Assembly (NCBI GenBank): GCA_964636355.1 | Contig: CAZWRG010000002.1 | Span: 32,746-96,745, forward strand | Reading direction: 5' to 3' | Length of the DNA stretch: 64,000 nt | From: an uncultured Candidatus Saccharibacteria bacterium | GTDB taxonomy: Bacteria; Patescibacteriota; Saccharimonadia; Saccharimonadales; JAGQNK01 | Shown here: positions 1-64,000 of the stretch, in pieces | Position numbering within the stretch: position 1 is the stretch's first letter | Layout: the number at the start of each line of letters is the position of its first letter | The notes under the pieces: model-generated | Database searches by the model: none | What the model was told of the DNA's origin: nothing | The model's input: only the letters and a program-made list of their open reading frames with translations | Position numbers and translations under genes: made by a program

Positions 1-55
1 AAAAGTCGTCGCCGGCGAAACCACCCTCGAAGAAGTCTATCGGGTGATCGGCTAG
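1..55 (+). CDS. 3' end of a CDS entering from upstream; tail resembles GspE/PilB-type secretion/pilus ATPase C-terminus
   Basis: Frame 2 reads ...KVVAGETTLEEVYRVIG-stop (stop 53-55). The G-x-T-[TS]-LEEV-x-RV tail is typical of GspE/PilB ATPases. Only 18 codons are visible. Confidence 0.3.
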   Translation, partial: KVVAGETTLEEVYRVIG

Positions 56-103
56 TAATTTTAATTACAGATTACATTTATTAAAATATGTTAAGGTTTG
101 AAT

Positions 104-369
104 ATGAGCCGGGAATGGATGATTCAAGCTTATTGTCGAGACGATACAAAGCAGTCAAATATGCTTGATCTATTCTTTCCGGAATCTTTTGAGAGAGAAG
201 AAGACAGGCTTCAGCGTGAGTCTTTGGCTAAAGCGATATGCGCGCCCAATGTGTGGTAAGAACTGAATGCTTGAACTACGCTCTTACTTATGAACAGCAG
301 AGTGATGGGGTGTGGGGCGGTCTAAACAAAGAAGAAAGAGGCCGGCTCATTGACTCCAAGGCTTCCTAA
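104..369 (+). pseudogene. WhiB-like (Wbl) Fe-S transcription factor interrupted by a frameshift at ~248-249
   Basis: Frame 2 (104-259) reads MSREWMIQAYCRDD..MLDLFFPES..AKAICAPNVW-stop. Frame 1 (250-369) reads CVVRTECLNYALTYEQQSDGVWGGLNKEERGRL... Joined, they give C-x34-C-x2-C-x5-C plus the GVWGG turn and a basic tail. Two extra nt (aa, 248-249) split the CxxC. Confidence 0.7.
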
Positions 370-371
370 TC

Positions 372-1505
372 TTAATTTATAACTTTTGCGATTTCGGGGA
401 CTAACCGATGGTCTAGGTTGTTGGGGATTATCATGTCTGGAGTTGGATTTTCAACGAGTTCGGCAATCACTTCGGCGGCGGCAATTTTATGATCATCAGT
501 GATTTTTGAGACCTGATTATCAAGTGCTCCCCGGAAAATTCCAGGAAAAGCCAGGGAGTTATTGACTTGGTTAGGAAAATCGCTGCGGCCGGTGGCCATA
601 ACTGCAACGCCGGCAGCTTTGGCGTCTTCGGGCATAATTTCGGGAACGGGATTGGCCATGGCGAAGATAATCGGATCCGGCGCCATCGACTTAACCATAT
701 CAGCCGACAGTAAGCCAGCCTTTGAGACTCCAATGAAAATATCGGCATCTCTAAGTGCGTCCTCCAAGCTGCCGCTAACATTATCGTGATTTGTAAACTC
801 TAAAAGTCTTCTCTTTTCACTATTTAGGTCTTCTCGATTAGCGCTGATGATTCCTTTGCTATCGACGGCCAAAATCTCAGGCTCAGCATAGAGATTTAGA
901 AGTTTCATAATTGCTGTTCCGGCAGCTCCAGCTCCAACACAAACAATTCGACAGTCTTTGAGGTTGCGCCCAGTTACTTTCATGGCATTTATCAAACCAG
1001 CCAATACAACCACAGCTGTGCCGTGTTGGTCATCGTGAAACACCGGAATATTTAGTTCAGACTTAAGCCGTTCTTCTACTTCAAAACAAATTGGCGCGGC
1101 AATATCCTCTAAATTAATTCCGCCAAAGCTTGGAGCTATGGCCTTAACGGCAGCAACGATTTCATCGGCTGAATGAACATCTAAAATGATCGGAACTGCA
1201 TCAATTCCAGCAAAATGCTTAAACAGCATGGCCTTGCCCTCCATGACCGGCAGCGCGCCATAAGGTCCAATATTTCCCAGTCCCAGAACTGCTGAACCGT
1301 CCGAAACAACTGCTACAGAGTTGTTGAGCCAAGTATAGTCACGGGCTTGGTCTGGGTTTTCGGCCACAAAGCTAGAAACCGCGCCCACTCCAGGCGTGTA
1401 ATAAATGCTGAGCTTTTCCTGAGTATCAAGTTTATCTTTTAGCTCAATACTTAACTTTCCACCGAGTTGTTTGTGTTTGTCTAGAGCGATTTTCGTATAA
1501 TCCAT
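372..1505 (-). CDS. NAD(P)-dependent malic enzyme (short ~377 aa form)
   Basis: Motifs YTPGVG, GLGNIGPYGALPVMEGKA, FGGINLEDI, FHDDQHGTA and VGAGAAGTA are present. The ORF-track start (1550) was trimmed to the ATG at 1505 (MDYTKIALDKH...). Confidence 0.9.
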   Translation of the reverse strand: MDYTKIALDKHKQLGGKLSIELKDKLDTQEKLSIYYTPGVGAVSSFVAENPDQARDYTWLNNSVAVVSDGSAVLGLGNIGPYGALPVMEGKAMLFKHFAGIDAVPIILDVHSADEIVAAVKAIAPSFGGINLEDIAAPICFEVEERLKSELNIPVFHDDQHGTAVVVLAGLINAMKVTGRNLKDCRIVCVGAGAAGTAIMKLLNLYAEPEILAVDSKGIISANREDLNSEKRRLLEFTNHDNVSGSLEDALRDADIFIGVSKAGLLSADMVKSMAPDPIIFAMANPVPEIMPEDAKAAGVAVMATGRSDFPNQVNNSLAFPGIFRGALDNQVSKITDDHKIAAAEVIAELVENPTPDMIIPNNLDHRLVPEIAKVIN

Positions 1506-1606
1506 AAAAACTATTGTATGGCTTTGTTTATAGAAAACAAAAACATTCATGAATTTTGATTAGACTGTTGACCCCAGGTGGTAAATGGTGTAGAGTTGTA
1601 TGGTCT

Positions 1607-2053
1607 ATGCAATCAGTAATTCAAAAAATCAATCAGAAATTCATGAAACCAGAAGTCGTCGATGTGCGCTCTGGCGATACGGTTAAAGTTCATCAGAAAA
1701 TTCGCGAAGGCAGCAAAGAGCGAGTTCAGATTTTTCAAGGTCTAGTAATTAGAGTTGATCGCAAGGGCAGCCACACCAGTCGTATTGTGGTGCGTAAGAT
1801 TGCCAGCGGTGTTGGCGTAGAGAAAAGTTTTCTGCTTCACAGCCCTCTGGTTGTAAAAGTTGAAGTGACTAAGCGAAGCAAAGTTCGCCGTAATTATCTT
1901 ACTTACATGCGTGACCGAACCGGCAAATCTGCGCGTTTGGCTAGTGTTGATTTTGATAAAACCGCAGTTAATACTGTCAAGGACGTCGAGTCCGAGCAGC
2001 CAGCTCCTGAAGCCGAGGCATCAGCAGAAGCTTCTGAAGAAAAAGAAGCCTAA
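1607..2053 (+). CDS. rplS: 50S ribosomal protein L19 with acidic C-terminal tail
   Basis: Reads MQSVIQKINQKFMKPEVVDVRSGDTVKVHQKIREGSKERVQIFQGLVI. Start trimmed from 1556 to the ATG at 1607. The tail reads DVESEQPAPEAEASAEASEEKEA. Confidence 0.9.
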   Translation: MQSVIQKINQKFMKPEVVDVRSGDTVKVHQKIREGSKERVQIFQGLVIRVDRKGSHTSRIVVRKIASGVGVEKSFLLHSPLVVKVEVTKRSKVRRNYLTYMRDRTGKSARLASVDFDKTAVNTVKDVESEQPAPEAEASAEASEEKEA

Positions 2054-2078
2054 ATTATTTTATAAATCGTTGAATTTT

Positions 2079-2106
2079 AAAAGAGCCAGACGGCTCTTTT
2101 TCTTTT
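2079..2106 (+). terminator. intrinsic terminator after rplS
   Basis: Stem agagcc (2082-2087) pairs with ggctct (2092-2097), loop agac, followed by ttttctttttg. Confidence 0.7.
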
Positions 2107-2145
2107 TGCTCCAAATTCCACCATCAATACTCTATAATCTAATAT

Positions 2146-2712
2146 ATGATTGGGATTGATGAGGTCGGTCGGGGTTGCTGGGCAGGTCCGCTTTTGGTAG
2201 TGGCTGCCAGGCTAACCGGCGACTTGCCGGCTGGTCTTACAGACTCTAAGTTGTTATCAAAAGTCAGACGAGAAGAATTATTTTCATCGTTAATAACTAG
2301 CTTCCAGTTTGGGGAAGGCTGGGTTCAGCCCGAGGAAATTGATAAACATGGTTTAGCGGCGGCAATGCGTATTGGGGTTTGCCGAGCATTACTAGCTCTA
2401 AAAGCAGAGCCTGACGAAGAAATTATTATGGACGGCACGGTAAATTACTGTCCGGCAGAGTTTGATAATGTTAAAACTATCGCCAAAGCCGATCAATTAG
2501 AGTCAGTAGTTAGCGCCGCCAGTATTTACGCCAAAGTCACCAGGGATCAGCATATGGAACGGGCGGCAAAATTTCATCCGTATTATGGTTTTGAAAAGCA
2601 TGTTGGCTACGGAACGGCGCTGCACATGAGCGCATTAAAAGTTCACGGTGTCAGCGCCATCCATAGACGCAGCTTCAAGCCAATTAGCGGTATGATGAAG
2701 GTTGAAATATAG
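2146..2712 (+). CDS. rnhB: ribonuclease HII
   Basis: N-terminus reads MIGIDEVGRGCWAGPLLVVAA, followed by the DSK motif. TATAAT at 2133-2138 lies 7 nt before the ATG and there is no SD. Confidence 0.9.
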   Translation: MIGIDEVGRGCWAGPLLVVAARLTGDLPAGLTDSKLLSKVRREELFSSLITSFQFGEGWVQPEEIDKHGLAAAMRIGVCRALLALKAEPDEEIIMDGTVNYCPAEFDNVKTIAKADQLESVVSAASIYAKVTRDQHMERAAKFHPYYGFEKHVGYGTALHMSALKVHGVSAIHRRSFKPISGMMKVEI

Positions 2713-2715
2713 TTA

Positions 2716-3279
2716 ATGAGTTTCTATATTTTGATCTCGTTGCTTCCACCTTTATTTCTTAATATTTGGCATATAATTTTAGTGACAAGGCCGCGAACGA
2801 GTCCTAGGCCATTGACCATCAGTGAACATGCTTCAGAGAGTCAAGCCACATTATTGGCTCATCGCATATTGCATTCGCTGCCAATCATTATGTTAACGCC
2901 CTTTATTGTATGGTTTTTAATCCCAAAAGGGCATATCTATGCTGCAGTGCTGCTTTTTAGTGGTTCATTTTTCGACTCAATAGAGGTTTTAACGCTGAAT
3001 AAGCATTCGGCAGAACTTGATGGCCCTATAAATCTACATAAAGTAACTGCATGGATAATGGCTCTAAGCTACATGGGCTACATGCTTGCAATTAGCAGGG
3101 TAGCGGAAATTAATCCATATATTTATGGTCTTTTCTTTTTGGCATGTGTGCTGCTCATGGTTTTTGCGATTAAGGGTATGTTCAAAGCCTATTTTCTCTT
3201 TATGCAGACTATATTTTTTGTTTTAATGTCCCTTGTAATATTGATGGCCCACATTGCTTTATTGGTAAAAAGTGCATGA
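2716..3279 (+). CDS. hypothetical polytopic membrane protein
   Basis: 187 aa with several long hydrophobic segments and no recognised motif. Tightly packed between rnhB and the yraN-like gene. Confidence 0.5.
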   Translation: MSFYILISLLPPLFLNIWHIILVTRPRTSPRPLTISEHASESQATLLAHRILHSLPIIMLTPFIVWFLIPKGHIYAAVLLFSGSFFDSIEVLTLNKHSAELDGPINLHKVTAWIMALSYMGYMLAISRVAEINPYIYGLFFLACVLLMVFAIKGMFKAYFLFMQTIFFVLMSLVILMAHIALLVKSA

Positions 3280-3611
3280 AGACAAACTATCAATCCGGGC
3301 ATGATGCTGAGAAGTCGGCTGCTGAATACTTGGTCAGCCAGGGATATGAAATTTTAGATATAAATTGGAAGACTCGCTACTGTGAAATCGATATAGTAGC
3401 TAAAAAGGACGGCATCGTATATTTCGTGGAAGTAAAATCCCGTAAAAATACTGATTTTGGTAGCGGGTTAGAATATATTACACCGAAAAAACTCAAACAA
3501 ATGACTTTCGCGGCTGAAATGTGGGTCCAAAGCCAAGTCTGGTCCGGCGATTACCAGTTAGCAGCAATTGCGCTTGATGGACAGCAGGTGACGTTTGTCG
3601 ATGAGCTATAA
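3276..3611 (+). CDS. yraN: YraN/UPF0102 family endonuclease-like protein
   Basis: GHDAEKSAAEYLVSQGYEILDINWKTRYCEIDIVAKKDGIVYFVEVKSRKN matches the family pattern. 4-nt overlap with the upstream ORF. Confidence 0.8.
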   Translation: MKTNYQSGHDAEKSAAEYLVSQGYEILDINWKTRYCEIDIVAKKDGIVYFVEVKSRKNTDFGSGLEYITPKKLKQMTFAAEMWVQSQVWSGDYQLAAIALDGQQVTFVDEL

Positions 3612-3622
3612 GCCAAAAATAA

Positions 3623-3656
3623 CATCCTGAGGTCTGACCTCAGGATGGGTTATTTT
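3623..3656. terminator. bidirectional stem-loop between convergent yraN and pepN
   Basis: catcctgagg (3623-3632) pairs with cctcaggatg (3638-3647), a 10-bp perfect stem with loop tctga. The downstream flank is T-rich. Confidence 0.7.
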
Positions 3657-3731
3657 ATGTTATAATTTTTTGCTAACTCAAAAACATGAAGGGTATTGAA
3701 AGTGGATTATAGAAAAGGGCTTAGTAGCATT

Positions 3732-6284
3732 TTATTTTTGAAAAAAGTTTTTGATTTCTTGTAGGTCGCGTTCTTTCCAGGCAGACTGCCAGGTGAGCAC
3801 TTCAATTCCTTGGTTTATAGCCCGTTCAAAAGCTGGTGTCTTTTTGGGTAGGAAAAAATCTTTAAACTTAACCAGGAAGTCCCGGTTGCTGTAAGCGTTG
3901 GCGGCAAACATTGGGAATCTATAAAAGCTAAGGTCGTCGCCCAAGTTTTCTTCCAGCCAATCCCAATGTTTTTTAATCCATTCCCAGGTTGCGTCGCGTG
4001 CAAAACGGTTTGAGAAACTATACGCTACCCAATATGACACGTCTTGCAACCTAACAGAATCGGAATTGATGAGCTTAAGAGCTCTTTTGATGAGCTCCGG
4101 CTGCTTGAAGTTGGTTAATGCGGCGGCAATAGTGACCCGTTCTTCGCTGGAACTGCTGGCTTCATGAAGCTCAAAAAGTTTATCAAAAGTCGTTTTATCG
4201 CCATGACGAGCCACGCTGGTGTAAATAATGCTTTTAACGTCAGGAGAAATATCCTCAGGTTTGGTCATCGAATTAAATCTATGATGGCACTGCTTGATTG
4301 TTTCAGGGTGATCAGCGCCGGCTGCCAGCCCAAGAATTGTCGGCCTGAGTAGTCTCTGGAAATGGGTTTCATCGTCTTTCGGCTCCCAGCCTAAAATCTC
4401 TAATTGCTTGGCAACTAAGCGGTGGATGTAGGGCTTCATTGATTCTCTTAGCGATTCATCGTCCATCGCTGATCGAGTGGCGGTTATGCCGCTCGCCATG
4501 ACATCCCAAACAGCGTTATCGGATTCTTCTTTGAAGTATTCCAGGAACTTAAAAGCTTCTACAGTTTGGCTCTTGCCAGCTTTCGCTGTTTCAAAAACGT
4601 CACTTAAAATGCCTAGCCTATCTAGTGGCGAAAGTTCACCTTTATCAATTAGCTGACCTAGTCGCGCTAGATGCTCCCGGTCATAAGTCACCCTGTAAAA
4701 ACCGCTTTGTCCGCGGTTAAGTTTGAAATTAGAATTATCCTTAAGAGCGAAGGTTTTAGACTCAGTACTGAGCAGTTCTGGAATGTCTGAATTATTGGCT
4801 AGTAAAGCGATTGGCCAGGTGTCTGATGAGGTTTTTTGAGTTTCTGGATTAATGAAAAACCGTTGCTGTTTGAGTTCAACAGAGCCTGGGTTTAGCTTTG
4901 CTTCGACTATCGGGAAACCGGACTGAGAAGTCCATTTGTGCATGAAATCCTTAACTGGTTTGCCAGATACTTCCTCTAGAGCTTTCCAAAGATCAACCGT
5001 GTCGGTATTGCCGTATTCGTGTTTTTTCAGATAATGACGCAAACCATCACGGAAAGTTTCAGCGCCCAAATAATCATTTAACATATGAATCGCGCTGGCG
5101 CCTTTGCTGTAACTGATGGTGTCAAAAATTGACCTAATTTCATCGGGGTGATTAATTGGCACTTCAATCGGGTGAGTGTGCTCCAAAGCATCAAGTTTAA
5201 AGGCCCGATGCTGTTCGTCGACGGCAAATTGTGTCCACATTTGCCACTCCGGGAAAATATGATCAACCGCCAGGTATTCAATCCAGCTGGCAAAACCTTC
5301 ATTTAGCCAGAGATCGGTCCACCAGCGCATGGTCACTAAGTTTCCAAACCACTGATGAGCTAATTCATGAGCTACCACCATGGCTACATATTGCTTGGTT
5401 GAAACGCTGGTTTTTTTAGGATCAACCAGCATAGTGTGTTCGCGGTAGGTGACCAGACCCCAGTTTTCCATGGCGCCTGACGCAAAATCTGGCAGAGCCA
5501 CCATGTCCAGTTTAGGCAGCGGATATTTGATATCGAAATATTGATTGTAAAATTCCAGGCATTTAACGGCGACGTCCAGGGCAAAATCGGTGTAGTCAAC
5601 GTTGTCAGGCGTGGCGTAAGTGCGAACCGTCACGCCATCTTTGGTAACAGCTTCTTTATAAGACATATTGCCGTAAACAAAAGCCAGTAAATAAGTGCTC
5701 ATCTTTGGGGTGGTTTCAAAAGAGGTGGTCACGAAATCGCCTTCGACAGCTTCTTTTTTAACAGGTGTATTGGCAATTACTTTTTCGCCGTTTGGAGTTG
5801 TAAGCGTCAGGTCAAAAGTTGCCTTGGCCTGTGGCTCATCAATGCAAGGGAAAACTTCTCTGGCGTGATGACTTTCAAACTGGGTGGCGATCAATTGTTG
5901 TTTTTTGCCAGCGTGCTCGAAAAAACAGGGGTAAATGCCATTCATCGCTCGAGTAATTTTACCCTTAAATTTGAGCTTGATGGTGTATTTGCCGGGGTAT
6001 AAAACCTCCGAGGTGTGGAGTCTTACTTCATCAGAGCTTCTGTGGTGGTTTATGCGGCTGACTTTAATTGTAAGCTCGCCGGATTTATCGTGTTTTATTA
6101 TTTCGGCATCGGTAATTTTTAAATCTTTTTGGTGGAGGGTGATTCTTTGGCTGGGACGTGAGGTCTTTTTGCCGCTCAGCGTTAAGGAGCCGCTAAAATC
6201 CTTATGTTCGCGCCGTGGTTTTAGGTGCAGATCATAATGTTCTGGTTGATAGTCAGTGTATAAATGCTTTAAATTTTTCCCCAT
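3732..6284 (-). CDS. pepN: M1-family aminopeptidase N
   Basis: GAMENWGL exopeptidase motif and HELAHQWFGNLVT..x..WLNEGFA zinc site; 850 aa. Confidence 0.9.
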   Translation of the reverse strand: MGKNLKHLYTDYQPEHYDLHLKPRREHKDFSGSLTLSGKKTSRPSQRITLHQKDLKITDAEIIKHDKSGELTIKVSRINHHRSSDEVRLHTSEVLYPGKYTIKLKFKGKITRAMNGIYPCFFEHAGKKQQLIATQFESHHAREVFPCIDEPQAKATFDLTLTTPNGEKVIANTPVKKEAVEGDFVTTSFETTPKMSTYLLAFVYGNMSYKEAVTKDGVTVRTYATPDNVDYTDFALDVAVKCLEFYNQYFDIKYPLPKLDMVALPDFASGAMENWGLVTYREHTMLVDPKKTSVSTKQYVAMVVAHELAHQWFGNLVTMRWWTDLWLNEGFASWIEYLAVDHIFPEWQMWTQFAVDEQHRAFKLDALEHTHPIEVPINHPDEIRSIFDTISYSKGASAIHMLNDYLGAETFRDGLRHYLKKHEYGNTDTVDLWKALEEVSGKPVKDFMHKWTSQSGFPIVEAKLNPGSVELKQQRFFINPETQKTSSDTWPIALLANNSDIPELLSTESKTFALKDNSNFKLNRGQSGFYRVTYDREHLARLGQLIDKGELSPLDRLGILSDVFETAKAGKSQTVEAFKFLEYFKEESDNAVWDVMASGITATRSAMDDESLRESMKPYIHRLVAKQLEILGWEPKDDETHFQRLLRPTILGLAAGADHPETIKQCHHRFNSMTKPEDISPDVKSIIYTSVARHGDKTTFDKLFELHEASSSSEERVTIAAALTNFKQPELIKRALKLINSDSVRLQDVSYWVAYSFSNRFARDATWEWIKKHWDWLEENLGDDLSFYRFPMFAANAYSNRDFLVKFKDFFLPKKTPAFERAINQGIEVLTWQSAWKERDLQEIKNFFQK

Positions 6285-6312
6285 ATAGACCAGTGTACCT
6301 CGGAGCTAGCGA

Positions 6313-6342
6313 TTGACACAAGCCAGCAGGTTAATGTATGAT
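6313..6342 (+). promoter_or_regulatory. candidate sigma70-type promoter for nusA
   Basis: TTGACA (6313-6318), 18-nt spacer, TATGAT (6337-6342). A small hairpin with a T6 run (agtcg..cgactttttt, ~6358-6383) lies in the leader. Confidence 0.4.
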
Positions 6343-6457
6343 AGATTTGTTCTGATTAGTCGGCCAGCAGGTCGACTTTTTTCATGCCTTTCATGTAGAA
6401 ACCAACAAAGCTACCTGAAATTGACAAATAAATACAAGCTAGATAAGGAGAAAAATA

Positions 6458-7642
6458 ATGGATTTAGATGTAAAACAATTGGCCCTGGCTGTCAAAGCAA
6501 TCGCTGAGGAAAAGAATCTGCCAGCTGATACTGTGCAAGAAGTCGTTGAGCAGGCGCTGGCGGCTGCCTATAAGCGTGATTATGGCGACCGTGAACAGGA
6601 AGTGCGAATCAGCATGAATGTTCATAGCGGTGAGGTTGATGCTTATGTGACCAAAGAAGTCGTTGAGCGGGTTGGTGATGAACACTTTGAAATCAGCTTA
6701 AAAGACGCTCAGGTTATGAAAAAGAACGCCAAAGTTGGTGATGAAATTGAAGTTCACCAAAAAGTAGAAAACTTTGGACGTGTCGCTGCTCAAACTGCCA
6801 AGCAGGTTGTACTTCAAAGACTGCGAGAGGCGGAGCGTGAGATCATCGTTGATGAGTACGAGGACAAAATCGGCACGGTTATCAACGGTATTGTTGGTCG
6901 GGTAGAGGGCCGAATTGTACGAGTTGACCTCGGTAAAGCTCAGGGAATTATGCCGATGAGCGAACAGATTCAAGGTGAAAGATATTATCCTGGGCAGCGC
7001 CTAAAAGTCTACTTAAAAGATGTTGAACGAGGCATGCGAGGCCCGCAGTTGGTGGTGTCCAGGGGCAATACTGAATTCGTGGAGTGGCTATTTAGGGCCG
7101 AAGTTCCGGAGATGGAAACTGGCGCCGTAGAAATTAGTGGTATTTCGCGTGAAGCTGGCGTGCGCAGCAAGATTGCAGTTCGCAGCACAGTTCAAGGCGT
7201 GGATCCGGTTGGTACATTTGTGGGCGGTCACGGCACTCGCGTAAATGCGGTGATGAGTGAAATTGGCGAACAGGAAAAGATTGACATTGTAGTTTGGGAC
7301 GAAGATCCAAAAACTTACATCGTTAACGCCTTAAGTCCAACCAAAGTTGATAAGGTGGAGCTTGATGAGGCTAATAAAAAAGCTAAAGTTACTGTTCCCG
7401 AGGATCAGCTAAGTATTGCCATTGGTAAGGGCGGTCAAAATGTTCGACTGGCTAGCAAGCTGACCGGATATGAGATCGATATCAACTCGTCACAATCTGA
7501 TCAGCCGCTGGATGATAAAGCTCCAGCTGATGTTAAGCCAGCTAAACCAGCTGGTCCACAACCACTTGCCGGTCCAAAGCTTAAGAAAAAAGAACAACTC
7601 GAAAGCAGCCTACTGGAAGCTATCGAAGAACACGGCGAATAG
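6458..7642 (+). CDS. nusA: transcription termination/antitermination factor NusA
   Basis: N-terminal domain plus S1 and KH regions recognisable (GRVAAQTAKQVVLQRLREAERE, QLSIAIGKGGQNVRLASKLTGYEIDI). SD aaggag lies upstream. Confidence 0.9.
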   Translation: MDLDVKQLALAVKAIAEEKNLPADTVQEVVEQALAAAYKRDYGDREQEVRISMNVHSGEVDAYVTKEVVERVGDEHFEISLKDAQVMKKNAKVGDEIEVHQKVENFGRVAAQTAKQVVLQRLREAEREIIVDEYEDKIGTVINGIVGRVEGRIVRVDLGKAQGIMPMSEQIQGERYYPGQRLKVYLKDVERGMRGPQLVVSRGNTEFVEWLFRAEVPEMETGAVEISGISREAGVRSKIAVRSTVQGVDPVGTFVGGHGTRVNAVMSEIGEQEKIDIVVWDEDPKTYIVNALSPTKVDKVELDEANKKAKVTVPEDQLSIAIGKGGQNVRLASKLTGYEIDINSSQSDQPLDDKAPADVKPAKPAGPQPLAGPKLKKKEQLESSLLEAIEEHGE

Positions 7643-7647
7643 ATCAA

Positions 7648-7869
7648 GTGTCGGAACGTGACCCGGAGTTAGAATGGCGCTTGGCATATATGACTACCTA
7701 TCGTCCTGATATGTTGGCGGATGATATCGAATTTGTTGAAGAGGCTATACAAATGGATGTAGATTTCGAGCCATTCCGGCAGGTTGGCAACGTTGATAGG
7801 TTGTTGCTAGCTGCGGCAAATCTGGCGGCGGCTGTAAAAAATATGCGACAGCAAGGCTTGGATCCCTAA
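7648..7869 (+). CDS. hypothetical small acidic protein (GTG start)
   Basis: 73-aa ORF directly after nusA. No clear SD and no recognised motif. Confidence 0.3.
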   Translation: MSERDPELEWRLAYMTTYRPDMLADDIEFVEEAIQMDVDFEPFRQVGNVDRLLLAAANLAAAVKNMRQQGLDP

Positions 7870-7917
7870 AAGTATCTTTTATTTGAAATTATCACACTTG
7901 GCCAATATCCTCATGAT

Positions 7918-7956
7918 TTAGCACTCTTGACTTGGGAGTGCTAATTTTGTTACTAT
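7918..7956 (+). promoter_or_regulatory. perfect CIRCE inverted repeat overlapping the clpC promoter
   Basis: TTAGCACTC (7918-7926), N9, GAGTGCTAA (7936-7944). The N9 spacer contains TTGACT (7927-7932), and TACTAT (7951-7956) follows 18 nt later. Confidence 0.8.
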
Positions 7957-8028
7957 GTATTTGTGACAATTTACGCTGAATATGAGAATACGATTCTTTT
8001 ATAATAAACGGTGGAGGGATGAATAAAT

Positions 8029-10530
8029 ATGACACCAAACTCATCTGATTTCCAAGAATTTTTGAACCATTTAACTGATAATGCTCTGCAAAGTTTAAAG
8101 CACGCCGATGCGATTGCTAGAAGCTTTGGCAGTGCTTATGTGGGCACTGAGCACTTGTTGCTGGGAGTCTTGGCTCAAGACACCAGCATGGGCTCCAAGC
8201 TTTTAGAAGGTGCTGGAGTAACTTTGGACCGAGCGCAGATGGCGCTTAATCTAACACCTAAAACTTTGGTCATTAATATGGGAGCCAAAGGTCTGAGCGA
8301 GACAGCCAAGCTAACTCTTAGGATGGCCTATGATGTGGCTCAAGATTTTAATCAGGAATTTTGCGGCACAGAGCATATTTTATATAGTGTGCTGTCGCAG
8401 AAAAATGCCCGGGCGACGGTTCTGCTTAGGGATATGAAGGTTAATGTTGATGGGTTGATGACCGAACTTGAGCAATTTCTAAATCGCCAACAATATGAAA
8501 GTGGCGGTCAGGGAGCTTCGGACAGTCGGCGCAAGTCTAAAAAACAGAAAAAAACGGCACTAGATTTCTTTGGCACAGATCTAACTGCTCAAGCCAGAGA
8601 TGGCAAGCTGGATCCGGTGGTCGGGCGTGAGGCTCAAATTCGCCGGGTAGTTACTATTTTGAACCGTCGAACAAAAAATAATCCAGTTCTAATTGGAGAG
8701 CCAGGGGTTGGTAAAACCGCGATTGCCGAAGGTTTAGCACAACGAATTGTAGCCGAGGAAGTGCCTGATAGCTTGCTTGAAAAACGAATAATTATGCTTG
8801 ACCTGGCCGGAATGATTGCCGGGACCAAATATCGTGGTGAATTTGAAGAGCGGCTTAAAAAAGTTATGGCTGAGCTGGAGAGTGACAACAAAACAATTGT
8901 CTTTATTGATGAGCTTCACTTGATTGTGGGCGCCGGCGCAGCCGAGGGGGCCATGGATGCTGGAAATATCTTAAAACCAGCTCTAGCCCGCGGGAAAATT
9001 CAAATGATTGGCGCTACAACCACGGCTGAATATACTAAGCATATTGAAAAGGATTCAGCCTTAGAGCGCAGATTCCAGCCAATTCAAGTGCCCGAGGCTA
9101 CCAACGCTGAAACTCTGGCCATCCTTAAAGGCCTCCGCAAACACTACGAAGAATTCCACGGAGTTACAGTTAGCGATGAAGTTTTAGAAGACACTGTAAC
9201 TTTGGCCAAAAGATATATAAATGATCGATTCATGCCTGATAAAGCCATTGATCTGCTCGATGAAACGGCGGCTCATTTACGGGTTGATAAGGGCAAAACA
9301 CCGCCCGAAGCACGTAAATTGCAAAAGGAATTAAAGCTAGTCAATGTTCGGATTGAAGAGGCGGTTGATAACGAAGATTATGAAAAAGCTGCCAAGCACA
9401 AACAGCGAGCGTCGCAGATAAAAGAGCAGCTTGATCAGCTTGAGCAAGATGGCAAAACTGCTAATAGCCTGACAGTTACCAGTGAGGATATTGCCGAAGT
9501 TGTGGCTCGTATTACCGGAGTTCCGGTCACTAAGGTCATACGTTCGGAAGCAAAATATTTGTTAAACCTGGAAAAGAATCTCCGAAAATTCGTGATTGGC
9601 CAGGATGAGGCGGTCGAGGCGGTGTCTAAGGCTATTCGTCGAAACCGAGTTGGCATTGGCAGCAGTAAACGTCCAATTGGCTCGTTTATCTTCTTGGGTC
9701 CAACCGGTGTTGGTAAGACTGAGCTAGCGAGAATACTAGCCAGAGAATTCTTTGGCTCGGAAGATTCGCTGGTCAAGATTGATATGAGTGAATTCGGCGA
9801 GCATCATAACGTTTCACGTCTGGTTGGAGCACCGGCTGGTTACGTTGGTTATGACGAAGGCGGCCAGCTGACTGATAAAATTCGCCGACAACCATATAGC
9901 TTGGTGTTATTTGACGAGATCGAAAAAGCCCACCCGGAAGTCTTTAATATGCTGCTTCAGATTTTAGAAGACGGTGTGTTGACTGACGCTAAGGGCCGAA
10001 AGATCGATTTCACAAACACTGTCGTAATCATGACCAGTAACATCGGTGCCGAGAAGCTGCAAAAAGAAGCTGAGCTTGGTTTCCACGCCATAGACAGAAG
10101 CGACATGAACAACCTTGATAGCCTGCACAGTATCAATAAAAGCAAAGTTTTTGATGAGCTTAAAAAGATGATGCGGCCAGAGCTACTAAATCGAATTGAT
10201 AAAACAATTGTCTTCAGAGCGCTTACTAAAAAAGATGTGCTTAGGATTCTAGATCTACAGATTGATGAACTCCGTCAGCGTTTGATTAAGCACGGCATAG
10301 ATTTACAGCTGTCCAGATCTGCCAAAAATCATCTGCTGGAAGAAGGCTATGATTCGCATAATGGTGTGCGACCGCTAAGAAGGTTAATCGCCGATACTAT
10401 CGAGGATCATATTGCTCACGAATTGCTTGATAATAAATATCATAAAGGTCACATCATAAAAGTAAATGCTCGAGGTGGTAAGTTGGTTTATTCAGCCGAA
10501 TCTGAAGTCAAGCCTCAAGCAGTAGTGTAA
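8029..10530 (+). CDS. clpC: ClpC-type AAA+ chaperone ATPase
   Basis: Two Clp_N repeats, two Walker A sites ([16 protein letters not shown]) and a UVR-like linker ([20 protein letters not shown]); 833 aa. Confidence 0.9.
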
Positions 10531-10539
10531 ACTAAAACC

Positions 10540-11469
10540 ATGAACAAAATTGCCGGTTTAGCATTTTGGTTGATCGCTATCGGTCTGCTTGTAGTGTCGG
10601 TTTTGGGCTTTTTGAATCGCCAGGAAATATATGATTGGTGGCGGCTAAGAGATTATTCGCCGCCGCCAGAAATCGCTCAGCTGGCCACCGACACTACCAT
10701 GCAAGACAAGGCTCGGCGTTTGTTTTATGTGTATCGGCCAGAGCTTAATGATCGTCTGCAGTTTAATCAAAACTGTACTCATTTTGAAGAAACCATTGTG
10801 CTGGGCTGTTATGTTTCGAACCTGGGTATATATTTGTTTGATGTCGATGATCCGCGGCTGCACGGTGTTCAGCAAGTCACCGCCGCTCATGAGCTGCTAC
10901 ATGCGGCTTATGATCGGCTGGGCGCAGAAGAGAAAGCTCGGGTTGATAAACTAACGGCTGACACTTTTGCTTCGCTTAATAATCAGCGAATCATAAGAAC
11001 AATTGAAAATTATAAGTCACGCGATCCGTCGGTAGTCCCCAATGAGCTGCACTCTATATTGGCGACCGAAGTTCGAGAGTTGCCTGAAGAATTAGAAGAA
11101 TATTATAAAAAGTATTTTTCTAATCGCTTAAAAATTGTCGAATATTCTGAAAAATACGAGTCAATTCTCACTGAAAGAAAAACCAAAGCCGTTACTTTAG
11201 AGGCTCAAATTACGGGGCTAAAAAACGATATCGAATTGACCGAAGCAGAGCTTAATCAGCAACGAAACAGATTACAGCAAGACAGAGCCAATGTGACTAA
11301 CCAACAGCAAGCTCGGGCATATAATCAGCGAGTCGAAGCCTACAACGCCAGCATCAAAGAGCTGAACAGCATGATTGACCGTCACAATAAATTAATCGAA
11401 GAATACAAACGAAACGCCTTTGAAGCTCAGGAATTGTACGAGGCGATTGATAGTCGACCAACCATATAA
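10540..11469 (+). CDS. membrane-anchored protein with HExxH motif and C-terminal coiled coil
   Basis: N-terminal TM helix (LAFWLIAIGLLVVSVLGFL), AAHELLHAAY, and a Q/N/E-rich heptad-like tail. Confidence 0.5.
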   Translation: MNKIAGLAFWLIAIGLLVVSVLGFLNRQEIYDWWRLRDYSPPPEIAQLATDTTMQDKARRLFYVYRPELNDRLQFNQNCTHFEETIVLGCYVSNLGIYLFDVDDPRLHGVQQVTAAHELLHAAYDRLGAEEKARVDKLTADTFASLNNQRIIRTIENYKSRDPSVVPNELHSILATEVRELPEELEEYYKKYFSNRLKIVEYSEKYESILTERKTKAVTLEAQITGLKNDIELTEAELNQQRNRLQQDRANVTNQQQARAYNQRVEAYNASIKELNSMIDRHNKLIEEYKRNAFEAQELYEAIDSRPTI

Positions 11470-11505
11470 TTAGAAATTGCTGGTCGATGAACTATAATTA
11501 AAGGG

Positions 11506-12855
11506 ATGGCTAAAAAACCTTCGGTTAAATATGTCTGCAGTAACTGCGGCGCGGAAAGTAATTCCTGGAGCGGCCGTTGCTATAATTGCGGCGAATGGAA
11601 CACGCTTGAAGAGCAGCTTTCATCAGTAGTAATTAATAATGTAAAATCGGCGGGTCGAACCTTGCAGCCGCAATCGGTCAGCAAATCAATATCCAAAGAT
11701 CATCATCGTCTGCCAATTGGTATTAGCGAAGTCGATAACGTTTTAGGCGGCGGAATTGTCGCCGGCAGTGTCAATTTGATTGCTGGACAGCCGGGAATTG
11801 GTAAAAGTACTTTGTTGCTGCAAATGGCTTACGAGCTTAGTAAGTCACAACCAGTGCTGTATGTTAGTGCTGAAGAATCGGCTCACCAGATCGGCATTCG
11901 AGCAGAGCGACTTGGCACAAACAGTGATAAGCTTCAGTTAGTTACCAGCACCAGCGCTGATGATATTGCCTCAACGATTGCGGCTGGTGATTATAAATTA
12001 GTTGTAGTTGATTCAATCCAGACGATTTCTTGCGAATCAATTGCCTCAGCAGCCGGCAACGTTAGCCAAATAACTAACAGCACACAGCTATTGACGGCAG
12101 CCGCCAAGCAATCTGACACAGCAATTATAATTGTTGGCCACGTCACTAAAGAAGGCTCAATTGCTGGACCGAAGGTTTTAGAGCATGTGGTCGATGTGGT
12201 ACTTCAACTAGAAGGCGATCGCTACGGCGGCTTCAAAATTTTAAGAGCCGTGAAAAACCGCTATGGATCAACCAACGAAGCCGGAATTTTTGAAATGGTC
12301 GACAATGGTCTAAAGCCGGTAGCCAATCCTTCAGCCGCGCTGCTGGCAGAGCGTAAAATCACTGACGGCTCGATAGTTTTAGCCACACTGGAGGGCACGC
12401 GGCCGCTGCTGGTTGAAGTTCAAGCCCTAGTTAACAAGACAAGCTACGGCTATCCAAAAAGAGCGGCCAGCGGAATTGATCTTAATCGAGTAAATCTTTT
12501 GGTGGCCATGCTGGAGCGTCGGACCAAGTTAAACCTAGCCGATAAAGACGTTTACATAAACATCGTTGGTGGAATTAAACTTACCGAACCGGCAGCCGAT
12601 TTAGCGGTGGCCATGGCGATTGCTTCAGCTACCAAAGGCCTGCAGCTCAAACAAAACGCGGTGGTGTTTGGTGAGCTTGGTTTGGCTGGCGAGGTTCGTC
12701 ATGTGCCGTTTTTGGATAAACGGGTTGCTGAGGCCAAGAAGCTGGGCTTTGAGCTGGCAATTGGACCGGAGATTCGCTCTGGTAAAAAACCAGCCAAATA
12801 TCACGGCGTAAGTGATGTTAGATCAGCTCTAAATACATTTTTAGAGAAAAGTTAA
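11506..12855 (+). CDS. radA: DNA repair protein RadA/Sms
   Basis: Zinc finger CSNCGAESNSWSGRCYNCGEWNT, Walker A GQPGIGKST, KNRYG motif and a Lon-like C-terminal domain. Confidence 0.9.
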   Translation: MAKKPSVKYVCSNCGAESNSWSGRCYNCGEWNTLEEQLSSVVINNVKSAGRTLQPQSVSKSISKDHHRLPIGISEVDNVLGGGIVAGSVNLIAGQPGIGKSTLLLQMAYELSKSQPVLYVSAEESAHQIGIRAERLGTNSDKLQLVTSTSADDIASTIAAGDYKLVVVDSIQTISCESIASAAGNVSQITNSTQLLTAAAKQSDTAIIIVGHVTKEGSIAGPKVLEHVVDVVLQLEGDRYGGFKILRAVKNRYGSTNEAGIFEMVDNGLKPVANPSAALLAERKITDGSIVLATLEGTRPLLVEVQALVNKTSYGYPKRAASGIDLNRVNLLVAMLERRTKLNLADKDVYINIVGGIKLTEPAADLAVAMAIASATKGLQLKQNAVVFGELGLAGEVRHVPFLDKRVAEAKKLGFELAIGPEIRSGKKPAKYHGVSDVRSALNTFLEKS

Positions 12856-12888
12856 TATAATTTCTAGGTAATTACGAGTTAAGACTGA

Positions 12889-15867
12889 TTAGTTAACAGT
12901 AAAGGTTGATTCGTTGCCTCTAGAATCTTCGGCTCGAATTGTGTCGCCAGAGGCTATTGGTGGATTTGGACTACATGAACCTTTGGACGCCGCCTCGGAG
13001 CATATTTGATTGCCGCCGTTAAAGATACGGACTATTCCATTTCCGCCGCTCCAGGATATATCACCGCCCGATGAGGCGCCGGTAATTTCTAGGCCTGAGT
13101 CATTAGAAGCTTTGAATGGGAAAGTGCCGCTGTTGGTGTTGTCATATAGCACGCTGTCGACAATTGTAGCGCTAATTCGTTTAGTGCCTGATGACGTGGC
13201 TTTATAGTTGAATCTAACATTGCCGCTGCCACTGACTTTCGATGAGTGGACTTCTTTGCCGTCGATTTTGACCGTTAAAGTGCCAGGGAAGCGGTCACTG
13301 GAAAGCGGGTGGGTTCCTTGAGTCACATCAATGGTGATTTGGTAGTTACCGTTGCCCAGATCCCGCGCACTAGCCGGTCTGGCGGATGGTTTAACATCGT
13401 CACACTTATGAACGTCATCTTTTTCTTCGGTATTAATCGCCCCACGATTTCCTTCTACGAATTGGTCGGCCGAAAAGCTGTTGGCGTCTCCGCCGGTGAC
13501 TTCTTTTTTAGCCCGCGGCGGGGTACAGTCGGTAGCTAGCTTGTTAGAGACAATATCAATAGTTTGCTTTTTATTACGGATATTATTTTTCTTAAACCAA
13601 GACGGGAAAAGATCGGTTGATGGGCTTGGCTCCACTGATCCAACTCCAACATGGGAGCGCACAACAAAGGCCGGCAAGGTTTGAATTCCTTTTGGTTTTG
13701 GCCAGTCTTCGGCTTTTTGATTGGTGTGGGCCTCTTGCATCCAGCCCTGCCAGATTGGCTGAGTCATGTTTTCCATGAAGCCGGACATTTCTACTCGCCG
13801 GTTGTGGTAGCCAACCCAAACACCAGCGGCGTACTTGCTGGAGTATCCCATCATCCAACCGTCTTTTGAATCGTTGGTGGTACCGGTTTTAACTGCGAAT
13901 TTCCACTCGCCTTGACCGCCGTTAAAGCGGTGTGGTTTGCGGGACAGGTAGCTGGCCCGCGGATCACTCAACATATCAGAAATAATGTAGGCGGTATCTT
14001 CTCTAATGGCTTGTTCGCCTTTTTGTTCTTCCCATTCGGTAACTGTTTTGCCGCCGGCATCAACAATTTTTAGAATGTAAGTCTGAGGGATTAATTTGCC
14101 ATTACGAGCAAATGTACCAAAAGCGTGGACATGTTCATCCATCTTTAGATAAGCACCGTCACCAATCGCTGAAGAAGCATAACACTGGCCCTCATTGGTT
14201 AATTCTTCATCTTCGTAACAGCGGTAGCCGCTCTTGAGGCCCATGCTGTCAGCTACGGCGATGGTTTCATCCACGCCAACTGTGAGCATAGCCTTAACCG
14301 CTGGGATGTTCCTGGATCCGCCTAAGGCATATCGGAGTGTTAAGGGGCCGGGATATCGGAAGTCATAGTTCCAAAGACAGTTGCCAGCTGGTGGTCGGGC
14401 CTTGTTGGTGCAGGGGTAGCCTGGAATTGGGCCCTGAGTATCATAAAGAACCGAACCAGCGCCAATGTTTTCTGATTTTTCTATCAAAGCGGCGTAGTCA
14501 TAGGGCTTGAAACTGGAGCCCGGCGGTAATCGGTAGCGGGCGTAGTTGTTTTGGCCATATTCTTCGTTGGTGAAGTCGGTTCCGCCCACCAAAGATACAA
14601 TTTGACCGGTTTTGACATCTTCAGCTACAAAAGCCGCCACATTACCGCCTTGGGCGCGAATCTGAGCGGCGCCTTCGTTAACTTTGCGTTCAGCAACTCT
14701 TTGAAGATCCAAATCCAAAGTTGTAGTAACTTTCCAGCCACCACGTTGTACTGTTTCGCCACCAAACCTTTCCTCTAATGATTCCTTGGCAGTTAGCACA
14801 AACCAAGGGGCGGTAATACCGGTGTATTTAGGCTTCGGTTCCTTTACTTTAGCCAAGATCTTTACCTGCTTGGCTTCATCGCGGTCTTCGGCAGAAATCA
14901 TGCCCTGGCGTTCCATTTCATCAAGAATATAGTGCATTCGCCCAATTAAGGCCTCAGGATTATAGCTAGAGCCGTAAGGTGAATAATAAGATGGCGATTG
15001 CGGCATGGCTGCCAAGAACGCCGCTTCATCCAGGGTGATATTCTTGGCGGACTTTTGGAAGTAATCACGAGCAGCCGTTTCGACACCGTATTGGACGTTG
15101 CCATATGGAGCGGTGTTTAAATAGCCAGTCAGGATTTCTTCTTTTGAATAGCTTCTTTCCAGCTCAACAGACAAAATTAATTCTTTTAATTTACGGGTGT
15201 AGGTTTGTTCTTTTCCAACGCCGCTTTGAGTTAAGCGCACTAATTGCTGGGTGATGGTTGAACCACCTTGAGTGCTGCCGCCTGTGACGTTATTAAGGGC
15301 CGCTCTGGTGATGCCCCTAACGTCAAAGCCGCCGTGATTGAAAAAGTCTTTGTCTTCGATGGCAATTGTTGCCTGTCGCAGATAATCGGCCATTTCTGTG
15401 CTTTCTACCGGAACTCGTTTAACAGCGTCGAAATCCTCCCAAAGCAGGTGTTTACCAGTGCGATCATAATATCTAATGCTGCCGCCAATGTTATTTCCGG
15501 AAATATCTTTAAGGTTAGGCAGGTCTTTTCGGAAATATGCAAATAGGCCAACTAACAGTAAAAATCCGGCGATAATACCAATTCCGGTAATTTTAAGCGC
15601 CATGATTCCGCCCTCGCGGCTAAACCAATAGGCGTACATTCGCTTAGGATGCAGCCGGTAAAAAAATCTTTTGACGCGACTTTTTGGCATTCCAGCCAAT
15701 CGCTTAGCCCGAGCTTTAGCAAAAGCGTCTCGGCGAGCCCTGATTTTATCTGTCAGGCTGCGATTAATCTTGATGGTTTGTCCGCTTTTGGTCACAAAAG
15801 TGTTTTTGCTTTTACGACCCACACCACGAGCACTGCGGCTAACTTTCCGTTTATTCTTGCTACTCAT
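12889..15867 (-). CDS. class A penicillin-binding protein (glycosyltransferase + transpeptidase) with long C-terminal extension
   Basis: GT51 motifs (AIEDKDFFNHGG, GGSTITQQL), SxxK-type PGSSFKP, KTGTT, an N-terminal TM helix and a ~250 aa Ser/Gly/Thr-rich beta-type tail. Confidence 0.9.
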   Translation of the reverse strand: MSSKNKRKVSRSARGVGRKSKNTFVTKSGQTIKINRSLTDKIRARRDAFAKARAKRLAGMPKSRVKRFFYRLHPKRMYAYWFSREGGIMALKITGIGIIAGFLLLVGLFAYFRKDLPNLKDISGNNIGGSIRYYDRTGKHLLWEDFDAVKRVPVESTEMADYLRQATIAIEDKDFFNHGGFDVRGITRAALNNVTGGSTQGGSTITQQLVRLTQSGVGKEQTYTRKLKELILSVELERSYSKEEILTGYLNTAPYGNVQYGVETAARDYFQKSAKNITLDEAAFLAAMPQSPSYYSPYGSSYNPEALIGRMHYILDEMERQGMISAEDRDEAKQVKILAKVKEPKPKYTGITAPWFVLTAKESLEERFGGETVQRGGWKVTTTLDLDLQRVAERKVNEGAAQIRAQGGNVAAFVAEDVKTGQIVSLVGGTDFTNEEYGQNNYARYRLPPGSSFKPYDYAALIEKSENIGAGSVLYDTQGPIPGYPCTNKARPPAGNCLWNYDFRYPGPLTLRYALGGSRNIPAVKAMLTVGVDETIAVADSMGLKSGYRCYEDEELTNEGQCYASSAIGDGAYLKMDEHVHAFGTFARNGKLIPQTYILKIVDAGGKTVTEWEEQKGEQAIREDTAYIISDMLSDPRASYLSRKPHRFNGGQGEWKFAVKTGTTNDSKDGWMMGYSSKYAAGVWVGYHNRRVEMSGFMENMTQPIWQGWMQEAHTNQKAEDWPKPKGIQTLPAFVVRSHVGVGSVEPSPSTDLFPSWFKKNNIRNKKQTIDIVSNKLATDCTPPRAKKEVTGGDANSFSADQFVEGNRGAINTEEKDDVHKCDDVKPSARPASARDLGNGNYQITIDVTQGTHPLSSDRFPGTLTVKIDGKEVHSSKVSGSGNVRFNYKATSSGTKRISATIVDSVLYDNTNSGTFPFKASNDSGLEITGASSGGDISWSGGNGIVRIFNGGNQICSEAASKGSCSPNPPIASGDTIRAEDSRGNESTFTVN

Positions 15868-15988
15868 ATTATTAGTTTATCGATAACTCCACTTATCTAA
15901 GCTTTAGCTTCAATCTAGTATACCAAATTTAGCCGGCAAACAATTACATTTTGTGCACAATTTATCAGGGTAATATATACTTACTTAA

Positions 15989-17242
15989 ATGAAGATGAAG
16001 TTATCAGAAGAACTCAGCTGGCGTGGTTTTGTTAATCAGACCACTTTTAAAGACATTTCGGTATTAGACGGTCGTCCCATTAATTTCTATTTTGGGGTTG
16101 ATCCAAGTGCTGACTCAATGCAAATCGGCAATCTTGCGACGGCAATGATGGTCAGACATTTTATAGATCATGGCCACAAAGCTACTTTGTTGGTTGGCGG
16201 CGCAACCGGCTTAATTGGCGATCCGGATGGCAAGAAACAAGAGCGTGAACTACAGTCTATCGAACAGATAGAACTCAACAAAAAAGCAATTGCTAAACAA
16301 TATCATACGGTTTTTGCTGGCCAGGATTTTGAGGTGGTTGATAACTACGACTGGTTCAAGAACATGAATTTTATTGGTTTTTTGCGTGATGTCGGCAAGC
16401 ATGTACCGCTTAGTCAGATGTTGGGCCGCGAGTTCGTTCAAAATCGATTAGGTGAAGATGGCGCCGGTATTAGCTACGCTGAATTTAGCTATTCACTAAT
16501 TCAGGGTTATGATTTTCTGCATCTCAATCAAACGAGAGGTGTTACGCTGCAGGTTTGTGGAGCTGATCAGTGGGGAAATAGTATCGCCGGCGTTGATTTA
16601 ATAAGAAGAATTAATTCGGCTGAAGCCCATGTTTGGTCGGCGCCACTGATTGTTAATAAATCTACCGGAATAAAGTTTGGCAAATCAGAGGGCGGAGCAA
16701 TTTGGCTGGATGCTAAAAAAACCAGTCCTTATAAGTTCTACCAATTCTGGCTGAATACTGACGATGAAGGGGTCATCGATTACCTAAAAATTTACACCAT
16801 GCTGAGTAAAAGCCAGATCGAAGAAATTGAACAAAAATTCCAGGCTGATCGGGCTAACCGTTTGGCTCAGAAAACACTGGCCTATGAAGTCACCAAGCTA
16901 ATTCACGGTCAAGGTGCAGCCGATTCTCAGGTACGGATTGCCGAGGCTTTGTTTAGTGGTGATGAAATCAAACTATCAGATACGGAGCTAAAAAGTCTGG
17001 CGAGTGACTTTCCGGTGGCTAAAGTTCCAAAGCGAATTACATCTGATAACCTGTTAAATGCTATGGTTGAAACCGGCTTGGCTTCCTCAAAATCGGAAGC
17101 CCGACGGTTTCTGCAATCCGGAGCGGTATATCTAAACAATATACAGATAAAATCGCATGATAATTTCGAATATGACAGCTCTTCAAGTTATACTGTCCTT
17201 CGTCGCGGTAAAAATACCGTCGCTTTATTAAACGTTAAATAA
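15989..17242 (+). CDS. tyrS: tyrosyl-tRNA synthetase
   Basis: Class I aaRS with KFGKS (KMSKS-type) loop and a C-terminal S4-like domain (EARRFLQSGAVYLN). Confidence 0.9.
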   Translation: MKMKLSEELSWRGFVNQTTFKDISVLDGRPINFYFGVDPSADSMQIGNLATAMMVRHFIDHGHKATLLVGGATGLIGDPDGKKQERELQSIEQIELNKKAIAKQYHTVFAGQDFEVVDNYDWFKNMNFIGFLRDVGKHVPLSQMLGREFVQNRLGEDGAGISYAEFSYSLIQGYDFLHLNQTRGVTLQVCGADQWGNSIAGVDLIRRINSAEAHVWSAPLIVNKSTGIKFGKSEGGAIWLDAKKTSPYKFYQFWLNTDDEGVIDYLKIYTMLSKSQIEEIEQKFQADRANRLAQKTLAYEVTKLIHGQGAADSQVRIAEALFSGDEIKLSDTELKSLASDFPVAKVPKRITSDNLLNAMVETGLASSKSEARRFLQSGAVYLNNIQIKSHDNFEYDSSSSYTVLRRGKNTVALLNVK

Positions 17243-17257
17243 GAGATATTTTTTAAG

Positions 17258-18055
17258 ATGCCAAAAACTTCAACCAAATCTAAAACCGCCAAGACTAAAT
17301 CGTCAAAAAAGGCCGTTAAAAAGGCTGATCAATATAATGATCCAAGCCACAATTACCTGCGCTATTGGGATGGACGGGATTATGAAAATGCTGCCGAAAG
17401 AGTCGCTATTAAACGGCTTTTAAGGGGTAAAACTTTTAAACACGCGGCTGATATTGGCGGCGGCTATGGCCGGTTGTGTATTTTTCTTAAAAAATATGCC
17501 GATAAGGTAACTCTGGCCGAACCATCTCAGCAGCAGCTCGATATTGCTAAGGATTTTTTGAAAGATCACCCTGATATTGAACGCAAGCTTACTCAGGCTG
17601 ATGATCTTAAATTTAAAGATAAATCACTAGATCTGATCACCATGATTAGAGTTATGCATCATTTGCCTGATCCCAGTCAGGAGTTCAGCGAGCTGGCGCG
17701 AGTTTTGAGTGATGATGGCTACCTGGTGCTGGAAGTGGCAAATTATGCTCACGGCCGTAATCGTCTCAAACACCTTCTAAAAGGTTCTAAATTGCCAACC
17801 GAGCCAGTTGATATTAGAACCAAGGAAAGTGACATTGCTTTTGTGAACCACAACCCCAAAACCGTCATCAGGCAGCTGGCTCATGCCGGGCTTAAGGTCG
17901 AGAAAGTTTTATCTGTCTCTAATCTCAGGAGCCCGGGCCTTAAGAAAATTGTACCCAAATCTGTAATGCTATCGATTGAAAAAATTATGCAGCCCGTCTT
18001 AGCTCGTACATATTTTGGCCCCAGCGTCTTTTTCTTGATCAAAAAAGCCAAATAA
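17258..18055 (+). CDS. class I SAM-dependent methyltransferase with Lys-rich N-terminal tail
   Basis: Motif I DIGGGYGR, then the LDLITMIRVMHHL region. Substrate unknown. Confidence 0.7.
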   Translation: MPKTSTKSKTAKTKSSKKAVKKADQYNDPSHNYLRYWDGRDYENAAERVAIKRLLRGKTFKHAADIGGGYGRLCIFLKKYADKVTLAEPSQQQLDIAKDFLKDHPDIERKLTQADDLKFKDKSLDLITMIRVMHHLPDPSQEFSELARVLSDDGYLVLEVANYAHGRNRLKHLLKGSKLPTEPVDIRTKESDIAFVNHNPKTVIRQLAHAGLKVEKVLSVSNLRSPGLKKIVPKSVMLSIEKIMQPVLARTYFGPSVFFLIKKAK

Positions 18056-18101
18056 ACGCTACTGCTTGCAAATACATATACTTGAGATTTAAACTCATCT
18101 T

Positions 18102-19655
18102 ATGAGACAATTTAGCGAAGCGGGTGAAGCAAAGTTGCCAATTGATATGATTGGTGATGTGACAGCTCATTGGACGCATGCTGGCATACATAACGATCGG
18201 GAGTTTGAGGCGTGGGTTACCTTTGTTGCCGAGCGTGGAAAAAATATTAGTTCTATCGTTGCAAGCGAAAAAGTTCTACCGAGCCAAGTTGATGATCTAG
18301 CATTCATTAGTGATGCCTTGCGAATAATGCGCCCTGTAGCTATCCAGCAGATGCCACAATATGTTAAGCGAGACGATGAGTTTGGTTGGGCTCATGAGTA
18401 CGAAAAAATTGAAAACGAAGTTGTTCCACATATAAAGCGCGGTTCTGCAATCAAATCAGTTGTTGAAGGTGATAATTTTAGTGATGTAGAGCTTATAGAG
18501 ATTGTCGAAGCAGCCTATGCAAGCCGGGCACGCTATTTGGCAACAGGAGATAAGCAATCTTTTTGGGAGAATGAACGGCATTATGCTCATGAAAGGATTG
18601 GGCACTGGGACGAAGCTCAGCTACTTGAGCATATGATAACTGTTGGTCAGTACATAGATGAGACCCAAGGCATGAATGAGTATGAGAAGCGTATAAATGT
18701 AGTAATTTCTAATATGGCTCAATTATACGCTGATCATGGTTTAGTAGGTCGTTCTATCGCTATGTTTTCAATCTTGACCGACTTAGAAGAAGCGCGTTCA
18801 ACACTGACTGTCTTGTCCGACAGGATGCGAGAAAATCGTCAACAATATGGTGATGAGTATTATCAGCAGGATTATGCATATGCGATTGACTGCTTACGTG
18901 GTGATGACGAGCTCACAAATCTGTTTGTTTCAACGTTGCAAAATGCTACGATTCCGTTAATTGAGGGCGCGATGCGACGTTCTATTAGATCTTACGGACA
19001 ACACGAAGCCATTATTGAGTACTACGAAAATGCGAGAGATATAAAAGGTTTTGTAGAAGGTGGAGAGCCAGTACCTATGCCGTACAGAGACTTCAAGGAA
19101 AGGGTTATCCAACGTCTTGGCGAATACGACGAAGATGTAAGTTATGGCCTGCAGGCGGAGGTAGAGTTTGACGATTTAACATCCGAGGCACAGCTAGCTA
19201 TAGAGCGCCATCATAACGGGCGAAAAGAAATAGATGAAACTGACAAACTTAAAGAAATTGGACGCCTTATCTTTGGCCTGGGATACAGCTTGTTTGTTAA
19301 TCCCATAAACGATAAAGAACACTACATTCATCCAATTAGTAGTGATGTCGAGGAGCCAAGGGCAGCCTCTTCGGATGTCAAGGCTTTAGATGTAGAGCTG
19401 TTAGAAGAAACTTGGCTTGTCACTGAATATGACGGCGGATATACGCGCGCTCAGGGCTACTTACTTCGAGACATTATGCGGATAGCTCCCGAGGACGCAA
19501 ATGCATTTTGGTTTGCTGGTAACCAGAGACAGGTATTGGCACCGAACGATCAGCACATTACAGCGAAACCCAGCAATCACGATTCTGATGGATATACGTC
19601 AAGGTATGTGATAACTCCAATTTGTTTTTACAAAGCAAAAACAGGCGCTCTATAA
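18102..19655 (+). CDS. hypothetical protein, 517 aa, no recognisable domain
   Basis: Long uninterrupted ORF between the methyltransferase and recG. Acidic and helix-rich by eye, with no SD upstream. Confidence 0.55.
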   Translation: MRQFSEAGEAKLPIDMIGDVTAHWTHAGIHNDREFEAWVTFVAERGKNISSIVASEKVLPSQVDDLAFISDALRIMRPVAIQQMPQYVKRDDEFGWAHEYEKIENEVVPHIKRGSAIKSVVEGDNFSDVELIEIVEAAYASRARYLATGDKQSFWENERHYAHERIGHWDEAQLLEHMITVGQYIDETQGMNEYEKRINVVISNMAQLYADHGLVGRSIAMFSILTDLEEARSTLTVLSDRMRENRQQYGDEYYQQDYAYAIDCLRGDDELTNLFVSTLQNATIPLIEGAMRRSIRSYGQHEAIIEYYENARDIKGFVEGGEPVPMPYRDFKERVIQRLGEYDEDVSYGLQAEVEFDDLTSEAQLAIERHHNGRKEIDETDKLKEIGRLIFGLGYSLFVNPINDKEHYIHPISSDVEEPRAASSDVKALDVELLEETWLVTEYDGGYTRAQGYLLRDIMRIAPEDANAFWFAGNQRQVLAPNDQHITAKPSNHDSDGYTSRYVITPICFYKAKTGAL

Positions 19656-19673
19656 ATAGCCTATACTAACAAT

Positions 19674-21710
19674 GTGATAGTTGATGAATCGTTAAGCAGT
19701 ATAAGGGGTGTGGGGCCGGCTTTGGCTGCCAAATTCAAGACTTTGGGTCTTAGTTCGGTTGGGGATTTAATTAATTATTATCCGCGGCGATATGATGATT
19801 ATTCTGAAGTTCAGCCGATTAAAAGCATCAAACCCGGGCCAGTTACCATAAAAGTGACAATTAAGCAGGCGAAGGGTCGTTATGTACGGCGTGGCATGCA
19901 CATTACCGAGGCGGTGGCTAGTGACTCCACGGGCAGTGTTAAGCTGGTTTGGTTTAACCAACCGTATCGGGCGGCGGCGCTTAAAAGTGAGGCTGAATAT
20001 TACGTATCTGGTGATTTTGCACTTAAAGCTAATCAGTTTAGCATTCAAAATCCGTCAGTCGAGCTGGTCAGTGAGTTTCCAGTAAGTACCGCCCGGATCG
20101 TGCCAATTTATAAAGAAACCAAAGGCTTGAAATCAGCCCAAATTCGTAAAACATTAAAAAATTGCATGCCAGCAATTCGTCAGCTGCCCGAAACATTGCC
20201 GGACTGGGTTATCGAAGATAATTCGCTGGTAGGCTTTAGTGAGGCGCTAAAGACAATCCACTTTCCACCCAGTTCTGAGGTCTTAAAATCTGCCAAAAAA
20301 CGGATTGGTTTTGAAGAAGTTTTTTCACTGGCTTTGTCGTCGCTGATAAATAAAAATGAATTGCTGCATGAACCAGCCCTTAAGATTGAATTTGATCAAC
20401 AGCTAGCTAAGGATTTTGTTAAAAAACTGCCATTTAAATTAACTGATTCGCAGCGCAAAGCTATCTGGCAAATCTATCTTGATATGGAAAAAGCTACGCC
20501 GATGAACCGATTATTAGAAGGCGACGTTGGCTCTGGTAAAACGGTGGTGGCTGTGATGGCGGCACTGATGGCTATGAACCGTGGTTTTCAGGTGGCTTTT
20601 ATGGCGCCTACTGAGATTTTGGCTCGTCAGCACGCTGAGACAATTTATAAATTACTGGAGCCGCTTGGCAGAGAAAAAGAAGTCACCCTGCTTGTCGGTG
20701 GCCTTAAGCCAAAAGCTAAAAGCCGTGCTCAGGATAATATTGCCAGCGGCAAAGCATTATTCATTGTTGGCACCCATGCTCTTTTGCAGGAAAAAGTGAG
20801 TTTTAAAAATCTCAATTTAGTGATTATTGACGAGCAGCACCGGTTTGGTGTCGAGCAACGCAAGCAGCTTCAAAAAATTACCGGACACATTCCGCACATG
20901 TTAAATATGACCGCCACGCCGATCCCCAGAAGTCTGGCGCTGACTTTATATGGAGAAATGGACATTACAATTATAGATGCCAAACCAGTTGGCCGAAAGC
21001 CGATAAAAACCAAAATTGTTTCACCAAATTCGCGGGCCCAGCTTTATAAAAAAATTGACCAGCAGCTGGCGATGGGTCGTCAAATGTTCGTGGTCACATC
21101 GCTGATTTCCACCTCTGATGTAGTGCCAGCTAAATCGGCCGATGAGGTTTATCAGGAACTTAGTTTAAAGTATTTCAAGCACCGCCGAGTGGGGCTTTTG
21201 CACGGCAAGTTAAAACCCGAGCAAAAAGACCATGTAATGCAACAATTTATGAATCATCAGCTTGATATTTTGGTTTCTACAACCGTAATCGAGGTTGGCG
21301 TTGACGTCCCAAATGCCACCGTCATGATTATTGAAAACGCTGAACGATTTGGCTTGGCACAGGTTCATCAACTTCGCGGCCGGGTTGGGCGCAGCGATCA
21401 TCAGGGTTATTGTTATTTAATGTTGAGCAATTCTAAGCCGCCAAGCCGCCGGCTTCGAGCGCTGGAACAATCTAACGATGGATTTTCTTTAGCGGAGTTG
21501 GATTTGGAAATTCGCGGCCCGGGAGCTATTTATGGAGTGTCTCAACATGGCCAGCTGGATCTCAGGATGGCTAAATTAACCGATGTTAAACTCATCCAGC
21601 AAGCCAAGAACGCCGCCGAGAAGTTTATTAGTAGCCAGGAAAAACTGGTAAAATATAAGCAATTACGGTCCAGAGTTAAAAAGCTTCGGGCAATTACAGT
21701 GTTAAATTAA
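19674..21710 (+). CDS. recG: ATP-dependent DNA helicase RecG
   Basis: Wedge-domain region plus helicase motifs GDVGSGKT, DEQHRFG and QLRGRVGR. Confidence 0.9.
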   Translation: MIVDESLSSIRGVGPALAAKFKTLGLSSVGDLINYYPRRYDDYSEVQPIKSIKPGPVTIKVTIKQAKGRYVRRGMHITEAVASDSTGSVKLVWFNQPYRAAALKSEAEYYVSGDFALKANQFSIQNPSVELVSEFPVSTARIVPIYKETKGLKSAQIRKTLKNCMPAIRQLPETLPDWVIEDNSLVGFSEALKTIHFPPSSEVLKSAKKRIGFEEVFSLALSSLINKNELLHEPALKIEFDQQLAKDFVKKLPFKLTDSQRKAIWQIYLDMEKATPMNRLLEGDVGSGKTVVAVMAALMAMNRGFQVAFMAPTEILARQHAETIYKLLEPLGREKEVTLLVGGLKPKAKSRAQDNIASGKALFIVGTHALLQEKVSFKNLNLVIIDEQHRFGVEQRKQLQKITGHIPHMLNMTATPIPRSLALTLYGEMDITIIDAKPVGRKPIKTKIVSPNSRAQLYKKIDQQLAMGRQMFVVTSLISTSDVVPAKSADEVYQELSLKYFKHRRVGLLHGKLKPEQKDHVMQQFMNHQLDILVSTTVIEVGVDVPNATVMIIENAERFGLAQVHQLRGRVGRSDHQGYCYLMLSNSKPPSRRLRALEQSNDGFSLAELDLEIRGPGAIYGVSQHGQLDLRMAKLTDVKLIQQAKNAAEKFISSQEKLVKYKQLRSRVKKLRAITVLN

Positions 21711-21767
21711 ATCGCAGAGGAACCCCCAAAGACATGGACTACATCAGATCAAGTCAGAAAATTTATT

Positions 21768-22649
21768 ATGTATAGCGGCACAACTCTTACTAGATATTCC
21801 GGACGGGTTATTGGCGGTCACCAAAAAATCGATCGCATTGCCCGGAGGCACCTTGGAAAACTTATTCCAAGGGACGTTGCTTTTCCAACTAGTCGTCAGA
21901 TTTTATATTTTGAAGGCAAAAACGGCCCCGATGCAATTAAGCGAAAAAGCCCCGCCAAGGATGAGCTGTGGCATTATTACGACCCGTTTGATGAAAACGA
22001 CACGCGTATTTTTGAAATAATTGATGATCATTTCGAGCAGCTGGTTAAGGAAATTAAAGCCGGCAACACCGAGCGTGTAGCGTTTGAAGCGGCGTGGCTG
22101 TCGCATGCCATTGTTGATGGTTTAACTCCAGCTCATCATTATCCCTACGAAGAGGAATTAACTCAGCTCCGCGGCGGTGAGGGTATCGAAACCCGAACTT
22201 CTCTCAAGCAAAAAATCATTATGCCTGGCATAAACAAGCGTCAAATCATGTCTAATAACTGGAAAATGTGGGGGCCCAAAGGCCTGATGTCAACTCACGC
22301 GCTGTTTGAAATGGGCGTCGCTGGCATAATCGCGCCGCTGACTTTTAGTGACACCGTTCCAAGACGTTCAGAAATCAAAACCATACAAGAAATTGGTGTA
22401 GTTGAATATTTTAAGCGAACGGCTCGTGAAATAGCAGTACTTGATATCTATCATCGTTATCATAAAAAGGGCTGGACGCCCAAGTTGGTTTACGAAGTCC
22501 GCCATCGGCTCGGTCCGTTAATTATAAGTTGTGTCACATTAGCTTGGTACCTGGCGCTAGTTGAAGCAAAAGTAATCGATAAAAATTATTATGAGAATCA
22601 TATCCGGAAGCCTCGGCGGAAGAACCTTCCAAAGTCCCAAAACATATAA
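21768..22649 (+). CDS. hypothetical His-rich protein (weak resemblance to zinc-dependent phospholipase C / S1-P1 nuclease-like folds)
   Basis: GGHQKIDRIARRHL and WLSHAIVDGLTPAHH motifs. The 3' end overlaps rsmD by 59 nt, so the true stop or start is uncertain. Confidence 0.45.
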   Translation: MYSGTTLTRYSGRVIGGHQKIDRIARRHLGKLIPRDVAFPTSRQILYFEGKNGPDAIKRKSPAKDELWHYYDPFDENDTRIFEIIDDHFEQLVKEIKAGNTERVAFEAAWLSHAIVDGLTPAHHYPYEEELTQLRGGEGIETRTSLKQKIIMPGINKRQIMSNNWKMWGPKGLMSTHALFEMGVAGIIAPLTFSDTVPRRSEIKTIQEIGVVEYFKRTAREIAVLDIYHRYHKKGWTPKLVYEVRHRLGPLIISCVTLAWYLALVEAKVIDKNYYENHIRKPRRKNLPKSQNI

Positions 22650-23124
22650 CACCCACCCGATGAGCGATAAAATTCGCGGCGCGATTTTTAATATGCTGGG
22701 TGATATTAGTGGGTTGAGTGTTTTGGACAGTTTTTCGGGTAGCGGGGCGATTGGGTTTGAGGCAATTAGTCGCGGCGCAAGCTCGGCACTGTTAGTCGAG
22801 ATTGATAAAACCGCTTTTCAAACCATCAAACAAAACATCAAGGCACTTGATCTTGAAGATCAAGTTCAGACGATACGCGGAAACATTAAGGGTTGGTCAA
22901 ATAATAATCCAGATAAAAAATTTGATATCGTAGTTTGCGATCCGCCGTATGACGCCGTTTTAGAGCAGTTGATTCATAAAATTTCACGGCATGTGAGCAG
23001 TGAGGGACTGTTGGTTTTATCATGGCCCAGCAAAGAGCCTACCCCTGTTATTCCACTGATGGAGCTGTTGCGCCACAAAACTTATGGCAATGCCACTCTG
23101 TTCATTTACAAAAAAACAGGGTAA
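22591..23124 (+). CDS. rsmD: 16S rRNA (guanine966-N2)-methyltransferase RsmD
   Basis: MRIISGSLGGRTF..P.....HPMSDKIRGAIFN, LDSFSGSGAIGFEAISRGA and the DPPY motif. Confidence 0.85.
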   Translation: MRIISGSLGGRTFQSPKTYNTHPMSDKIRGAIFNMLGDISGLSVLDSFSGSGAIGFEAISRGASSALLVEIDKTAFQTIKQNIKALDLEDQVQTIRGNIKGWSNNNPDKKFDIVVCDPPYDAVLEQLIHKISRHVSSEGLLVLSWPSKEPTPVIPLMELLRHKTYGNATLFIYKKTG

Positions 23125-23171
23125 AATAGTTTTTGTTTCAATAACCTGAAGCAACTGTTTAACAATCATAT

Positions 23172-23205
23172 GCGCGAGTGGTGAAATTGGTAGACACGCA
23201 TGCTT
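23172..23205 (+). pseudogene. tRNA-Leu-like 5' half fragment (acceptor + D arm + 5' anticodon stem only)
   Basis: gcgcgagtggtgaaattggtagacacgcatgctt closely parallels 23314-23347 of the intact tRNA-Leu (tggtgRaattggtagacacgcatgc). No matching anticodon stem, T arm or acceptor 3' strand follows. Confidence 0.45.
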
Positions 23206-23313
23206 ATAGTAGAATTCGAGCACGTGCCGCCGGCACATCGTACATTTTTAAGTTATATTACTGTATGGGGATGTAATGAATTGGTAGAGTCCCTCACAGT
23301 TTAAATCCTGGAT

Positions 23314-23398
23314 GCCGGAATGGTGGAATTGGTAGACACGCATGCCTTAGGAGCATGTGCCGCAAGGCGTGGAGGTTCAAGTCCTCTTTCCGGCACCA
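23314..23398 (+). tRNA. tRNA-Leu (anticodon UAG), CCA encoded
   Basis: Acceptor gccggaa/ttccggc, D loop aattggtaga, anticodon stem catgc/gcatg with loop cttagga, long variable arm, T arm ggagg-ttcaagt-cctct, then A-CCA. Confidence 0.9.
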
Positions 23399-23440
23399 AT
23401 TAGACCCAAATGATTTTCTAACAGTATAGTTTCAAACATT

Positions 23441-23797
23441 ATGAAGGATTTGGCACCACAGCTTACTCGCCAACGTCTACTTATTGAAGCTAAGTATGAC
23501 CGTGAGCTGAATCAAGCAGACATTAAGTCTTTTCTATTAGGCGTGGCTGAAAAACTAAATCTACGAATCTATGGTGACCCAATCATTCATTCGCCAAGCG
23601 GTGAAGGAAAAGATGAAAATCAAGGCTTTGATGCATTCGTACCTTTGATTGACTCAGGTATTTCATTATACGTTTGGACTAACGCAAAATTTCTGTCAGC
23701 TGTACTTTATACTTGTAAAGAGTTTTCTGTTGCTGATGCAGTTGAGTTTACAAAAAAATTCTTCAATACCTCAGAATTGGAACAACTAGAATTTTAG
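23441..23797 (+). CDS. small S-adenosylmethionine decarboxylase (SpeH/SpeD class 1)-like protein, divergent
   Basis: GFDAFVPLIDSGISLYVWTNAKFLSAVLYTCKE aligns by eye to the [33 protein letters not shown] core. The ES-H processing site reads DS-G, and the downstream His is Tyr. Confidence 0.5.
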   Translation: MKDLAPQLTRQRLLIEAKYDRELNQADIKSFLLGVAEKLNLRIYGDPIIHSPSGEGKDENQGFDAFVPLIDSGISLYVWTNAKFLSAVLYTCKEFSVADAVEFTKKFFNTSELEQLEF

Positions 23798-23963
23798 TCA
23801 AGTAGATTACCAGTGAGGTTAAATTTATTGACTAGCTGCTGTAGTTTATAATCGTTCACAGCATCGATAGCTGATGTTTGAAATGCGTCAACTATGTTGC
23901 ACCAAGATTTATACTGCGGGGCCCGCATATTCTCGTAGCAAGGTCCGCCTGCTACAGGACAGG

Positions 23964-24003
23964 CTTAGGAGCATGTGCCGCAAGGCGTGGAGGTTCAAGT
24001 CCT
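23964..24003 (+). repeat. 40-nt exact direct repeat of the 3' part of tRNA-Leu (anticodon loop to T arm)
   Basis: cttaggagcatgtgccgcaaggcgtggaggttcaagtcct is identical to 23346-23385. No complementary 5' half lies upstream, so it is not a tRNA gene. Confidence 0.9.
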
Positions 24004-24022
24004 TACACCCCACCAAACAATG

Positions 24023-24047
24023 AGCCCAGTGAATGCTGGGCTTTTTG
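24023..24047 (+). terminator. intrinsic terminator
   Basis: agcccag (24023-24029) pairs with ctgggct (24036-24042), followed by ttttt. Confidence 0.7.
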
Positions 24048-24163
24048 TATGGTTTGAAATCAAAATCATCTTTAGTATGGTGTGGGCTTGTTGTTTGAGG
24101 GGTTTGTAAAGTAGTTCACAAAATATATTTGTAGTATATACAAAAGGTGATAAAATAATTTTC

Positions 24164-24928
24164 ATGAACGAGAAACTTACACCTACTCAAATTGTTGATT
24201 TTGTAGAACATGATCCTATAGATTTACCAATATCAGATGCTGCGCTTCAAGTTGAAGTAGCTGAAAGGCGTGACATGATATTAAGTGCCATGGCTGATAG
24301 AGCACTAGATATTGCTACCGATCCTGCCAGTACACAGCGGGACGCCGGCCAGGCGACAGCAATATATAGCCAAATAGCAGAATTTCATCAGCCAAACAAT
24401 GAAAGTATGCCAACCTTTGAATCCCGCGTAGCCACCGCCAAACAAGCCCTCGCCGAGCGTTATAGTAAATCAGAAGAAGACTTTGAATTGATTTCGTGGC
24501 AAAACGAAGACGGTGAAACCGAGCATTCAGTTGTGTATGCAGCTTTGTCGGGAATTGATCTGGGTGACCCAGAGAAAGATTATGACGAAAAGCGTAGCTT
24601 CGATAGCCTAATGGCTGACGACACCCACTTCATAGAAATAAACGGCGAGCGGGTTGATACTCGTACTCTTACCGAGGCAGGCTATCGAGCCTTTATTAAA
24701 GCAGCTCAAGAAAAAGGCATTAGCCCATTACCAGATAGTGAGGCCCTGCGAGACGAAGAGAACGAAGGTGTTTGGACAGCCACCTGGCTACCAGGCGAAG
24801 AGGCGGACGGTTCGGACGCTCGGTGTGGTGACGTCAACGTCGGTCGGGCGCGCGTGATCTGGGTTTATCGTGACGGCGGCGGCCGTGCTATGCGGTTGCG
24901 CCCCGCAGTGATGATCAAAAAAGATTAA
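24164..24928 (+). CDS. hypothetical acidic protein, 254 aa
   Basis: Uninterrupted ORF with no recognised motif. C-terminus is Arg/Gly-rich (VGRARVIWVYRDGGGRAMRLRP). Confidence 0.5.
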   Translation: MNEKLTPTQIVDFVEHDPIDLPISDAALQVEVAERRDMILSAMADRALDIATDPASTQRDAGQATAIYSQIAEFHQPNNESMPTFESRVATAKQALAERYSKSEEDFELISWQNEDGETEHSVVYAALSGIDLGDPEKDYDEKRSFDSLMADDTHFIEINGERVDTRTLTEAGYRAFIKAAQEKGISPLPDSEALRDEENEGVWTATWLPGEEADGSDARCGDVNVGRARVIWVYRDGGGRAMRLRPAVMIKKD

Positions 24929-25042
24929 TCTTTTAAAACTTTTCCTTTTTCCCTCTTTTACATTTTTTATATTTAACATCTCGCATAATTTCAACCAGCG
25001 CAGTACAAACCCAAACCCAAGTAAGTTATAATGGTTTAAATC

Positions 25043-26347
25043 ATGGCCTTATCAACACAACCTTATAAAGGCGCGCGGGATTTTTATCCGGAGGATAAGC
25101 GCATTCAAAAATACATGTTTGGCGTTATGCGTGACGTGGTTGAGGCGTTTGGCTACGAAGAATACGATGCTCCAATCTTAGAGCCCACCGAACTCTATGC
25201 CGGCAAAACCAGCGAAGAAATCGTTAACGAACAAACCTATACTTTTAATGACCGCGGCGACAGAAGCGTTACTATCCGGACCGAAATGACTCCAAGCGTC
25301 AGCCGGATGGTGGCCGCCAAAAGGCAAGAACTGGCTTATCCGCTGCGCTGGTATTCGATTCCAAATTTGTGGCGTTATGAGAGGCCGCAGCGTGGGCGTC
25401 TGCGTGAGTTTTGGCAGCTGAATGTTGACCTTTTTGGGGTGGCTGGCGTTGAGGCTGATCACGAAGCTATATTAGTGGCCGATAGAATCATGCAGGCTTT
25501 TGGCGCCAAGCGCAGTATGTATACAGTCAAACTCAACAGCCGCAAGCTCATGGACAGTCTGTTTAGCGACGTCTTAAAGTTGGACGCCACTCAAAGCAAA
25601 ACCATGGCTCAGCTGATTGATAAAATGCAAAAACTGGAATACGCCGAATTTGCTGCTAAGCTTGACGCTATTTTTCGGCCAGATCAAAGAGAGGCTGGTG
25701 AACCGGAGCTGCTGCTTGAGTTTTTAAAGTGCAGGGATTTTAAAGATCTGCCGGCTCAGATAAGTTCCCATCCTTCGGCTTTGGAGTTGCAAAAACTGAT
25801 GTCGATGTTTGATCAGGCTGGAATTTCCAATGTTGAGTTTGATGTTTCGTTGATGCGCGGATTTGATTATTATACCGATATCGTTTTTGAGGTTTTTGAT
25901 ACTCATCCGGAGAACAATCGGTCACTGTTTGGCGGCGGCCGTTATGACGGACTGGTTGGCTTGTTCGGAGTTGAGCCGGTGCCGACAGTTGGTTTTGGGA
26001 TGGGTGATGTGCCGCTTAAAAACTTCTTAGAAACGCACGAGCTTATGCCAAAACTGGAGCCAGAGACCGATGTTTACGTGATTTTAATTGGCGACGTTTA
26101 TGAGCGGGCGCAACCAGTGCTTAGCGATCTTCGAAATATGGGCGTCAAGCTGGCGGTAGACATTAGCGGCCGAAAGCCTGATAAACAAATTAAAACAGCT
26201 GTTAAAAAGGGCATTCATTACGCCCTGTTCATCGGCGAAAATGAGCTGACTGACGAACAGTTTGTGCTTAAAAATTTACTGACTTCTGAAGAGGAAAAAC
26301 ACGGCCTGGAGCGACTTGTCAGTATCATTAAAGATTATCGGAAGTAA
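25043..26347 (+). CDS. hisS: histidyl-tRNA synthetase
   Basis: Class II motifs (RWYSIPNLWRYERPQRGRLREFWQ, GGGRYDGL) and an anticodon-binding C-terminal domain. Confidence 0.9.
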   Translation: MALSTQPYKGARDFYPEDKRIQKYMFGVMRDVVEAFGYEEYDAPILEPTELYAGKTSEEIVNEQTYTFNDRGDRSVTIRTEMTPSVSRMVAAKRQELAYPLRWYSIPNLWRYERPQRGRLREFWQLNVDLFGVAGVEADHEAILVADRIMQAFGAKRSMYTVKLNSRKLMDSLFSDVLKLDATQSKTMAQLIDKMQKLEYAEFAAKLDAIFRPDQREAGEPELLLEFLKCRDFKDLPAQISSHPSALELQKLMSMFDQAGISNVEFDVSLMRGFDYYTDIVFEVFDTHPENNRSLFGGGRYDGLVGLFGVEPVPTVGFGMGDVPLKNFLETHELMPKLEPETDVYVILIGDVYERAQPVLSDLRNMGVKLAVDISGRKPDKQIKTAVKKGIHYALFIGENELTDEQFVLKNLLTSEEEKHGLERLVSIIKDYRK

Positions 26348-26350
26348 TTT

Positions 26351-26791
26351 GTGCGAGCTGTAAATCACACCGTTACCGGGGCAGTTATTGGCGCGGCAGT
26401 GGCTAACCCAATTTTAGCCGTTACTGCGGCGCTGTTGTCTCATTTGGTGCTTGATATAATTCCTCACTCTAGTGGTCCTGATAAAAAATCAAAAGCTTTT
26501 TTGTATCATCTAGTAATTGATGCAGCCATGGCGGCGGCGTTTTTGATGTTTTTGGTACTTTCGGGAATTCCCAATTGGCAGCTATTGACAGTCTGCGGAA
26601 TTATAGCGGCCAGTCCAGACTTACTATGGTTTCGGCATTGGTTATCGGAACTTAAAAATAAACCTGTCAAATACAATAAGTTGGAAGAATTCTTAGCCCG
26701 AATCCAGTGGTGTGAAAGGCCCTGGGGAATTTATATTGAGGCGGTGTGGTTGGTGCTGTCGCTGGCAGTGTTTTTTGCAATTACATCTTAA
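26351..26791 (+). CDS. small membrane protein, YdjM/DUF457-like (GTG start)
   Basis: N-terminal HTVTGAVIGAAV...SHLVLDIIPH pattern and 4 hydrophobic segments. Confidence 0.45.
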   Translation: MRAVNHTVTGAVIGAAVANPILAVTAALLSHLVLDIIPHSSGPDKKSKAFLYHLVIDAAMAAAFLMFLVLSGIPNWQLLTVCGIIAASPDLLWFRHWLSELKNKPVKYNKLEEFLARIQWCERPWGIYIEAVWLVLSLAVFFAITS

Positions 26792-26834
26792 AAACTGTGG
26801 AAAATTATAGTCTAATCTGTTAGCATGGATAACC

Positions 26835-28124
26835 ATGCAAGTAAAAATAACTCACCCAACCAAGACTCAGGCTGTTTTGACAGTCATCGCCGGCGACAAA
26901 GAGCTGGCTCCGATTAAAGCTCATGTATTGACTCATTTTAAAGATAGAGTCAAAGTTCCGGGCTTTCGAGCCGGTAAAATTCCAGCTGAAATATTAGAGA
27001 AAAACATTGATCCAAATGTTCTTCAGACCGAGTTTTTAGAAGACGCCATTGAGCAGCTTTATGTAGCCGCCGCCCAGGGCGAGAAGATCAGACCAGTTGA
27101 TCGCCCGAAGATAGATATTAAAAAATTTGTGCCTTATAGCACTTTAGAATTTGAAGCTACCGTAGACGTAATCGGCGAAATTAAACTGCCAGATTATAAG
27201 AAAATTAAAAAATCAAAACCGGAAGTTAAAGTTACTGCCGAGGACGTAAATGATGTTTTAAAGTCACTTCAGTCCCGTCTGGCTGATAAAAAGGACGTCA
27301 CCAGGGCCGCCAAAGATGGCGATCAGGTGTTTATTGATTTTTCTGGAGTTGACGCTAAGACCAAAGAGAAAATCAATGGTGCTGATGGCCAAAACTATCC
27401 GCTGGTGATTGGCAGCGGTACTTTTATCCCGGGGTTTGAGCCGGAGCTGATTGGGCTTAAAGCCGATGAGACTAAGACATTCACGGTGACTTTTCCAAAA
27501 GACTACGGCGTGGCAGCTCTAAAATCTCGCAAAGTCGAATTTACGGTGACCGTAATTAAGGTTCAGGAAGTTATTGAGCCAAAACTTGATGATCAGTTTG
27601 CGGCTAAAGCCGGGCCGTTTAAGACCTTAAAAGATCTAAAAGATGATATTAAAAAGCAGTTTGCTAACGAAAAGCAAACTAAAGCAAACCAGGATTTTGA
27701 GTCCGAGCTTGTTAAGCAAATCAGCGACAAAAGCAAAGTAGAGGTTCCTGAGGTTCTGGTTAATGATCAAGTAGAGCGGCTGCTAAATGAAATCAGACAA
27801 AACGTGGCTTACCGCGGTCAGACAATTAAGGAATTTTTTGAGCTGGAAGGCAAAACCGAGAAGCAATACAGGGATGAAATCCTAAAGCCCCAGGCATATG
27901 ACCGTGTAAAGGCCAGTCTGGTGTTGGCTGAAATTGCCGAGCAGGAAAAGCTTGACGTGACCGCAGAGGAGTTGGAAGCAAGAATGCAAAGTCTGAAGAA
28001 TCAATATCAAGACCCGCAGATGCAAGAAGAGCTTAACAAGCCCGAAGCCCGGCGCGATATAGCAGCTCGACTGCTGACTGAAAAAACAGTTAAAAAATTA
28101 ACAGATTACGCTACCACTAAATAA
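26835..28124 (+). CDS. tig: trigger factor
   Basis: N-terminal ribosome-binding GFRAGKIP motif, central FKBP-like domain (GDQVFIDFSG...FIPGFE) and the canonical position upstream of clpP. Confidence 0.9.
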   Translation: MQVKITHPTKTQAVLTVIAGDKELAPIKAHVLTHFKDRVKVPGFRAGKIPAEILEKNIDPNVLQTEFLEDAIEQLYVAAAQGEKIRPVDRPKIDIKKFVPYSTLEFEATVDVIGEIKLPDYKKIKKSKPEVKVTAEDVNDVLKSLQSRLADKKDVTRAAKDGDQVFIDFSGVDAKTKEKINGADGQNYPLVIGSGTFIPGFEPELIGLKADETKTFTVTFPKDYGVAALKSRKVEFTVTVIKVQEVIEPKLDDQFAAKAGPFKTLKDLKDDIKKQFANEKQTKANQDFESELVKQISDKSKVEVPEVLVNDQVERLLNEIRQNVAYRGQTIKEFFELEGKTEKQYRDEILKPQAYDRVKASLVLAEIAEQEKLDVTAEELEARMQSLKNQYQDPQMQEELNKPEARRDIAARLLTEKTVKKLTDYATTK

Positions 28125-28142
28125 TAGGATAATTTTCATGCT

Positions 28143-28700
28143 ATGAGTATAGAGTTCGATTCACAACCAGTCGTATCATTGAGAGCCGCATCGCCAGAGC
28201 AACAGCCCCAGCCGCGATTTGGCAGTCGCCTGACGCGTCCTGCTTTCTGGGCTCTGGCAACTAATCAAATTAATAAAATCTATGAGGTATTTGAGCAGAC
28301 TGGCCACGACGAAGTAATGTTAACAAACCCCACGATTAGCCCCTTTGTGCCAGCTGTTTCTGTTACTCGCGACCAAGACGGAGGCGGAAGTATATTAATA
28401 ACCTTTAAATCTATGGTTCGTCCATCCCGAAGAGAAAAAGAACTCCAGGTTCATTTTGCCAGAGATAATCATGAGTTAGATGACAACCACACCGTAAACG
28501 AAATATCCCAAATAAATTGTCATCGACGCGAATTTAGTGTTGGCTTTGGTAGGCCGATTTCTCATCAAGAGTTACACATTGACAATCAAGGTAAATTCAC
28601 CGGCAAATTGAGCCCAATTTCCGTTTTAATTGGGCTGGAAAGAGCCGTAATGTCCAGAAAACAGCTAAACCCACCAGCCGCACGGCAAGTTGAGCTATAA
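28143..28700 (+). CDS. hypothetical protein, 185 aa, inserted between tig and clpP
   Basis: Uninterrupted ORF with no recognised motif. Confidence 0.45.
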   Translation: MSIEFDSQPVVSLRAASPEQQPQPRFGSRLTRPAFWALATNQINKIYEVFEQTGHDEVMLTNPTISPFVPAVSVTRDQDGGGSILITFKSMVRPSRREKELQVHFARDNHELDDNHTVNEISQINCHRREFSVGFGRPISHQELHIDNQGKFTGKLSPISVLIGLERAVMSRKQLNPPAARQVEL

Positions 28701-28716
28701 CAAATTAGCGCCAAAA

Positions 28717-28754
28717 TTAGCACTCTTGACACGAGACTGCTAATTTCTTACAAT
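28717..28754 (+). promoter_or_regulatory. CIRCE-like inverted repeat (1 mismatch) overlapping a consensus clpP promoter
   Basis: TTAGCACTC (28717-28725), N9, GACTGCTAA (28735-28743). TTGACA (28726-28731), N17, TACAAT (28749-28754). The clpP ATG is at 28764. Confidence 0.75.
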
Positions 28755-28763
28755 TAAAGTACT

Positions 28764-29369
28764 ATGAACAAACCAACCAACGCTACATTGATTCCAACAG
28801 TTATTGAACAAGACGGCCGCGTGGAGCGAGCCTATGATATTTACTCCCGCCTATTAAAAGATAGGATTATCTTTTTGGGTGATGGCGTTAATGAGCACAC
28901 CGCTAATTTAATTGTTGCTCAGCTGCTGTTTTTGGACAACGAAGATACTAACAAAGATATATTCTTATACATCAATAGCCCTGGCGGCAGCGTATATGAC
29001 GCTTTGGCGATTTACGACACCATGAAGTATGTCAAATCAGACATCCAAACCGTGGGGATTGGTGTTCAGGCCAGCGCCGCGGCTTTTCTGCTAAGCTCAG
29101 GAACCAAAGGTAAGAGGTTCTTATTGCCTCACTCGACGGTTATGATTCATCAGCCAAGTTCAGGCACGCGCGGTAAGGTCACCGATCAGGAAATTGACCT
29201 TAGAGAATCGCTACGGGTAAAGAAACTACTGGAAGAAATTATGGCCAAAAACACTGGTCAAAAAGTATCCCGGATTCACGATGACATGGAACGTGACAAA
29301 TGGCTGACCGCTGAAGAAGCCAAAGATTACGGCATTGTCGACAAGGTTATCAAAACACCACCAAAGTAG
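28764..29369 (+). CDS. clpP: ATP-dependent Clp protease proteolytic subunit
   Basis: [24 protein letters not shown] and the MIHQP catalytic region. Confidence 0.95.
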
Positions 29370-29407
29370 TCTAGGGGCTACAGCTTATAGATGTGTTTTT
29401 GTCTTGC

Positions 29408-29437
29408 TGGGCTGGCCGCAGTTTTGAGGCCAGCCCA
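29408..29437 (+). terminator. 10-bp GC-rich stem-loop after clpP (no T-run)
   Basis: tgggctggcc (29408-29417) pairs with ggccagccca (29428-29437). It is followed by aaaacc, so its function as a terminator is uncertain. Confidence 0.35.
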
Positions 29438-29459
29438 AAACCAACTTTCAATTCAAATA

Positions 29460-29497
29460 GTACCATTAAAGTGTCCGATCGGACACATTAATGGTAC
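29460..29497. repeat. 38-nt near-perfect palindrome upstream of rpoB
   Basis: gtaccattaaagtgtccga|tcggacacattaatggtac: 19-nt arms, one mismatch, no loop. Confidence 0.85.
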
Positions 29498-29717
29498 AGG
29501 GTTGGCAACTTCTAGGTTAACCCTTGACTCAATATCCATAACTCTGTACTCTATACAGTAAGAAGTAGTGTACGTATGGGATGTGTTCAGCTGTAAGCAA
29601 TAAATTGAATACCAAAAACCCATTTTACGTAGTTAACTTTGCGCGCAAATATCAAAGTCAACATTAACCCCTAAACGACAGGGGATATAACAATATTAAG
29701 TGGGAGTTTTATAGCTT

Positions 29718-33283
<3,566 letters not shown>

Positions 33284-33284
<1 letters not shown>

Positions 33285-36200
33285 TGAGACGCTACAATTA
33301 CGGGACCGATATTGCTGATTTTGATGCTGTTAGGTTGGCGGTTGCCAATCCTGAAGACATCATGGATTGGAGTCATGGCGAAGTAACCAAGCCAGAGACT
33401 ATTAACTATCGAACCCAAAAACCAGAACGTGATGGACTGTTTTGTGAGCGGATTTTTGGTCCGGTCAAGGACATCAACCCTCACGATGCTAAATATAAAG
33501 GTGTTAGATCACGTGAAGCAGCCGTTGATAAGAATGGCGAAATCGTCACCAAAAGCATTGTTCGTCGTGAACGAATGGGTCACATTCAGCTGGCTTCACC
33601 AGTGGCGCACATTTGGTTCTTGCGCGGCACGCCATCAGCCGTTGGCTTGCTGCTTGGCATGACTGTTAAAAACCTGGAAAGAATCGTTTACTTTGCAAGT
33701 TATGTCATTAAATCTGTTGATACTGAAAAGCGCGACCAATATCTAGCTGATAAAGAAGCTGAGTTCGCAGCGGCTCAGGAAGCTATCAAAGCTCGCTTTG
33801 AAAAAGAAGCCGAAGCCGAGGACGCCAATGTTAAAGCTCTGGCTGAAATGCAAACCAAGGAGCTTGAGGAAGTTACTGCGCAATTTGAGCAGCTTAAGGA
33901 TCAGTTAACTGGACTTGAGAAGCTGGCTCTGATCAGCGAGAGTGATTACCGTGATCTGCCGGATGAGCTAAAAGACATGATTACTGTTGGAATGGGCGGC
34001 GCGGCAATCAAGGAGCTTCTAGCCGATATTGATCTTGACGCCCTAATTCAGTCGCTGACCGAGGAGGCTGAGGAGGCCAAAGGCCAACGCAAGAAGAAGC
34101 TAATGAAGCGACTTCGATTGCTGGAGAGCATGCAGCGGGCTAACATTCGCCCAAGCAGTCTTTGTGTTAGCGTTTTGCCGGTAATCCCACCGGATCTTCG
34201 CCCAATGGTTCAGTTGACTGGTGGACGTTTTGCGACCTCTGATCTTAATGATCTTTACCGACGAGTCATCAACCGTAACAATCGTCTTAAGAAACTGATT
34301 GAACTCAATGCTCCAGAAGTTATTCGCCGCAACGAACAGCGAATGCTTCAAGAAGCAGTTGACGCCTTAATTGACAACAACAATGCTCGTTCAGGACGTG
34401 CAGTAGCCGCTACTGGTCAACGCCGCCGCCTGAAGAGTTTGAGCGATCTGCTAAAAGGTAAGCAAGGTCGATTTAGGCAGAACCTGCTTGGAAAACGCGT
34501 TGATTACTCTGGTCGTTCAGTGATTGTGGCTGGTCCAGAGCTAAAAATTTACGAATGCGGTCTGCCAAAGATGATGGCCCTCGAGCTGTTTAAGCCATTC
34601 GTAATTGGTCATTTGATCGCTAACGAGCACGCTCATAATATTCGTTCGGCCACTCGAATGATTGAAACAGGTGAAACCGAAGTTTGGGACGCCTTAGACG
34701 AGGTAATTAAAGGCAAATACGTGCTGCTTAACCGCGCGCCTTCACTTCACCGTTTGTCAATTCAGGCCTTTCAGCCTCGGCTAATTGAAGGTAAAGCTAT
34801 CCAGCTTCATCCGTTAGTTTGTAAGGGCTTTAACGCTGACTTTGACGGTGACCAGATGGCTGTTCACCTGCCACTATCGGATGGCGCTCAAGAAGAAGCC
34901 AGAGAAATTATGGCTGCCAACCGAAACCTGCTAAAACCAGCCGACGGTTCACCAATTCTTCACATTGAACAAGATATTGTACTTGGCTGTTACTACTTGA
35001 CATATGATCGACCGGGCATTAGCAAACAGGCAAAAGCCTACAGCAGCCTGAACGAAGCATTAATGGCCTTTGACAGCGGTGCAATTACCCTGCAGAGTCT
35101 AATTAAGCTGCCTTTCCGCGGCGAAAATCGCGAGACAACGCTTGGCCGAGTTCTGTTTAACGAAATTTTCCCAGAAGATTTCCCATATCAAGATGAAGCG
35201 ATGACCAAGAAACGCCTCAACAGCGTGCTGGCGCTTTCTTACCAAAAATATGGTCAGGCTAAGACTGCTGAAATTGCTGACAATCTTAAAGACTTGGGCT
35301 TTGAATACGCCACACTTTCAGGACTCAGCCTTGGGATGACAGACTTCAGCGACCTTGAAGATCTGGACAAAATGTTGGAAGTGGCCGAAGAGCGAGCTAC
35401 TGAAATTAGTGATCAGTACGAGCAGGGCTTCATTACCGATGACGAAAGATATCGTTTGACGGTTGAGACCTGGATGGATGCTGATAAGACAGTTCAAGAC
35501 GCACTTTCCGAGCAATTTGCCGACGAAGACAGTTCAATGTCCATCGCGGTTGTGTCTGGTGCTCGTGGTAACATCGGTCAGGTTAAAACTGCCGTTGGTA
35601 TGCTGGGTGTCACAATGGACACCACCGGTAAAGCAATTGAGCTGCCAATTAAGAGCAACTATAAAGACGGTCTAACGGCGCTGGAATACTTTACGGCGAC
35701 CCGTGGTGCTCGTAAAACCATGATCGACACAGCGCTTAAGACAGCTGACTCGGGTTACTTGACTCGTCGTTTGGTTGATGTTTCACAAGATGTCTTTACT
35801 ATCGATGAAGATTCAGAGGCTGATGATCCAGGCTTTGCAATGAAACGAGCCGACGCCGAAGAAATTGGTGTTAGCTATGCTTCAAGATTGCGCGGACGAT
35901 TCGCCGCTGAAAATATCGATAAGCTGGTCAAGCGTGGTGAGCTGATCACTGATGAGATTGCTGAGAAAATCGAAGCTGATAAATCATTGGATGATGTAAA
36001 AATCATGAGTGTGCTGTCGGCTACATCTGTTAAGGGCGTGCCTCAAAAATCATATGGTCTTGACCCGGCAACCGGCGAGCTAGTGGCTAATCACCACCCA
36101 GTTGGTGTGATTGCTGCTCAGTCAATCGGTGAGCCAGGAACTCAGCTAACACTGCGTTCCTATCACGGTGGTGGTTCGGCGGCAGCTGAAGACATCACTC

Positions 36201-37111
36201 AAGGTCTGCCGCGTGTTGAAGAGTTATTCGAGACTCGGACACCAAAAGGTCAGGCTTATATTTCTGAAATCGAAGGAACAGCGGCGGTTTGGGAAGACGG
36301 TGATAACTACATCGTTCAGGTCACTGCTCCCGATGATCAATCGGTTACTCTGGATATTGGTGATCGAAAGGTTCAAGTGGCTGATGAGTCCGAGGTTGCA
36401 GTTGGTGATGTATTGGCCTCTAGCAAAGATGGCTCAAATCCGCTGATTGCTTCAATTGCCGGCAAAGCTCACGTAACCAAAAAACAGATCACAATTTCTG
36501 GCCTTAACGGACGAGTAGAGCGCTACGAGATCCCAGGCTTTAAGCAGCTGCAAGTAAAAGACGGCGACACAGTTACCGTTGGTCAACGGCTAACTAATGG
36601 TTCAATTAACCTGCACGATCTGATGCGAGTTTGCGGTGTGGAGGCTACCCAGCGCTACATCATGAATGACATCTTGCGTATCTTTGCTTCTCAAGGGCAA
36701 AATATTGCCGATAAACACCTGGAAATCATTGTTCGTCAAATGTTTAGTCGGGTTCAAATTGAAGACGCTGGCGATTCAGAGTTTGTAACAGGTGACATTG
36801 TTTCCAAGCTGGCGGTTGTAGAAGCTAACAAGAAATTAGCCCAAGCCAATAAGCAGCCAGTAGTCTTTAGTCAGCTGCTGCTAGGAATCACCAAAGCCAG
36901 CCTATCGACTGATTCATTCCTCAGCGCGGCCTCATTCCAAGACACAACCAGAGTTCTGATATCAGCCGCCACCAGCGGTAAGGTTGACAGACTTTACGGA
37001 CTCAAGGAAAACGTCATCTTGGGCCGCAAGATTCCAGTTGGTACCGGCTGGACACCTGAAGATTCAGAAGCTGACGTCGAAGAGCTGCTTGCAGAAGAAG
37101 TCGAACTGTAG
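33284..37111 (+). CDS. rpoC: DNA-directed RNA polymerase subunit beta'
   Basis: NADFDGDQMAVH catalytic motif plus trigger loop and bridge helix regions. The start overlaps the rpoB stop (TAATG). Confidence 0.97.
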
Positions 37112-37117
37112 CCCGCG

Positions 37118-37138
37118 AGAGGGAGTGACCCTCCCTCT
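37118..37138 (+). other. stem-loop just after rpoC stop (agagggag/ctccctct)
   Basis: 8-bp stem and 5-nt loop with no T-run. A GAGAGGG/CCCTCTC hairpin theme recurs at 47238-47262. Confidence 0.5.
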
Positions 37139-37383
37139 AGGGCGTTGCAACTGATGACAATTTCTGCTAAAATAACCAAGTTAATAATTTCAATCCGAGC
37201 CGGACGAAAAAAGCTCATAGGCATTAATGAGTTCGGATGTTACGGGTGAGTGCAGTTTGTGCAAATGTCACCGGATCGCATGGAGCGGTACATAAATTCC
37301 GCGAAAGAGCACCGCAAGAGATTTGCGCAAAATATGCTATCTGTATCAGCCGCGTCTGCCGCAGTAAGATTAAAGGAGAATAA

Positions 37384-37797
37384 ATGCCAACAATCAATCA
37401 ATTAGTGCGTAAACCACGCAAGAGCAAAGCCGAGAAGTCAAAATCTCCGCACTTGCACCGAGTGGTTAATACGCTCAAAACTACCAACTACGAAAAACCA
37501 GCGCCTTTTAAACGTGGCGTTTGTGTAAAGGTAACTACCAAAACCCCAAAGAAGCCAAACTCGGCGCTTAGAAAAGTCGCTCGTGTTCGGTTGAACAACG
37601 GTCACGAAGTGTGGGCCTATATTGGCGGTGAAGGTCACAACCTGCAAGAACACGCTGTGGTGATGATTCGTGGCGGTCGCGTAAAGGACCTTCCCGGTGT
37701 GCGTTACCACATTGTTCGTGGCGCACTCGACCTTCAGGGCGTACAAAACCGTAAAAATGGCCGTTCCAAGTACGGCGCCAAGAAGGAGGGTAAGTAA
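37384..37797 (+). CDS. rpsL: 30S ribosomal protein S12
   Basis: [13 protein letters not shown]..., [15 protein letters not shown] and GVRYHIVRG. Confidence 0.97.
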
Positions 37798-37799
37798 TC

Positions 37800-38057
37800 A
37801 TGGGTGATTTCTTATTTGAAGCAAAGCGTTGCCCAGCAACCGGGGAGCCTTGTCAGATATTAGAGGATGAAATTACTGGCTCATCTTTTGAAGTCAATCT
37901 TCGCTTTACTCTCGGTACAGCATGCAGGGAAGGAATGCGTGTAGCAAAAATGACTCAAACAGAACAGATTGAGTGTGGGCTGGAGTATGGTGCGCAGCTA
38001 GAAGCGGAACGCGCATCACGTGCAGCTGCAAAAGAAGCAGGAGTCTACTATGCCTAG
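37800..38057 (+). CDS. 85-aa 4-Cys small protein inserted between rpsL and rpsG
   Basis: ATG lies 2 nt after the rpsL stop, with SD aaggaggg upstream. The stop overlaps the rpsG start by 8 nt. Cys residues at 11, 18, 42 and 59 (CPATGEPC...). Confidence 0.55.
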   Translation: MGDFLFEAKRCPATGEPCQILEDEITGSSFEVNLRFTLGTACREGMRVAKMTQTEQIECGLEYGAQLEAERASRAAAKEAGVYYA

Positions 38058-38526
38058 GAAAGTTACTAAATCACTAGTTCGACCTATTCCCGCTGATCGT
38101 TTGTACAATAGCGTACAGGTTCAGCGCTTGATTAACCGCGTTATGTTAAACGGCAAAAAACAGCTTGCTGAACGATTAGTTTACGGTGGTATGCAAAAAG
38201 CTGCTGAGACTCTCAAGGTGGATAATCCGCTAGACGTGTTTGAGCAGGCGATGGCCAACATCAAGCCATCTGTTGAAACTCGTTCACGCCGTGTTGGTGG
38301 CGCTAACTATCAGATTCCTTTTGAAGTTAAGGGTCAGCGCCAGAATCACTTGACGATGATGTGGTTTGTGGCCGCCGCTCGAGCTCGTAAAGGCATGAGC
38401 ATGGAAGACCGCATTAAGCTAGAGCTGATCGATGCCTACAATGGTACAGGTGCGGCAGTTAAAAAGCGTGAAGACAACCACAAGATGGCCGAAGCTAACC
38501 GAGCATTCGCTCATTTTGCAAGGTAA
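38050..38526 (+). CDS. rpsG: 30S ribosomal protein S7
   Basis: MPRKVTKSLVRPIPADRLYNS...; start trimmed from 38020 to the ATG at 38050, which is preceded by aggag. Confidence 0.95.
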   Translation: MPRKVTKSLVRPIPADRLYNSVQVQRLINRVMLNGKKQLAERLVYGGMQKAAETLKVDNPLDVFEQAMANIKPSVETRSRRVGGANYQIPFEVKGQRQNHLTMMWFVAAARARKGMSMEDRIKLELIDAYNGTGAAVKKREDNHKMAEANRAFAHFAR

Positions 38527-38529
38527 ATT

Positions 38530-38802
38530 ATGTCTCCTGTATCAGGTGTGCCAGCTAGCTGCCAAGATAGATGTCCTCTGGAAGCCCTTCCCGAGAATCT
38601 GATCGTCGATTACCCATTTACAAAAAGATGTAATGGTCCGGTAATGGTAACGGATACGCCTGTTGATAATGAATTTGACATTGAAAATAGCGGCTACGTA
38701 GAAAGGGTTACACAGGATTCTAGAAAAATAGGAGCCAGAGCGTGTACGAACAATGGAGTTGCAATTTATTTAGATAAAATAGCGTCTGGAGAAGGAAAGT
38801 AA
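38530..38802 (+). CDS. 90-aa 4-Cys small protein inserted between rpsG and fusA
   Basis: ATG lies 3 nt after the rpsG stop. The stop overlaps the fusA start (TAATG). Cys residues at 11, 15, 34 and 72 (CQDRC...). Confidence 0.55.
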
Positions 38803-40889
38803 TGGCAGCAAAGAAAACTGAGATGAAGAACATCCGCAACTTGGGCATCATTGCCCATATTGACGCGGGTAAAACAACCACAACCGAAGGTATTTTGTAC
38901 CGAACCGGCATCAAGCATAAAATTGGTGCAACTCACGAAGGTGAATCAACCACTGACTGGATGGATCAGGAGCGTGAGCGCGGTATTACTATCGTAGCGG
39001 CTAGCGTGACCTGTTTTTGGAAGGGTAATCAGATTAACATCATTGATACCCCTGGTCACATTGACTTTACAGTTGAAGTAGAGCGATCACTTCGTGTGCT
39101 TGACGGCGCTTGCGTGGTCTTTGACGGTAAGATGGGTGTTGAATCACAGTCTGAAACCGTCTGGCGTCAGGCCGACAAATATCACGTGCCGCGTATCTGT
39201 TTTGTCAATAAAATTAACCAAACCGGCGGTGATTTCTATAAATCACTCGATTCAATTCATAACCGCCTCAGCAAGCGAGCTTTCCCAGTTATGCTGCCGA
39301 TTGGTTTTGAGCAAAGCATCAATGGCGTAGTTGATTTGGTAGAGATGAAAGCCTTTACCTACACTGATTTCCACGATCATGAGTTGGTTGAGAGCGAAAT
39401 CCCAGCCGACATGATGGATCAGGTGAAAAAATATCGAAGTCTGCTAATTGAAAACGCAGTTGCCGAAGACGAAGCCATGCTTGAAAAATATTTTGAAGTT
39501 GGCGAAGAAGGTTTGTCAGTTGAAGAGATCAAACAAGCCATTAGAAGTGCTACTTTAACTGGACAGTTCTTCCCAGTCACCGGTGGTGATGGTCGGGGTG
39601 TGATTGTAGAAAAAGTTTTGGATATGGTAAATGATTACCTGCCAAGCCCACTCGATAACCCGTCTATTTGGGGCACTCACCCAAAGACTGGTGATGAGAT
39701 TGAGCGCAAAAGCTCTGAAAGCGAGCCTTTCGCAAGCTTAGCATTTAAAATTACCTCTGATCCGTTTGTTGGTAAGTTGGCATATTTCCGAGTTTATTCC
39801 GGAAAAGTAACCTCTGGATCGTACGTATTTAACAGCTCAACCGGCGAGAAAGAACGGGTTGGCCGTATTGTGCGCCTGCACGCTGACAAACGCGAAGAAG
39901 TCAGCGAAGTTGGCGCTGGTGACATTGCTGCCATTGTTGGACTTAAAGCCACTACCACTGGTAACACGCTGTGTGACCCCAATAATCCAATTGTGCTTGA
40001 AAGCATTGAGTTCCCAGAGCCGCCAGTTAGTATTGCGATTGAGCCAAAGACCAAGTCTGACCAAGAAAAGATGAGCTTGGCGCTGCAACGACTAGCCGAA
40101 GAAGACCCAACTTTCCGGGTTAGTGTTGATGATGAAACCGGCCAAACAGTTATTTCAGGTATGGGTGAGCTTCATCTAGAGATTTTGGTTGAACGTATGA
40201 AACGCGAATTCTCAGTAGAGGCTAACATTGGTGCGCCACAGGTTGCCTACCGTGAAACAATCCGTAAAGACGCAGTTGAAGCCGAAGGTAAATTTGTTCG
40301 CCAATCTGGTGGACGCGGTCAGTACGGTCATGTTTGGCTAAGACTTAGCCAAAACGAGGCCGGCAAAGGCTTTGAATTCATAAACTCCATTAAAGGTGGC
40401 GTCGTTCCATCGGAATACATCAAACCAGTTCAGCAAGGTATCGAAGAAGCTATGAGCAACGGTGTTTTGGCTGGCTATCCAGTGGTTGATGTTAAAGTGG
40501 AGCTTTACGACGGTAGCTATCACGATGTTGACTCCAGTGAAATGGCCTTTAAGATTGCCGGAAGTATGGGCTTTCAAGAAGGAGCTAAAAAGGCTAAACC
40601 AGTTCTTCTGGAGCCAGTTATGAAAGTTGTCGTGGTTACCCCAGAAGAATTCATGGGTGACGTCATTGGCGACCTCAACTCCAAGCGTGGTCGGATTGAA
40701 ACCATGGAAGATCTAACCGCTGGCATTAAAGAAATCACCGCTTTTGTGCCACTTGGCGAGATGTTTGGCTACACCACCAGCCTGCGTTCTATGACTCAGG
40801 GTCGAGCCAGTTCAAGCATGGAACTGGATCATTACGCCGACGTACCACCAAACGTCGCCGAAGCTATCATCGCCAAAAACAGTAAGTAG
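38802..40889 (+). CDS. fusA: elongation factor G
   Basis: [27 protein letters not shown] and NKINQ G-domain motifs; 695 aa. Confidence 0.97.
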
Positions 40890-41055
40890 CCATAGAGAAA
40901 AAGCCGGAAGAATAATACTTGAAACTTTCGGCTTTCTAACATATACTTTCAGGGTAACTCGCGTGAGGGCTTTTGCTGTTATGCAGTAAATATGGATCGC
41001 GAAAATACATAAAATAATTCATTAAACCCTTATAAATAACAAGGAGTCCATACAT

Positions 41056-42240
41056 ATGGCAGATACATTTGACAGAAGCAAGCCGCACGTTAATGTCGGA
41101 ACCATGGGTCACGTTGACCACGGTAAGACTACTTTGACTGCTGCTATCACGACTGTACTTGCAAAGAAACTTCCAAGTGCAGTAAACAAAAAAGTTGACT
41201 ACGATCAGATCGACAACGCTCCAGAAGAGAAAGCTCGTGGTATCACGATTGCTACTTCTCACAACGAATACGAATCAGAAAAGCGCCATTATGCGCACGT
41301 TGACATGCCAGGTCACGCTGACTACGTTAAGAACATGATTACCGGTGCCGCTCAGGTTGACGGTGCAATCTTGGTTGTTAGCGCAGCTGACGGTCCTATG
41401 CCGCAGACACGTGAGCACGTTTTGCTTGCTAAGCAGGTTGGTGTGCCAAAAATTCTAGTATTTATGAACAAAATGGATCTTGCTGATCCAGAGCTTGTTG
41501 AGCTGGTTGAGATGGACATTCGTGAACTACTCGCAAAGAATGGTTTTGACGAAGACGCTCCAATCATCAAGGGCTCAGCTGTTAAGGCTCTTGAAGGCGA
41601 CGCAGCCAACGAAGACGCTATCATGGAGCTGGTTAAAGCTATGGACGATTACGTTCCAGAGCCAGTTCGTGACCTAGACAAGCCATTCTTGATGCCAATC
41701 GAAGACGTTTTCTCAATTAAAGGCCGTGGTACTGTGGCCACTGGTCGTATCGAGCAAGGTGTTGTTAACCTTAACGATGAAGTAGAAATCGTTGGTATCC
41801 GTGACACTAAGAAAACTGTTGTAACTGGTGTTGAAATGTTCAAGAAAATGCTTGATCGTGGCCAGGCTGGTGACAACGTAGGTATCTTGCTGCGTGGTAT
41901 CGAGCGCGACGACATCGAACGTGGTCAAGTGCTTTGTAAGCCAGGTTCTGTTACCCCGCACACCGAATTTGACGCTGAAGTTTATATTCTTACCAAAGAA
42001 GAGGGTGGACGACACACTCCATTCTTTAAGGGCTACAAGCCACAGTTCTACATCCGTACAACTGATGTAACTGGTGAAGTCGAACTTCCAGCCGACAAAG
42101 AAATGGTTATGCCAGGCGACACCGTAACCTTTAAGGTTAAGCTGTTGGCTCCAATTGCTATGGAACAAGGTCTAAACTTCGCTATTCGTGAAGGTGGCCG
42201 AACCGTTGGTGCTGGTGTTGTAACCAAAATCAACAAATAA
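41056..42240 (+). CDS. tuf: elongation factor Tu
   Basis: [32 protein letters not shown] and NKMD. Confidence 0.98.
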
Positions 42241-42262
42241 TCGAAGACGATTATTGATTGCC

Positions 42263-42292
42263 GAAGAGCTGCTCCTTTAGGGGCGGCTCTTC
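42263..42292 (+). terminator. stem-loop after tuf
   Basis: gaagagctgc pairs with gcggctcttc, a 10-bp stem with one G-U pair. No clear T-run. Confidence 0.45.
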
Positions 42293-42324
42293 ACTATTCA
42301 TACCTACAGGTATAGAATGTAATT

Positions 42325-42567
42325 ATGCATCCCGGTGTTGTTTTCGAGCTTGAGCGGACAAAACAGCCAATCAAGGCAATTATTAGTCAAGCTCCGGAAG
42401 TTGTGGCAAATCAACACATTATGGTGCTAGTTGGGTTGATCCGGCTTAAACAGCTCAGGGCTGACAATTTTGTAGGCGCCGTAAGAATAAAATACGTCGA
42501 AAATCTTACGCATGATGAAATGAAGTATATCAATGACATGTCGCCACTTAATGACTCCGTTGAATAA
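42325..42567 (+). CDS. hypothetical 80-aa protein between tuf and rpsJ
   Basis: TAGAAT (42313-42318) lies 6 nt before the ATG, with no SD (leaderless geometry). No recognised motif. Confidence 0.4.
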   Translation: MHPGVVFELERTKQPIKAIISQAPEVVANQHIMVLVGLIRLKQLRADNFVGAVRIKYVENLTHDEMKYINDMSPLNDSVE

Positions 42568-42602
42568 CTAACCTAGCGTAACTCTAAAAATTAATTGAAT
42601 GC

Positions 42603-42631
42603 TTGGATAATCTTATTTATTGTTGTATAAT
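42603..42631 (+). promoter_or_regulatory. candidate promoter for rpsJ
   Basis: TTGGAT (42603-42608), N17, TATAAT (42626-42631). A ~160-nt structured leader follows. Confidence 0.55.
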
Positions 42632-42732
42632 CACTCCTGTAAATTAATCGTGGTGACTAAAAGTCGTCTGAATCGTTCTCTATAACGACCAGGAGATGTT
42701 ACACCACAAATTAGAAGATAGGAATTGGCAAA

Positions 42733-42756
42733 TGGAATTTAGAATTCTAAATTCCA
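42733..42756. repeat. 24-nt perfect palindrome in the rpsJ leader
   Basis: tggaatttagaattctaaattcca is its own reverse complement. Imperfect complementarity extends to ~42712-42780. Confidence 0.9.
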
Positions 42757-42798
42757 CAATCCATATTCCAAATTCTAGGACGACTGAAAGGAGTCAAG

Positions 42799-43152
42799 AT
42801 GGCAGAAGCAAAATCAACTAAGAAAGCTGAAGCTCCAGCAGCTAGCGGCAAGCAACGGATTAGAATCCGTCTAAAAGCTTATGATCACAAGGTCATTGAC
42901 CAATCCGCCAAGCAAATTATTGACACGGCGCTTAGAACCGGCGCTACGGTTGCCGGGCCAATTCCGCTGCCCACCAAGAAAACACTTTACACTGTCGTAA
43001 AAAGCCCTCACGTTTATAAAAAGGGTCGCGAACAGTTTGAAATGCGAGTTCACAAGCGCCTAATAGATGTTTTGGAGCCAACTCACAAGACAATCGATAG
43101 CTTGATGAATCTTAGCTTGCCAGCCGGATGCGATGCTGAAATCAAGATGTAG
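42799..43152 (+). CDS. rpsJ: 30S ribosomal protein S10 (N-terminally extended)
   Basis: [26 protein letters not shown]...GPIPLPT...[23 protein letters not shown]. Confidence 0.95.
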
Positions 43153-43172
43153 CCTACGATAAGCTCAAACTT

Positions 43173-43208
43173 AAAATCATCCATCCTTAACTGAATGGAT
43201 GATTTTTG
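43173..43208 (+). terminator. strong intrinsic terminator directly after rpsJ
   Basis: aaaatcatccat (43173-43184) pairs with atggatgatttt (43195-43206), 10-nt loop, T-run 43203-43207. Confidence 0.85.
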
Positions 43209-43225
43209 TTTAACATGTTATATTA

Positions 43226-43552
43226 ATGCTAATGGCTAAAAAACAAACATCTAAGCAAAAGAAAAAATCACCAGCTCGGCTGCGGCTAAGAAGCAGGGTT
43301 CGTAAAGAGCCACAAACTCCTGATGGGATTTATTTCTTAAAGCTGGTCATGTATCTAATTTTAGGCAGTTTATGGGTAAAAATTACTGATGGCAATACAG
43401 TTCAACTGCCAATACCAGTTGGGTTGTTGCTTGGTCTGGTATTTGCGGCTCATGATAAAGTTCAGCTCGATAAAAAAATCGGTTTTGCAATTCTACTGGT
43501 TGCCATGCTGGTCGGTTTTTGGGCCCCTTTTGGAATCTACATTGCTATTTAA
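43226..43552 (+). CDS. small membrane protein with Lys/Arg-rich N-terminus, inserted between rpsJ and rplC
   Basis: Three hydrophobic segments. An extended -10 TGtTATATT (43216-43224) lies 7 nt before the second ATG (43232), which may be the real, leaderless start. Confidence 0.55.
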   Translation: MLMAKKQTSKQKKKSPARLRLRSRVRKEPQTPDGIYFLKLVMYLILGSLWVKITDGNTVQLPIPVGLLLGLVFAAHDKVQLDKKIGFAILLVAMLVGFWAPFGIYIAI

Positions 43553-43575
43553 TCGAATGTAAAATAAACATCATA

Positions 43576-43605
43576 TTGACAGATGAGCTGGTTACATGCT
43601 AATCT
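43576..43605 (+). promoter_or_regulatory. candidate promoter for rplC and downstream S10-operon genes
   Basis: TTGACA (43576-43581), N18, TAATCT (43600-43605). Confidence 0.45.
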
Positions 43606-43630
43606 GTAACGGTCTATTAAATTTTCCAGA

Positions 43631-43705
43631 CTTGGTGAATGAGGTAGGTCTACAATTGTTCCACTATAGAACAGGGGTAGAAACCATCCATCACCAAGAA
43701 TTTTT
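43631..43705 (+). terminator. attenuator-like long-range stem plus T5 in the rplC leader
   Basis: cttggtga (43631-43638) pairs with tcaccaag (43691-43698), enclosing ~50 nt, followed by aattttt (T-run 43701-43705). Confidence 0.35.
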
Positions 43706-43749
43706 GTGTCATGGGACCAAAATTCTGGAGTAAAAAAGTAAAGGTTGCT

Positions 43750-44364
43750 ATGAAAGCATTAATTACAAGAAAGGTTGGCATGACCAGTACCATTGGTGAA
43801 GATGGTGTGGTGGCTGCTGTTACCTTGCTTTCCGCTAGTCCTTGCGTCATTACGCAAGTTAAGACCGATGAGATTGACGGCTACACAGCTGTCCAGATCG
43901 GCACCGAAGAGGCTAAAAACATGGGCAAGACTCAGGCTGGTCACTTCAAAAAATCAAAAGTTCAACCGAAGGTTGTTCGCGAAGTCCGAGTTGCTGAGAT
44001 TGACGAATCTTTGAAGGTCGGCGAATCAATCAATGTTGACACATTTGCTACTGGCGATGTTGTGTCAGTAACTGCCAACAGTAAAGGTAAGGGTTGGGCC
44101 GGCACAATTAAACGGCATAATTTTCACCGTCAGCGCAAAACTCATGGTGGAAAAGGAAATACTCGAAAACCAGGTTCAATTGGTTCAATGTATCCGCAGC
44201 ATATCTTAAAAGGTAAAAAGATGGCCGGCCAAATGGGCGCCGAACAAGTTACCGTCCGAAACCTAAAAGTTGCCTTTGTTGATCCCGAGTTAGGCATTAT
44301 TGGAGTTACCGGTGCTGTGCCTGGGCCTCGAAAAGGTATTGTTTTGATCAAGGAGGCCAAATAA
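43750..44364 (+). CDS. rplC: 50S ribosomal protein L3
   Basis: MKALITRKVGMTS...; start trimmed from 43711. GKGWAGTIKRHNF motif present. Confidence 0.95.
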   Translation: MKALITRKVGMTSTIGEDGVVAAVTLLSASPCVITQVKTDEIDGYTAVQIGTEEAKNMGKTQAGHFKKSKVQPKVVREVRVAEIDESLKVGESINVDTFATGDVVSVTANSKGKGWAGTIKRHNFHRQRKTHGGKGNTRKPGSIGSMYPQHILKGKKMAGQMGAEQVTVRNLKVAFVDPELGIIGVTGAVPGPRKGIVLIKEAK

Positions 44365-44468
44365 TGTTTCGTTTCACTCAACATCAGTCTCCAGTCTCCA
44401 GTCTCCAGTCTCTTGCGACTAGTGACAGGCGACTAGCGACTAAAACCGACCAAGGGGAGGTTTTGTAA
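44364..44468 (+). other. rplC-rplD spacer module: heptamer tandem repeats, also a 34-codon ORF bounded by TAATG at both ends
   Basis: 4x CAGTCTC (44385-44412), then CGACTAG-type heptamers (44416-44443). The ATG at 44364 shares A with the rplC TAA. The TAA at 44466-44468 shares A with the rplD ATG. Translation: MFRFTQHQSPVSSLQSLATSDRRLATKTDQGEVL. Confidence 0.6.
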
Positions 44469-45136
44469 TGGCAATAGCTACTTATACTAAAAGCGGTACC
44501 AAAGCCACAACCGCTGCGAAGCTTGATAAAAGCGTCTTTGGGGTTGCTGCTCAGAATCATCAATTATTAAAAAATGCATATCAGGCTTATTTGAATAACG
44601 GTCGCGGTAACTTTGCTCAAACCAAAAAGCGCGGCGAAGTTCGTGGTGGTGGCCGCAAGCCCTGGAAACAAAAAGGCACCGGCCGAGCTCGATTTGGTTC
44701 GATTCGTACTCCAATCTGGCGAGGTGGTGGTATAACTTTTGGCCCAACTGGCAATGAAAACTACAGCCACAAACTGAATGTTTCAGCTAAGCGCCAAGCA
44801 GTTCGACAAGCTCTAAGTCTGGCAGCTGATAAAGGCAAGATCATTGTTATTGAAGATCTAAAGATCAAAGATAACAAAACCGCTGAAGCATCTAAGTTGT
44901 TTAATAAGATTGGCATTAGTAGAAATGCTCTGGTGGTCGTCGCTGATAAGACAGAAGACTTGGTGAAATCAACCAGAAATCTTCAAAATATCAGCTTGGT
45001 CCAGGCTCGCTATCTGAATGTTTTTGACGTGTTAAATGCTGATCACATTGTTTTAACTAACGAGGCTCTAAAAGCTATCAGTGATTGGCTAGGCGCTAAA
45101 ACTGCCGCTGCTAAGAGTAAAGAGGGAGAAAAATAA
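44468..45136 (+). CDS. rplD: 50S ribosomal protein L4
   Basis: [36 protein letters not shown]. Confidence 0.95.
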
Positions 45137-45471
45137 TGGATAAGACTCTTGTACTTAAGCCGCGGGTCAGCGAGAAGGCTTATGGAATGAGCCAAGGAGA
45201 CGTCTATGTTTTTATGGTTCCAAAATCAGCCAGCAAACCGGCAATTGCCAGCGCTGTTAAGGCTCAGTTTGATGTAACTGTCACCGATGTAAATACAGTT
45301 GTAGTCAAGGGCAAAGCTAAGCGTACTATCAGAAAAGGCGGTCGACCAGTAATGGGCCGGCAGAGTGACTTTAAGAAAGCTTATGTGACCTTGAAAGAGG
45401 GTGATTCAATCACTGTTTTTGCGGCTGAAGATGATAACTCATCTAAGTCGACCAAAAAGGAGACTAAATAA
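45136..45471 (+). CDS. rplW: 50S ribosomal protein L23
   Basis: Operon position, L23-like sequence (LKPRVSEKAY...) and TAATG junctions on both sides. Confidence 0.9.
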   Translation: MDKTLVLKPRVSEKAYGMSQGDVYVFMVPKSASKPAIASAVKAQFDVTVTDVNTVVVKGKAKRTIRKGGRPVMGRQSDFKKAYVTLKEGDSITVFAAEDDNSSKSTKKETK

Positions 45472-46307
45472 TGGCCATTAAACAATACAAACCAACCACT
45501 CCAGGCCGACGTGGCATGACATCTCAGGATATGAGTGCTATCACTACAAAGAAGCCTCTGAAATCGCTGACTGTCATCAAGAAAAAGCACTCTGGTCGTA
45601 ACAATCAGGGGCGAATCACAACTCGTCATCGTGGCGGCGGCGTTCGTAAGTTTTACCGAATTATGAACTTTGGTCTACCTGCCGACACAACTGCAACCAT
45701 TGAACACATTGAATATGATCCAAACCGCAGCGCCCGAATTGCAAGAATTAAAGACCAGGCTGGCAAGTATCACTACATCCTTGCTTCAAAAGGTATGACT
45801 GTTGGTCAAAAAATCGTCAGCGGTGAAGAAGCACCTATCGAAAACGGCAATCGCCTGCCACTGAAGAACATTCCGGTTGGTAGCGTTATACATTCTATTG
45901 AGCTGCAGCCAGGTAAGGGCGGCCAAATTGTTCGCTCAGCTGGAGCCAGCGCTCAGCTTATGGCCAAAGAAGGTAACTACGCTCAGATCAAATTGCCGAG
46001 TGGTGAAGTTAGATTGGTAAACGTCAACTGTACAGCTAGTTTGGGATCAGTTGGTAATGAGCAGCATCAGAATATTAAAGTTGGTAAAGCCGGTCGTAAT
46101 CGTCGGAAAGGTATTCGTCCTGGTGTTCGTGGTGTAGTTATGAACGCAGCTGATCACCCGCACGGTGGTGGTGATGGTGGTCGTCACCGAATGGCCCGCG
46201 CGCCGGTCACCCCATGGGGTCAAAAGACTCTTGGCTTTAAGACCCGCCGACGCAAGAGCACATCTAATATGATTGTCCGAACCAGACATCAGGCGAAGAG
46301 GAAATAA
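45471..46307 (+). CDS. rplB: 50S ribosomal protein L2
   Basis: GRNNQGRITTRHRGGG and MNAADHPHGGG. Confidence 0.97.
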   Translation: MAIKQYKPTTPGRRGMTSQDMSAITTKKPLKSLTVIKKKHSGRNNQGRITTRHRGGGVRKFYRIMNFGLPADTTATIEHIEYDPNRSARIARIKDQAGKYHYILASKGMTVGQKIVSGEEAPIENGNRLPLKNIPVGSVIHSIELQPGKGGQIVRSAGASAQLMAKEGNYAQIKLPSGEVRLVNVNCTASLGSVGNEQHQNIKVGKAGRNRRKGIRPGVRGVVMNAADHPHGGGDGGRHRMARAPVTPWGQKTLGFKTRRRKSTSNMIVRTRHQAKRK

Positions 46308-46319
46308 GGAGCATATAAG

Positions 46320-46592
46320 ATGAGTAGATCACTGAAGAAAGGTCCATTTATTGATCCTAAGCTGGCTAAAAAAGTAGCCGCTTTAGGAGCTGAGGACCGC
46401 ACAATTATTAAGACCTGGGCCCGCGGGTCTACAATTCCGCCGGAATTTGTGGGTCGCACAATAGCTGTTCATAACGGTAAGGTTCATGTGCCAGTATTTA
46501 TCACAGAAAACATGGTTGGTCACAAACTCGGTGAGTTTAGCCCAACCCGTAAATTCCGCAAGCATGGCGGTAAGTTAGCGAAAGGTAAATAA
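46320..46592 (+). CDS. rpsS: 30S ribosomal protein S19
   Basis: [15 protein letters not shown]...[26 protein letters not shown]. Confidence 0.97.
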
Positions 46593-46594
46593 TA

Positions 46595-46699
46595 ATGGAA
46601 TTTAGAATATCGAATATGGAATTTAGAATGGGCTTCAATGAAGCTATTCCAACTTCTAACTTCCAGCATCTAACTTCTGCGACTGGAAGGAGCATCTAA
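46595..46699 (+). other. rpsS-rplV spacer module: GGAATTTAGAAT repeats and pyrimidine-rich arm, also a 34-codon ORF ending in TAATG
   Basis: ATGGAATTTAGAAT occurs at 46595-46608 and 46616-46629. Central hairpin gcttc-aat-gaagc lies at 46632-46644. The stop TAA (46697-46699) overlaps the rplV ATG. Translation: MEFRISNMEFRMGFNEAIPTSNFQHLTSATGRSI. Confidence 0.6.
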
Positions 46700-47091
46700 T
46701 GGCAGTTAAAGCAATTGCAAAAGGTGTTCGCATGAGCCCACGCAAAGTTGGTGTGGTTGCTGCATTGGTGCGCGGTAAATCAGTGGCTGACGCATTGACA
46801 ATTTTAGAGCACACTCCGCGACGGGCAGCTGAACCAGTTAAAAAGGTCATTGAGAGTGCTCGGGCTAACGCTGATCACAATCATAACTATAAGGCAGATT
46901 CCTTGGTGATCACCTCAATTAGCGTCACTCCGGGCGCTAGAATCAAGCGATATCGTCCAGCGGCTCATGGCCGAGCATTGCCTTTCATGCGCCGAACATC
47001 GCATATTTTTGTAGCGGTTGATGGCGAACAGCGTGCACCAAAGAAGCCAGCTTCTAAGAAGACCGAAGCCAAGAAAGAGGAGGCCAAGTAA
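46699..47091 (+). CDS. rplV: 50S ribosomal protein L22
   Basis: RMSPRKVGVVAALVRGKSVADALTILEHTP. Confidence 0.95.
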   Translation: MAVKAIAKGVRMSPRKVGVVAALVRGKSVADALTILEHTPRRAAEPVKKVIESARANADHNHNYKADSLVITSISVTPGARIKRYRPAAHGRALPFMRRTSHIFVAVDGEQRAPKKPASKKTEAKKEEAK

Positions 47092-47285
47092 TGGGTTTGT
47101 ATGGAAAAGAATTCTGGTCTGCTGAAATGGATGCAGCTTTGGTAAATGAAAAAGTTAACAGCGCATTTAGTCAGACTTTCAATAAGGATGACAGGGGAGA
47201 GCAGCCCGACAGTCTGGCTCTGCCAGCTGACGGCGCGCTGAGAGGGGATGTTCCCCTCTCAGGAACCGAACGGAGTGAGGTGTAG
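47091..47285 (+). CDS. 64-codon ORF inserted between rplV and rpsC (coding status uncertain; contains an 11-bp hairpin)
   Basis: The ATG overlaps the rplV stop (TAATG), and the stop lies 2 nt before the rpsC ATG. Perfect hairpin ctgagagggga-tgt-tcccctctcag at 47238-47262. Confidence 0.4.
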   Translation: MGLYGKEFWSAEMDAALVNEKVNSAFSQTFNKDDRGEQPDSLALPADGALRGDVPLSGTERSEV

Positions 47286-47287
47286 TT

Positions 47288-47920
47288 ATGGGACAAAAAG
47301 TTAATCCAATTTCAATGCGTCTCCAGGTCAATAAGAACTGGCGAAGCAAGTGGTTCGCAAACAAGCGTGAATACGCTAAGTTTTTGACCCAAGATCTAAA
47401 GGTTAGAAAATTGCTGCAGGATAAAATCGGTAGTCGCGGCGCAATCAACAAGATTGACATTGAGCGTTCACCAAATCTTGTTTCTGTAACCGTAACTACT
47501 GCTAAGGCCGGTGTTGTGATTGGCCGAGGCGGCGCCGGAGTTCAAGAGCTTAAAACAGCCATTGAAAAGATTTACGGTATTCCAGTGCGTGTCAACATCG
47601 AGGAAATTAAAAAACCTGAACTATACGCTAAGTTGGTTGCTGAAAACATTGCTCATCAGCTGGAACGCCGAATTGCTTTCAGACGAGCTACCAAACAAGC
47701 GGCTGCCGCAACCATGCGAGCTGGTGCGAAAGGTATTCGTATTGAAGTAGCTGGTCGTTTGGGTGGAGCAGAAATGTCGCGCCGCGAAAAAATCGTTGAA
47801 GGCTCCGTGCCACTTCACACCCTGCGAGCAGACATTGATTACCACGCCGCCAGAGCTCGTTATCCTGGCTCCGGTATCATCGGCGTTAAAGTATGGATCT
47901 ATAAAGGGGAGGTAGAATAA
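47288..47920 (+). CDS. rpsC: 30S ribosomal protein S3
   Basis: [12 protein letters not shown]..., KH domain and [10 protein letters not shown]. Confidence 0.97.
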
Positions 47921-47921
47921 G

Positions 47922-48335
47922 ATGTTAATGCCGAACCGAACTAAACACCGCAAGGTCTTTAAAGGCCGAGTCCGCGGACCAGCCACCTCTGGTAATACAA
48001 TCGCTTTTGGTCAATACGCTTTGCAAGCCCAGGGTCACGAGAGAATCACTTCTCGTCAGATTGAATCAGCTCGTCAAGCAATGACTCGCTACGTTAAGCG
48101 TGGCGGTAAAATTTGGATTAGAATTTTCCCTCACACGCCTGTTAGCCGAAAGGCTCTCGGTACAAAAATGGGTAGTGGTAAGGGAAATCCGGAATTCTTT
48201 GTAGCCAAAGTTAGACCTGGAACCATTATGTTTGAAATGCAAGGAGTTCCAGAAGAAGTAGCCCGCGAGGCAATGCGCCTGGCAGCGCACAAGCTACCTA
48301 TCAAGACAAAATTCTTGGTTAAGGAGGACGCATAA
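47922..48335 (+). CDS. rplP: 50S ribosomal protein L16
   Basis: [16 protein letters not shown]...RMGSGKG-type motif ([10 protein letters not shown]). Confidence 0.97.
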
Positions 48336-48535
48336 TGAAAATTGTTGACATTCGTAAATTATCAACCGCTGAGCTAACTGTTGAAAGCACAAAGCTCCGC
48401 GAGGAAATTGCTGAACTGAAGCGTCGTCTGCACATGGGTGAAGTAAGTAACGTCAGAGTAATTCGTGAAAAGCGCAAAGATCTTGCCCGCATTTTGACAG
48501 TCCTAAGTGAACAATTAATTAAGGAGACCGTGTAA
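48335..48535 (+). CDS. rpmC: 50S ribosomal protein L29
   Basis: Operon position, 66 aa, LREEIAELKRRL pattern. Confidence 0.9.
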   Translation: MKIVDIRKLSTAELTVESTKLREEIAELKRRLHMGEVSNVRVIREKRKDLARILTVLSEQLIKETV

Positions 48536-48855
48536 TGGCAAGAACAATTACTGGCGTGGTTTCCTCTGACAAGGCCGACAAGACAATTGTTGTCGCCGTG
48601 ACCACCAGAAAAACCCACCCGCTTTACAAAAAGCAATACACTTCAACCAAGAAGTTCATGGCTCATGATGAAAACAACGAAGCCCACACTGGTGACCGAG
48701 TTTTAATCAGTGAGACTAGACCACTCAGTGCCCGCAAGCGCTTCAAACTGGAAAAAGTTTTAGAAAAAGCAGCGATTACACACGTTGAAGAAATTGATCC
48801 AGAAGTCGCTGAAGTTGTAGGCGCGAATAAAGAAGAAGCCGAGGAGGACAAATAG
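48535..48855 (+). CDS. rpsQ: 30S ribosomal protein S17 with acidic tail
   Basis: [29 protein letters not shown]. Confidence 0.95.
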
Positions 48856-48856
48856 T

Positions 48857-49225
48857 ATGATTCAAAAAGAATCCCGACTGATTGTCTGTGATAACTCAGG
48901 CGCCAAAGAAATTCTTTGCATTCAGGTGCTTGGTGGAACCCGCAAACGATACGCCCGTGTTGGTGACGTTATCGTGGCGACCGTTAAGCAAGCCAGCCCA
49001 ACCGGAACAGTCAAGAAAAAGACTGTTGTGCGTGCTGTTGTGGTCCGAACTCGCGATGCAATTCGCCGAAAAGATGGTTCTACGATTAGCTTTGACGATA
49101 ACGCAGCCGTCATAATTGGCGATGATAAAAATCCTAAAGCCACTCGTATTTTTGGGCCAGTTCCCAGAGAGCTTCGAGATCTGGGCTACAGCAAGATTAT
49201 TAGCCTTGCGCCGGAGGTACTGTAA
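48857..49225 (+). CDS. rplN: 50S ribosomal protein L14
   Basis: [18 protein letters not shown]...[10 protein letters not shown]. Confidence 0.97.
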
Positions 49226-49557
49226 TGAGTGATCAAGTATATAAAATTCGATTAAAGAAGGGCGATAAAGTTATTGTCCGAACTGGCAAATATAAAGGCC
49301 AGACCGGTACTGTGCTGCAGACTCATCCACGACTCAACAAAGTCACGGTTGAGGGCATAAATATTGTCAAAAAGCATCAAAAACCAAATCGTGCTCATCC
49401 GCAAGGTGGAATCATTGAAGTGACTAAACCAATCGATGTCAGTAAAGTTGGATTTTATGATGCGACTTCCAAGAAAGCCTCTAGAATTGGCTTCAAGGTG
49501 GACAAGGATGGTAAAAAGACTCGAGTTCTTAAAACCACCGGCAAGGAGATTAAATAA
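49225..49557 (+). CDS. rplX: 50S ribosomal protein L24
   Basis: KKGDKVIVRTGKYKGQTGTVL KOW motif. Confidence 0.95.
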   Translation: MSDQVYKIRLKKGDKVIVRTGKYKGQTGTVLQTHPRLNKVTVEGINIVKKHQKPNRAHPQGGIIEVTKPIDVSKVGFYDATSKKASRIGFKVDKDGKKTRVLKTTGKEIK

Positions 49558-50132
49558 TGGCAGAATCTAAAACCGCTACTTACACCGTAAGGTTAAAGCA
49601 GGAGTACAACCAAAAGTTTGCTGCTGAGCTGCAAAAAGAGTTAGGTCTTAAGAACTCATCCGAAGTCCCAAAGCTGGAAAAGATCGTGATTAATGTTGGT
49701 CTTGGCAAAGCTAAGGACGATAAGAAGGTTTTTGAAGTAGCCACCAACACACTGCGAAAAATCACCGGTCAGCAGCCAGTTGAAACAATCGCCAAGCAAT
49801 CAATTGCTGGGTTTAAGCTGCGTGAAGGTAACCGCATTGGCCTAAAAGTCACATTGCGCGACGCCAGAATGTACGAGTTCATGGATCGTTTGATTAATAT
49901 TGTGATTCCTCGGCTTCGTGACTTTCATGGTGTCAGTGAAAAATCATTTGATAAGTCTGGAAACTACAGTCTTGGTTTAGTTGATCAATCTGTTTTTCCT
50001 GAGCTGACCTTTGAAGAAACAACCACCCCGCACGGACTACAAGTGGTATTTGTAATTAAATGTCAGGAACGTGAGCATGCTAAAGCACTACTGAAGCAGT
50101 TTGGCATGCCATTCCAGAAAGGAGCAAAATAA
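49557..50132 (+). CDS. rplE: 50S ribosomal protein L5
   Basis: [13 protein letters not shown]...RDFHG...NYSLGL. Confidence 0.95.
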
Positions 50133-50401
50133 TGGCTAAAAAGTCTATTGTTGCTCGTGATCTAAAACGACAGAAAATGATCCAAAAGTATGCCGCCAAA
50201 CGGGCTGAACTCAAGGCTATGGGTGATGCTGAAGGGTTACACAAATTGCCTCGCAATAGCTCGCCGACACGCTGGAAAAACCGTTGTGCTGAAACCGGAC
50301 GTCCTAGGGCTTACATGCGGCAATTTGGACTCAGTCGTATTAGCTTCCGAGAACATGCAAGCAAGGGTGAAATTCCCGGCGTAACGAAATCAAGTTGGTA
50401 G
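50132..50401 (+). CDS. rpsN: 30S ribosomal protein S14 (long, zinc-independent type)
   Basis: 89 aa reading [15 protein letters not shown]...[19 protein letters not shown]...PGVTKSSW. It has one Cys only, so no CxxC pairs. Confidence 0.93.
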
Positions 50402-50417
50402 AAAGGAGATAACAAAT

Positions 50418-50819
50418 ATGAGCACTACAACAACCGACCCAATAGCTGACATGTTATCTCGAATTCGAAACGCGATAGCAGTTAACAAAACCGAGGTTAG
50501 CTTGCCTCATTCTAATGTAAAAGAAGCAGTTGCTAAGCTTTTAGAGCAATCAAAATTCATTGACAAGGTGAATGTTGAAAAAGCTGAAGTTGGCAAAACA
50601 TTAAAGATTACAATCAACCAGCCGCAAACCAACGCCCGAATAACCGAGATTAAAAGGCTGAGTAAGCCTGGTCGACGCTACTACAGCAGCGCCGATAAAA
50701 TCCCAACAGTTATGCGCGGCCGCGGAATCGTCATCGTTAGTACCAGCAAAGGTATGATGACTGGCGCCCAAGCCAAGAAAAATGGTGTTGGCGGCGAATT
50801 AATTTGTAAAGTTTACTAA
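50418..50819 (+). CDS. rpsH: 30S ribosomal protein S8
   Basis: DPIADMLSRIRNA...GIVIVSTSKGMMT. Confidence 0.96.
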   Translation: MSTTTTDPIADMLSRIRNAIAVNKTEVSLPHSNVKEAVAKLLEQSKFIDKVNVEKAEVGKTLKITINQPQTNARITEIKRLSKPGRRYYSSADKIPTVMRGRGIVIVSTSKGMMTGAQAKKNGVGGELICKVY

Positions 50820-50911
50820 AGGAGTAGAAAGTAAAAAGTAGAAAGTTCATAAAGTAATAACTTTGAAACTTTTAACTTGATAACTTTATACTTTCGACTA
50901 AAGGAGAAAAG
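50820..50911 (+). repeat. rpsH-rplF spacer module: AAAGT-repeat arm / ACTTT-repeat arm imperfect hairpin, non-coding
   Basis: gtagaaagtaaaaagtagaaagttcataaagt ... aactttgaaacttttaacttgataactttatactttc. It ends cgactaaaggag before the ATG at 50912. No start codon and no open frame. Confidence 0.7.
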
Positions 50912-51451
50912 ATGAGTCGTATAGGAAAACTGCCAATCGATATCCCGAGCGGCGTGACAATCACTGTAGACCCTGAATGGATTACAGTTTCTGGGAGCAA
51001 GGGCACCCTCAAACAATTCACCATGCCAGGCGTAACAGTCAAGCAGCAAGACAACCAAATTGTGGTAACTCGTGACAATGACGAGCCAGTTAATCGATCC
51101 AAGCATGGGCTGATGCGGACTTTAATCAACAATATGGTTGTTGGTGTTAGCCAAGGCTTTGAAAAGAAACTTGAAATCAATGGTGTTGGTTTTAGGGTTG
51201 CAATGGCCGGCAATGGCTTGAAGCTAAACCTTGGTTTTTCTCATGATGTAAATTATGCTTTACCAACTGGCATAAGTGCCGCCGTGGAGCAGAATGTAAT
51301 CACCATTTCCGGTATTGATAAGCAGCAAGTTGGTCAAGTTGCTGCTGAAATTCGAGCCCTTAAGAAGCCTGAGCCATATAAAGGTAAAGGAATTAAATAC
51401 GTTGGCGAGCGAATTATTCGCAAGTCTGGTAAGTCAGGAAAGGACAAGTAA
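50912..51451 (+). CDS. rplF: 50S ribosomal protein L6
   Basis: [16 protein letters not shown]...PEPYKGKGI. Confidence 0.96.
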
Positions 51452-51452
51452 A

Positions 51453-51809
51453 ATGGCTAAAATATCGAAAAAATTGCAAAATCTTGTCCGGAGAAAAAAT
51501 CGGGTTCGGGCTACATTGTCCGGCACAGCAGTTCGTCCGCGGCTGAGTGTGTTCGTCAGCAATAAGCACGTTAGCGCGCAACTAATTGACGATGAAAATC
51601 ACCAGACATTAGTTCAGGTTAGTACGGTTGGTCAAAAATCCGCAACTGGAACAATGACCGAAAGAGCGACTTGGGTTGGCGCTGAAATCGCCAAGCAGGC
51701 TAAAACCAAGAAGATTAAGACAGTTATATTTGACCGCGGCGGTAGACTTTACCACGGCCGTGTAAAGGCACTGGCTGATGCAGCTCGTGACGGGGGATTG
51801 GAGTTTTAA
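51453..51809 (+). CDS. rplR: 50S ribosomal protein L18
   Basis: Start trimmed from 51315 to the ATG at 51453 ([20 protein letters not shown]...). [19 protein letters not shown] and [26 protein letters not shown]. Confidence 0.95.
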
Positions 51810-51811
51810 TT

Positions 51812-52363
51812 ATGGCTGAACAAAGAAGAAACAGGCAGCAAGCACCGACAGAAGAAAAACAGTTCGACGAACGAGTGGTTCATATTGACCGCGTCGCCCG
51901 TGTTGTTAAGGGTGGTCGACGATTTAGGTTCCGCGCCCTAGTGGTACTTGGTGATCACAAAGGCAAGGTTGGAATTGGTATTTCAAAGGGTGCTGACGTA
52001 ACAGCAGCCGTCGCCAAGGCAGTTGATGTTGCCAAGAAAAACATGGTATCGATTCATCTTTATAACGGCACAATTCCACATGAAGCCGAAGCTAAAGTAA
52101 GCGGTGCTCGAATCTTAATCAAGCCAGCAGCGCCAGGTACCGGTTTGATTGCTGGTGGTGTGGTACGAACAGTTCTTGAAGTAGCTGGCGTCAACAATGC
52201 GCTTTCAAAATCACTCGGCTCAACTAATAAAATTAATATTGCTTACGCCACTTTAGAGGCCTTGCAATCAGTCGTGCCGGCTGCCGAATGGCTGACAGTT
52301 AAAAGTAAAAAGTCTCAAGAATCAGCCACCAAAGCTAAGAAAGCAGCTGAAGGAGCAAAATAA
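51812..52363 (+). CDS. rpsE: 30S ribosomal protein S5
   Basis: VVHIDRVARVVKGGRRFRFRALVVLGD and PAAPGTGLIAGG. Confidence 0.96.
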   Translation: MAEQRRNRQQAPTEEKQFDERVVHIDRVARVVKGGRRFRFRALVVLGDHKGKVGIGISKGADVTAAVAKAVDVAKKNMVSIHLYNGTIPHEAEAKVSGARILIKPAAPGTGLIAGGVVRTVLEVAGVNNALSKSLGSTNKINIAYATLEALQSVVPAAEWLTVKSKKSQESATKAKKAAEGAK

Positions 52364-52833
52364 TGAAATTTAATGATTTAAATCTGACTAAAAATCGTTC
52401 CCCAAAGCGAGTTGGCCGCGGTACGGCTTCTGGTCACGGTAAAACTGCTGGCCGAGGCACCAAAGGTCAAAGCTCGCGCTCTGGCGGCAAGGTTCGTCCA
52501 GGTTTTGAGGGCGGTCAAAACCCACTTTATAAGCGGCTTCCAAAGCTGCCGGGTTTTACTTCTCACCGGCCAAAAGCTGAGAATATTTACACTGGCCAAT
52601 TAGATGCTTTTGCGGGCAAAACAGTTGATAATTTTACACTGGCAAATGCTGGCTTAGTCTCCAGCCCATACACCAAAGTAAAGTTAATCTCAAAGGGCGA
52701 AGTGACTAAAAAAGTCACTGTCAAACTGCAAGCAGCCAGTGAAACGGCTATTGAAGCTGTTCAAAAAGCTGGTGGCAGTTTCAGCGTGGTTGATCAGGTC
52801 AAAAGATTGCCCAAAGAAAAATCTGACAAATAA
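52363..52833 (+). CDS. rplO: 50S ribosomal protein L15 (follows S5 directly; no L30 gene)
   Basis: KRVGRGTASGHGKTAGRGTKGQ. TAATG junction with rpsE. Confidence 0.95.
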   Translation: MKFNDLNLTKNRSPKRVGRGTASGHGKTAGRGTKGQSSRSGGKVRPGFEGGQNPLYKRLPKLPGFTSHRPKAENIYTGQLDAFAGKTVDNFTLANAGLVSSPYTKVKLISKGEVTKKVTVKLQAASETAIEAVQKAGGSFSVVDQVKRLPKEKSDK

Positions 52834-52856
52834 ACCGCAATTTTAAAATCACTGAT

Positions 52857-52896
52857 AAAAACTGCTCTTTTATGTAGTATACTAGGAGCAGTTTTT
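52857..52896 (+). terminator. stem-loop with T-run between rplO and secY
   Basis: aaaaactgctc (52857-52867) pairs with gagcagttttt (52886-52896), 18-nt loop. Confidence 0.5.
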
Positions 52897-52927
52897 ATGT
52901 TGAACTTGAGGGGAAAATACTGATTTT

Positions 52928-54433
52928 ATGAACTGGAAGATTATTTGGAAATCATTTAGCAATAGCGACATGCGCGGCCGTATTTTGGCTGTCCTGGGGA
53001 TGTTGCTGGTATTCAGAATTTTAGCTCATGTGCCTATTCCGCTAAGTGATCCGCAAACCCTAAGACAAGTTCTGGAAAACCTTTTTTCCTCGGCTGATAC
53101 GCCGCAGCTTCTGAGTTTTATTGATGTTTTATCTGGTGGAGCATTGGCTAATTTTTCAATTATGCTGGTTGGACTTGGTCCATACATTAATGCCAGTATT
53201 ATTATGCAACTGCTGACCAAAGCTATTCCGCAGCTTGAAAATCTTAATAAAGAGGGTGAATTTGGTCGGCGCAAAATCAATCAATACACTAGAATTCTAA
53301 CCTTGCCGCTAGCGATTATACAATCAGTCGGTGCCATTTACCTGGTGCGCCAATCGGCACTTCAGATCGGCGGAATTGGTGACATTACCGCTAATACATC
53401 AATTGCCCAGTGGGTGTTGATGGTCGCTTCGCTAACTGGTGGCGCCATGCTGCTGATGTGGCTGGGAGAACTAATAACCGAACAAAGCATCGGTAATGGA
53501 ATATCGCTGCTAATCACAGTTGGAATTGTCAGTACTCTGCCGGCGACAATCTCCAGTCTTTATTCGGCGGTTTTCAGTGGCGGCGAAACAAGTATCTTAG
53601 GATTCAAGTTCGGTTTTGACCGTGCTCAAGCGATTTATGCTGGGATAATTGTGGCGGTTACAGTTTTGATTACTGTATTGGTGGTTAAAATTAACGAGGC
53701 TTCGCGGCGATTGACCATTAACTACGCCAAACGAGTTCAGGGCAACCGAGCTTACGGCGGCGTGACAACTGTTCTGCCAATCAAATTAATAACCGCCGGT
53801 GTGATTCCGATAATTTTTGCGGTCGCCTTTTTGAGTGTGCCGGCTTTCGTCGGTCAAATATTGTCCGGCGCCGGTAGCGCCAGACTTCAGGAAATCGGCG
53901 CTAAGCTTACTATTTGGTTCCAAAATCCCAGCCCGCAGACCTTCATGCAAGAAGGATTCACGCCATATATTTACCCGCTGGTCTATTTCTTGTTAGTTTT
54001 TCTATTTACTTTCTTCTACACCAGCATCACTTTCAACAGCAAAGAAATAGCAGAGAACTTACAAAAACAAGGTGGATTTATTGAAAATGTTCGCTCCGGC
54101 GCGCAAACAGAGAAATACTTAAGCCGAATTGTGAACCGTTTAACACTATTCGGAGCTGTGGCTCTCGGACTACTAGCACTAGTGCCGATTATCGGCCAGG
54201 CTTTTCTTCAGACCAACATTGCGCTTGGTGGAACCAGTATTTTGATCTTGGTATCAGTAGCGCTTGAAACCTTACGAGCCGTTGAATCTCGAGCCTTAAT
54301 GGTAACTTATGATCAGTACGAACAGCCTGATTTCTTTTATGATACCTCTGTTCCAGCCGAAGCTGCCACTGGCGGACGACGACTAAAATTCCTGCCCAAA
54401 CGAAACAAAAAATCGACCACCGATAAAAAATAA
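52928..54433 (+). CDS. secY: preprotein translocase subunit SecY (C-terminally extended)
   Basis: 10-TM profile with GLGPYINASIIMQLL and LMWLGELITE. ~60 aa basic tail. Confidence 0.95.
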   Translation: MNWKIIWKSFSNSDMRGRILAVLGMLLVFRILAHVPIPLSDPQTLRQVLENLFSSADTPQLLSFIDVLSGGALANFSIMLVGLGPYINASIIMQLLTKAIPQLENLNKEGEFGRRKINQYTRILTLPLAIIQSVGAIYLVRQSALQIGGIGDITANTSIAQWVLMVASLTGGAMLLMWLGELITEQSIGNGISLLITVGIVSTLPATISSLYSAVFSGGETSILGFKFGFDRAQAIYAGIIVAVTVLITVLVVKINEASRRLTINYAKRVQGNRAYGGVTTVLPIKLITAGVIPIIFAVAFLSVPAFVGQILSGAGSARLQEIGAKLTIWFQNPSPQTFMQEGFTPYIYPLVYFLLVFLFTFFYTSITFNSKEIAENLQKQGGFIENVRSGAQTEKYLSRIVNRLTLFGAVALGLLALVPIIGQAFLQTNIALGGTSILILVSVALETLRAVESRALMVTYDQYEQPDFFYDTSVPAEAATGGRRLKFLPKRNKKSTTDKK

Positions 54434-54490
54434 TAAAACTCTTTACAAACTGTAGTCATATTTGCTATACTTCATTGACGTTATATCTGT

Positions 54491-54712
54491 ATGGCAAAAA
54501 ATAAGGAAGTAATCGAGTTAATGGGAGTAGTAAAAGAGGCCCTTCCAGGGACTCAGTTCCGTGTAGAGCTCGAAAACGGTCATCAGATTATAGCTCATGT
54601 TGCCGGTAAAATGCGAAAACACTACATTCGTTTGGTACCGGGCGACAGCGTTACGGTAGAATTGACACCTTACGATCTTACGAAGGGTCGGATAACGTAC
54701 CGCAAGTCCTAG
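54491..54712 (+). CDS. infA: translation initiation factor IF-1
   Basis: [52 protein letters not shown]. Confidence 0.97.
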
Positions 54713-54777
54713 TACTTTCTTACTAGTTTTATAAATTATAAGGGCAGTGAGTTATTGCGAAAGGAGCAATGATCCGC

Positions 54778-54894
54778 ATGAAAGTGCGTGCAAGTGTGAA
54801 AAAGATTAGCCCCGACGACAAAATTGTACGTCGTAAGGGTCGTCTTTACGTTATAAACAAATTTAAGCCCAAGCATAAGCAAAGGCAAGGATAA
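54778..54894 (+). CDS. rpmJ: 50S ribosomal protein L36, Cys-less (zinc-independent, YkgO-like) form
   Basis: Not in the ORF track (38 aa): [40 protein letters not shown] aaggag lies 11 nt upstream. The usual CxxC...CxxxH positions read S, D, N. Confidence 0.9.
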
Positions 54895-54898
54895 AATT

Positions 54899-55006
54899 AT
54901 GAATAATTTTATCAAGTTAAAAGTTAAAAGTGTAAAGGTAAAAGTAGCTCAACTTTCTACTTTCAACTTTCTACTTTCAACTCAAGTTACCGGAGGTAAC
55001 AAATAA
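54899..55006 (+). other. rpmJ-rpsM spacer module: purine-rich / pyrimidine-rich arms, also a 35-codon ORF ending in TAATG
   Basis: Arm aagttaaaagttaaaagtgtaaaggtaaaagtag faces arm aactttctactttcaactttctactttcaactcaagtt. ATG at 54899; the TAA at 55004-55006 overlaps the rpsM ATG. Translation: MNNFIKLKVKSVKVKVAQLSTFNFLLSTQVTGGNK. Confidence 0.6.
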
Positions 55007-55392
55007 TGGCGCGAATATCTGGAGTAACCATTCCGGACAATAAGCAAGTGCAAGTGGCGCTTACTTATGTTTATGGAATCGGCCCCAAGACCGCTGGTGA
55101 TATTTTGACACAAGCCAAAGTTGAGCCAACCGTAAGGACCAAAGAATTAACCGATGCCGAAATTTCACGCATCCAAGATGTTATCAACGAGACGCTAACT
55201 GTAGAAGGTGAACTTCAAAGAATTGTTAGTACTAACATCAAGCGTCTGAAAGACATTGGCAGCTACCGTGGTATGCGCCACAAAGCCAACTTGCCAAGTC
55301 GCGGACAGCGCACCCGAACTAACGGACGATCCCGCCGGGGTCGTAAGGTCGCCGTTGGTGGAGCACAACCTAAATCAGCATCTAAGACATAG
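55006..55392 (+). CDS. rpsM: 30S ribosomal protein S13
   Basis: MARISGVTIPDNKQVQVALTYVYGIG...GSYRGMRH. Confidence 0.97.
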   Translation: MARISGVTIPDNKQVQVALTYVYGIGPKTAGDILTQAKVEPTVRTKELTDAEISRIQDVINETLTVEGELQRIVSTNIKRLKDIGSYRGMRHKANLPSRGQRTRTNGRSRRGRKVAVGGAQPKSASKT

Positions 55393-55401
55393 GACTCAAA
55401 C

Positions 55402-55797
55402 ATGGCAGAAATATCTACAGCAACCAAGAAGAAAAAAGCCAAGCGCTCGGTTCCTTATGGACAGATGCACATTCAGGCTACATTTAATAACACGATTATC
55501 ACCTTTACCGACCCAGCTGGCGGCAAGCTAACTGCTTCAAGTGCCGGCGCATGCGGTTTTCGAGGTAGCAAAAAGGGTACTGCCTACGCAGCCCAAGTTG
55601 CTACTGAAAAAGCCGGTCAGGCTGCCAAGCAGCTTCACGGTTTAACCAAAGTTGACGTTTTTATAAAAGGTATTGGACTGGGCCGCGAGGCAGCTGTTCG
55701 AAGCCTCAGCGGTCTTGACATCAAAGTCGAGTCAATCAAAGACGTTACCGGCGTGCCCCATGGCGGTGTAAGACCTCGTAAGGCACGAAGGGTATAG
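55402..55797 (+). CDS. rpsK: 30S ribosomal protein S11
   Basis: HIQATFNNTIITFTD..G...SAGACGFRGSKKGT. Confidence 0.97.
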   Translation: MAEISTATKKKKAKRSVPYGQMHIQATFNNTIITFTDPAGGKLTASSAGACGFRGSKKGTAYAAQVATEKAGQAAKQLHGLTKVDVFIKGIGLGREAAVRSLSGLDIKVESIKDVTGVPHGGVRPRKARRV

Positions 55798-55811
55798 GCA
55801 GGAGATTTATT

Positions 55812-56429
55812 ATGGCAAGAGATACTCAATCGATAGTAAAAATGTCCCGCCGCGAAGGTTATGCGCTTCACCCTAAGGCTCATAAGGCTTTAGCAAAACG
55901 CAGTGGCCCGCCGGGACAACAGGGTGGACGTTATCAACGAAACAAGGCTAGTCAGTATTCGCTGCAGCTTCGAGAAAAGCAAAAGGTCAAGCGGCTTTAT
56001 GGTCTGCTTGAAAAACAGTTCAGCAACCTGATGAAAGAAGCCACTCGCCGCCAAGGTCAATCTGGCGAAAACCTGTTGCAGCTACTAGAACAACGAGCTG
56101 ACAATGCGGTTTATCGGGCTGGATTTGCTCCTTCACGTCGAGCTGCTCGACAGCTGGTGACTCACGGTCACTTTATGCTGAATGGTCGTCGTGTCGATAT
56201 TCCATCAATCCGCATGAAAGCTGGCGATGTTTTGACAGTGCGTGAACACAGCGCAAAGACCGAATATTTCAAGAGAATTGATGAAGTTAGCCCAGTCCCG
56301 TCAGAAATTCCTGGCTGGATGAATGTTAACCGCAAAAAACTAGAAGTGAAAATTACCGGTTCACCTGTTCGTGAAGACGCTGAACCAGACATAAATGAAC
56401 AATTAATCGTGGAATATTACTCACGCTAA
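55812..56429 (+). CDS. rpsD: 30S ribosomal protein S4
   Basis: S4 domain (RADNAVYRAGFAPSRRAARQLVTHGHFMLNGRRV). Confidence 0.96.
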   Translation: MARDTQSIVKMSRREGYALHPKAHKALAKRSGPPGQQGGRYQRNKASQYSLQLREKQKVKRLYGLLEKQFSNLMKEATRRQGQSGENLLQLLEQRADNAVYRAGFAPSRRAARQLVTHGHFMLNGRRVDIPSIRMKAGDVLTVREHSAKTEYFKRIDEVSPVPSEIPGWMNVNRKKLEVKITGSPVREDAEPDINEQLIVEYYSR

Positions 56430-56448
56430 GGGACTACAGGAGAAAATA

Positions 56449-57390
56449 ATGTCTAAAACAATCCACACCCCAGGAGTTGTCAACGTACAAGATCACGCCT
56501 CAAACAGTGCAACTTTTACTGTTGAGCCGCTGCATACCGGTTACGGAATGACTCTGGGAAACAGCTTACGCCGAGTTTTGCTTTCTAGCATTGCAGGCGC
56601 AGCCGTAACTGCCTTTAAGGTTGAAGGTGCAACTCATGAGTTCACTACTATCCCTGGCGTGAAAGAAGATGTCGTTGACATCATGCTTAATCTAAAGGGT
56701 ATTCGGTTCCGCGTTTTTGGTGATGAAATCCAGAACCTTCGAATCACTAAAAAAGGTCGCGGCACAGTAACCGCTAAAGACATCCAGCTGAACGCTGATG
56801 TTGAGATCGCTAACCCGGATCACGTGATTGCCACTATCGACGACGATAAAGCTAATTTCGTGATGGATCTAGTGGTCGAGACTGGTCGCGGTTATCGCAC
56901 AATCGAAGAAGGCACAATCCGAAAAGCCAGCGACATGATTGCTGTCGATGCTATTTTTAGCCCAGTTTTGAGAGTTCGCTATAAGGTCGAGAACACTCGT
57001 GTTGGACAAATCACCGACCTTGATAAGCTAATTATCACTATCGACACTGACGAGACCATTAGTCCACGAGATGCTTTTGAAGAAGCAGCCGCGATTTTGG
57101 TTAATCAATACACCGCGCTGGCTGGTCAAACCCGAGTTGAACTGTCTGCTCCGGCAACGGCTGGAGATGATGACCTTGATGGTGCCGATGGCGACGATGC
57201 GCCTGAGCTTATGACTCCAATCGAAGACATGAACCTCAGCGCTCGTACAACCAACGCTTTGATCAATAACGACATCCACACCCTTAAAGATCTATTCTCG
57301 TTGAGTGATCCGGAGCTTCGAGAGCTGAAAGGCTTTGGTAGCAAGGCACTTGATGAAGTTAAAGAGAAATTAGCGGAGTTGGAGCTCTAA
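56449..57390 (+). CDS. rpoA: DNA-directed RNA polymerase subunit alpha
   Basis: EPLHTGYGMTLGNSLRRVLLSSI and C-terminal domain LSARTTNALINNDIHTLKDL. Confidence 0.96.
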   Translation: MSKTIHTPGVVNVQDHASNSATFTVEPLHTGYGMTLGNSLRRVLLSSIAGAAVTAFKVEGATHEFTTIPGVKEDVVDIMLNLKGIRFRVFGDEIQNLRITKKGRGTVTAKDIQLNADVEIANPDHVIATIDDDKANFVMDLVVETGRGYRTIEEGTIRKASDMIAVDAIFSPVLRVRYKVENTRVGQITDLDKLIITIDTDETISPRDAFEEAAAILVNQYTALAGQTRVELSAPATAGDDDLDGADGDDAPELMTPIEDMNLSARTTNALINNDIHTLKDLFSLSDPELRELKGFGSKALDEVKEKLAELEL

Positions 57391-57391
57391 T

Positions 57392-57898
57392 ATGCATCGT
57401 CACGGATATAAAGGTCGGAAATTCCACCGCGAGCGTGATCAGCGCCGAGCTCTGATTAAGAGCTTAGCCGAAAGCCTGATCAAATATGAATCAATTGAAA
57501 CAACTTTGCCAAAGGCTAAAGAAGTTCTGCCGTATGTTGAAAAGCTGATAACCAAGGCCAAAAAAGGTGATCTGCATAATCGTCGCCAAGTGATTAGCTC
57601 ACTTCAGACGATTGAAACTGCCCACAAATTGGTTGATGAAATCGCTCCCAAATTAAAAGGCCGCGTCAGTGGTCACCTAAGGATTGAACGAACTGATTTT
57701 CGTCGCGGCGATCATGCTCAGATGGCAAGAATCAGCTTTGTAGATGATCTTAAGCAACCGCCGGTTGCAGCAGCAAGCAAACCAGCTGAGAAGAAGGCTT
57801 CACCTACACCTAAGACGCCAGCTAAAGCAAAGCAAGCTACCGCTAAGACTAAGCCAGCCGCTAAAAAGCCGGCTCCGTCCAAGAAAGAGGCTAAATAA
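57392..57898 (+). CDS. rplQ: 50S ribosomal protein L17 with Ala/Lys/Pro-rich tail
   Basis: MHRHGYKGRKFHRERDQRRAL...; tail reads AAASKPAEKKASPTPKTPAKAKQATAKTKPAAKKPA. Confidence 0.95.
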   Translation: MHRHGYKGRKFHRERDQRRALIKSLAESLIKYESIETTLPKAKEVLPYVEKLITKAKKGDLHNRRQVISSLQTIETAHKLVDEIAPKLKGRVSGHLRIERTDFRRGDHAQMARISFVDDLKQPPVAAASKPAEKKASPTPKTPAKAKQATAKTKPAAKKPAPSKKEAK

Positions 57899-58338
57899 TG
57901 AAGACATATAGCGCAAAACCAAATGAAGTAACCAGAAAATGGTACGTGCTTGACGCTGCTGAAGTTCCAGTTGGCAGATTGGCAACTTTTGCCGCTAATT
58001 TACTGACTGGCAAAGGCAAGCCAATGTTTACCAAGCACATTGACTGCGGCGATTACGTAATTGTCATCAATGCCGATCAGCTAATCATGACCGGCAACAA
58101 AGCCGAGCAAAAAACTTACTACAAGTACAGCAAATACCCCGGCGGACTTAAAGAGACCAAGCTTAAGGAGCAAATGGCCAAAGATTCAACACGTGTTATC
58201 GAGCACGCCATCCGCGGCATGTTGCCAGTTAACAAGCTGCGAGCCGACCGCTTAGCTAGGTTGAAAGTCTATGCCGGCGCAGAGCACAATCACGAAGCTC
58301 AGAAACCAGAAGTAATTAAATTAGGAGAGGTTAAGTAA
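57898..58338 (+). CDS. rplM: 50S ribosomal protein L13
   Basis: RKWYVLDAAEVPVGRLAT...GDYVIVINA. Confidence 0.96.
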   Translation: MKTYSAKPNEVTRKWYVLDAAEVPVGRLATFAANLLTGKGKPMFTKHIDCGDYVIVINADQLIMTGNKAEQKTYYKYSKYPGGLKETKLKEQMAKDSTRVIEHAIRGMLPVNKLRADRLARLKVYAGAEHNHEAQKPEVIKLGEVK

Positions 58339-58339
58339 T

Positions 58340-58747
58340 ATGGCCGAGAAATCAACTCATTACCATTATGCGCTTGGCCGCCGAAAAAGCTCCACAGCCC
58401 GGGTTCGATTGATGAACGGCAAGGGTAAAATCACCATCAACGACAAAGATGTGGTTGAATATTTTGATGGCAGCAAGTCAATTCTTCATGAACTGCAAAA
58501 ACCATTTGCAGCGCTGGAGCTTGAAGCCAAAAAATTCGACATCAGCGTGGTTGTTAGTGGTGGTGGTCATGCCGGTCAGGCTGATGCAATTCGACTTGGC
58601 ATCGCTAAAGCATTGGCCATCATGAACGAAGACCTTAAGGGAACTCTTCGGCGAGCTGATCTGTTGGGCCGCGATCCAAGAGAAAAAGAACGCAAGAAGT
58701 TCGGCCTCAAGGGCGCCCGCAAACAACGTCAGTTCACCAAGCGTTAG
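58340..58747 (+). CDS. rpsI: 30S ribosomal protein S9
   Basis: GRRKSSTARVRL...GGGHAGQADAIRLGIAKAL...KARKQRQFTKR. Confidence 0.96.
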   Translation: MAEKSTHYHYALGRRKSSTARVRLMNGKGKITINDKDVVEYFDGSKSILHELQKPFAALELEAKKFDISVVVSGGGHAGQADAIRLGIAKALAIMNEDLKGTLRRADLLGRDPREKERKKFGLKGARKQRQFTKR

Positions 58748-58749
58748 TA

Positions 58750-58777
58750 ATGAGGGAACCGATATAGGTTCCCTCAT
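58750..58777 (+). other. 11-bp perfect stem-loop right after rpsI
   Basis: atgagggaacc-gatata-ggttccctcat. Confidence 0.7.
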
Positions 58778-58790
58778 CGCACCAAGAAAA

Positions 58791-58821
58791 GAAACCCCAG
58801 TAAATGGGGATTTCTTTATTT
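58791..58821 (+). terminator. intrinsic terminator closing the ribosomal supercluster
   Basis: cccca-gtaaa-tgggg core with A/T extension, followed by tttctttattt. Confidence 0.6.
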
Positions 58822-58900
58822 GGGACACTCCTTACTGAAAGTTGCGAGTAATTTTACCAATAAAATTTATAAAATTTCTAGGTTATAATATTCAAAATAC

Positions 58901-58929
58901 TTGACAAAGGGTGTATATAGCGGTATTGT
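58901..58929 (+). promoter_or_regulatory. consensus-like promoter (with TTGACAA/TTGTCAA inverted repeat)
   Basis: TTGACA (58901-58906), N17, TATTGT (58924-58929). ttgacaa and ttgtcaa are reverse complements. Confidence 0.55.
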
Positions 58930-58938
58930 CAAATAGTT

Positions 58939-59022
58939 ATGAATAAAGTAATAAATTTCTTTGCATATTGGTTTACCTCCAGCAAGCTGGCGGCTACTAC
59001 TGTGCGCATTCGTAACAAATAA
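58939..59022 (+). CDS. 27-codon leader-like ORF (or part of a ~130-nt small RNA)
   Basis: MNKVINFFAYWFTSSKLAATTVRIRNK. The ATG lies 9 nt after the -10 box with no SD, and a terminator follows at 59044-59066. Confidence 0.3.
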   Translation: MNKVINFFAYWFTSSKLAATTVRIRNK

Positions 59023-59043
59023 GAATTAAACGAAGCAATCAAG

Positions 59044-59066
59044 ACCGCCAGAAATGGCGGTTTTTT
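59044..59066 (+). terminator. intrinsic terminator with possible upstream anti-terminator partner
   Basis: accgcca-gaaa-tggcggt followed by tttttt. The upstream ctggcgg (58987-58993) can pair with ccgccag (59045-59051). Confidence 0.7.
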
Positions 59067-59087
59067 AATTTTCATTAAGGAGATCAA

Positions 59088-59276
59088 ATGGAAAACTTAC
59101 AAACATCAAATGACGCAGACCCATCAGGATCAGAACCAGAAATATCAGCTGTATCTACATGTCCAGATATAAAAGGTCGAGATGTATTACCTATAGACGA
59201 GCCTGTAGCTAGCGTTTCAGCTAATCCTGAAATGGTTGTGATGGGCGTCCGCAGGCGTTTTCGTGTAGACCTCTAA
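59088..59276 (+). CDS. hypothetical acidic 62-aa protein
   Basis: Strong SD aaggag lies 8 nt upstream. No recognised motif. Confidence 0.4.
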   Translation: MENLQTSNDADPSGSEPEISAVSTCPDIKGRDVLPIDEPVASVSANPEMVVMGVRRRFRVDL

Positions 59277-59292
59277 TCTGCAGAGTTACATC

Positions 59293-59508
59293 ATGGAAAT
59301 ATCTCCAGAAGAACTAAATAGACAAAATGACCAGCTTGTTGACAAGTGGGCTTCAGATATAAAAGAAAAACGGCTTTATGAATATGAGTCAGACCAAATG
59401 ATGCGCACGGCAATAATCGCAATAGCCCGCGCCAGAGAGGCTGGCTACTTAGCAAAAGTTGCCCGCCAGGAAAACCAAGCTATCCAAGCTCAACGCCACG
59501 GCACATAA
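59293..59508 (+). CDS. hypothetical 71-aa helical protein
   Basis: ORF only, with no SD and no recognised motif. Confidence 0.35.
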   Translation: MEISPEELNRQNDQLVDKWASDIKEKRLYEYESDQMMRTAIIAIARAREAGYLAKVARQENQAIQAQRHGT

Positions 59509-59546
59509 TGAAGCTAGTAAACCTTAGGAATGGGTTATAATAAATC

Positions 59547-60572
59547 ATGACAATGAGTAAACAAGTTATTTTAACTGGGTTGAGGGCCAATAATGACCTG
59601 CATATTGGTCATTATTTTGGCGCTATGCTGCCGATGATTGATGTAGCCAAGCAAAAAGCTGGTAAGTATCAGGTCAATATGTTTATTCCGGACTTGCATA
59701 GTTTTACGACACCGATTGATCATAGTCAGTTGCAGGATCAAATCATGAACAATCTTCGGATATTTGTGGCGGCTGGTTTGCCACTCGATAATCCCGATGT
59801 TCATATTTATCGCCAAAGCTATATTCCGGCACATTCAGAATTGACGGTCATCATGAACAATTTTGCTGGCATGGGCGAAATGGAGCGCATGACGCAGTTC
59901 AAAGACAAATCTGCCAAGCTAGGGAATGACCGAGTAACAGTGGGTCTTTTTGATTATCCGGTGCTGATGGCTTGTGATATTTTGCTGTACGGCGCTTCTT
60001 ACGTGCCAGTTGGCGATGACCAATCGCAGCATATTGAGATCACCCGTGATCTTGGGCAAAGGCTTAATACAAAATTCAACAAAGAGTTATTTGTTATACC
60101 TAAAACCGTCAAAGAACAGCACCAGTTCTTCGGCAAAGATCAAGGGCTTAGAATAAAAGACTTGGTCGACCCCACCAAAAAGATGAGCAAATCAGATGAA
60201 ACTGGCAAGGGCGTAATCTTTTTGTCTGATTCTTCCGATGTTGTCCGAAAAAAGATCATGTCAGCCACTACTGACTCATTTGGCGACGTGCAGTTTGATC
60301 ACAAAACACGACCTGGAGTTAGTAATTTGCTCGATTTATACGCCTTGTTAGGCGGAAATCCAAATGAGTTTATCGGCCAGGAACAATACGGGCCGCTCAA
60401 ACAAGCCGTTGCTGATAAGGCTGCAGGATTTATAGAAGACTTTCAGACTAAGCTGGCAGCGGTTAATGACACGGCGATCTTAAGCAAACTTGAAGCTTCA
60501 GAAAAGTTAATGAATGAACAAGCTAACCAAACACTACTTAGGGTTCAAAAAGCCGTCGGCCTAAGAGTTTAG
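59547..60572 (+). CDS. trpS: tryptophanyl-tRNA synthetase
   Basis: HIGH-type LHIGHYFG and KMSKS (KKMSKSD). Confidence 0.93.
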   Translation: MTMSKQVILTGLRANNDLHIGHYFGAMLPMIDVAKQKAGKYQVNMFIPDLHSFTTPIDHSQLQDQIMNNLRIFVAAGLPLDNPDVHIYRQSYIPAHSELTVIMNNFAGMGEMERMTQFKDKSAKLGNDRVTVGLFDYPVLMACDILLYGASYVPVGDDQSQHIEITRDLGQRLNTKFNKELFVIPKTVKEQHQFFGKDQGLRIKDLVDPTKKMSKSDETGKGVIFLSDSSDVVRKKIMSATTDSFGDVQFDHKTRPGVSNLLDLYALLGGNPNEFIGQEQYGPLKQAVADKAAGFIEDFQTKLAAVNDTAILSKLEASEKLMNEQANQTLLRVQKAVGLRV

Positions 60573-60574
60573 AA

Positions 60575-61255
60575 GTGAGTATAGAGTTGAGAAAATCGTT
60601 GGAAATTGAAGCAATATTATTTGACTGGGACGGGACGCTGGCACAGACTCTTGAAGTTTGGTTAAAGACTTTTAAACAAGCTTTCGCGGCTTTAAATATA
60701 TACCCTACGGATGCCGAGATTGGTTCTAGATTTGGCAATCTAAATATTCATTCTGAGCTTGGTGTTACGCCGGAAAGCGAGAAGATATTCTATCAACACA
60801 TAGAAGTAGTATACGATCGTCTTAAAAATGTACCTCTTTATGATGGTGCTCTTAGTGTTTTGCAGGAACTTAAAGACAATGACCTTAAGCTAGGGTTAGT
60901 TTCAACGTCAAATCGAAAAATGCTTGAGGCCGCATTTAAAAACAATAAGATTAATCATTTATTTGACGTAACGGTTACTGAGGAAGATTCTGTTAAGCAC
61001 AAGCCAAACCCAGAGCCATTGTTTATAGCCCTCGATAAATTAGGTGTTGAGCCTAAAAATGCTTTGTTTGTGGGAGATTCCATTAAAGATACCGGAGCTG
61101 CTAAAAACGCAGGTATGGATCTTTTGCTTTTCGCTCCTAAATCTCATGAAATTTATTATGATCTTAATCGACTAAGAAATGAACCTAGCGTAATAGAAGT
61201 TTTTGAAGTTTGGCAAAACTTTCCTTTTAATAGTGTTGGCTTGTACAATAAATAG
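60575..61255 (+). CDS. HAD-superfamily hydrolase (phosphoglycolate phosphatase/beta-PGM-like), GTG start
   Basis: Motif I FDWDGTL, motif II VSTS and motif III-IV K....GDSIKD. Confidence 0.8.
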   Translation: MSIELRKSLEIEAILFDWDGTLAQTLEVWLKTFKQAFAALNIYPTDAEIGSRFGNLNIHSELGVTPESEKIFYQHIEVVYDRLKNVPLYDGALSVLQELKDNDLKLGLVSTSNRKMLEAAFKNNKINHLFDVTVTEEDSVKHKPNPEPLFIALDKLGVEPKNALFVGDSIKDTGAAKNAGMDLLLFAPKSHEIYYDLNRLRNEPSVIEVFEVWQNFPFNSVGLYNK

Positions 61256-62113
61256 GTGAGTAAAGATACAAAAATCGATTTTGAGCCTGGACTAAGGCTT
61301 GATAAAGCGCTAGCTTTGGCCTTTCCGGAATATTCCAGAGCATATTTAGCGCGGCTGATAGATGGTGGCGCCGTGAAAGTCAACGAAAAACAAGCTAAAG
61401 CCGGCCACAAGCTCCGAGTTAGTGACCAAGTAAATGTGACTGTTGATTTATCCAAAGAGCAAGTGATAGAAGACATTGATTTGCCAATATTATATGAAGA
61501 CGAAAACGTTTTAGTTATTGATAAACCAGCCGGAGTTATCAGTCATAGCCGCGGTCGATATTGGTATGAGCCATCGGTGGCGTCTTTTGTGCGGCAAAAA
61601 ACTGGCCAGGAGGGTGATCGCAGCGGAATTGTTCATCGGCTTGATAGAGCAACTTCTGGTGTGATGATTTGCGCCAAAAATTCTGAAACTTTGTCCTATC
61701 TTCAAAAACAGTTTTCAAGTCGTAAGGTCAAGAAGTCTTACATGGCTGCAATTGAAGGCAAAATATCACCTGAGCAAGCAATTATTGACATGCCAATTGA
61801 GCGCAACCCTAAAGCTCCGGCAACTTTTAGAGTTGGGGCTAACGGCAAGCCTTCTCAGACAAAGTATTCTGTCTTAAAAGATTTTGAGAATTACCAACTA
61901 CTGAAACTAGAGCCGATAACCGGGCGAACTCATCAGCTAAGAGTTCATTTGGCTTATCAAAAACATCCTATAATTGGCGATAGTTTGTACGACGGCAAGC
62001 CCGCCGAGAGATTATTTTTGCATGCTGAATCGCTTGAGATCACCATACCTGATGGTCAGCGGAAAATTTTTCATTCGCCGCTACCTGAGAGTTTTAATAA
62101 ATTAGAGTTTTAA
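61256..62113 (+). CDS. RluA/RluD-family pseudouridine synthase with S4 domain, GTG start
   Basis: HRLDRATSGVMICAKN catalytic motif plus TGRTHQLRVHLA. Confidence 0.85.
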   Translation: MSKDTKIDFEPGLRLDKALALAFPEYSRAYLARLIDGGAVKVNEKQAKAGHKLRVSDQVNVTVDLSKEQVIEDIDLPILYEDENVLVIDKPAGVISHSRGRYWYEPSVASFVRQKTGQEGDRSGIVHRLDRATSGVMICAKNSETLSYLQKQFSSRKVKKSYMAAIEGKISPEQAIIDMPIERNPKAPATFRVGANGKPSQTKYSVLKDFENYQLLKLEPITGRTHQLRVHLAYQKHPIIGDSLYDGKPAERLFLHAESLEITIPDGQRKIFHSPLPESFNKLEF

Positions 62114-62116
62114 ATT

Positions 62117-62971
62117 ATGTTAATTCATCCTAAAACCAAACTAGCTGCCCAGGATTTTATTGATAAACCATCGCATGGTCTTCTGATTAGTGGCTTGCCG
62201 GGCAGTGGTAAGACTATGCTGGCGATGTATTTATTCCGGCAGCTACTCGGCCTAAATACCGATGAGCAACTTAGAAATTACGCTTATTTTTTGCATATTC
62301 AGCCGGAAGCTAATTCAATCGGTATTGATCAAATCCGGGGTTTACAAAAGTTTTTACAGTTAAAAGTACCCGGGAATAGCTATTTAAGGCGAGCCGCAAT
62401 TATCAGTGATGCTCAGCAGATGACCCTCGAGGCTCAAAATGCGCTTTTAAAAGCCCTCGAAGAGCCCCCGGAAGACACTGTAATAATCCTGACTGCCCCC
62501 AAAAGCCTTAACCTTAAAGAAACTATTTATTCAAGGGTTCAGCAAATTTCGGTTTTGAGTGTTGGCCAGCAACAATCAGCTGAATATTTCGCCAACTCCT
62601 TCACGCCAGACCAAATAAAAAAAGCTTTTCTAATTAGCGGCGGACGAGCTGGACTAATGAATTCTGTTCTGAACGATTTGGAGCATCCACTGCTTAAGCA
62701 AATTGATTTTGCTAAGGAGCTTATGGGTAAAAGCCCGTATGAACGCTTAATTAATGTTGATGATTTGTCCAAAGATCGTCAAAAAGCGGCCAACTTGATC
62801 GAAGCTTTAAAGCTAATATGCCTAACTGCCATCGGCGTTGCAGGAAATAGCAAACCGCAGCAGCTGGAGGCCTGGCAGCGTCGGCTGAAAATAATCTATG
62901 ATGCCGAGGCATCCTTAAGACACACGCCCAACCAAAAACTTCTAATGAGCGATTTATTGCTCGGGCTATAA
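62117..62971 (+). CDS. holB: DNA polymerase III delta' subunit
   Basis: GLPGSGKT and NALLKALEEPPEDTVIILTA. Confidence 0.8.
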   Translation: MLIHPKTKLAAQDFIDKPSHGLLISGLPGSGKTMLAMYLFRQLLGLNTDEQLRNYAYFLHIQPEANSIGIDQIRGLQKFLQLKVPGNSYLRRAAIISDAQQMTLEAQNALLKALEEPPEDTVIILTAPKSLNLKETIYSRVQQISVLSVGQQQSAEYFANSFTPDQIKKAFLISGGRAGLMNSVLNDLEHPLLKQIDFAKELMGKSPYERLINVDDLSKDRQKAANLIEALKLICLTAIGVAGNSKPQQLEAWQRRLKIIYDAEASLRHTPNQKLLMSDLLLGL

Positions 62972-62991
62972 CTGTAGTATAATGAGTAATT

Positions 62992-63645
62992 ATGTATGAA
63001 TTAATCCTGTTGGTGGGATTTGGGGCGTTGGCATTTAGAAGTGCTCGGGTTTTTGATGAAGACCCGCTGGCGATACCTCGAAAAATCAGCGATAAAATGG
63101 GTCAGCTTTGGGACATTGCTCACCAGGGCATGAGAGAAAAACGCTTCTTACGAGCTGAAAAGGCCCTGCTGACCATCCTGAAAATTGATCAGAAAAACGC
63201 CGCTGCCTATAACCGCTTGGGCATTTTATACGCCAAACAAAAAGAGTATAAAGACGCGATTGACTGTTTTGAAATTGCCTCAAGCATCGAACCGACTGCC
63301 TCGAGTCTTCACAACCTTGGCTTAATTTATTATGAAACTGAAAACTATCAAAAGGCAGCTACCGCTTTTGAACAGGCTCTAAAACTAGAGAACGACATGG
63401 CCGCAAGGCACATCGCCTACGCTAAAGTTCAGGAAAAACTCGGCAACACCAAATTAATGATAAGTGAGCTTGAAAAGGCGGTTGAACTTGAACCCAACAA
63501 AGAAAGCTACACACTTTTAATCAAGGCCTATCAAGATAATGACATGCAGCCGCAGGCTGATATTTTGACTGATAAACTCCAAAAATTGATTGTTCCGGCC
63601 GGAAAACCTAAAAGAGTTAAGCGTCCTAAAAGAGTTGTAATTTAA
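62992..63645 (+). CDS. TPR-repeat protein with N-terminal TM segment
   Basis: Repeated A..YN.LG..Y....Y..A...FE.A..L.P pattern. Confidence 0.75.
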   Translation: MYELILLVGFGALAFRSARVFDEDPLAIPRKISDKMGQLWDIAHQGMREKRFLRAEKALLTILKIDQKNAAAYNRLGILYAKQKEYKDAIDCFEIASSIEPTASSLHNLGLIYYETENYQKAATAFEQALKLENDMAARHIAYAKVQEKLGNTKLMISELEKAVELEPNKESYTLLIKAYQDNDMQPQADILTDKLQKLIVPAGKPKRVKRPKRVVI

Positions 63646-63689
63646 CCCCTGTTTTGATACACTTGCTCGGTATTAATAAACGTAACTAG

Positions 63690-63766
63690 GCCACCTTAGC
63701 TCAGCTGGTTAGAGCATCGGTTTTGTAAACCGAGGGTCGTCGGTTCGAATCCGACAGGTGGCTCCA
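63690..63766 (+). tRNA. tRNA-Thr (anticodon UGU), CCA encoded
   Basis: Acceptor gccacct/aggtggc, D arm gctc-agctggtta-gagc, anticodon loop tttgtaa, T arm gtcgg-ttcgaat-ccgac. Confidence 0.9.
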
Positions 63767-63769
63767 CAT

Positions 63770-63854
63770 GCTGGGATACTCAAGCGGTCAACGAGGTCTG
63801 ACTGTAAATCAGATGGCTACGCCTTCGGGGGTTCGAATCCCTCTCCCAGCACCA
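63770..63854 (+). tRNA. tRNA-Tyr (anticodon GUA), long variable arm, CCA encoded
   Basis: Acceptor gctggga/tcccagc, anticodon stem tctga/tcaga with loop ctgtaaa, T loop ttcgaat. Confidence 0.9.
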
Positions 63855-64000
63855 TGGAATTTAAGAGTATGCAAATTCACATCGAAAATTATGTCGAAGT
63901 GTTAGGCCCCTGTACAGAAGATATTAGGGATTGTGAGATTATGCGGGCAGTGATCGTCCTGCAGCAAAAGGTACCTGATGACGACAGACCTAAAACTATC
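63854..64000 (+). CDS. 5' end of an unidentified ORF running off the window
   Basis: The ATG shares its A with the tRNA-Tyr CCA. 49 open codons (MEFKSMQIHIENYVEVLGPCTEDIRDCE...). It starts with the same ATGGAATTTA decamer seen at 42732, 46595 and 46616. Confidence 0.3.
   Translation, partial: MEFKSMQIHIENYVEVLGPCTEDIRDCEIMRAVIVLQQKVPDDDRPKTI

Follow-up and report, generated by a model that had tools for sequence, protein, structure and literature searches.

A probable mobile hairpin element with a relay reading frame between the rplC and rplD genes of a Saccharibacteria bacterium

In the window (the whole 64,000-nt stretch of DNA that was analysed), the stop codon of rplC (TAA, 44362-44364) and the start codon of rplD (ATG, from 44468) are separated by 103 nt, and the coordinates of this gap match the sequence as first described. 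Within it, Tandem Repeats Finder returned 4.0 exact copies of CAGTCTC (44385-44412) and, for a second block also reported earlier, 4.0 copies of GCGACTA with 71% matches (44415-44442). The blocks are inverted and about 75% complementary, bearing out the partial complementarity claimed for them. The 14-mer CAGTCTCCAGTCTC had four matches with at most two mismatches, against 0.19 expected, and the three exact ones all lie inside the array. As the earlier note stated, a single frame is open, from an ATG at 44364 to a TAA at 44466-44468 (34 codons), with TAATG at both ends; stops are present at 44420, 44434 and 44441, and the two other frames carry one and three. TAATG is indeed the default gene junction, since 10 junctions of this operon are TAATG overlaps. 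A scan of the insert for promoters and terminators found none. The open frame is referred to below as the relay ORF, and the features of the insert are as follows.

44350-44356, + strand: original Shine-Dalgarno sequence AAGGAGG, within the 3' end of rplC and now 7 nt 5' of the relay-ORF ATG
44362-44366, + strand: first TAATG, in which the rplC stop (44362-44364) overlaps the relay-ORF start (44364-44366)
44364-44468, + strand: relay ORF (MFRFTQHQSPVSSLQSLATSDRRLATKTDQGEVL; 34 codons and a stop), covering the entire insert
44364-44384, + strand: 5' mini-hairpin, in which AUGUU (44364-44368) pairs with AACAU (44380-44384), holding the relay start codon
44385-44412, + strand: 5' arm, four exact CAGTCTC units
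44415-44442, + strand: 3' arm, GCGACTA / GTGACAG / GCGACTA / GCGACTA, degenerate and approximately the reverse complement of the 5' arm
44386-44441, + strand: interrupted hairpin at the centre, with runs of 1-4 pairs (19 in total) split by single mismatches and a 6-nt loop
44441-44465, + strand: 3' mini-hairpin UAAAACC/GGUUUUG (-9.1 kcal/mol), enclosing a second Shine-Dalgarno sequence, AAGGGGAGG (44452-44460), which serves rplD
44466-44470, + strand: second TAATG, in which the relay-ORF stop (44466-44468) overlaps the rplD start (44468-44470)

Copies with the CAGTCTC core were absent from the rest of the 64-kb window. Four further heptamer-periodic hairpin modules, built from other heptamers, are present in it.

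42716-42798, + strand: rpsJ-leader module, a hairpin plus Shine-Dalgarno sequence, with GGAATTTAGAA units as in the rpsS-rplV copy
46593-46698, + strand: rpsS-rplV sister element with periodic arms of GGAATTTAGAA type; its relay ORF (46595-46699) has 34 codons and TAATG at its end
50820-50911, + strand: rpsH-rplF sister hairpin with AGTAGAA heptamer units, the sole short insert without a start codon or relay ORF
54895-55005, + strand: rpmJ-rpsM sister element with arms of AAGTTAA (4.6 copies) and TCAACTT (4.9 copies) and a Shine-Dalgarno sequence in a GUUACC/GGUAAC mini-hairpin

The relay ORF of the rpmJ-rpsM element has 35 codons (54899-55006) and also ends in TAATG. In the rpsJ leader the Shine-Dalgarno sequence lies within a GACU/AGUC mini-hairpin; a module with ACAGT units is found at the same place in one relative (L001) and none in two others (L163 and L166).

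Copies were sought in the 64 kb of this genome and in approximately 20 kb per relative. Scans with L4 of genome and metagenome collections gave 66-72% identity for the closest of the matches listed, and closer relatives came from protein databases. The rplC-rplD junction was then compared in 67 related Saccharibacteria whose L4 is at least 50% identical. It was a TAATG overlap in 47, at most 10 nt long in 15 and 103-115 nt long in five, with no intermediates, so that 62 of the 67 junctions are direct and mainly a single TAATG. The nearest outgroup (L162) is empty; its rplC end, identical to that of the window, is followed by TAATG immediately 5' of rplD (...atcaaggaggccaaaTAATGgcaatt). Together with L164, L166 and L168 it has the same operon with zero inserts. 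Another relative, L163, carries an rplC-rplD copy with GAGTAAT units in place of CAGTCTC. At other junctions, L001 has two copies with a common head and tail (rplV-rpsC and rpmC-rpsQ; nhmmer E-values of 1e-34 and 6e-36), and L171 and L172 have one between rpsC and rplP with the same CAGTC/GACT core, in genomes whose S3 and L16 are 78% and 82% identical to those of the window. On a neighbour-joining tree of L4, empty-site genomes are sister to the window clade and likewise to L163, and filled sites are interleaved with empty ones. The suggestion that an element had landed in this junction is upheld by these empty sites, by the copies elsewhere and by their interleaving. A second group of inserts, family B, includes rplC-rplD copies in L007 and L015, of which the former has a perfect 21-nt direct repeat. 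In distant Saccharibacteria hairpins occur at almost all ribosomal-protein junctions, and in distant lineages without Shine-Dalgarno signals or gene overlaps the hairpins have no ORF.

The insert is strongly conserved between close strains (97-98% identical). Compared with L161 (synonymous divergence 0.109) the spacer has 3 differences in 103 nt (P = 0.003); compared with L173 (synonymous divergence 0.069) two elements have 3 differences in 209 nt against 14.4 expected (P = 2.5e-4), the rpsS-rplV element differing by one substitution. Inserts therefore change four- to five-fold more slowly than synonymous sites. The earlier note had held that free variation in repeat number would speak for a neutral microsatellite; all four units are retained at these divergences (0.07-0.11). 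Assemblers may be misled by short repeats, tandem or inverted, and an assembly error or chimera produced by low-complexity repeats would be one source of such an insert. The chance of this is practically negligible, since the 103-nt insert was assembled independently in two other sequencing runs (SRR34148156 and SRR33878428), with 2-3 point differences, and both neighbouring genes are intact, with their frames preserved.

The relay ORF of the rplC-rplD copy is by itself unremarkable, as 31% of shuffled sequences stay open (P = 0.31). Across the family, a frame runs uninterrupted from the stop of the gene before to the start of the gene after in 16 of 17 short inserts; the alternative frames invariably contain 1-8 stops. 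The chance of an open frame is 0.03-0.35 per element in shuffles; taking 0.35 throughout and only 12 independent sequences, the probability of at least 11 open frames is approximately 7e-5. The rpsJ-leader modules share with the rpsH-rplF insert the absence of a relay ORF. Stops in the coupling frame, which would have told against a spacer kept translatable, occur in no relative, and this proposal gains support from the 16 open frames and from the constraint on nucleotides.

One reading of the open frame is that it encodes a functional micro-protein whose sequence the repeats merely reflect. It has no internal stop and is well positioned relative to the Shine-Dalgarno sequence ahead of it, a gene caller had called equivalent ORFs in L163 and L171/L172, and the one in L171/L172, at its different junction, encodes 36 amino acids with 72% identity. 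However, Pfam gave nothing meaningful for the relay peptides or for larger filler ORFs, and two of the three substitutions relative to L161 are non-synonymous, whereas in the genes on either side 32 changes are synonymous and 4 non-synonymous. Relay peptides across the family have only their first approximately eight residues in common, encoded by the conserved head of the element, and peptide composition results directly from reading 7-nt repeats in three phases. In addition, the family B copies in L007 and L015 appear to be open across offsetting 1-nt indels that change the peptide. It is thus most improbable that a micro-protein explains the frame, and a small protein gene was rejected as the class of the insert; judged from these substitutions, constraint acts on the nucleotides and not on the peptide.

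Folding gives a similar contrast between single copy and family. The earlier note had proposed a structured spacer, and a 19-pair hairpin does form, but the fold of the single copy is only marginal (z of -1.5 to -1.7; 6-13 of 100-200 shuffles fold equally well). Fold and open frame alike reach significance only when all the related inserts are taken together. In 13 of 13 elements outside family B, self-similarity is strongest at lag 7, or at lag 14 and then 7, and their fold z-scores range from -1.1 to -5.1. A sliding-window scan of the whole window showed that coding sequence folds as well as the elements do. Across the window copy, L161, L173 and L172, 97.4% of cells pair, and differences are mainly at unpaired positions. 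The three changes in the rplC-rplD insert consist of two G-C to G-U replacements and one at a mismatch; in L161 a C to T change at 44382 turns a G-C pair of the 5' mini-hairpin into G-U. No pair in the CAGTC subfamily is altered on both sides. MAFFT with RNAalifold misaligned the variable cores across subfamilies, and only the 5' mini-hairpin aligned cleanly; L001 retains it in the form AUGUC/GACAU, one pair being changed on both sides. The stem of the 3' mini-hairpin differs in sequence between copies and keeps its pairing (AACAAC/GUUGUU in L001, ACAC/GUGU in L163). In elements (n = 19) the 30 nt leading up to the ATG of the next gene are more structured, with a mean folding energy of -5.6 kcal/mol, than at native junctions (-2.7 kcal/mol; n = 15; Mann-Whitney p = 1.5e-4). 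The reverse strand of the rplC-rplD element folds at -37.3 kcal/mol versus -29.2 kcal/mol for the sense strand, and over 18 elements there is no asymmetry between sense and antisense folding. The hairpin could thus matter as DNA rather than in mRNA.

The lack of strand asymmetry would also suit a neutral spacer grown in place by heptamer slippage and quasi-palindrome template switching, with neither mobility nor selection. Exact tandem units and mirrored arms are the expected product of these two processes, and among the long simple repeats of bacteria those of heptanucleotides are reportedly the most frequent and have been attributed to slippage (PMC4679880). Such an origin alone is nevertheless very improbable. 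It does not fit four units held constant in L161 and L173 and a rate four- to five-fold below the synonymous one, nor the bimodal junction lengths; it leaves the enrichment of open frames unexplained; and the conserved head and tail recur at non-homologous junctions of other genomes.

A further interpretation is that the insert is a domesticated cis-acting RNA device kept by the host for L3:L4 stoichiometry, as an RNase barrier or processing site, or as a ribosomal-protein operator. The relay ORF would belong to this device. The interpretation overlaps with the explanation preferred here and differs only on who benefits. The strong nucleotide constraint (both comparisons above) is in its favour, as are the systematic placing of the Shine-Dalgarno sequence in a mini-hairpin, the rpsJ-leader modules in two genomes, the hairpins at almost every ribosomal-protein junction in distant Saccharibacteria and an overlap of the rpmJ-rpsM module with a sub-threshold match to Alpha_RBS, the Alpha operon ribosome-binding site (22.7 bits, threshold 38). 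In contrast, presence is patchy, with four insert-free relatives, one type of element is found at differing junctions by genome, and no Rfam 15 family reached its gathering score in the element, its sisters or relatives. The hairpin cores are wholly different between copies, which argues against an operator bound by a specific protein. On balance, we consider domestication for the host's benefit rather unlikely.

How such an element moves was approached through its ends. In several copies both ends read TAATG or TGATG, and the earlier note had suggested, in one of its two readings, that insertion duplicated the TAATG. This gains no support from the flanks: the right ribosome-binding region matches its own left flank at 9.4 of 18 nt and the flanks of other sites at 9.2 of 18 nt, and in L170 the left and right junctions differ. 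A long target-site duplication was rejected as a general feature. Terminal inverted repeats were not found, as the head (TTTCGTTTCACTCAACATCAG) is unrelated to the reverse complement of the tail and the only inverted repeat is internal; MITEs of the Correia, ERIC or RUP type were discarded on this ground. No transposase domain was detected among the 10 large ORFs of the window that were scanned. This result and the lack of a conserved palindrome, cores varying by copy, speak against REP/BIME sequences with RAYT. Elements derived from IS200/IS605 have sub-terminal hairpins, insert 3' of a fixed 4-5-nt target without terminal inverted repeats or target duplication, and depend on TnpA (HUH). The mini-hairpins at both ends and the TAATG directly to the left loosely resemble this arrangement, but the copies in L170, with ATGA at the left junction and TAATG at the right, do not follow TAATG. 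The best match is a class like the mycobacterial MIRUs: every copy is flanked by ribosomal-protein genes and placed on their coding strand, an ORF bridges the junction in the window copy, with TAATG at both ends, and in 16 of 17 inserts, and dispersal is evident from filled and empty sites among relatives and copies at other junctions. The mycobacterial MIRU family itself does not fit in its variable tandem units, as here there is a single unit per site and the number of sub-repeats is invariant in L161 and L173; the host also belongs to another phylum.

These inserts form a family of non-autonomous elements of approximately 100-150 nt, located in Saccharibacteria at junctions of translationally coupled ribosomal-protein genes. 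Their conserved head, T[AG]ATG-yyTCGyTwCACTCrACATCAG, has an AUG that overlaps the upstream stop and lies inside a 5-bp mini-hairpin. The middle is a long interrupted hairpin with approximately four 7-nt units per arm, the unit sequence varying by copy. In the conserved tail, a mini-hairpin of 4-7 bp holds a Shine-Dalgarno sequence of the element's own, and the stop codon behind it overlaps the ATG of the next gene or lies close beside it. The spacer between rplC and rplD is probably a copy of this mobile, MIRU-like intercistronic hairpin element, which keeps translation of L4 coupled to that of L3 through its relay ORF. Both initial readings, an inserted element and a translatable structured spacer, are thus supported, as two sides of one thing.

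That the relay ORF is translated, that ribosomes reinitiate and how the element moves are inferences from the sequences compared here. Ribosomes ending L3 would restart at the overlapping AUG, aided by the old rplD Shine-Dalgarno sequence (44350-44356), and would read the 34-codon relay ORF, melting the central hairpin en route and next the mini-hairpin that occludes the new Shine-Dalgarno sequence. By terminating at the UAA (44466-44468) and starting again at the AUG of rplD, they would keep L4 synthesis coupled to that of L3 despite 103 nt of inserted structured RNA, and selection would remove inserts that lose the relay.

A broader proposal, which we advance tentatively and hold at somewhat below an even chance, is that these are previously undescribed junction-seeking elements that persist by being translated. 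A heptamer-periodic hairpin cassette, equipped with a relay ORF and an occluded Shine-Dalgarno sequence, would have repeatedly colonised stop-start overlaps of ribosomal-protein genes, with two independent hits at rplC-rplD, and purifying selection would then have turned it into a working coupling device. Its hypervariable, 7-periodic and self-complementary core would point to an unusual mode of generation or copying; candidates are slippage combined with hairpin template switching, or single-strand DNA transposition beside UAAUG.

The inserts amount to a natural experiment on translational coupling in the hard-to-culture bacteria of the candidate phyla radiation. In lineages with UAAUG overlaps, nearly every tolerated insertion brings a relay ORF and a fresh Shine-Dalgarno sequence, whereas distant lineages have hairpins without an ORF, which suggests that termination-reinitiation is under strong selection where genes overlap. 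For annotation, ORFs of 34-60 codons will be labelled hypothetical proteins, as several already are. The family also offers a tractable system for the unexplained abundance of heptamer repeats in bacteria, and the presence or absence of inserts among near-identical strains could serve as typing markers.

Among small hairpin-forming repeats, REP/BIME, ERIC and Correia sequences are similar in being multi-copy, non-coding-sized and located in transcribed intergenic regions of operons. Such repeats can influence mRNA stability or processing. Correia elements have terminal inverted repeats and a TA duplication, and REP sequences are palindromes of approximately 35 nt with a GTAG head and an associated RAYT transposase. 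All have conserved palindromes and no systematic bridging ORFs, whereas here the core is unconserved and the frame nearly always open. Mobile palindromes such as the Rickettsia palindromic elements, grouped with other repeats fused in frame to genes, likewise survive in translated sequence through an open frame, but they sit inside protein genes and join the protein, unlike the separate mini-cistron between genes described here (PMC3184786).

Tandem 7-nt units just 5' of start codons, including in ribosomal-protein operons, are also known from the intergenic STRR of cyanobacteria and TAACTGA repeats of Beggiatoaceae, for which slippage or horizontal spread has been proposed as origin (PMC4679880). 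TAACTGA is one fixed heptamer with stops in all three forward frames and no mirrored arms (PMC4679880), whereas in Saccharibacteria the heptamer varies by copy, the two arms complement each other and no stop interrupts the frame. The relay recalls intergenic small ORFs (PMC8092293) and bicistronic-design cassettes, in which ribosomes translating a short ORF unfold the structure around the ribosome-binding site of the gene that follows and are delivered to it; those are single locus-specific or engineered devices, and this is a dispersed family.

The closest likeness is to MIRUs, as far as their organisation is set out in the accounts cited here. These describe dispersed intercistronic units of 40-100 bp, co-oriented with the operon genes (PMC12548453, PMC3184786), which are mobile, integrate at start codons and carry an ORF of their own that is coupled at -4 nt (PMC12548453, citing Supply et al. 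1997). As in Saccharibacteria, a small ORF has ends overlapping the flanking stop and start codons, and it has been read as permitting insertion with little effect on downstream expression (PMC12548453, PMC3184786). In the same accounts MIRUs are G+C-rich units in variable-number tandem arrays, unlike the single unit of stable number found here, and the Saccharibacteria element differs further in its long hairpin of 7-nt sub-repeats, its Shine-Dalgarno mini-hairpin and its phylum. Unlike MIRUs, the Saccharibacteria element has so far been seen only in operons related to translation. The principle of MIRUs, concealment of a mobile element through its own translation, would extend to a second, unrelated phylum.

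The 103-nt gap between rplC and rplD, like all coordinates in the earlier note, proved correct on a sequence check. Tandem Repeats Finder recovered both heptamer blocks, and their proposed partial complementarity was borne out: the blocks are inverted and ~75% complementary. The insert is delimited and built as follows:

44362-44364, + strand, rplC stop TAA (sequence)
44385-44412, + strand, four exact CAGTCTC units (Tandem Repeats Finder)
44415-44442, + strand, four GCGACTA-like units, 71% matches (Tandem Repeats Finder)
44468, + strand, rplD start, 103 nt from rplC (sequence)

A single frame is open from TAATG to TAATG. This relay ORF has 34 codons; its ATG and the rplC stop have one A in common, as do its TAA and the rplD ATG, and the remaining two frames contain 1 and 3 stops. 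Folding of the spacer predicted a hairpin (z ~ -1.5 to -1.7 for this copy by itself), and the frame stayed open in 31% of dinucleotide shuffles. By themselves, the fold and open frame of this copy are not compelling; it is the context that makes the case.

The window belongs to a Saccharibacteria (TM7) genome. Among the matches listed, GTDB species representatives have L4 proteins no more than 66-72% identical to that of the window; closer relatives came from the protein database than from scans of genome and metagenome collections. The rplC-rplD junction was classified in 67 relatives (L4 ≥ 50% identical), among which both the empty TAATG sites and the filled sites sought by the earlier note were found:

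TAATG overlap, 47/67 relatives
other junction of ≤ 10 nt, 15/67 relatives
insert of 103-115 nt, 5/67 relatives
junction of intermediate length, 0/67 relatives

The insert is present in two related strains, L161 (L4 99% identical; 3 substitutions) and L173 (98.3% nucleotide identity to the window; 2 substitutions). As these come from two other sequencing runs, an assembly artefact is ruled out. L162 (L4 79%), the nearest outgroup on the L4 tree, has an empty site (...atcaaggaggccaaaTAATGgcaatt) and an rplC end identical to that of the window. Operons are fully compact in L164, L166, L167 and L168 (L4 75-76%). L163 (L4 77%) is filled while its sister on the L4 tree, L166, is empty. Taken together, two gains give this junction a more parsimonious history than precise loss on four or five occasions.

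The rplC-rplD insert belongs to a dispersed, site-patchy family with a constant head and tail (the conserved 5' and 3' ends) and a 7-periodic, self-complementary core. L001 carries two ~112-nt copies, at rplV-rpsC and rpmC-rpsQ, which share with the window the head T[AG]ATG-yyTCGyTwCACTCrACATCAG and the tail ..CGACsrAAGG(G)GAGkTTGT..TAATG, but have a different middle of CAGnnnA/nnnnCTG units. The L163 rplC-rplD copy likewise has the head, tail and 4+4 heptamers of the window, but with GAGTAAT/nnnGCTC units. When the 34-aa relay peptide was searched against 1.8 billion representative proteins, it matched a 36-aa ORF (72% identical) lying between rpsC and rplP on two metagenome contigs, L171 and L172, with S3 78% and L16 82% identical to those of the window. 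This copy has the CAGTC/GACT core of the window insert, whereas the rpsC-rplP junction of the window is empty (TAAgATG). The window holds four further heptamer-periodic hairpin modules, each with units other than CAGTCTC:

42716-42798, + strand, inside the rpsJ leader
46593-46698, + strand, rpsS-rplV
50820-50911, + strand, rpsH-rplF
54895-55005, + strand, rpmJ-rpsM

L170 (L4 72%) has three more. The strongest self-similarity was at lag 7, or 14 then 7, in all 13 heptamer-periodic elements, with fold z-scores of -1.1 to -5.1. A sub-threshold Rfam match (22.7 bits vs a gathering score of 38) to Alpha_RBS, the S4 operator that precedes rpsM, spans 54934-55038, a region that takes in the rpsM start along with the 3' arm of the rpmJ-rpsM hairpin; much of the score comes from the conserved rpsM coding start.

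The inserts are under purifying selection at the nucleotide level. Against L161 (synonymous divergence 0.109) there were 3 differences in 103 nt where 11.3 were expected under neutrality (P 0.003), and against L173 (0.069) 3 in the 209 nt of two elements where 14.4 were expected (P 2.5e-4). Heptamer number, which might have varied freely as in a neutral repeat, is the same in all three. The changes in the rplC-rplD insert were two G-C to G-U and a third at a mismatch. When the window is compared with L172, 97% of hairpin cells remain paired and differences cluster at unpaired positions, with no pair changed on both sides. Either strand folds equally well across the family (the rplC-rplD copy folds better on the reverse strand), so the constraint could act on mRNA or DNA. 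Given this constraint the element may benefit the host, for instance by controlling stoichiometry or protecting mRNA; its patchy distribution speaks against the role of an essential operator.

The open frame is enforced, in keeping with the earlier suggestion of a structured spacer kept translatable. A gap-spanning ORF, defined as starting on or ≤ 5 nt from the upstream stop, crossing the gap and stopping on or ≤ 15 nt from the downstream ATG, was present in 16 of 17 short inserts at such junctions, and in 10 of the 16 the stop lies exactly on the downstream ATG. The other frames of short inserts always contain stops. The chance of the frame staying open is 0.03-0.35 per element; taking 0.35 for each and 12 independent sequences, we calculate P(≥ 11 open) ~7e-5. 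The peptide sequence is not conserved: relative to L161, the relay ORF of the window has 1 synonymous and 2 non-synonymous changes (flanking genes, 32 and 4), only the first ~8 residues are common to copies, and the peptide had no match in Pfam.

The downstream Shine-Dalgarno is occluded in a predicted hairpin. The last 30 nt before the downstream ATG average -5.6 kcal/mol in 19 elements vs -2.7 in 15 native junctions (p = 1.5e-4), and the predicted stems differ in sequence:

44452-44460, + strand, rplD Shine-Dalgarno AAGGGGAGG, within a UAAAACC/GGUUUUG stem
window rpmJ-rpsM, GUUACC/GGUAAC
L001, AACAAC/GUUGUU
L001 rpsC-rplP, GCAACUC/GAGUUGC
L163, ACAC/GUGU
L170, GAAACC/GGUUUC

The AAGGAGG of the original rplD initiation region (44350-44356) is now 7 nt before the relay ATG. 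A mini-hairpin at the relay AUG is kept in 5/5 aligned copies, one stem pair being changed on both sides (UA to CG). Ribosomes ending L3 may restart at the overlapping relay AUG, translate the relay ORF, melting hairpins on the way, and end at UAAUG to restart on rplD; L3-L4 coupling would thereby survive insertion.

That an element landed in a TAATG junction is supported by the empty sites and dispersed copies; that it duplicated the TAATG is unproven. In L170 copies the left junction is ATGA and the right one TAATG, and an L007 copy has a perfect 21-nt flanking repeat, with no consistent target duplication found across copies. The element has no terminal inverted repeats, and a scan of ORFs from the window found no transposase.

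A second dispersed junction element, family B, has conserved primary sequence (AAGGGAAAAGAGCAGCC...GCGCGATGAGAAAAACCGyTAGGTTTGTCTCAT), two hairpins without 7-nt periodicity and a frame open across the gap, and no match in Rfam. It occupies rplC-rplD (L007, L015), rplX-rplE (L007), rplW-rplB (L087) and rplV-rpsC (L099), the copies being:

L006, 32-107
L007, 9865-9985 and 14976-15096
L015, 3453-3570
L087, 4097-4244, with an extra nested 36-nt hairpin, the frame nevertheless open
L099, 2769-2877

By our reading, the L007 and L015 rplC-rplD copies differ by apparent offsetting 1-nt indels, both remaining open, so the peptide is altered and the frame retained.

Other junctions are filled differently. 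Coupled ORFs of 85 and 90 aa (37800-38057 and 38530-38802) fill rpsL-rpsG and rpsG-fusA, touching both neighbours; having no Pfam family, periodicity or unusual fold, they resemble small genes and not hairpin elements. Relatives have fillers of other sizes there. At rplV-rpsC, where L170 and L001 hold hairpin elements, the window has a 64-aa ORF (47091-47285; fold z = -2.7) whose start overlaps the rplV stop and which ends 2 nt before rpsC; it shows 0 differences in 196 nt from L173 (~13.5 expected at the synonymous rate). L173, a strain 98.3% identical to the window, has a 279-nt rplB-rpsS insert with an 89-aa coupled ORF (2027-2296) where the window has a 12-nt spacer (46308-46319). The same junction holds 230-350-nt fillers in L005, L007, L010, L014, L082, L085, L086, L093 and L170. 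The distant Saccharibacteria L040, L041 and L043 (L4 ~40-45% identical) carry hairpin spacers of 50-160 nt at nearly all ribosomal-protein junctions, some being near-identical multi-copy repeats (five copies of one in L041); these lack relay ORFs and are A/U-rich, without a Shine-Dalgarno, before each ATG.

The rpsJ leader (42647-42709) carries a motif, AATCGTGGTGACTAAAAGTCGT...[variable hairpin]...GATGTTACACCAC, kept across many Saccharibacteria, with the variant CGAGAACTC...GAGGTTACG in other lineages. It matched no Rfam family at threshold and appears to be an undescribed leader RNA of the S10 operon. The 597-nt rpsJ-rplC gap (43153-43749) contains a terminator-like hairpin, a 108-aa membrane-like ORF (43226-43552) and, upstream of rplC, a strongly structured region (43553-43749); in relatives its cargo varies and includes NUDIX and HAD hydrolases and unknown ORFs. 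Between rplO and secY (52855-52900) lies a near-perfect hairpin of 15 bp (AAAAACTGCTCCT...) with TTTTTATGTT after it; this resembles an internal terminator or attenuator and not a periodic element.

No account of elements of this kind, whether from Saccharibacteria or from the candidate phyla radiation, came up in full-text literature searches. We classify the rplC-rplD element, which occurs in a lineage of the candidate phyla radiation, as a translated intercistronic element of MIRU-like type whose hairpin is heptamer-periodic. Among the long simple repeats of bacteria, those with heptanucleotide units are the most common; in Beggiatoaceae, TAACTGA repeats precede start codons, among them some of ribosomal-protein operons (PMC4679880). 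The TAACTGA repeats are built from one heptamer and contain stops in every forward frame (PMC4679880), whereas the relay frame is open. REP, ERIC and Correia elements also form hairpins between cistrons, but lack the variable core and enforced ORF of the present family. Mycobacterial MIRUs are closest in mode of working: according to PMC12548453 and PMC3184786, both after Supply et al. 1997, they insert at start codons and carry an internal ORF that is coupled to the gene, which keeps the effect on expression minimal. These functional-class features are common to the present family, although its architecture differs and it lacks the tandem-array form of the mycobacterial family.

Follow-up and report, generated by a model that had tools for sequence, protein, structure and literature searches.

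A heptamer-repeat cassette between rpsS and rplV of a Saccharibacteria ribosomal-protein operon, with an open frame that may relay translational coupling

Background

Few gene arrays are known to be as conserved and as tightly coupled as ribosomal-protein operons, and repeated, lineage-specific inserts of 100-125 nt exactly at their stop-start overlaps are unexpected. The window analysed here, a stretch of 64,000 nt of DNA, carries the S10-spc-alpha ribosomal-protein operon of a member of the Saccharibacteria (TM7). In this operon, the genes for S19 (rpsS) and L22 (rplV) are separated by a gap of 106 nt (46593-46698). This raises the question of whether the gap is an ordinary spacer, a functional RNA, a small gene, a mobile repeat, or an insert through which ribosomes are passed from one gene to the next.

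Results and discussion

The rpsS-rplV spacer is an insertion with an open frame

The rpsS gene ends with a TAA at 46590-46592 on the forward strand, on which all features described below are located. A second TAA follows in the rpsS frame at 46593-46595, and the rplV start codon is found at 46699-46701. We compared this junction with 80 related species-level loci. In nearly all of them the gap between S19 and L22 measures -4 to +14 nt, the commonest arrangement being a TAATG overlap, and about 110 nt lie there instead in the window, its strain variants and one further locus (L047). Because the orthologous junctions of most relatives consist of a bare TAATG, the spacer is an insertion and not the ancestral state.

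The insert is spanned by an open reading frame of 34 codons (MEFRISNMEFRMGFNEAIPTSNFQHLTSATGRSI) at 46595-46699, which we call the relay ORF. The ATG of this frame shares a base with the second TAA and starts 3 nt past the rpsS stop codon (TAATAATG). The stop codon of the frame (TAA, 46697-46699) overlaps the rplV ATG, and the TAATG at 46697-46701 thus joins the end of the relay ORF to the start of rplV. Both alternative frames of the spacer are closed. Three strain variants keep the relay frame open, with three nonsynonymous and two synonymous changes and no stop codon. For this copy alone, a coupled open frame would arise by chance with P ~0.19, and the significance of the frame therefore rests on the family of inserts described below.

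Anatomy of the insert

The insert begins with a 5' arm of five purine-rich units of 7 nt (atggaat ttagaat atcgaat atggaat ttagaat; 46595-46629), in which ATGGAATTTAGAAT occurs twice (46595-46608 and 46616-46629). The 3' arm (46645-46678) is made of pyrimidine-rich 7-nt units (ttccaac ttctaac ttccagc atctaac ttct at its end), is itself a 7/14-nt repeat and is an imperfect complement of the 5' arm. Arrays with a period of 7 were reported by TRF at 46598-46629 and 46647-46678, and the identity at lag 7 is 0.48-0.54 in this copy. The arms are followed by a conserved tail, GCGACTGGAAGGAGC (46679-46693), which contains the Shine-Dalgarno (SD) sequence GGAAGGAG (46685-46692). This site lies within the relay ORF and 6 nt upstream of the rplV ATG.

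When the two arms are aligned, 28 Watson-Crick pairs stand against 11 mismatches. The predicted fold, whose minimum free energy is -23 to -25 kcal/mol, is not significant (z = -1.0 to -1.8). The arms of this copy do pair, but weakly, and without significance when the copy is considered alone. The sequence-only reading had given the 106-nt gap, the repeats, their coordinates and a 34-codon frame ending in TAATG, all of which held. Its central 5-bp hairpin, gcttc-aat-gaagc, is present between the arms (46632-46644), but it is not a conserved feature, and an A to T change in strain variant L001 disrupts it. The proposed pairing of the two arms needs a similar qualification, as it is not significant alone and carries no RNA-specific (G-U) signature.

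Two further structures were considered. The SD sequence can pair with the 3' arm (CUUCU with GGAAG), but a switch that hides the ribosome-binding site in this way was rejected, as the pairing is specific to the rpsS-rplV copy and not general. The tail could also be drawn as a stable mini-hairpin (GC-GA-CU-GAA-AG-GA-GC). According to nearest-neighbour rules it reaches just -1.3 kcal/mol (z ~ -1), and it was rejected as a stable structure and kept as a lead only.

The insert belongs to a family of cassettes

We defined a class of inserts, class A, by two inverted arrays of repeats of about 7 nt that form an imperfect hairpin and by a tail, GCGACYRNARGGAGC, that contains an SD site and is followed by a start codon 5-7 nt later. 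From 5' to 3', the order is about five purine-rich 7-nt units, a short loop, an imperfectly complementary pyrimidine-rich array, the tail, 5-7 nt and the start codon. The consensus of the tail is GCGAC-YRNA-RGGAGC, and it supplies a strong SD site. Five class A copies were found in the window, all of them within this operon, and paired arrays of period 7 occur nowhere else in the 64 kb.

The first copy (42710-42798) lies between a conserved leader motif of rpsJ, which ends at 42709, and the S10 start codon at 42799. It shares with the rpsS-rplV copy the arm 12-mer GGAATTTAGAAT, and its tail, ACGACTGAAAGGAG (42780-42793), is likewise common to both. This 12-mer is present four times in the 64 kb, twice in the rpsS-rplV insert and twice as the rpsJ-leader palindrome (42734-42755); 0.51 copies are expected by chance, and four were reached in 1 of 100 shuffles. 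The rplC-rplD copy (44365-44467) has the pyrimidine arm first (CAGTCTC four times, paired with GCGACTA), carries 7-nt arrays in both arms and an SD site at its 3' end, and is spanned by a relay ORF of 34 codons from TAATG to TAATG. The rpsH-rplF copy (50820-50911), with arms of the AGTAGAAAGT type and the tail CGACTAAAGGAG, is the only one without a relay ORF. The arms of the rpmJ-rpsM copy (54895-55005) complement the arm family of the rpsH-rplF copy, and its relay ORF of 35 codons extends from the ATG at 54899 to a TAATG.

Arm families are thus common to pairs of copies in the window, which contains three unrelated ones (GGAATTTAGAAT, AGTAGAAAGT and CAGTCTC); those of other genomes differ again. 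Every class A copy has a second array that is complementary to the first. The only conserved sequence is the non-palindromic tail, while the arms vary. All 15 matches to the tail motif are on the coding strand, each placed immediately between a repeat hairpin and a start codon. Across the family, the autocorrelation at lag 7 is 0.53, compared with about 0.26 at other lags, and lag 7 ranks highest in 18 of 19 inserts. The conservation of the tail and of its orientation and the 7-nt periodicity of the arms are thereby established, and the rpsS-rplV spacer is a member of this family.

Distribution in genomes, metagenomes and phages

Class A inserts were detected in 6 of 65 related genomes, usually at other junctions, and the closest relatives of the carriers are mostly empty. 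The core TAGAATGGGCTTCA is common to the S19-L22 copy of the window and to an insert at a different junction, L3-L4, in L047. One genome (L010) has six copies at six junctions with about 88% identity. Their SD-to-start spacing is fixed at 6 nt, and their frames end by TGATG, ATGA, GTGA or ATGTTAA, according to which second codon the next gene has. A covariation analysis of these six copies gave no compensatory pairs, the copies being too similar.

The hairpin-plus-tail module was also found in other operons in metagenomes and on phage contigs, including late/structural operons of phages. Carriers outside the Saccharibacteria comprise atpD-atpC, nxr-like, CODH/ACS and phage contigs. The contigs that carry it range in GC content from 0.29 to 0.68, and one phage contig has three copies. 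Among the metagenome matches, periodic arrays were located upstream of the tail in nine cases and downstream in none. A relay-like frame is present in 3 of 23 modules from other operons and phage contigs, and none of these three starts with ATG. A search of annotated phages with a capsid-like protein encoded beside a module gave no match.

Coupled open frames exceed chance in the family

Of the 23 copies at gene junctions, 22 contain a relay frame that begins with an ATG at -4 to +4 nt relative to the upstream stop codon and terminates at -2 to +7 nt relative to the downstream start. Only 5.5 such copies are expected from dinucleotide shuffles, and eight when the interior of the insert is reverse-complemented. 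The 23 inserts were picked by eye on their architecture. As the six L010 copies share descent, the effective sample is nearer 18. At the level of the family, coupled open frames are statistically in excess of chance. Fifteen of the 23 gaps have a length of 1 mod 3.

The frame is maintained without a common peptide. The tail is read in different frames (GCG-ACN in some copies, CGA-CTG in others), and the relay peptides are unrelated between copies and represent low-complexity translations of the repeats. A Pfam scan of these peptides and of neighbouring small ORFs identified no family; a single chance match, below threshold, concerned an unrelated neighbouring ORF.

The sequence-only reading had proposed that a repeat module was inserted here and that its mini-ORF is coupled in translation to its neighbours; this held, with relatives showing a bare TAATG; that the frame is translated remains an inference. 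Its suggested kinships held as well, both that to the rplC-rplD insert, based on architecture (7-nt arrays in both arms, an SD-bearing 3' end, a 34-codon frame), and that to the rpsJ-leader palindrome, based on sequence. It had named as refutation a motif confined to the window without conservation of frame or pairing in orthologous spacers. On this point the outcome is mixed: orthologous spacers are mostly absent, yet throughout the family, in further genomes and at different junctions, frame and architecture are kept.

A relay cassette as the preferred explanation

We consider it the best available explanation, and one we would back by a modest margin, that the spacer is one copy of a dispersed cassette that sits between genes and maintains, by its relay frame, the stop-start coupling of their translation. 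In the relatives, the TAATG overlap would couple L22 synthesis to S19 synthesis by termination and reinitiation. In the window, the cassette would be transcribed as part of the S10 operon mRNA. A ribosome that ends rpsS at the UAA (46590-46592) would restart 3 nt further on at the AUG at 46595 and translate 34 codons across both arms, melting the hairpin. It would then terminate at the UAA at 46697-46699, which overlaps the AUG at 46699, and restart on rplV with the help of the SD site supplied by the cassette 6 nt upstream. The 34-residue peptide would be a by-product. Reinitiation coupling is nearly lost at an untranslated distance of about 20 nt (PMC10666635), and selection would keep the frame open because an untranslated gap of 106 nt would break the coupling.

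Translation of the frame, the need for it in L22 expression and the mode of spread are all inferred in this model, no transcript or ribosome-occupancy data stand behind it, and mobility has not been shown. Further points weigh against it. The open frame is absent from the rpsH-rplF copy, the strong SD site of the cassette might allow downstream genes to be translated independently, and the rpsS-rplV hairpin that ribosomes would have to melt is not significantly stable. In both their palindromy and their heptamer arrays, the arms have the look of DNA-level features (slippage-prone repeats and an inverted duplication) more than of an RNA optimised for pairing.

Alternative explanations

A possible alternative is that the hairpin is a functional RNA element, such as a processing site for RNase III or another enzyme, a 3' or 5' stabiliser, or a ribosomal-protein operator that tunes L22 and downstream genes, and that the frame is secondary. 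In its favour, most family members fold better than their shuffles (z of -2 to -5), arms that differ wholly between copies are still complementary, and the rpsJ-leader copy has no upstream gene that would need coupling. The module is also found elsewhere without an open frame, both between genes in other operons and in late operons of phages, and the possible pairing of the SD site with the 3' arm in the rpsS-rplV copy would fit as well. However, there is no bias towards the sense strand. Among 694 aligned arm positions we counted 17 G-U and 33 A-C mismatches and 106 transversion mismatches, and in about half of the copies the antisense strand folds at least as well. Since G-U is not in excess over A-C, a role of the hairpin at the RNA level is unsupported, and an RNA hairpin optimised by selection was dropped for want of any sense-strand signal in folding or wobble asymmetry. 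The fold of the rpsS-rplV copy is moreover not significant, there is no conservation at orthologous positions such as known ribosomal-protein operators show, no Rfam match was obtained even at E <= 5, and the 22 of 23 ATG-started coupled frames would be left unexplained. We regard it as unlikely that the palindrome acts merely as single-stranded or cruciform DNA in a non-autonomous mobile element of the REP/PATE kind without any host function, spread either through an enzyme that recognises hairpins or through recombination of similar SD-stop-start junctions. The sporadic all-or-none distribution with several related copies per carrier genome, the homologous copies at different junctions in different genomes, the occurrence of tail and periodic hairpin on phage contigs and on contigs of widely differing GC content, the strand-symmetric arm mismatches and the short direct repeats that flank some copies all speak for it. 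Against it, no transposase or partner gene was seen in the 64 kb here or in about 10 kb per relative, and no clear terminal inverted repeats are apparent beyond the internal arms. Every copy has a single orientation relative to the downstream gene, unlike typical MITEs and REPs, but selection could cause this bias. The flanking repeats cannot be told apart from the stop/start overlap. As candidate target-site duplications (TAATG, CACGATGA, ACATG) they vary in length and coincide with such overlaps, and the L010 copies lack them, so that they do not serve as evidence of duplication. As this alternative concerns origin and spread, it is compatible with a relay.

The remaining two alternatives can be set aside with more confidence. 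A functional small protein as the product of the 34 codons is suggested by the ATG of the frame, an SD-like AAAGG upstream, the tight coupling at both ends, the retention of the frame in strain variants and the small hydrophobic peptides that some relatives encode at the S8-L6 junction. It is all but ruled out by peptides that are unrelated between copies, by a tail whose conserved nucleotides are read in two frames, by the lack of a Pfam match and by strain changes of which three are nonsynonymous and two synonymous. An ordinary spacer, with repeats that are slippage noise, a frame that arose by chance and a promoter-like match that is incidental or an internal promoter, is very improbable and is largely refuted by the family. 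It could draw on the P value of ~0.19 for the single copy, on the fact that no long simple repeats are commoner in prokaryotes than those of tandem heptanucleotides (PMC4679880), and on a promoter-like TTTAGA-17-TAGAAT (9/12) at 46601-46629. Yet the family-level statistics oppose chance, and the 15-nt tail is met again in different genomes. There is no enrichment of promoter-like sites (26 against 20.6 +/- 5.6 expected), and no such match lies in the arms of the other copies. No terminator-like site was found in the rpsS-rplV spacer, and an internal promoter or terminator was rejected.

Comparison with known elements

The cassette resembles the cyanobacterial short tandemly repeated repetitive sequences (STRR), long simple-sequence repeats, and the TAACTGA repeats found ahead of start codons in Beggiatoaceae, Cyanobacteria and Bacteroidetes in its 7-nt unit with few tandem copies, in its intergenic location just upstream of start codons and inside ribosomal-protein operons, and in a sporadic phylogenetic distribution that suggests transfer (PMC4679880). 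It differs from them in having two inverted arrays that form a hairpin and not direct repeats only, a heptamer that varies from copy to copy and is not of fixed sequence, and a coupled reading frame through the element. The conserved SD-bearing tail sets it apart from TAACTGA regions, which are mostly without a canonical ribosome-binding site.

REP, BIME and REPIN sequences and MITEs (ERIC/RU, Correia, RUP) are short, non-coding, palindromic, dispersed elements that are co-transcribed within operons and present in several related copies per genome (cf. PMC3116915, PMC3184786 for such elements). Class A is similar in that short palindromic inserts are dispersed between operon genes, several per genome. 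Unlike REPs and REPINs, it has arms of tandem heptamers and no conserved palindrome of 20-40 nt; unlike REPs and MITEs, it has a strictly single orientation and a conserved, functional 3' end, the ribosome-binding site. Within the 64 kb of this genome and about 10 kb of each relative, neither a RAYT gene nor a transposase was seen. The inverted arrays of class A are internal, and neither of its outer ends (ATG... and ...GGAGC-N6) is an inverted copy of the other. Rickettsia palindromic elements (RPE) insert in frame inside genes and become part of proteins. By analogy, both they and class A may be selfish palindromic inserts that survive by an open frame, but class A occupies intergenic sites, where it makes an ORF of its own whose start and stop fall on the stop and start codons of its neighbours.

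The synthetic "bicistronic design", like natural leader-ORF coupling by termination and reinitiation, also has a short upstream ORF whose stop overlaps the start (TAATG) and which holds the downstream SD site, and translating ribosomes unwind local structure and reinitiate; the requirement for coupling has been documented (PMC10666635; also PMC12548453). Class A would be a natural counterpart that arose by insertion of a repeat cassette, with two overlaps in series that relay two essential genes. Ribosomal-protein operators (the E. coli S10 leader/L4 and the spc operator/S8) are also structured RNAs beside a ribosome-binding site in such operons. They occupy one conserved orthologous position and mimic an rRNA site, whereas class A is sporadic, variable in sequence and also found in unrelated operons and phages. 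Rfam searches of the whole window at the gathering threshold, and with E <= 5 of positions 42200-47400 and two loci of a second insert class (class B), returned tRNAs and chance matches only. We also searched the literature for the tail sequence, for intergenic repeats of Saccharibacteria/Patescibacteria and for coupling in connection with MITEs, and found no description of the element.

Wider implications

The near-universal bridging frames from ATG to stop would be natural evidence of selection on termination-reinitiation coupling in organisms that are hard to culture. The presence of the module in unrelated operons and in structural operons of phages points to a broad intercistronic cassette that is absent from Rfam and from the literature we searched. 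A bolder reading, which we offer tentatively and hold to be clearly less likely than not, is that the heptamer hairpin with GCGACUGAAAGGAGC is an undescribed, horizontally spreading "ribosome-binding-site cassette" of several bacterial phyla and their phages. It would land before start codons or SD sites and supply a new ribosome-binding site, and would have been domesticated into a coupling-restoring relay ORF in lineages that depend on overlaps, for example in the ribosomal-protein operons of Saccharibacteria. The role of heptamer repeats beside start codons, which has been open since STRR and TAACTGA repeats were described, can now be tested by reporters.

While examining these operons we noticed the inserts of class B, which covary; no such pattern was found in viral contigs. 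If the bolder reading were true, class A and class B together would mean that a guild of elements specialised for translation-initiation junctions has settled in tightly packed essential operons. A conserved rpsJ leader, the motif that ends just before the first cassette, was also observed.

The rpsS-rplV spacer is an insertion

The window carries the Saccharibacteria (TM7) S10-spc-alpha ribosomal-protein superoperon, with the gene order tuf, rpsJ, rplC, rplD, rplW, rplB, rpsS, rplV, rpsC and onward. The rpsS stop codon TAA lies at 46590-92 and rplV starts at 46699, leaving a spacer of 106 nt. Relatives were fetched with L22 (80 at species level, all Saccharibacteria/Saccharimonadales MAGs or genomes), and ribosomal-protein genes were placed by tblastn in 83 loci. 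In most genomes the junctions are stop-start overlaps or gaps of a few nt (median gap -1), and the S19-L22 junction of relatives reads ...aagTAATGgca. Gaps of about 100-125 nt occur sporadically, in differing genomes and at differing junctions. The 106-nt spacer is an insertion and one member of a family; on reading all inserts, two recurrent classes (A and B) were recognized.

The sequence-only reading had described a repeat, a hairpin, a 34-codon frame and the recurrence of a 12-mer in the rpsJ leader, all of which held. ATGGAATTTAGAAT occurs twice within the spacer, the 3' arm is pyrimidine-rich and internally a 7/14-nt repeat, and the frame runs from the ATG at 46595 (within TAATAATG) to a TAA overlapping the rplV ATG. 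The 12-mer GGAATTTAGAAT has 4 copies in 64 kb versus 0.51 expected, and the two outside the spacer are arranged as a palindrome within the rpsJ leader. The 5-bp apical hairpin is present in the window and disrupted in a strain variant of the same species (L001). Judged singly, this copy is unimpressive: its fold z is -1.0 to -1.8, and a similarly coupled open frame arises in about 19% of shuffles.

Architecture of the class A cassettes

Class A cassettes consist of two adjacent short-repeat arrays, mutually imperfect reverse complements, followed by the tail GCGAC-YRNA-RGGAGC, which bears a Shine-Dalgarno site (SD) and lies 5-7 nt from the start codon. A search for the tail gave 15 matches, all 15 on the coding strand, directly 3' of a repeat hairpin and directly 5' of a start codon; they include window positions 46679 (rpsS-rplV) and 42780 (rpsJ leader). 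The arrays have a period of 7 nt, with a lag-7 identity of 0.53 versus about 0.26 at other lags, and 18 of 19 inserts have their highest value at lag 7. TRF detects paired period-7 arrays at exactly five sites in the window, all within the ribosomal-protein operon (rpsJ leader, rplC-rplD, rpsS-rplV, rpsH-rplF and rpmJ-rpsM).

Arm sequences vary among copies, yet are shared by pairs of copies: GGAATTTAGAAT by the rpsJ-leader and S19-L22 copies, and AGTAGAAAGT by the S8-L6 and, on the opposite strand, L36-S13 copies. The core TAGAATGGGCTTCA is common to the S19-L22 copy of the window and the L3-L4 insert of another genome (L047), which are therefore homologous copies at differing junctions. In one genome, L010, six junctions each hold a copy, with about 88% identity among the six. 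Class A was found in only 6 of 65 genomes, and the nearest relatives of carriers are mostly empty.

An open frame bridges the inserts

The frame statistics are based on 23 class A junction inserts chosen by architecture, among which the L010 copies are not independent. In 22 of these, a frame of 32-53 codons opens with an ATG placed -4 to +4 nt relative to the upstream stop and closes with a stop placed -2 to +7 nt relative to the downstream start. The number of coupled frames expected from dinucleotide-shuffled interiors is 5.5, and reverse-complemented interiors yield 8. At the family level, the open frame is not a product of chance. An open frame is missing from the window's rpsH-rplF copy. 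The gap length is 1 mod 3 in 15 of the 23 copies, the value required by two -1 overlaps in series. In the six L010 copies the spacing from SD to start is constant (6 nt), and frame closure (TGATG, ATGA, GTGA or ATGTTAA) differs between copies in line with the second codon of the following gene.

What is conserved in these frames is not the peptide. The products are low-complexity translations of whichever arms are present and have no Pfam match. Two reading frames are used across the conserved tail, GCG-ACN or CGA-CTG depending on the copy; the remaining frame contains a TGA. In three strain variants of the window species the frame is open, with 3 nonsynonymous and 2 synonymous changes, and the rpsS-rplV spacer diverges at about the rate of the flanking genes.

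Termination-reinitiation coupling requires overlaps or very short distances, and in E. coli and Haloferax it is almost lost once about 20 nt of spacer are left untranslated (PMC10666635). A 106-nt insert at TAATG would therefore uncouple L22 from S19. Surviving inserts place an ATG at the upstream stop, usually preceded by the native SD within the last codons of the upstream gene, and a stop at the downstream start, preceded by the SD of the cassette itself. Because of this arrangement we propose a relay, in which ribosomes would be passed across the insert from the upstream to the downstream gene and the 34-residue product would be a by-product; both steps are inferred, without expression data. 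Such a relay resembles synthetic bicistronic design and natural leader-ORF coupling.

Nature of the palindrome and mode of spread

Most class A copies fold better than shuffles (z -2 to -5), as would suit an RNA helix tuned by selection; in about half of them the antisense fold is at least as good. Arm-versus-arm alignments contain 538 Watson-Crick pairs, 106 transversion mismatches, 33 A-C and 17 G-U, and thus no excess of sense-strand wobble pairs. This disfavours the RNA helix, and the palindromy therefore probably is a DNA-level property, as far as can be inferred from sequence alone. It might have originated by inverted duplication of slippage-prone heptamer arrays, or reflect DNA in a cruciform or ssDNA state. 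A mini-hairpin with tandem G-A pairs can be drawn for the tail and scores only -1.3 kcal/mol. Direct repeats flanking some copies (TAATG..TAATG, CACGATGA..CACGATGA and ACATG..ACATG) coincide with the stop-start overlaps themselves. Either recombination between similar SD-N-TAATG junctions or an enzyme that acts on DNA hairpins could account for the spread.

Among the long simple repeats of prokaryotes, heptamers form the commonest class, and TAACTGA repeats occur just upstream of start codons, including within Beggiatoaceae ribosomal-protein operons (PMC4679880). Class A has the 7-nt unit in common with these, but TAACTGA-type arrays consist of a single fixed heptamer in direct orientation, and a canonical RBS is missing from most of these regions. 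Like class A, REP/REPIN elements and MITEs are dispersed and palindromic, but they have neither tandem-heptamer arms nor a single orientation nor an RBS tail. No Rfam family matches the module, and no description was found in the literature searched; it is most likely akin to intergenic palindromic and heptamer repeats, yet undescribed in these sources.

The module outside the ribosomal-protein operon

Metagenome contigs were searched for GCGACTGRAAGGAGC, and at least 120 stretches matched. A period-7/8 array lies directly upstream in 9 of 120 evaluable matches, compared with 0.8% of background windows, and downstream in 0 of 120. Carrier contigs have a GC content of 0.29-0.68. From our own reading of flanking translations, we take the contexts to be atpD-atpC, CODH/ACS subunits, cheW-cheC, the large and iron-sulfur subunits of a nitrite/nitrate-oxidoreductase-like enzyme, positions after groEL and before rmlA, and a phage-like region. 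The same scan of viral contigs revealed about 15 further modules, which translations led us to place between phage structural genes (portal, capsid-like, tape-measure, tail); one viral contig has three copies with arms in common. Carriers appear to span several phyla, an inference from GC and gene content with no taxa assigned. In two orthologous pairs of loci (L098/L190 and L151/L184), position and tail are kept and the arms are altered by gain or loss of units. A relay-like frame exists in only 3 of 23 metagenome and viral modules, and never starts with ATG; the relay frame is therefore particular to the setting of ribosomal-protein operons in Saccharibacteria, the cassette itself being general.

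The 15-mer GCGACTGAAAGGAGC also forms the hairpin apex in two further dispersed repeat families, GTCATTGCGA-15mer-GAAGCAATC, whose stem covaries, and AAATCCGGAGA-15mer-TCGTAGGATTT, in a giant-virus MAG. It was recorded at ten metagenome loci (L111, L112, L129, L132, L135, L138, L152, L167, L178, L203) and at viral loci from IMGVR_UViG_GVMAG-S-1101165-105, and may be an independent module.

Class B inserts

Class B inserts are 100-133 nt long and occupy various junctions in 10 of 65 genomes. Junction inserts of this class were noted at loci L008, L010, L021, L025, L029, L049, L051, L057, L061, L078 and L081. They have the invariant segments GAGCAGCC, GCGCG and UGAGA...UCUCA, and two strongly covarying hairpins, in which 13 of 24 pairs show compensatory changes. 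Of 17 cases, 16 carry a relay ORF (ATG..TAATG), and several copies are flanked on both sides by the duplicated SD-TAATG junction. The window contains a divergent copy in the rplV-rpsC spacer (47092-47287, core 47194-47262), inside a 64-codon frame and read in a different frame from other copies; this spacer is identical in three strain variants. There was no Rfam match, and the pattern was not found in viral contigs. Class B could be a novel structured RNA.

The rpsJ leader and other junctions

A conserved motif with the layout CGUGGUGACUAAAAGUCGU-[variable hairpin]-AGAUGUUACAUCACAA closely precedes the S10 SD upstream of rpsJ (42649-42709) and is found in 17 related loci. Compensatory changes occur in 8 of its 16 predicted pairs, and it has no Rfam match; tentatively, it may serve as an autoregulatory leader for the S10 operon of Saccharibacteria, again inferred from the sequence only. 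In 2 of 36 genomes the rpsJ-leader cassette separates this motif from the start codon; elsewhere the leader continues directly into an AAGGAG SD. A promoter-like TGGATA-16-TATAAT lies at 42604-42631.

Among Saccharibacteria the length of the rpsJ-rplC (S10-L3) junction varies greatly, with gaps of 150-2100 nt in relatives. In the window (43153-43710) it contains an apparently membrane-type ORF of 108 residues (43226-43552) without a Pfam family; a terminator-like hairpin at 43173-43206 was reported as following this ORF. The L2-S19 junction measures 230-440 nt in about 20 of 80 relatives. In strain variant L001 an 89-codon ORF without a Pfam match is inserted there (rplB-rpsS, 2027-2296) and coupled at both ends; it is absent from the window (46308-46319). 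Between rpsH and rplF, six loci (L007, L008, L010, L039, L068, L077) encode a small hydrophobic peptide of 30-40 residues (e.g. L077 8845-8960), in place of which the window has a hairpin cassette. One of these peptides starts MEFRII..., resembling the window relay peptide MEFRIS.... Inserts of only 43-61 nt that likewise run TAATG..TAATG, each with a 20-codon frame and a small hairpin, occur in L029 (2672-2738 and 3820-3886) and at several junctions of L052, and possibly represent a third, mini class of junction insert.

Follow-up and report, generated by a model that had tools for sequence, protein, structure and literature searches.

REP/BIME repeats consist of an imperfect palindrome of 20-40 nt with a 5' GTAG or CGTC tag, occur in more than 100 copies per genome and have a cognate RAYT. 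The element reported in this study resembles them, as well as the ERIC-type repeats, in being short and hairpin-forming, in lying in both intergenic and transcribed intercistronic DNA in either orientation, and in its frequent position at gene 3' ends. However, it is composed of two different hairpins and a purine tract instead of one palindrome, has ORF-bridged copies and target duplications of 21-55 nt, and carries no GTAG or CGTC tag in its consensus, while no RAYT-like ORF is found near its copies; these features together set it apart from REP/BIME. With MITEs it has in common the non-autonomous size, the multiple copies and, at some copies, the flanking direct repeats. MITEs however have terminal inverted repeats and short duplications of fixed length (2-10 bp), while in the element the duplications vary from 21 to 55 nt and no terminal inverted repeats are present, the 5' end AGGGGAGAG being the mirror of the 3' hairpin arm and not its complement.

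Rickettsia palindromic elements (RPE) are small palindromic repeats of reduced genomes that keep the frame open in translated sequence, whose "conserved peptide" is a consequence of the nucleotide repeat, and which are fused in frame to host genes (PMC10969869). The Saccharibacteria element is alike in these respects, since every copy at an r-protein or same-sense junction lies within an open frame and one copy, in L102, is fused in frame to S17. The RPE, of about 100-150 bp, are nevertheless mostly located inside host ORFs (PMC10969869), while the element mostly forms a separate ORF exactly spanning a cistron junction and has no long terminal palindrome. Compared by description with RPE-1 to RPE-10, it also departs from one peptide per family by using three frames, and the hosts are unrelated.

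BoxC, PIT elements and TM-ECO (Hoyne et al. 2000; Holder et al. 2015; PMC4666352) are highly conserved, multi-copy short repeats; the rules of the antiparallel purine motif and the occurrence of such repeats in bacteria have been described. In class I of these triplex repeats (ITxF), the purine block has its mirror image in a 5' reverse-Hoogsteen block and its Watson-Crick complement in a 3' pyrimidine block, and the blocks are joined by loops of 1-6 nt, or up to 10 nt according to Hoyne et al. (PMC4666352). The element is similar to them in its G/A-rich and C/T-rich blocks on one strand with a purine third strand antiparallel to the purine arm, in the 9-nt stem, and in being intergenic, patchy among relatives and without an assigned function. 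Its block order (reverse-Hoogsteen tract, purine arm, pyrimidine arm) is that of class I, while TM-ECO belongs to class II, CCCTCNCCC-N3-6-GGGNGAGGG-N3-GGGNGAGGG, with loops of 3-6 nt (PMC4666352); thus both block order and sequence differ from the TM-ECO/BoxC consensus. The element further differs in its third-strand linker of ~36-38 nt, itself a covarying hairpin, in its Saccharibacteria hosts, in the operon-junction copies with bridging ORFs and in some long target duplications. In addition, its putative triplex is supported comparatively, by co-change of tract and arm.

We consider the element to be a dispersed, probably mobile structured repeat, which is tolerated in tight operons by means of a bridging ORF that preserves coupling, and give this reading a probability of about 0.62.

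An insert between rplV and rpsC

The window, that is, the whole 64,000-nt stretch of Saccharibacteria DNA analysed here, contains rplV (L22; 46699-47091, forward strand; PF00237, Pfam Ribosomal_L22, 7.9e-35) with its stop codon TAA at 47089-47091, followed on the same strand by rpsC (S3; 47288-47920, with KH_2 and Ribosomal_S3_C domains), which starts with ATG at 47288. The first-pass annotation remarked that the two genes normally abut, and this is the case: of 33 Saccharibacteria genomes, 30 have only -1 to +3 nt between them, and genomes of other phyla at most 30 nt. The insert is thus absent from 30 of the 33 genomes, including the closest reference genome L001 (S3 88% identical), and its presence is patchy relative to S3 similarity. 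The 195-nt insert with its coupled 64-codon frame is confirmed as annotated. This bridging ORF (47091-47285, forward strand, 64 aa, MGLYGKEFWSAEMDAALVNEK...) overlaps the rplV stop with its ATG as TAATG, and its TAG stop (47283-47285) ends 2 nt 5' of the rpsC ATG. The Shine-Dalgarno sequence GAGGAGG at 47077-47083, within the 3' end of rplV, is at the position which serves rpsC in relatives without insert and which serves the bridging ORF in the window; the empty-site junctions of L001, L002, L004, L007 and L013 read ..aggag(a/g)nnaagtaATGGG...

The insert begins with a 5' spacer (47094-47192, forward strand), which is kept open and is unrelated between copies, the similarity being no higher than at the saturated 4-fold sites of rpsC; only P0045 has the S-x-EMDAALVNE of the window spacer in common. 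We detected no similarity between the spacer and the 5' end of rpsC, and a decayed duplicate of the latter is rejected. The insert ends with a tail (47263-47287, forward strand), providing a new rpsC Shine-Dalgarno sequence, GGAGTGAGG (47272-47280), and the stop of the ORF. Nearly the same tail occurs in L081 and L104 and, at another junction, in L085.

Two covarying hairpins in the conserved core

Between spacer and tail lies a conserved core of 76 nt (47191-47266, forward strand), detected by two covariance models with 97.6 bits (R1) and 94.3 bits (R2, E 8e-30). Its order is a 5' purine tract, hairpin 1, a CGCG linker and a near-invariant hairpin 2; over the family the element has ~76-82 nt, with linker and tract near-invariant. 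The tract AGGGGAGAG (47193-47201, forward strand) exactly mirrors the 5' hairpin-2 arm and is a candidate reverse-Hoogsteen third strand. Hairpin 1 (47204-47236, forward strand) has a conserved base, GC-CCG-A-C / G-A-CGG-(C)-GC, and a variable, covarying upper stem, CAG(T)CTGGC-TCT-GCCAGCTG, with changes on both sides in 9 of its 11 pairs. Hairpin 2 (47238-47262, forward strand) is the perfect 11-bp stem CTGAGAGGGGA-TGT-TCCCCTCTCAG of the first-pass annotation, and its closing pair covaries among C-G, U-A and A-U. The window has a single match to GAGAGGG-N-CCCTCTC, a pattern that is absent from all of 100 shuffles.

The covariation which the annotation suggested looking for is found in both hairpins. 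In a MAFFT alignment, 7 pairs are changed on both sides, with a covariation score of 0.219 against 0.078 after shuffling (0.219 was reached in 0 of 500). In the model-fitted alignment 14 of 22 pairs are changed on both sides, with a score of 0.493 against 0.149, or at most 0.195 when the partners are slid. RNAalifold recovers both hairpins independently. The fold energy of a 221-nt stretch, on the other hand, is only mildly better than that of shuffles (z = -1.85), showing that the structural signal sits in the comparative data and not in single-sequence energy. G-T mismatches are no commoner than A-C mismatches (5 vs 10), and these counts are uninformative on the folding strand or on an RNA.

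As for known structures, searches against Rfam 15 give nothing in the whole window with the gathering threshold, nothing in 47050-47330 at E<=10 and nothing in 11 related loci, so that no known ribozyme, riboswitch, r-protein leader, SRP, tmRNA or RNase P is found; that AGCAGCC is like SRP domain IV over 7 nt is put down to coincidence. Neither hairpin of the core is followed by a T-run, by which the core is rejected as a terminator. The family is likewise unmatched in Pfam and NCBIfam, and our literature search for the element sequence and the peptide motif gave nothing relevant and no description of the family.

Distribution and conservation of the element

The insert is one copy of a dispersed family of structured elements in Saccharibacteria. 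More than 40 copies are found in contigs of this group, at a minimum of nine different r-protein junctions and in unrelated intergenic regions. Eight homologues of the ORF, from the rplV-rpsC, rplE-rpsN, rplW-rplB, rplM-rpsI and rplX-rplE junctions, have only the element-encoded C-terminus in common. A scan of metagenome DNA with the pattern gives 12 true copies, most in unrelated intergenic contexts. The covariance models reveal a second subfamily, of which L009 and L113 have three copies each in one operon. Searches with small bridging ORFs give 420 clusters at 90% identity for subfamily 2 and 55 clusters at 50% for subfamily 1, with lengths of 33-83 aa among the matches listed (35-83 aa for subfamily 1). 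The window itself has a second, diverged copy on the reverse strand (58746-58838; R2 29.4 bits, E 3.7e-8), just past the rpsI stop and antisense to rplM-rpsI; copies in L095 and L105 also lie between convergent genes or antisense to their neighbours, and others adjoin groEL, alaS-like, purH and ruvB genes. All copies in r-protein operons (at least 25) are sense-oriented, although antisense frames are also open. The GC skew of the window is uniform, yet its two copies are oppositely oriented, and a strict replication-strand bias is therefore rejected. Carriage by phages is also rejected, as viral contigs (IMG/VR) contain no full element, with 24 of them showing a lone hairpin-2-like palindrome only.

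The core is 83-95% identical between genomes in which the 4-fold sites of rpsC are saturated (26-40% identity). At an orthologous locus outside the r-protein operons, between a TM-protein gene and groEL, the core is 93% identical and the flanks 73-74% in L096 vs L099, and 100% against 87-95% in L099 vs L110; overall the core has 93-100% identity at this locus while the flanks have 63-95%. Unlike a decaying selfish insert, the core is thus conserved at saturation and above its flanks, which implies host function or gene conversion. An explanation to be weighed is that of a domesticated or native cis-acting element, which would be maintained in place by selection for a host function and not be selfish; on polycistronic r-protein mRNA it might serve processing, stability or protein binding, or as DNA it might be bound by a chromosome-associated protein. 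Besides the conservation, this is favoured by the uniform sense orientation in r-protein operons, which a pure DNA parasite does not predict, by the three copies per operon in L009 and L113, and by the near-invariant linker and tract, suggesting sequence-specific recognition. However, the position is not fixed, with the many junctions used and the rplV-rpsC insert missing from most genomes, and the convergent and antisense copies, that at 58746-58838 included, also speak against it. Moreover, fresh-looking target duplications show recent insertion, Rfam, r-protein leaders included, has no match, and translation through the element would melt an RNA structure. On balance we regard such a maintained site as rather unlikely.

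Much less probable is an autoregulatory site which would bind an r-protein by mimicking rRNA, as do the S8/spc or L4/S10 operators. The known r-protein operators occupy one fixed place per operon. The element does lie within S10/spc-type operons, with a conserved internal-loop and hairpin structure, but it is spread over many junctions at varying positions, up to three copies per operon, stands also beside groEL, alaS-like, purH and ruvB, and is without a match to the Rfam r-protein leaders either at the gathering threshold or at E<=10. We thus hold autoregulation to be highly improbable.

Open frames bridge the junctions but do not conserve a peptide

Every copy at a co-directional r-protein junction or a same-sense operon junction is exactly bridged by an ORF. 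Where neighbouring r-protein genes are 40-400 nt apart, in loci chosen by S3 homology only and regardless of ORFs, 21 of 25 gaps are bridged vs 5.6 expected (P=7e-15), and over all loci 36 of 41 r-protein gaps are bridged vs 8.0 expected. All eight model-found copies of subfamily 2 are bridged, and likewise those of L097, L104 and L109. This excess, together with more than 40 related copies with covarying stems and a hairpin pattern that shuffling does not reproduce, refutes a strain-specific neutral insertion with an accidental frame and hairpin; the closest reference genome does lack the insert, as such an event would predict, but the chance of this explanation is now negligible.

The frames are not the same frame. 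The same nucleotides are read as GAG-CAG-CCC, AGC-AGC-CCG or GCA-GCC-CGA in different copies, and the peptides from the other frames (REKSS..RDEKN and QGRAARQ) are unrelated. Where a stem change is compensated, one of the two sides alters the amino acid (S to G, L to Q, PADG to PNAG), and the variation of the peptide falls in residues encoded by the loops and by hairpin 1. The N-termini of bridging ORFs are unrelated apart from two pairs, P0045 with the window and L085 with L091; the latter are homologous, with differences of 17/14/24 by codon position. Pfam and NCBIfam give no family for the bridging ORF, and its AlphaFold model is poor (pLDDT 57.7, pTM 0.16), so that it shows neither conservation beyond the nucleotide constraint nor the domain or fold of a conserved small protein.

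A genuine small protein, namely a ribosome-associated peptide of 60-80 aa with RGEQPDSxALPxxGALRGDVPLS at its C-terminus as the functional part, would account for the Shine-Dalgarno sequence, the coupled start and stop, and a motif which is common to the 55 clusters and always C-terminal; the homologous N-termini of L085 and L091, with somewhat more change at third positions, and the part of the window N-terminus in P0045 point the same way. Yet it is hardly compatible with one element giving unrelated peptides in two other frames and standing untranslated in intergenic DNA elsewhere, with stem covariation that forces amino-acid changes, with loop-encoded residues being the variable ones, or with N-termini otherwise unrelated; the ORF lacks a known family and a confident fold, and we find a genuine small protein very unlikely. 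The peptide is not conserved. The data support a real, exactly coupled bridge, whose conserved part appears to be selected as nucleic acid and not as peptide. Thus the choice which the first-pass annotation left, an ORF or a structured element, is answered by both together, exact bridge and covarying two-hairpin element, only without a selected peptide. Relatives keep the hairpins and not one frame, by which the annotation would have recognised an RNA, and which argues for a nucleic-acid element; however, some open frame is always kept.

A purine tract mirrors the second hairpin

The three blocks AGGGGAGAG (47193-47201), GAGAGGGGA (47240-47248) and TCCCCTCTC (47252-47260) can be combined into nine triplets, all nine of them G.G-C or A.A-T. 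They agree with the three-block arrangement of class I ITxF (stem of 6-15 nt, at most one mismatch) but not with its short loops, since the linker from tract to purine arm is too long (47202-47239, ~36-38 nt, holding hairpin 1); the loop of hairpin 2 has 3 nt. Read in reverse, the tract is identical to the hairpin-2 arm over positions 1-7 in almost all of 28 copies. GGG changes to AAA jointly in the tract, the hairpin-2 arm and the complementary arm, and the top pair of hairpin 2 changes from A-T to G-C together with A to G in the tract. Mirror positions 5-7 and 9 show G/A co-changes, to which the third type adds position 4. The sole common substitution in the tract, A to T, occurs only opposite an A-T pair and is allowed by the antiparallel motif. 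Third strand and duplex therefore change together across copies, in few independent events, perhaps 3-4. Such mirror co-change is the signature of an intrastrand purine-motif triplex, which the element would be predicted to form. Because purine-motif triplexes do not form in RNA (PMC4666352), a triplex of the element would be a DNA fold, and the element may act as single-stranded DNA with the tract in the major groove of hairpin 2, as a class I triplex.

Mobility and its possible consequences

Direct duplications flank several copies. In L004 a duplication of 34 nt, of which 21 nt are perfect, abuts both ends (z 12.5); those of L109, L097 and L009 have 55 nt (z 21.9), about 45 nt (z 11.1) and 23 nt (z 4.8), respectively. 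For the window copy no flanking duplication is detectable (z 1.9). No transposase, reverse transcriptase or integrase is found near the copies, which have no common partner gene, and no known transposition chemistry corresponds to target duplications of 21-55 nt. A diversity-generating retroelement target is rejected, for the window has no template-repeat-like second copy of the 5' spacer and subfamily 2 is almost without a variable region. Judging from the duplications and the scattered sites, the element is probably a dispersed, mobile structured repeat.

In the mechanism that we propose, the element would be present or former mobile DNA which lands beside gene boundaries, and a target duplication of 21-55 nt would spare the end of the upstream gene as well as the start and Shine-Dalgarno sequence of the downstream gene. 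Where stop and start codons overlap, only readable inserts would survive in the operon. The former rpsC start codon and Shine-Dalgarno sequence would now open the 64-codon frame through the element, ending 2 nt before the new rpsC start. Because this frame runs through the element to that start, ribosomes from rplV may be delivered across the insert, unwinding the hairpins and passing to rpsC by termination-reinitiation coupling, and the peptide would be a by-product.

The very small "hypothetical proteins" that are annotated by the hundred in r-protein operons of Saccharibacteria (420 and 55 clusters) would then be read-through of one nucleotide element. Junction inserts that are almost always open, whatever their content or frame, provide a natural experiment suggesting that downstream r-protein cistrons need ribosomes delivered from upstream, and the bridging ORFs may be a clear example of ORFs whose translation is obligatory and whose sequence is unconstrained, from which new microproteins could arise. 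If the mirror tract forms a triplex, it would give comparative evidence for a biological intrastrand purine triplex, with a defined 76-mer at hand; the target duplications, long, variable and with no enzyme to be recognised, suggest that insertion in CPR bacteria takes an uncharacterised route. A bolder version, doubtful at present, is that of a new CPR mobile element which moves as a single-stranded DNA hairpin plus purine triplex, whose long variable duplications of 21-55 nt "heal" overlapping junctions, and which has seeded hundreds of de novo mini-ORFs in three frames, selected only for ribosome relay. If true, the duplications would have let it colonise the most conserved and tightly packed bacterial operon, and its triplex would be the first intrastrand purine triplex with comparative co-variation support.

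Other repeats in the window

In the copy at 58746-58838, hairpin 1 is terminator-like on both strands. The hairpin past rpoC which the first-pass annotation compared with hairpin 2 (agagggag...ctccctct, about 37118-37138) does exist, but its likeness, confined to hairpin 2, falls short of significance (9.4 bits, E 0.18). The ccgacagtctgg stretch, in which the annotation saw a connection with the rplC-rplD repeats, lies at 47206-47217, shifted by one base from where it had been placed, and makes up the 5' strand of hairpin 1; the CCGAC of the stem base is conserved in the family, and AGTCTGG belongs to the freely varying upper stem. The insert is not a larger member of those repeats, as neither covariance model, with filters off, has a match in 44364-44468 or 46595-46699, and the rplC-rplD and rpsS-rplV repeat spacers are rejected as members of the element family. 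These spacers have one trait in common with the rplV-rpsC insert: they are ORF-bridged.

The rplV-rpsC insert and its conserved core

The window carries the S10/spc ribosomal-protein operon of a member of the Saccharibacteria (TM7), and the closest relatives of its S3 are found in Saccharimonadales genomes. Between rplV (46699-47091) and rpsC (47288-47920) lies a 195-nt insert occupied by a bridging ORF of 64 codons (47091-47285), whose ATG overlaps the rplV stop (TAATG) and whose TAG ends 2 nt short of the rpsC ATG. The insert contains a perfect stem, CTGAGAGGGGA-TGT-TCCCCTCTCAG (hairpin 2, 47238-47262), a pattern that occurs once in the window and in 0 of 100 shuffles. Coordinates and shuffles agree with the first-pass annotation, which had described a possible coupled ORF and a perfect hairpin here. 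It had also stated that the two genes normally abut, and indeed 30 of the 33 Saccharibacteria genomes have them overlapping or within 3 nt of each other, the remaining three having unrelated spacers of 61-111 nt; the insert of the window is unusual. The bridging ORF is initiated from what is, in insert-free relatives, rpsC's own Shine-Dalgarno and ATG (..aggagnnnaagtaATGGG), and the insert tail provides rpsC with a new Shine-Dalgarno, GGAGTGAGG (47272-47280). The alternative frames are blocked by TGA at 47228-47230 and 47239-47241.

Copies aligned as DNA have in common a ~76-nt core (47191-47266), with the layout AGGGGAGAG-CA-[hairpin 1]-G-[hairpin 2] in the window; they fall into subfamilies 1 and 2. 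The base of hairpin 1 is constant (GCCCGAC / GxCGGCGC) and its upper stem is wholly different between copies: CAGTCTGGC/GCCAGCTG, GTTTGGC/GCCAAAC, CGGTCAGGC/GCCTGCCG, AAAATG/CATTTT, AAAAAG/CTTTTT and GCTCAGA/TCTGAGC. A MAFFT alignment of 19 copies shows two-sided changes at 7 pairs, with a covariation score of 0.219; shuffles score 0.078, none of 500 reaching the observed value, and slid controls score lower. With 25 model-aligned copies such changes are seen at 14 of 22 pairs (score 0.493 against 0.149); this alignment is structure-fitted, and RNAalifold independently finds both helices. The covariation analysis called for in the first-pass annotation therefore supports both hairpins, with scores above those of shuffles. 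Rfam 15 holds nothing resembling the element, and text searches of the literature for its sequence or peptide motif return nothing relevant.

At the protein level, a search with the insert ORF detects eight tiny ORFs (59-77 aa) with unrelated N-termini and a common C-terminal motif, RGEQPDSxALPxxGALRGDVPLS, each exactly spanning one of five junctions (rplV-rpsC, rplE-rpsN, rplW-rplB, rplM-rpsI and rplX-rplE). An exhaustive profile search with the subfamily-1 ORFs gives 55 clusters at 50% identity, all of 35-83 aa and with the motif invariably C-terminal. The residues varying across these clusters are those from the loops and hairpin 1, and compensatory stem changes lead to residue changes (S to G, L to Q, PADG to PNAG), frequently alongside a synonymous change in the partner. 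Pfam and NCBIfam contain no family matching the ORF, and the AlphaFold model of the peptide is unconvincing (pLDDT 57.7, pTM 0.16). The 5' spacer of the ORF diverges between copies as saturated 4-fold sites do, which is consistent with an open frame lacking peptide constraint. The conserved entity is the nucleic acid, not the peptide; of the earlier choice between a coupled ORF and a structured element both parts stand and the either/or falls, the insert being both at once.

Distribution of the element

The element family is dispersed and not bound to ribosomal genes. In metagenome contigs, a pattern scan at the DNA level that ignores ORFs yields 12 true copies and 5 chance matches. Two of the true copies are in ribosomal-protein operons: one lies between rplV and rpsC (L104), and the other (L102, 1229-1654, reverse strand) forms an in-frame extension of S17 at its C-terminus, so that this protein has 141 aa in place of ~105, the extended ORF terminating on the rplN start. 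Two are at junctions of other operons (L097, L109), and the others are in ordinary intergenic DNA. Some of these are flanked by convergent genes (L096, L099 and L110, where the pair is a small membrane-protein gene and groEL, and L111, ahead of purH); others, in L095 and L105, are antisense between two co-directional genes.

The covariance model built from these scan copies leads to subfamily 2, GGGAAAAGAGCAGCCnGAG-hairpin-CCnGCGCG-ATGAGAAAAACC..GGTTTGTCTCAT, which reaches three copies in a single operon in L009 and L113 and occurs at rplC-rplD, rplD-rplW, rplW-rplB, rplV-rpsC, rpsC-rplP, rpmC-rpsQ, rpsQ-rplN, rplX-rplE and rplE-rpsN. Its mini-ORF profile gives 420 clusters at 90% identity, and all of the 120 listed are 33-46 aa long. 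The window has a second, diverged copy (58746-58838, minus strand; 29.4 bits, E 3.7e-8) just past the rpsI stop and antisense to rplM-rpsI. On either strand hairpin 1 of this copy (58795-58809) scores like a terminator, and the copy may therefore also serve as the terminator of the operon.

In 24 IMG/VR viral contigs (L115-L138), spread over several conserved phage contexts, the palindrome TGAGAGGGGR-N3-5-YCCCCTCTCA stands alone, with neither tract nor hairpin 1; hairpin 2 by itself is therefore not diagnostic of the family. Directly after the rpoC stop there is a hairpin, GAGAGGGAG...CTCCCTCT (37117-37138), without a T-run; its suggested likeness to the insert hairpin proves weak (9.4 bits against hairpin 2, E 0.18).

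Bridging of operon junctions

Depending on the copy, the element is read in all three frames: GAG-CAG-CCC (RGEQPD) in subfamily-1 ribosomal copies, GCA-GCC-CGA (QGRAARQ) in L097 and L109, and AGC-AGC-CCG (REKSS...RDEKN) in subfamily 2. All copies at ribosomal-protein or same-sense operon junctions are spanned by an ORF that begins on or adjacent to the upstream stop and finishes on or adjacent to the downstream start. To avoid ORF-based ascertainment, we take the 33 Saccharibacteria loci L001-L033 and the window, picked by S3 homology alone. Among their 384 adjacent ribosomal-protein junctions, 310 show a gap no longer than 5 nt. Gaps of 40-400 nt number 25, of which 21 are bridged; shuffled gaps predict 5.6 (P=7e-15). 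Across the full set of loci, 36 of 41 are bridged against 8.0 expected. Element-free inserts, including the rplC-rplD and rpsS-rplV spacers of the window, are bridged too, showing that bridging is a property of these operons and not of the element.

Survival of an insert would require, we infer, that ribosomes translate across it and then reinitiate, which would preserve coupling and probably also avert polarity and melt the hairpins; the bridging ORF is the price of the element's place in a coupled operon. The few long ribosomal-protein gaps that are unbridged (window 50819-50912, rpsH-rplF; L005 rpsN-rpsH; L007 rplD-rplW; L033 rpsS-rplV; L104 rplX-rplE) may point to independent initiation of the gene downstream of each. 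In L085, two acidic bridging ORFs have no element copy, one of 113 aa at rplB-rpsS (1886-2227) and one of 57 aa at rplV-rpsC (2884-3057), showing that fairly long inserts of other origin are likewise kept open.

A mirror tract and a possible triplex

The 9-nt tract AGGGGAGAG (47193-47201) before hairpin 1 is the exact mirror, not the complement, of the hairpin 2 5' arm (GAGAGGGGA). Over 28 copies the mirror is kept at positions 1-7; identity is 0.82 when the tract is compared as a mirror and 0.41 when it is compared directly. In subfamily 2 the tract, arm and opposite arm change together from GGG/GGG/CCC to AAA/AAA/TTT, and where the top pair is G-C in place of A-T the tract has G in place of A (L095, L098, L111). 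Only one kind of tract substitution is frequent, A to T facing an A-T pair. The tract-arm triplets are exactly those that make up the antiparallel purine motif (G.G-C, A.A-T, T.A-T), and the blocks come in the order that PMC4666352 defines for class I intrastrand triplexes. Between the tract and hairpin 1 there are 2 nt, and hairpin 2 starts 1-2 nt past hairpin 1, so that hairpin 1 would serve merely as a linker.

With few independent co-change events behind the sequence comparison, we give the formation of the triplex roughly even odds. Should the triplex exist, single-stranded DNA would be the likely functional species; PMC4666352 states that RNA does not form purine-motif triplexes. On the opposite strand of the element (e.g. 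window 47193-47262, minus), the corresponding form would be U.A-U-rich in the A/T-rich subfamily 2, and antisense RNA could in principle adopt it; the A-to-T tract substitutions favour the top-strand purine motif over this form.

The same paper describes conserved multi-copy triplex repeats of unknown function (BoxC/TM-ECO) in enterobacteria and cyanobacteria. Our element works like a cross between intrastrand-triplex repeats and Rickettsia palindromic elements. It resembles the former (BoxC/PIT), but loop length and sequence fail; like the latter it survives inside translated sequence, but lacks their defining single conserved peptide. REP is rejected for want of a tag, and MITE for want of terminal inverted repeats and a short fixed duplication.

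Signs of insertion and of possible selection

In four copies, stretches of neighbouring sequence are directly duplicated on either side: 34 nt in L004, abutting the core at both ends (21 nt perfect, CATTAAGGAGGCCAAGTAATG, then the first 13 nt of rplD), 55 nt in L109 (the upstream gene's 3' end plus ATGAG), about 45 nt in L097 and 23 nt in L009 (rplE-rpsN). The window copy has no flanking duplication (z 1.9), and no enzyme gene accompanies any copy in its gene neighbourhood. Since the stop/start junction is itself copied in such a duplication, neither gene is broken, and the bridging ORF opens at the start codon of the junction's first copy. The ORF can end on the duplicated stop only with a repeat period of 2 mod 3 (116 nt in L004), hence bridging is selected, not automatic. 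The rplV-rpsC insert is patchy relative to S3 similarity, being absent in L001 (88% identical) and present in L081 (86%).

The main rival explanation is that the element has a host function, which is compatible with a mobile origin. It is retained on the strength of core conservation and orientation: cores are 83-95% identical between genomes with rpsC 4-fold sites at 26-40%, and at the orthologous membrane-protein gene/groEL locus the core exceeds its flanks (93% against 73-74% for L096 and L099, 100% against 87-95% for L099 and L110), while all copies in ribosomal-protein operons are in sense orientation although antisense frames are open. Either the element is under purifying selection in situ, or copies are continually renewed or gene-converted. 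A simple replication-strand rule is ruled out, since the two window copies are opposite in orientation under uniform GC skew.

Other repeats

A different class of junction insert is seen in the window (44364-44468 and 46595-46699), L003 (2939-3001), L005 (508-588) and L033 (2889-3001). It is built of short tandem repeats (CAGTCTC x4, GCGACTA x3, GGAATTTAGAAT x2, CTAACTTC x3) ending in GCGACTGRAAGGAGC plus TAATG, with exact ORF bridging in the window and most other cases. The proposal that the rplV-rpsC insert is a larger member of the rplC-rplD repeat family is not upheld, as the element covariance models match none of these tandem-repeat inserts. A 32-nt inverted copy of the rpsS-rplV spacer repeat (42744-42775 against 46598-46629, 88% complementary) lies just upstream of rpsJ, 3.8 kb off. 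Each half of a tRNA (23314-23395) is also repeated nearby (23170-23203 / 23312-23345 and 23346-23385 / 23964-24003), the 3' half being repeated directly and exactly over 40 nt, 618 nt downstream. The arrangement has the look of a scar left at an attachment site by a small integrated element, or else of a duplicated tRNA.

Follow-up and report, generated by a model that had tools for sequence, protein, structure and literature searches.

A heptamer-repeat palindrome between rpsH and rplF in a Saccharibacteria ribosomal-protein operon: probably a tolerated member of a family of exchangeable cassettes

The stretch of DNA analysed here (64,000 nucleotides, in the following simply the window) contains a compact S10-spc-alpha ribosomal-protein operon on the + strand, in which most neighbouring genes overlap or lie 1-2 nt apart. 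Between rpsH, which ends at 50819, and rplF, which starts at 50912, lies a gap of 92 nt (50820-50911) with an A+T content of 74%. This spacer is an imperfect palindrome of 73 nt made of units of about 7 nt. Four copies of AAAGT, starting at 50828, 50835, 50842 and 50851 (spacing 7, 7 and 9), are followed by an AATA apex and then by five copies of ACTTT or ACTTG, the former at 50860, 50868, 50883 and 50890 and the latter at 50875 (spacing 8, 7, 8 and 7). With nine copies, the 100-nt stretch at this junction has the highest AAAGT/ACTTT density of the 64 kb, the next being the rpmJ-rpsM spacer with seven. The strings quoted from the spacer in the initial annotation, as well as the apex aaagt-aata-acttt, were exact on re-reading. 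Its assignment of the spacer to an AAAGT/ACTTT repeat family common to other spacers of the operon was borne out.

The 3' end of the spacer reads CGACT-AAAGGAG, an ending that had been recognised from the start, and is followed by 5 nt and the rplF ATG. From the predicted fold, AAAGGAG would be the functional Shine-Dalgarno sequence of rplF. The ending belongs to the same class of 3' module as GCGACTGAAAGGAG, which is found in the window at 42779-42792 and 46674-46687, in L006, L007 and L015 and at 62 metagenome loci. In addition, a 10-nt direct repeat, ACTAAAGGAG, flanks the core. Its right copy (50897-50906) lies inside the 3' module. Its left copy takes in the end of rpsH (last codon plus TAA stop) and the native Shine-Dalgarno sequence, now a decoy that no start codon follows. 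As for coding capacity, the spacer has neither ATG nor GTG, and its three sense frames hold 2, 4 and 5 stop codons. This agrees with the earlier view that the spacer has no coding potential. A single TTG at 50877, within the right arm and without a Shine-Dalgarno sequence, opens a frame of 12 codons ending in an ATGA overlap with rplF. The features are collected in Table 1.

Table 1. Parts of the rpsH-rplF spacer and further cassettes of the window
Feature	Position	Strand	Basis
Type A cassette, 5' leader of rpsJ	42711..42795	+	fold z = -4.5
Type B cassette, rplC-rplD, CAGTCTC x4 / GCGACTA x4, 34-codon mini-ORF	44364..44468	+	
Type A cassette, rpsS-rplV, GGAAT units, GCGACTGGAAGGAG module, 34-codon mini-ORF	46595..46699	+	
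Left copy of the 10-nt direct repeat ACTAAAGGAG	50815..50824	+	read from sequence
Left arm, purine-rich ~7-nt units GTAGAAAGT, AAAAAGT, AGAAAGT, TCATAAAGT	50823..50855	+	AAAGT positions and fold
Apical loop AATA	50856..50859	+	sequence and fold
Right arm, complementary units ACTTTGAA, ACTTTTA, ACTTGATA, ACTTTAT, ACTTTC	50860..50895	+	ACTTT positions
Putative promoter-like match TTGAAA-18-TATACT in the right arm	50863..50892	+	10/12
3' module CGACT-AAAGGAG (CGACT 50895-50899, AAAGGAG 50900-50906)	50895..50906	+	unpaired in fold
rpmJ-rpsM cassette, second AAAGT/ACTTT core, inverted	54895..55005	+	alignment, shared k-mers

Because the arms differ by indels, an inverted-repeat search missed cassettes of this kind, and custom k-mer and period detectors were used in its place. 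A detector for a 5-mer repeated at least three times and then followed by its reverse complement, again in three or more copies, found 3 sites in the window, compared to none in 30 dinucleotide shuffles. When folded as RNA, the rpsH-rplF spacer forms a single long beaded hairpin (-18.6 kcal/mol, z = -2.4), and 6 of 200 shuffles did as well. With DNA parameters the z-score is -3.7 for the + strand and -3.4 for the - strand, and no shuffle out of 200 was as good. The mean 100-nt window of the operon reaches -22.0 (sd 5.4), so that the hairpin is weaker in absolute terms; it is distinctive in design and composition, not in raw stability. In the minimum-energy fold, GGAGUA (50821-50826) pairs with UACUUU (50889-50894), thus burying the decoy GGAG (50821-50824), and both AAAGGAG (50900-50906) and the rplF AUG are unpaired.

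Several conventional assignments were considered for this structure. An intrinsic terminator, with a G+C-rich stem and a U-run, was dropped since there is no terminator-like call within 50820-50911; what comes after the stem is CGACUAAAGGAG. An autoregulatory site for S8 (spc) or S4 was rejected because a strain with a 100% identical S8 has an unrelated sequence at this position. The Alpha_RBS family (RF00140) was rejected too: its hit lies over the rpmJ-rpsM cassette rather than the rpsH-rplF spacer and reaches only 22.7 bits, below the gathering score of 38. No Rfam family matched the spacer, the other cassettes or the wider set of module-bearing and viral members described below.

The window holds five cassettes, and none is found in the remaining ~48 kb. 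In the case of the rpmJ-rpsM cassette, the relation to the rpsH-rplF spacer can be followed at the nucleotide level. The 12-mer AAAGTAGAAAGT occurs at 50835 on the + strand and at 54952 and 54966 on the - strand (expected number 0), and the exact 16-mer ACTTTTAACTTGATAA is common to the rpsH-rplF right arm and the reverse complement of the rpmJ-rpsM spacer. Alignment of the rpsH-rplF core with that spacer scores 57 as reverse complement and 39 directly, shuffles giving 17.7 +/- 2.9. Sequence sharing in inverted orientation, as initially proposed, is thereby confirmed. The rpmJ-rpsM cassette carries a stop-to-start mini-ORF of 35 codons (54899-55006) and a small Shine-Dalgarno hairpin, GUUACC-GGA-GGUAAC, and its sequence is identical in an independent assembly (L085). 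The rpsS-rplV cassette is conserved in three further contigs (L086, L087 and L088). The one in the rpsJ leader forms a hairpin at 42711-42778, followed by a mini-hairpin with the Shine-Dalgarno sequence, GACU-GAAAGG-AGUC.

Insight into the origin of the spacer was gained from relatives. RplF assigns the window to Candidatus Saccharibacteria, with identities of 84%, 82% and 78% to the best species representatives. In the nearest species (L001, L002, L003 and L005), rpsH and rplF are separated by no more than 8-29 nt, with no palindrome. Deletion in silico of one ACTAAAGGAG copy together with the core leaves TTTACTAAAGGAGAAAAGATG, a clean and normal junction with a 10-nt gap. Since this matches the 8-29 nt of the relatives, the spacer can be read as an insertion of 82 nt. 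Judged by its sequence, the ACTAAAGGAG duplication resembles a target-site duplication. A flanking repeat of this type was seen for the rpsH-rplF copy of the window only, and was not found around the copies in L008, L019 and L015. At the rpmJ-rpsM copy, TCAAGTTA was examined as a target-site duplication and rejected, as it implies an ancestral spacer of 39 nt that is found in no relative. A search of the 64-kb window for transposase, integrase and RAYT genes found none. Cassettes are always sense-oriented and sit exactly at start codons, a pattern for which a random inserter would need strong filtering or targeting.

Conspecific contigs, found by exact-protein look-up, gave a more direct view of these events. 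Three of them (L081, L082 and L083), from three samples, have an unrelated type A cassette with GGAAT-type units at rpsH-rplF. RpsH is identical in L081 and L082, where the gap of 104 nt is read whole; RplF is identical in L083, which begins inside the gap. This other cassette contains an ORF of 33 codons that leaves just 1 nt free on either side, after the rpsH stop and ahead of the rplF start. Outside two swapped spacers, L081 and the window are 98.98% identical over 8.2 kb, with no cluster of SNPs at the borders. The second swapped spacer is rpmJ-rpsM, where the L081 cassette is 79.5% identical to the rplC-rplD cassette of the window. The rplC-rplD and rpsS-rplV cassettes are the same in both haplotypes. 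As far as can be told from these alignments, the cassettes at rpsH-rplF and rpmJ-rpsM are exchanged for unrelated members of the family between strains with 99% identical flanks. Another contig, L160, was rejected as a conspecific empty site: its identity falls from 98.7% upstream of rpmJ to only 68% downstream, which marks it as chimeric or recombinant. The window's own cassette at rpsH-rplF has no independent assembled copy, as Logan contigs end there (L083, and L162 from the sample of the window strain).

These observations bear on the question of whether the spacer could have arisen in place, by replication slippage of heptamers and template switching between the arms of a quasi-palindrome, with neither mobility nor function. 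Heptamers are the commonest long simple-sequence repeat of bacteria, for which polymerase slippage has been proposed in work cited in PMC4679880, and the number of units among the paralogues of one genome (L008) does differ in steps of 7 nt. Slippage would not predict the inverted second copy 4 kb away with its exact 12- and 16-mers, the 10-nt flanking duplication, an unrelated cassette with the same borders in a conspecific strain, or a 3' module common to several genomes. We regard this origin as very improbable.

To place the spacer in a wider context, operon genes were mapped in 33 Saccharibacteria loci, leaving out gaps due to N-terminal extensions of S5 or S11. The distribution of gaps is bimodal, with values of either -4 to +36 nt or ~88-137 nt. 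Altogether 24 cassettes were identified in nine loci, not counting that of the rpsJ leader in the window. All of them have arms made of heptamer arrays, with a unit that varies by family (AAAGT, GGAAT, CAGTCTC/GCGACTA, AGTTT/AAACTAC, ACAGT/ACTGT, GCAACAT, CGTATAC and others). Copies within one genome can be alike, as shown by five of one type in L008 and two near-identical ones each in L007 and L015. A period of 7 is the sole non-coding tandem period above threshold in the window; 19 period-7 arrays were counted in 282 kb of Saccharibacteria operon loci and only 1 in 465 kb of other phyla, which is ~31-fold fewer. The larger ORFs filling such gaps showed no Pfam domains and no homology among themselves.

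The arrays are followed by a recurrent 3' module. In type A cassettes it reads GCGACTGAAAGGAG-N6-TAATG, of which the rpsH-rplF spacer has a shortened form, and in type B cassettes CGACCAAAGGGAG-N6-TAATG, the latter type also having a conserved 5' end, ATGAANCGCTTCACTTCNCATCAG. Because native operon junctions already read AAGGAG-N6-TAATG, each cassette duplicates a translation-initiation region. In several copies the Shine-Dalgarno sequence sits in a small 3' hairpin, AUAAUUC-GGA-GAAUUAU being an example besides GUUACC-GGA-GGUAAC and GACU-GAAAGG-AGUC. According to the predicted structures, this arrangement would favour ribosomes coming through a mini-ORF.

Such a stop-to-start mini-ORF, which begins on the upstream stop or beside it and ends at the downstream start, is found in 18 of the 24 cassettes. 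The other frames contain 2.65 stops on average, which corresponds to a chance of about 7% that a given frame is open. The peptides of type A mini-ORFs are completely different between copies. Ideal heptamers were then restored by giving each position the consensus of the bases 7 and 14 nt away on either side. With this restoration, in-frame stops rose from 0 to 7 in the ORF frame and stayed at 97 in the other two frames. Avoided stops include CAG in place of UAG (L008, L081) and GUA in place of UAA (the rpmJ-rpsM copy of the window). As departures from the heptamer remove in-frame stops, what is selected is the open frame and not the peptide, and the simplest reading is that translational coupling is kept. 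The same effect accounts for the advantage of ~10 kcal/mol that the antisense strand of type B cassettes has in folding, since the C.A mismatches of the sense strand are avoided stop codons. A function of type B in bottom-strand DNA or antisense RNA was rejected for this reason, the mismatches sitting where UAG would stop the mini-ORF. ORF-less copies show no consistent asymmetry between sense and antisense folds.

The initial annotation had taken the RNA hairpin rather than a peptide as the shared property of the family. The second half of this statement holds, as no peptide is conserved; the first half has to be modified, since openness of the frame is selected, and arrays and module are what the members have in common. 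Its use of the rpsH-rplF spacer as a control against the mini-ORFs of the other spacers could not be upheld in view of the 18 open frames out of 24 against ~7% expected, and because the ORF-less state is specific to the junction. Four of the five cassettes at rpsH-rplF lack an ORF (those of the window, L008, L015 and L019), compared to 2 of 19 elsewhere (one-sided Fisher ~0.006, calculated by hand and uncorrected for paralogy). Relatives always have a gap of 8-36 nt with its own Shine-Dalgarno sequence at rpsH-rplF. The native gap at rpsN-rpsH is similar, yet cassettes keep their ORFs there, so that the native gap does not settle the clustering.

Hairpins of like design and different sequence are present at rpsH-rplF in L008, L015, L019 and L081, with z-scores from -2.2 to -3.9. 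The independent occurrence of hairpins at this junction in four lineages (window/L081, L008, L015 and L019) could mean function rather than tolerance, and so could the conservation of the 3' module across distant metagenome contigs. One such function would be that of a host cis-regulatory RNA in the spc transcript, serving as a site for RNase III or RNase Y, a barrier to 3'-exonucleases or a 5' stabiliser, and uncoupling or tuning the expression of the rpsH-proximal and rplF-distal parts. Beyond the recurrent hairpins, this would fit the Shine-Dalgarno sequences held in small 3' hairpins, the persistence of the rplC-rplD and rpsS-rplV cassettes across strains, and the retention of the module upstream of highly expressed genes. 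Against it, the element is missing from the closest species and is replaced by an unrelated one within the species, its absolute stability lies below the operon average, ORF-less copies show no strand asymmetry, Rfam gives no match, and in ORF-bearing copies the hairpin is sacrificed for the open frame. Overall we consider a cis-regulatory RNA unlikely, the recurrence at this junction and the conserved module being what keeps it under consideration.

Two checks had been proposed along with the initial annotation, namely stability relative to shuffled controls and presence in related genomes, and they point in different directions: the fold beats shuffles (z = -2.4), yet the spacer is absent or unrelated in close relatives. 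Given the modest stability, the absence from the nearest species and the replacement in a conspecific strain, selection for an RNA hairpin in the rpsH-rplF spacer is not demonstrated. A conserved regulatory role is likewise not demonstrated, and on the reading preferred below the cassette is not a conserved regulator.

A different kind of function was suggested by the promoter-like match in the right arm (Table 1), which might represent an internal sigma-70-type promoter with a start at ~50899, yielding a short-leader transcript for rplF and the downstream genes. The match is among the three best on the + strand in 16 kb, the other two matches of 10/12 being located at sensible operon starts (42604 and 54442), and only 0.56% of composition-matched spacer shuffles reach this score. 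However, it was picked post hoc from one of 25 cassettes, none of the others exceeding 9/12, and promoter-like matches in the region are at chance level (28 compared to 22.6 +/- 5.4). Both the 18-nt spacer and the ~13-nt leader are marginal. A promoter at this site therefore seems quite improbable to us, and promoter-like motifs as a general property of cassettes were rejected, the others reaching 9/12 at most.

Taken as a whole, we favour, with a confidence only slightly on the positive side, the reading that the rpsH-rplF spacer is a lineage-specific palindromic insertion of 82 nt, an ORF-less member of a set of exchangeable heptamer cassettes found at translation-initiation junctions, which is tolerated and probably selfish or neutral. 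The cassette would have landed at a native junction of the form TTTACTAA-AGGAG-AAAAG-ATG and left ACTAAAGGAG on either side; the repeats themselves are visible, and the mechanism of landing is deduced from them. Within the transcript, the arms are predicted to pair into a beaded hairpin of short helices and small internal loops, which would loop out the inserted 73 nt. The basal helix would bury the useless upstream Shine-Dalgarno sequence, and CGACU-AAAGGAG as well as the rplF AUG would stay single-stranded. Folding back in this way may place the rpsH stop a few unpaired nucleotides from the real ribosome-binding site, near the ancestral spacing. L6 would still be made because the Shine-Dalgarno module brought by the cassette and the rplF AUG are left single-stranded in the folding model. 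The insertion would thus be tolerated since the RNA folds back, masks the decoy and supplies a new Shine-Dalgarno sequence. In the ORF-bearing copies elsewhere, ribosomes would instead reach the downstream start by reading on through the mini-ORF after the upstream stop. The inversion of the core between the two family C (AAAGT/ACTTT) copies, and the presence of the same heptamer and architecture in a phage (L153, described below), speak for a mobile core. The net effect is probably a tolerated, translation-compatible insertion that is selfish or neutral.

These cassettes are of interest in several respects. Ribosomal-protein operons are deemed highly conserved and compact and serve as phylogenetic markers, and here they carry hypervariable, strain-specific cassettes. 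Such cassettes break assemblies, yield spurious small genes in annotation and differ between genomes that are 99% identical. Moreover, they represent a natural experiment on translational coupling, in that at most junctions they survive only with ribosome read-through.

The cassettes were compared to known repeat systems. Palindromic elements of Rickettsia are insertions that survive in essential genes by keeping the frame open. These elements insert within coding sequence and join the protein, whereas the cassettes are intergenic and have a separate mini-ORF or none. The attC sites of integrons are imperfect palindromes of 57-141 bp, conserved in structure and not in sequence, which lie between operon-like cassettes and are tied to exchange. 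Unlike attC sites, the cassettes are flanked by core ribosomal genes; no conserved R'/R'' core sites or shared inverse cores were recognised in them, and the 64-kb window contained no integrase.

Transposon-like repeats show a mixture of likeness and difference. MITEs and small palindromic repeats (Correia/NEMIS, ERIC, RU-1/2/3; reviewed by Delihas, PMC2229807 and PMC2759123) share with the cassettes a length of ~100 nt, long co-transcribed hairpins, polymorphism in presence and absence, several copies per genome and ORFs in some members. A flanking direct repeat is present at the rpsH-rplF copy and was not found at those of L008, L019 and L015. The cassettes differ in being found only at stop/start junctions in one orientation, in having no known cognate transposase, and in that one family member replaces another at identical borders. 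Nor do distinct terminal inverted repeats enclose a unique core in the cassettes, which are repeat arrays throughout. REP/BIME elements (PMC3733652), mobilised by RAYT and tagged with GTAG or CGTC, are likewise extragenic imperfect palindromes inside operons, with a short tag beside the stem (here CGACT on the top and AGTCG on the bottom strand) and proposed roles in mRNA stability. REPs are 20-40 nt long, G+C-rich and not made of tandem units, and the tag of the cassettes is neither GTAG nor CGTC. The rpsH-rplF palindrome, with 73 nt in a spacer of 74% A+T, does not fall into the REP/RAYT class; GTAG occurs only within its repeating unit and is absent in other families.

Heptamer repeats are a further group to be considered, and the STRR heptamers of cyanobacteria are kindred elements. 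The nearest published phenomenon to the Saccharibacteria cassettes is the TAACTGA heptamer array. In Beggiatoaceae, cyanobacteria and Bacteroidetes, such arrays closely precede start codons, also within ribosomal-protein operons (MacGregor 2015, PMC4679880). Both systems have tandem 7-nt units in 2-6 or more copies, are intergenic and abut start codons, are missing from close relatives with shorter spacers and have no assigned function. In the cassettes, however, the unit varies from copy to copy, the arrays are inverted and fold back, and most members carry a stop-to-start mini-ORF. TAACTGA arrays usually replace the Shine-Dalgarno sequence, whereas the cassettes have a separate strong module (AAAGGAG) after the arrays. 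Thus the cassettes share the 7-nt unit with this class, and lack a single conserved direct TAACTGA unit in place of the ribosome-binding site. A search of the literature for the module string and for repeat elements of Saccharibacteria or Patescibacteria found nothing relevant, and the cassette family is apparently undescribed.

We then looked beyond the operons of Saccharibacteria. A scan of metagenome contigs for GCGACTGAAAGGAG-N5-8-TAATG returned the 62 loci mentioned above, and in at least 18 of the 57 distinct upstream sequences the module is immediately preceded by clear heptamer arrays, either inverted or direct only. Direct arrays with no inverted partner were seen in this set in L100 and L127 (L143 is also direct-only), so that heptamer arrays together with the Shine-Dalgarno module, and not the hairpin alone, are the common denominators. 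Among the genes downstream of the module are those for ribosomal proteins (S3, S5, S11, S4, S14, S7, S9 and L21) as well as for Hsp70/DnaK, ATP synthase alpha (AtpA), SerS, an ACT protein, an acyl-CoA dehydrogenase and an ABC/C39 exporter. Apparent 5'-leader cassettes, e.g. the one upstream of DnaK in L100, have no mini-ORF. Module and arrays in front of DnaK, AtpA and ribosomal genes tie the family to the old question of 7-nt repeats beside start codons.

The heptamer arrays may also be viewed as platforms for a single-strand binder taking up ~7 nt per domain, such as S1 or an OB fold of the cold-shock type, which would act as enhancer or standby site, with the inverted arrangement as a switch to hide or expose it. 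In the published analogue, S1, Csp and Csr have been proposed as binders of TAACTGA arrays, and CspB binds one heptamer per protein (PMC4679880). The strict 7-nt period, the purely direct arrays of some module-bearing members (L100, L127 and L143), and the constant position of the arrays right beside the ribosome-binding site, in many cases that of a highly expressed gene, are in line with this idea. On the other hand, the sequence of the unit is wholly different between families (AAAGT, GGAAT, CAGTCTC, AGTTT, ACAGT and others), which means that no sequence-specific binder suits all of them; a single-strand binder would also have to compete with pairing between the arms, and no candidate protein was identified. 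For these reasons a binding platform appears rather improbable.

More speculatively, the cassettes might be a distinct, undescribed class of element, combining a portable ribosome-binding module, GCGACUGAAAGGAG, with programmable heptamer arrays. Such elements would be inserted and exchanged site-specifically at stop/start junctions of highly expressed operons, with coupling kept by read-through mini-ORFs, and a dedicated factor, taking up ~7 nt per domain, would read the arrays so that they tune the stoichiometry of ribosomal proteins strain by strain. In this full form we hold the proposal to be unlikely.

Finally, the GAAAGTA heptamer of the rpsH-rplF spacer is also present in viral contigs (L152, L153 and L154). 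Portal, capsid and tail-terminator genes mark L153 as a genuine phage, and the same architecture is found there between structural genes on the coding strand. In L154 and L152 the arrays comprise from 17 to more than 25 units.

Beyond the cassettes, some gaps in the ribosomal-protein operons also hold open reading frames without a recognised family. In the case of rplV-rpsC, the orphan ORF has no match in Pfam, and the same sequence is present at this position in all four of the strain contigs. Inside this frame there is a perfect 11-bp hairpin, CTGAGAGGGGA-TGT-TCCCCTCTCAG, and the 3' end of the frame, CCGAACGGAG, resembles the module, the Shine-Dalgarno-containing end of the cassettes. In the str operon, two further gaps contain orphan ORFs, neither of which is matched in Pfam, and these show no likeness to each other or to the other inserted ORFs. 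The one ahead of fusA terminates in a TAATG that overlaps the fusA start.

Features located in the window and in L086, a contig of the sister strain (L081)
Feature	Coordinates	Strand	Context	Remark
Orphan ORF, 85 aa	window 37800-38057		rpsL-rpsG gap, str operon	
Orphan ORF, 90 aa	window 38530-38802		rpsG-fusA gap, str operon	
S10 operon interruption, 558 nt	window 43153-43710		rpsJ-rplC	
ORF, 108 aa	window 43226-43552		rpsJ-rplC stretch	
Orphan ORF, 64 codons	window 47091-47285		rplV-rpsC	exact fill of 196-nt gap
Sigma-70-like motif, TTGAAA-18-TATACT	window 50863-50892	+	right arm of rpsH-rplF cassette	
Hairpin, AAAAACTGCTC...GAGCAGTTTTT	window 52834-52927		rplO-secY spacer	
Promoter-like site, TTTACA-18-TG-TATACT	window 54442-54471		secY-infA spacer (54434-54490)	good match
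Insertion, 270 nt, L081 strain	L086:2022-2295		rplB-rpsS	

The L081 strain carries an insertion between rplB and rpsS, in which an 89-aa orphan ORF likewise terminates in TAATG. Because the corresponding gap in the window is only 12 nt long, this insertion is strain-specific and gene-sized, and lies within the S10 operon. The rpsJ-rplC interruption includes a terminator-like hairpin, AAAATCATCCATCC..GGATGGATGATTTTT, and an ORF that finds no Pfam match and, judged by eye, looks hydrophobic.

Regarding gene content, rpmD (L30) is missing between rpsE and rplO (window 51812-52833), in agreement with the absence of L30 reported for Patescibacteria. Furthermore, adk and map are missing between secY and infA (52928-54712).

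At the rpmJ-rpsM junction, an Alpha_RBS (RF00140) match from Rfam (window 54934-55038; 22.7 bits, below the gathering score of 38; E = 0.09) takes in the start of rpsM as well as part of the cassette. This match is probably spurious, since the conspecific strain carries a different sequence there. One further contig (L160:1-2472) is 98.7% identical to the window through the end of rpmJ, but only 68% from rpsM on, with a gap of 2 nt between the two genes; either the assembly is chimeric or recombination has taken place at this junction.

The sigma-70-like motif in the rpsH-rplF cassette is among just three 10/12 matches on the + strand over 16 kb. Unlike the cassettes, the rplO-secY hairpin is not built of heptamers.

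On a metagenome contig (L118), a heptamer cassette lies upstream of serS. The same contig has a RAGATH-18 RNA match exceeding the Rfam gathering score (1665-1714), which is unrelated to that cassette. The GAAAGTA/TACTTTC heptamer of the rpsH-rplF cassette also occurs on IMG/VR viral contigs (L153:585-680, L154:about 3900-4150 and L152:1-250). L153 is a true phage, in which a cassette-like hairpin sits between structural genes, and the arrays on L154 and L152 comprise 17 to more than 25 units.
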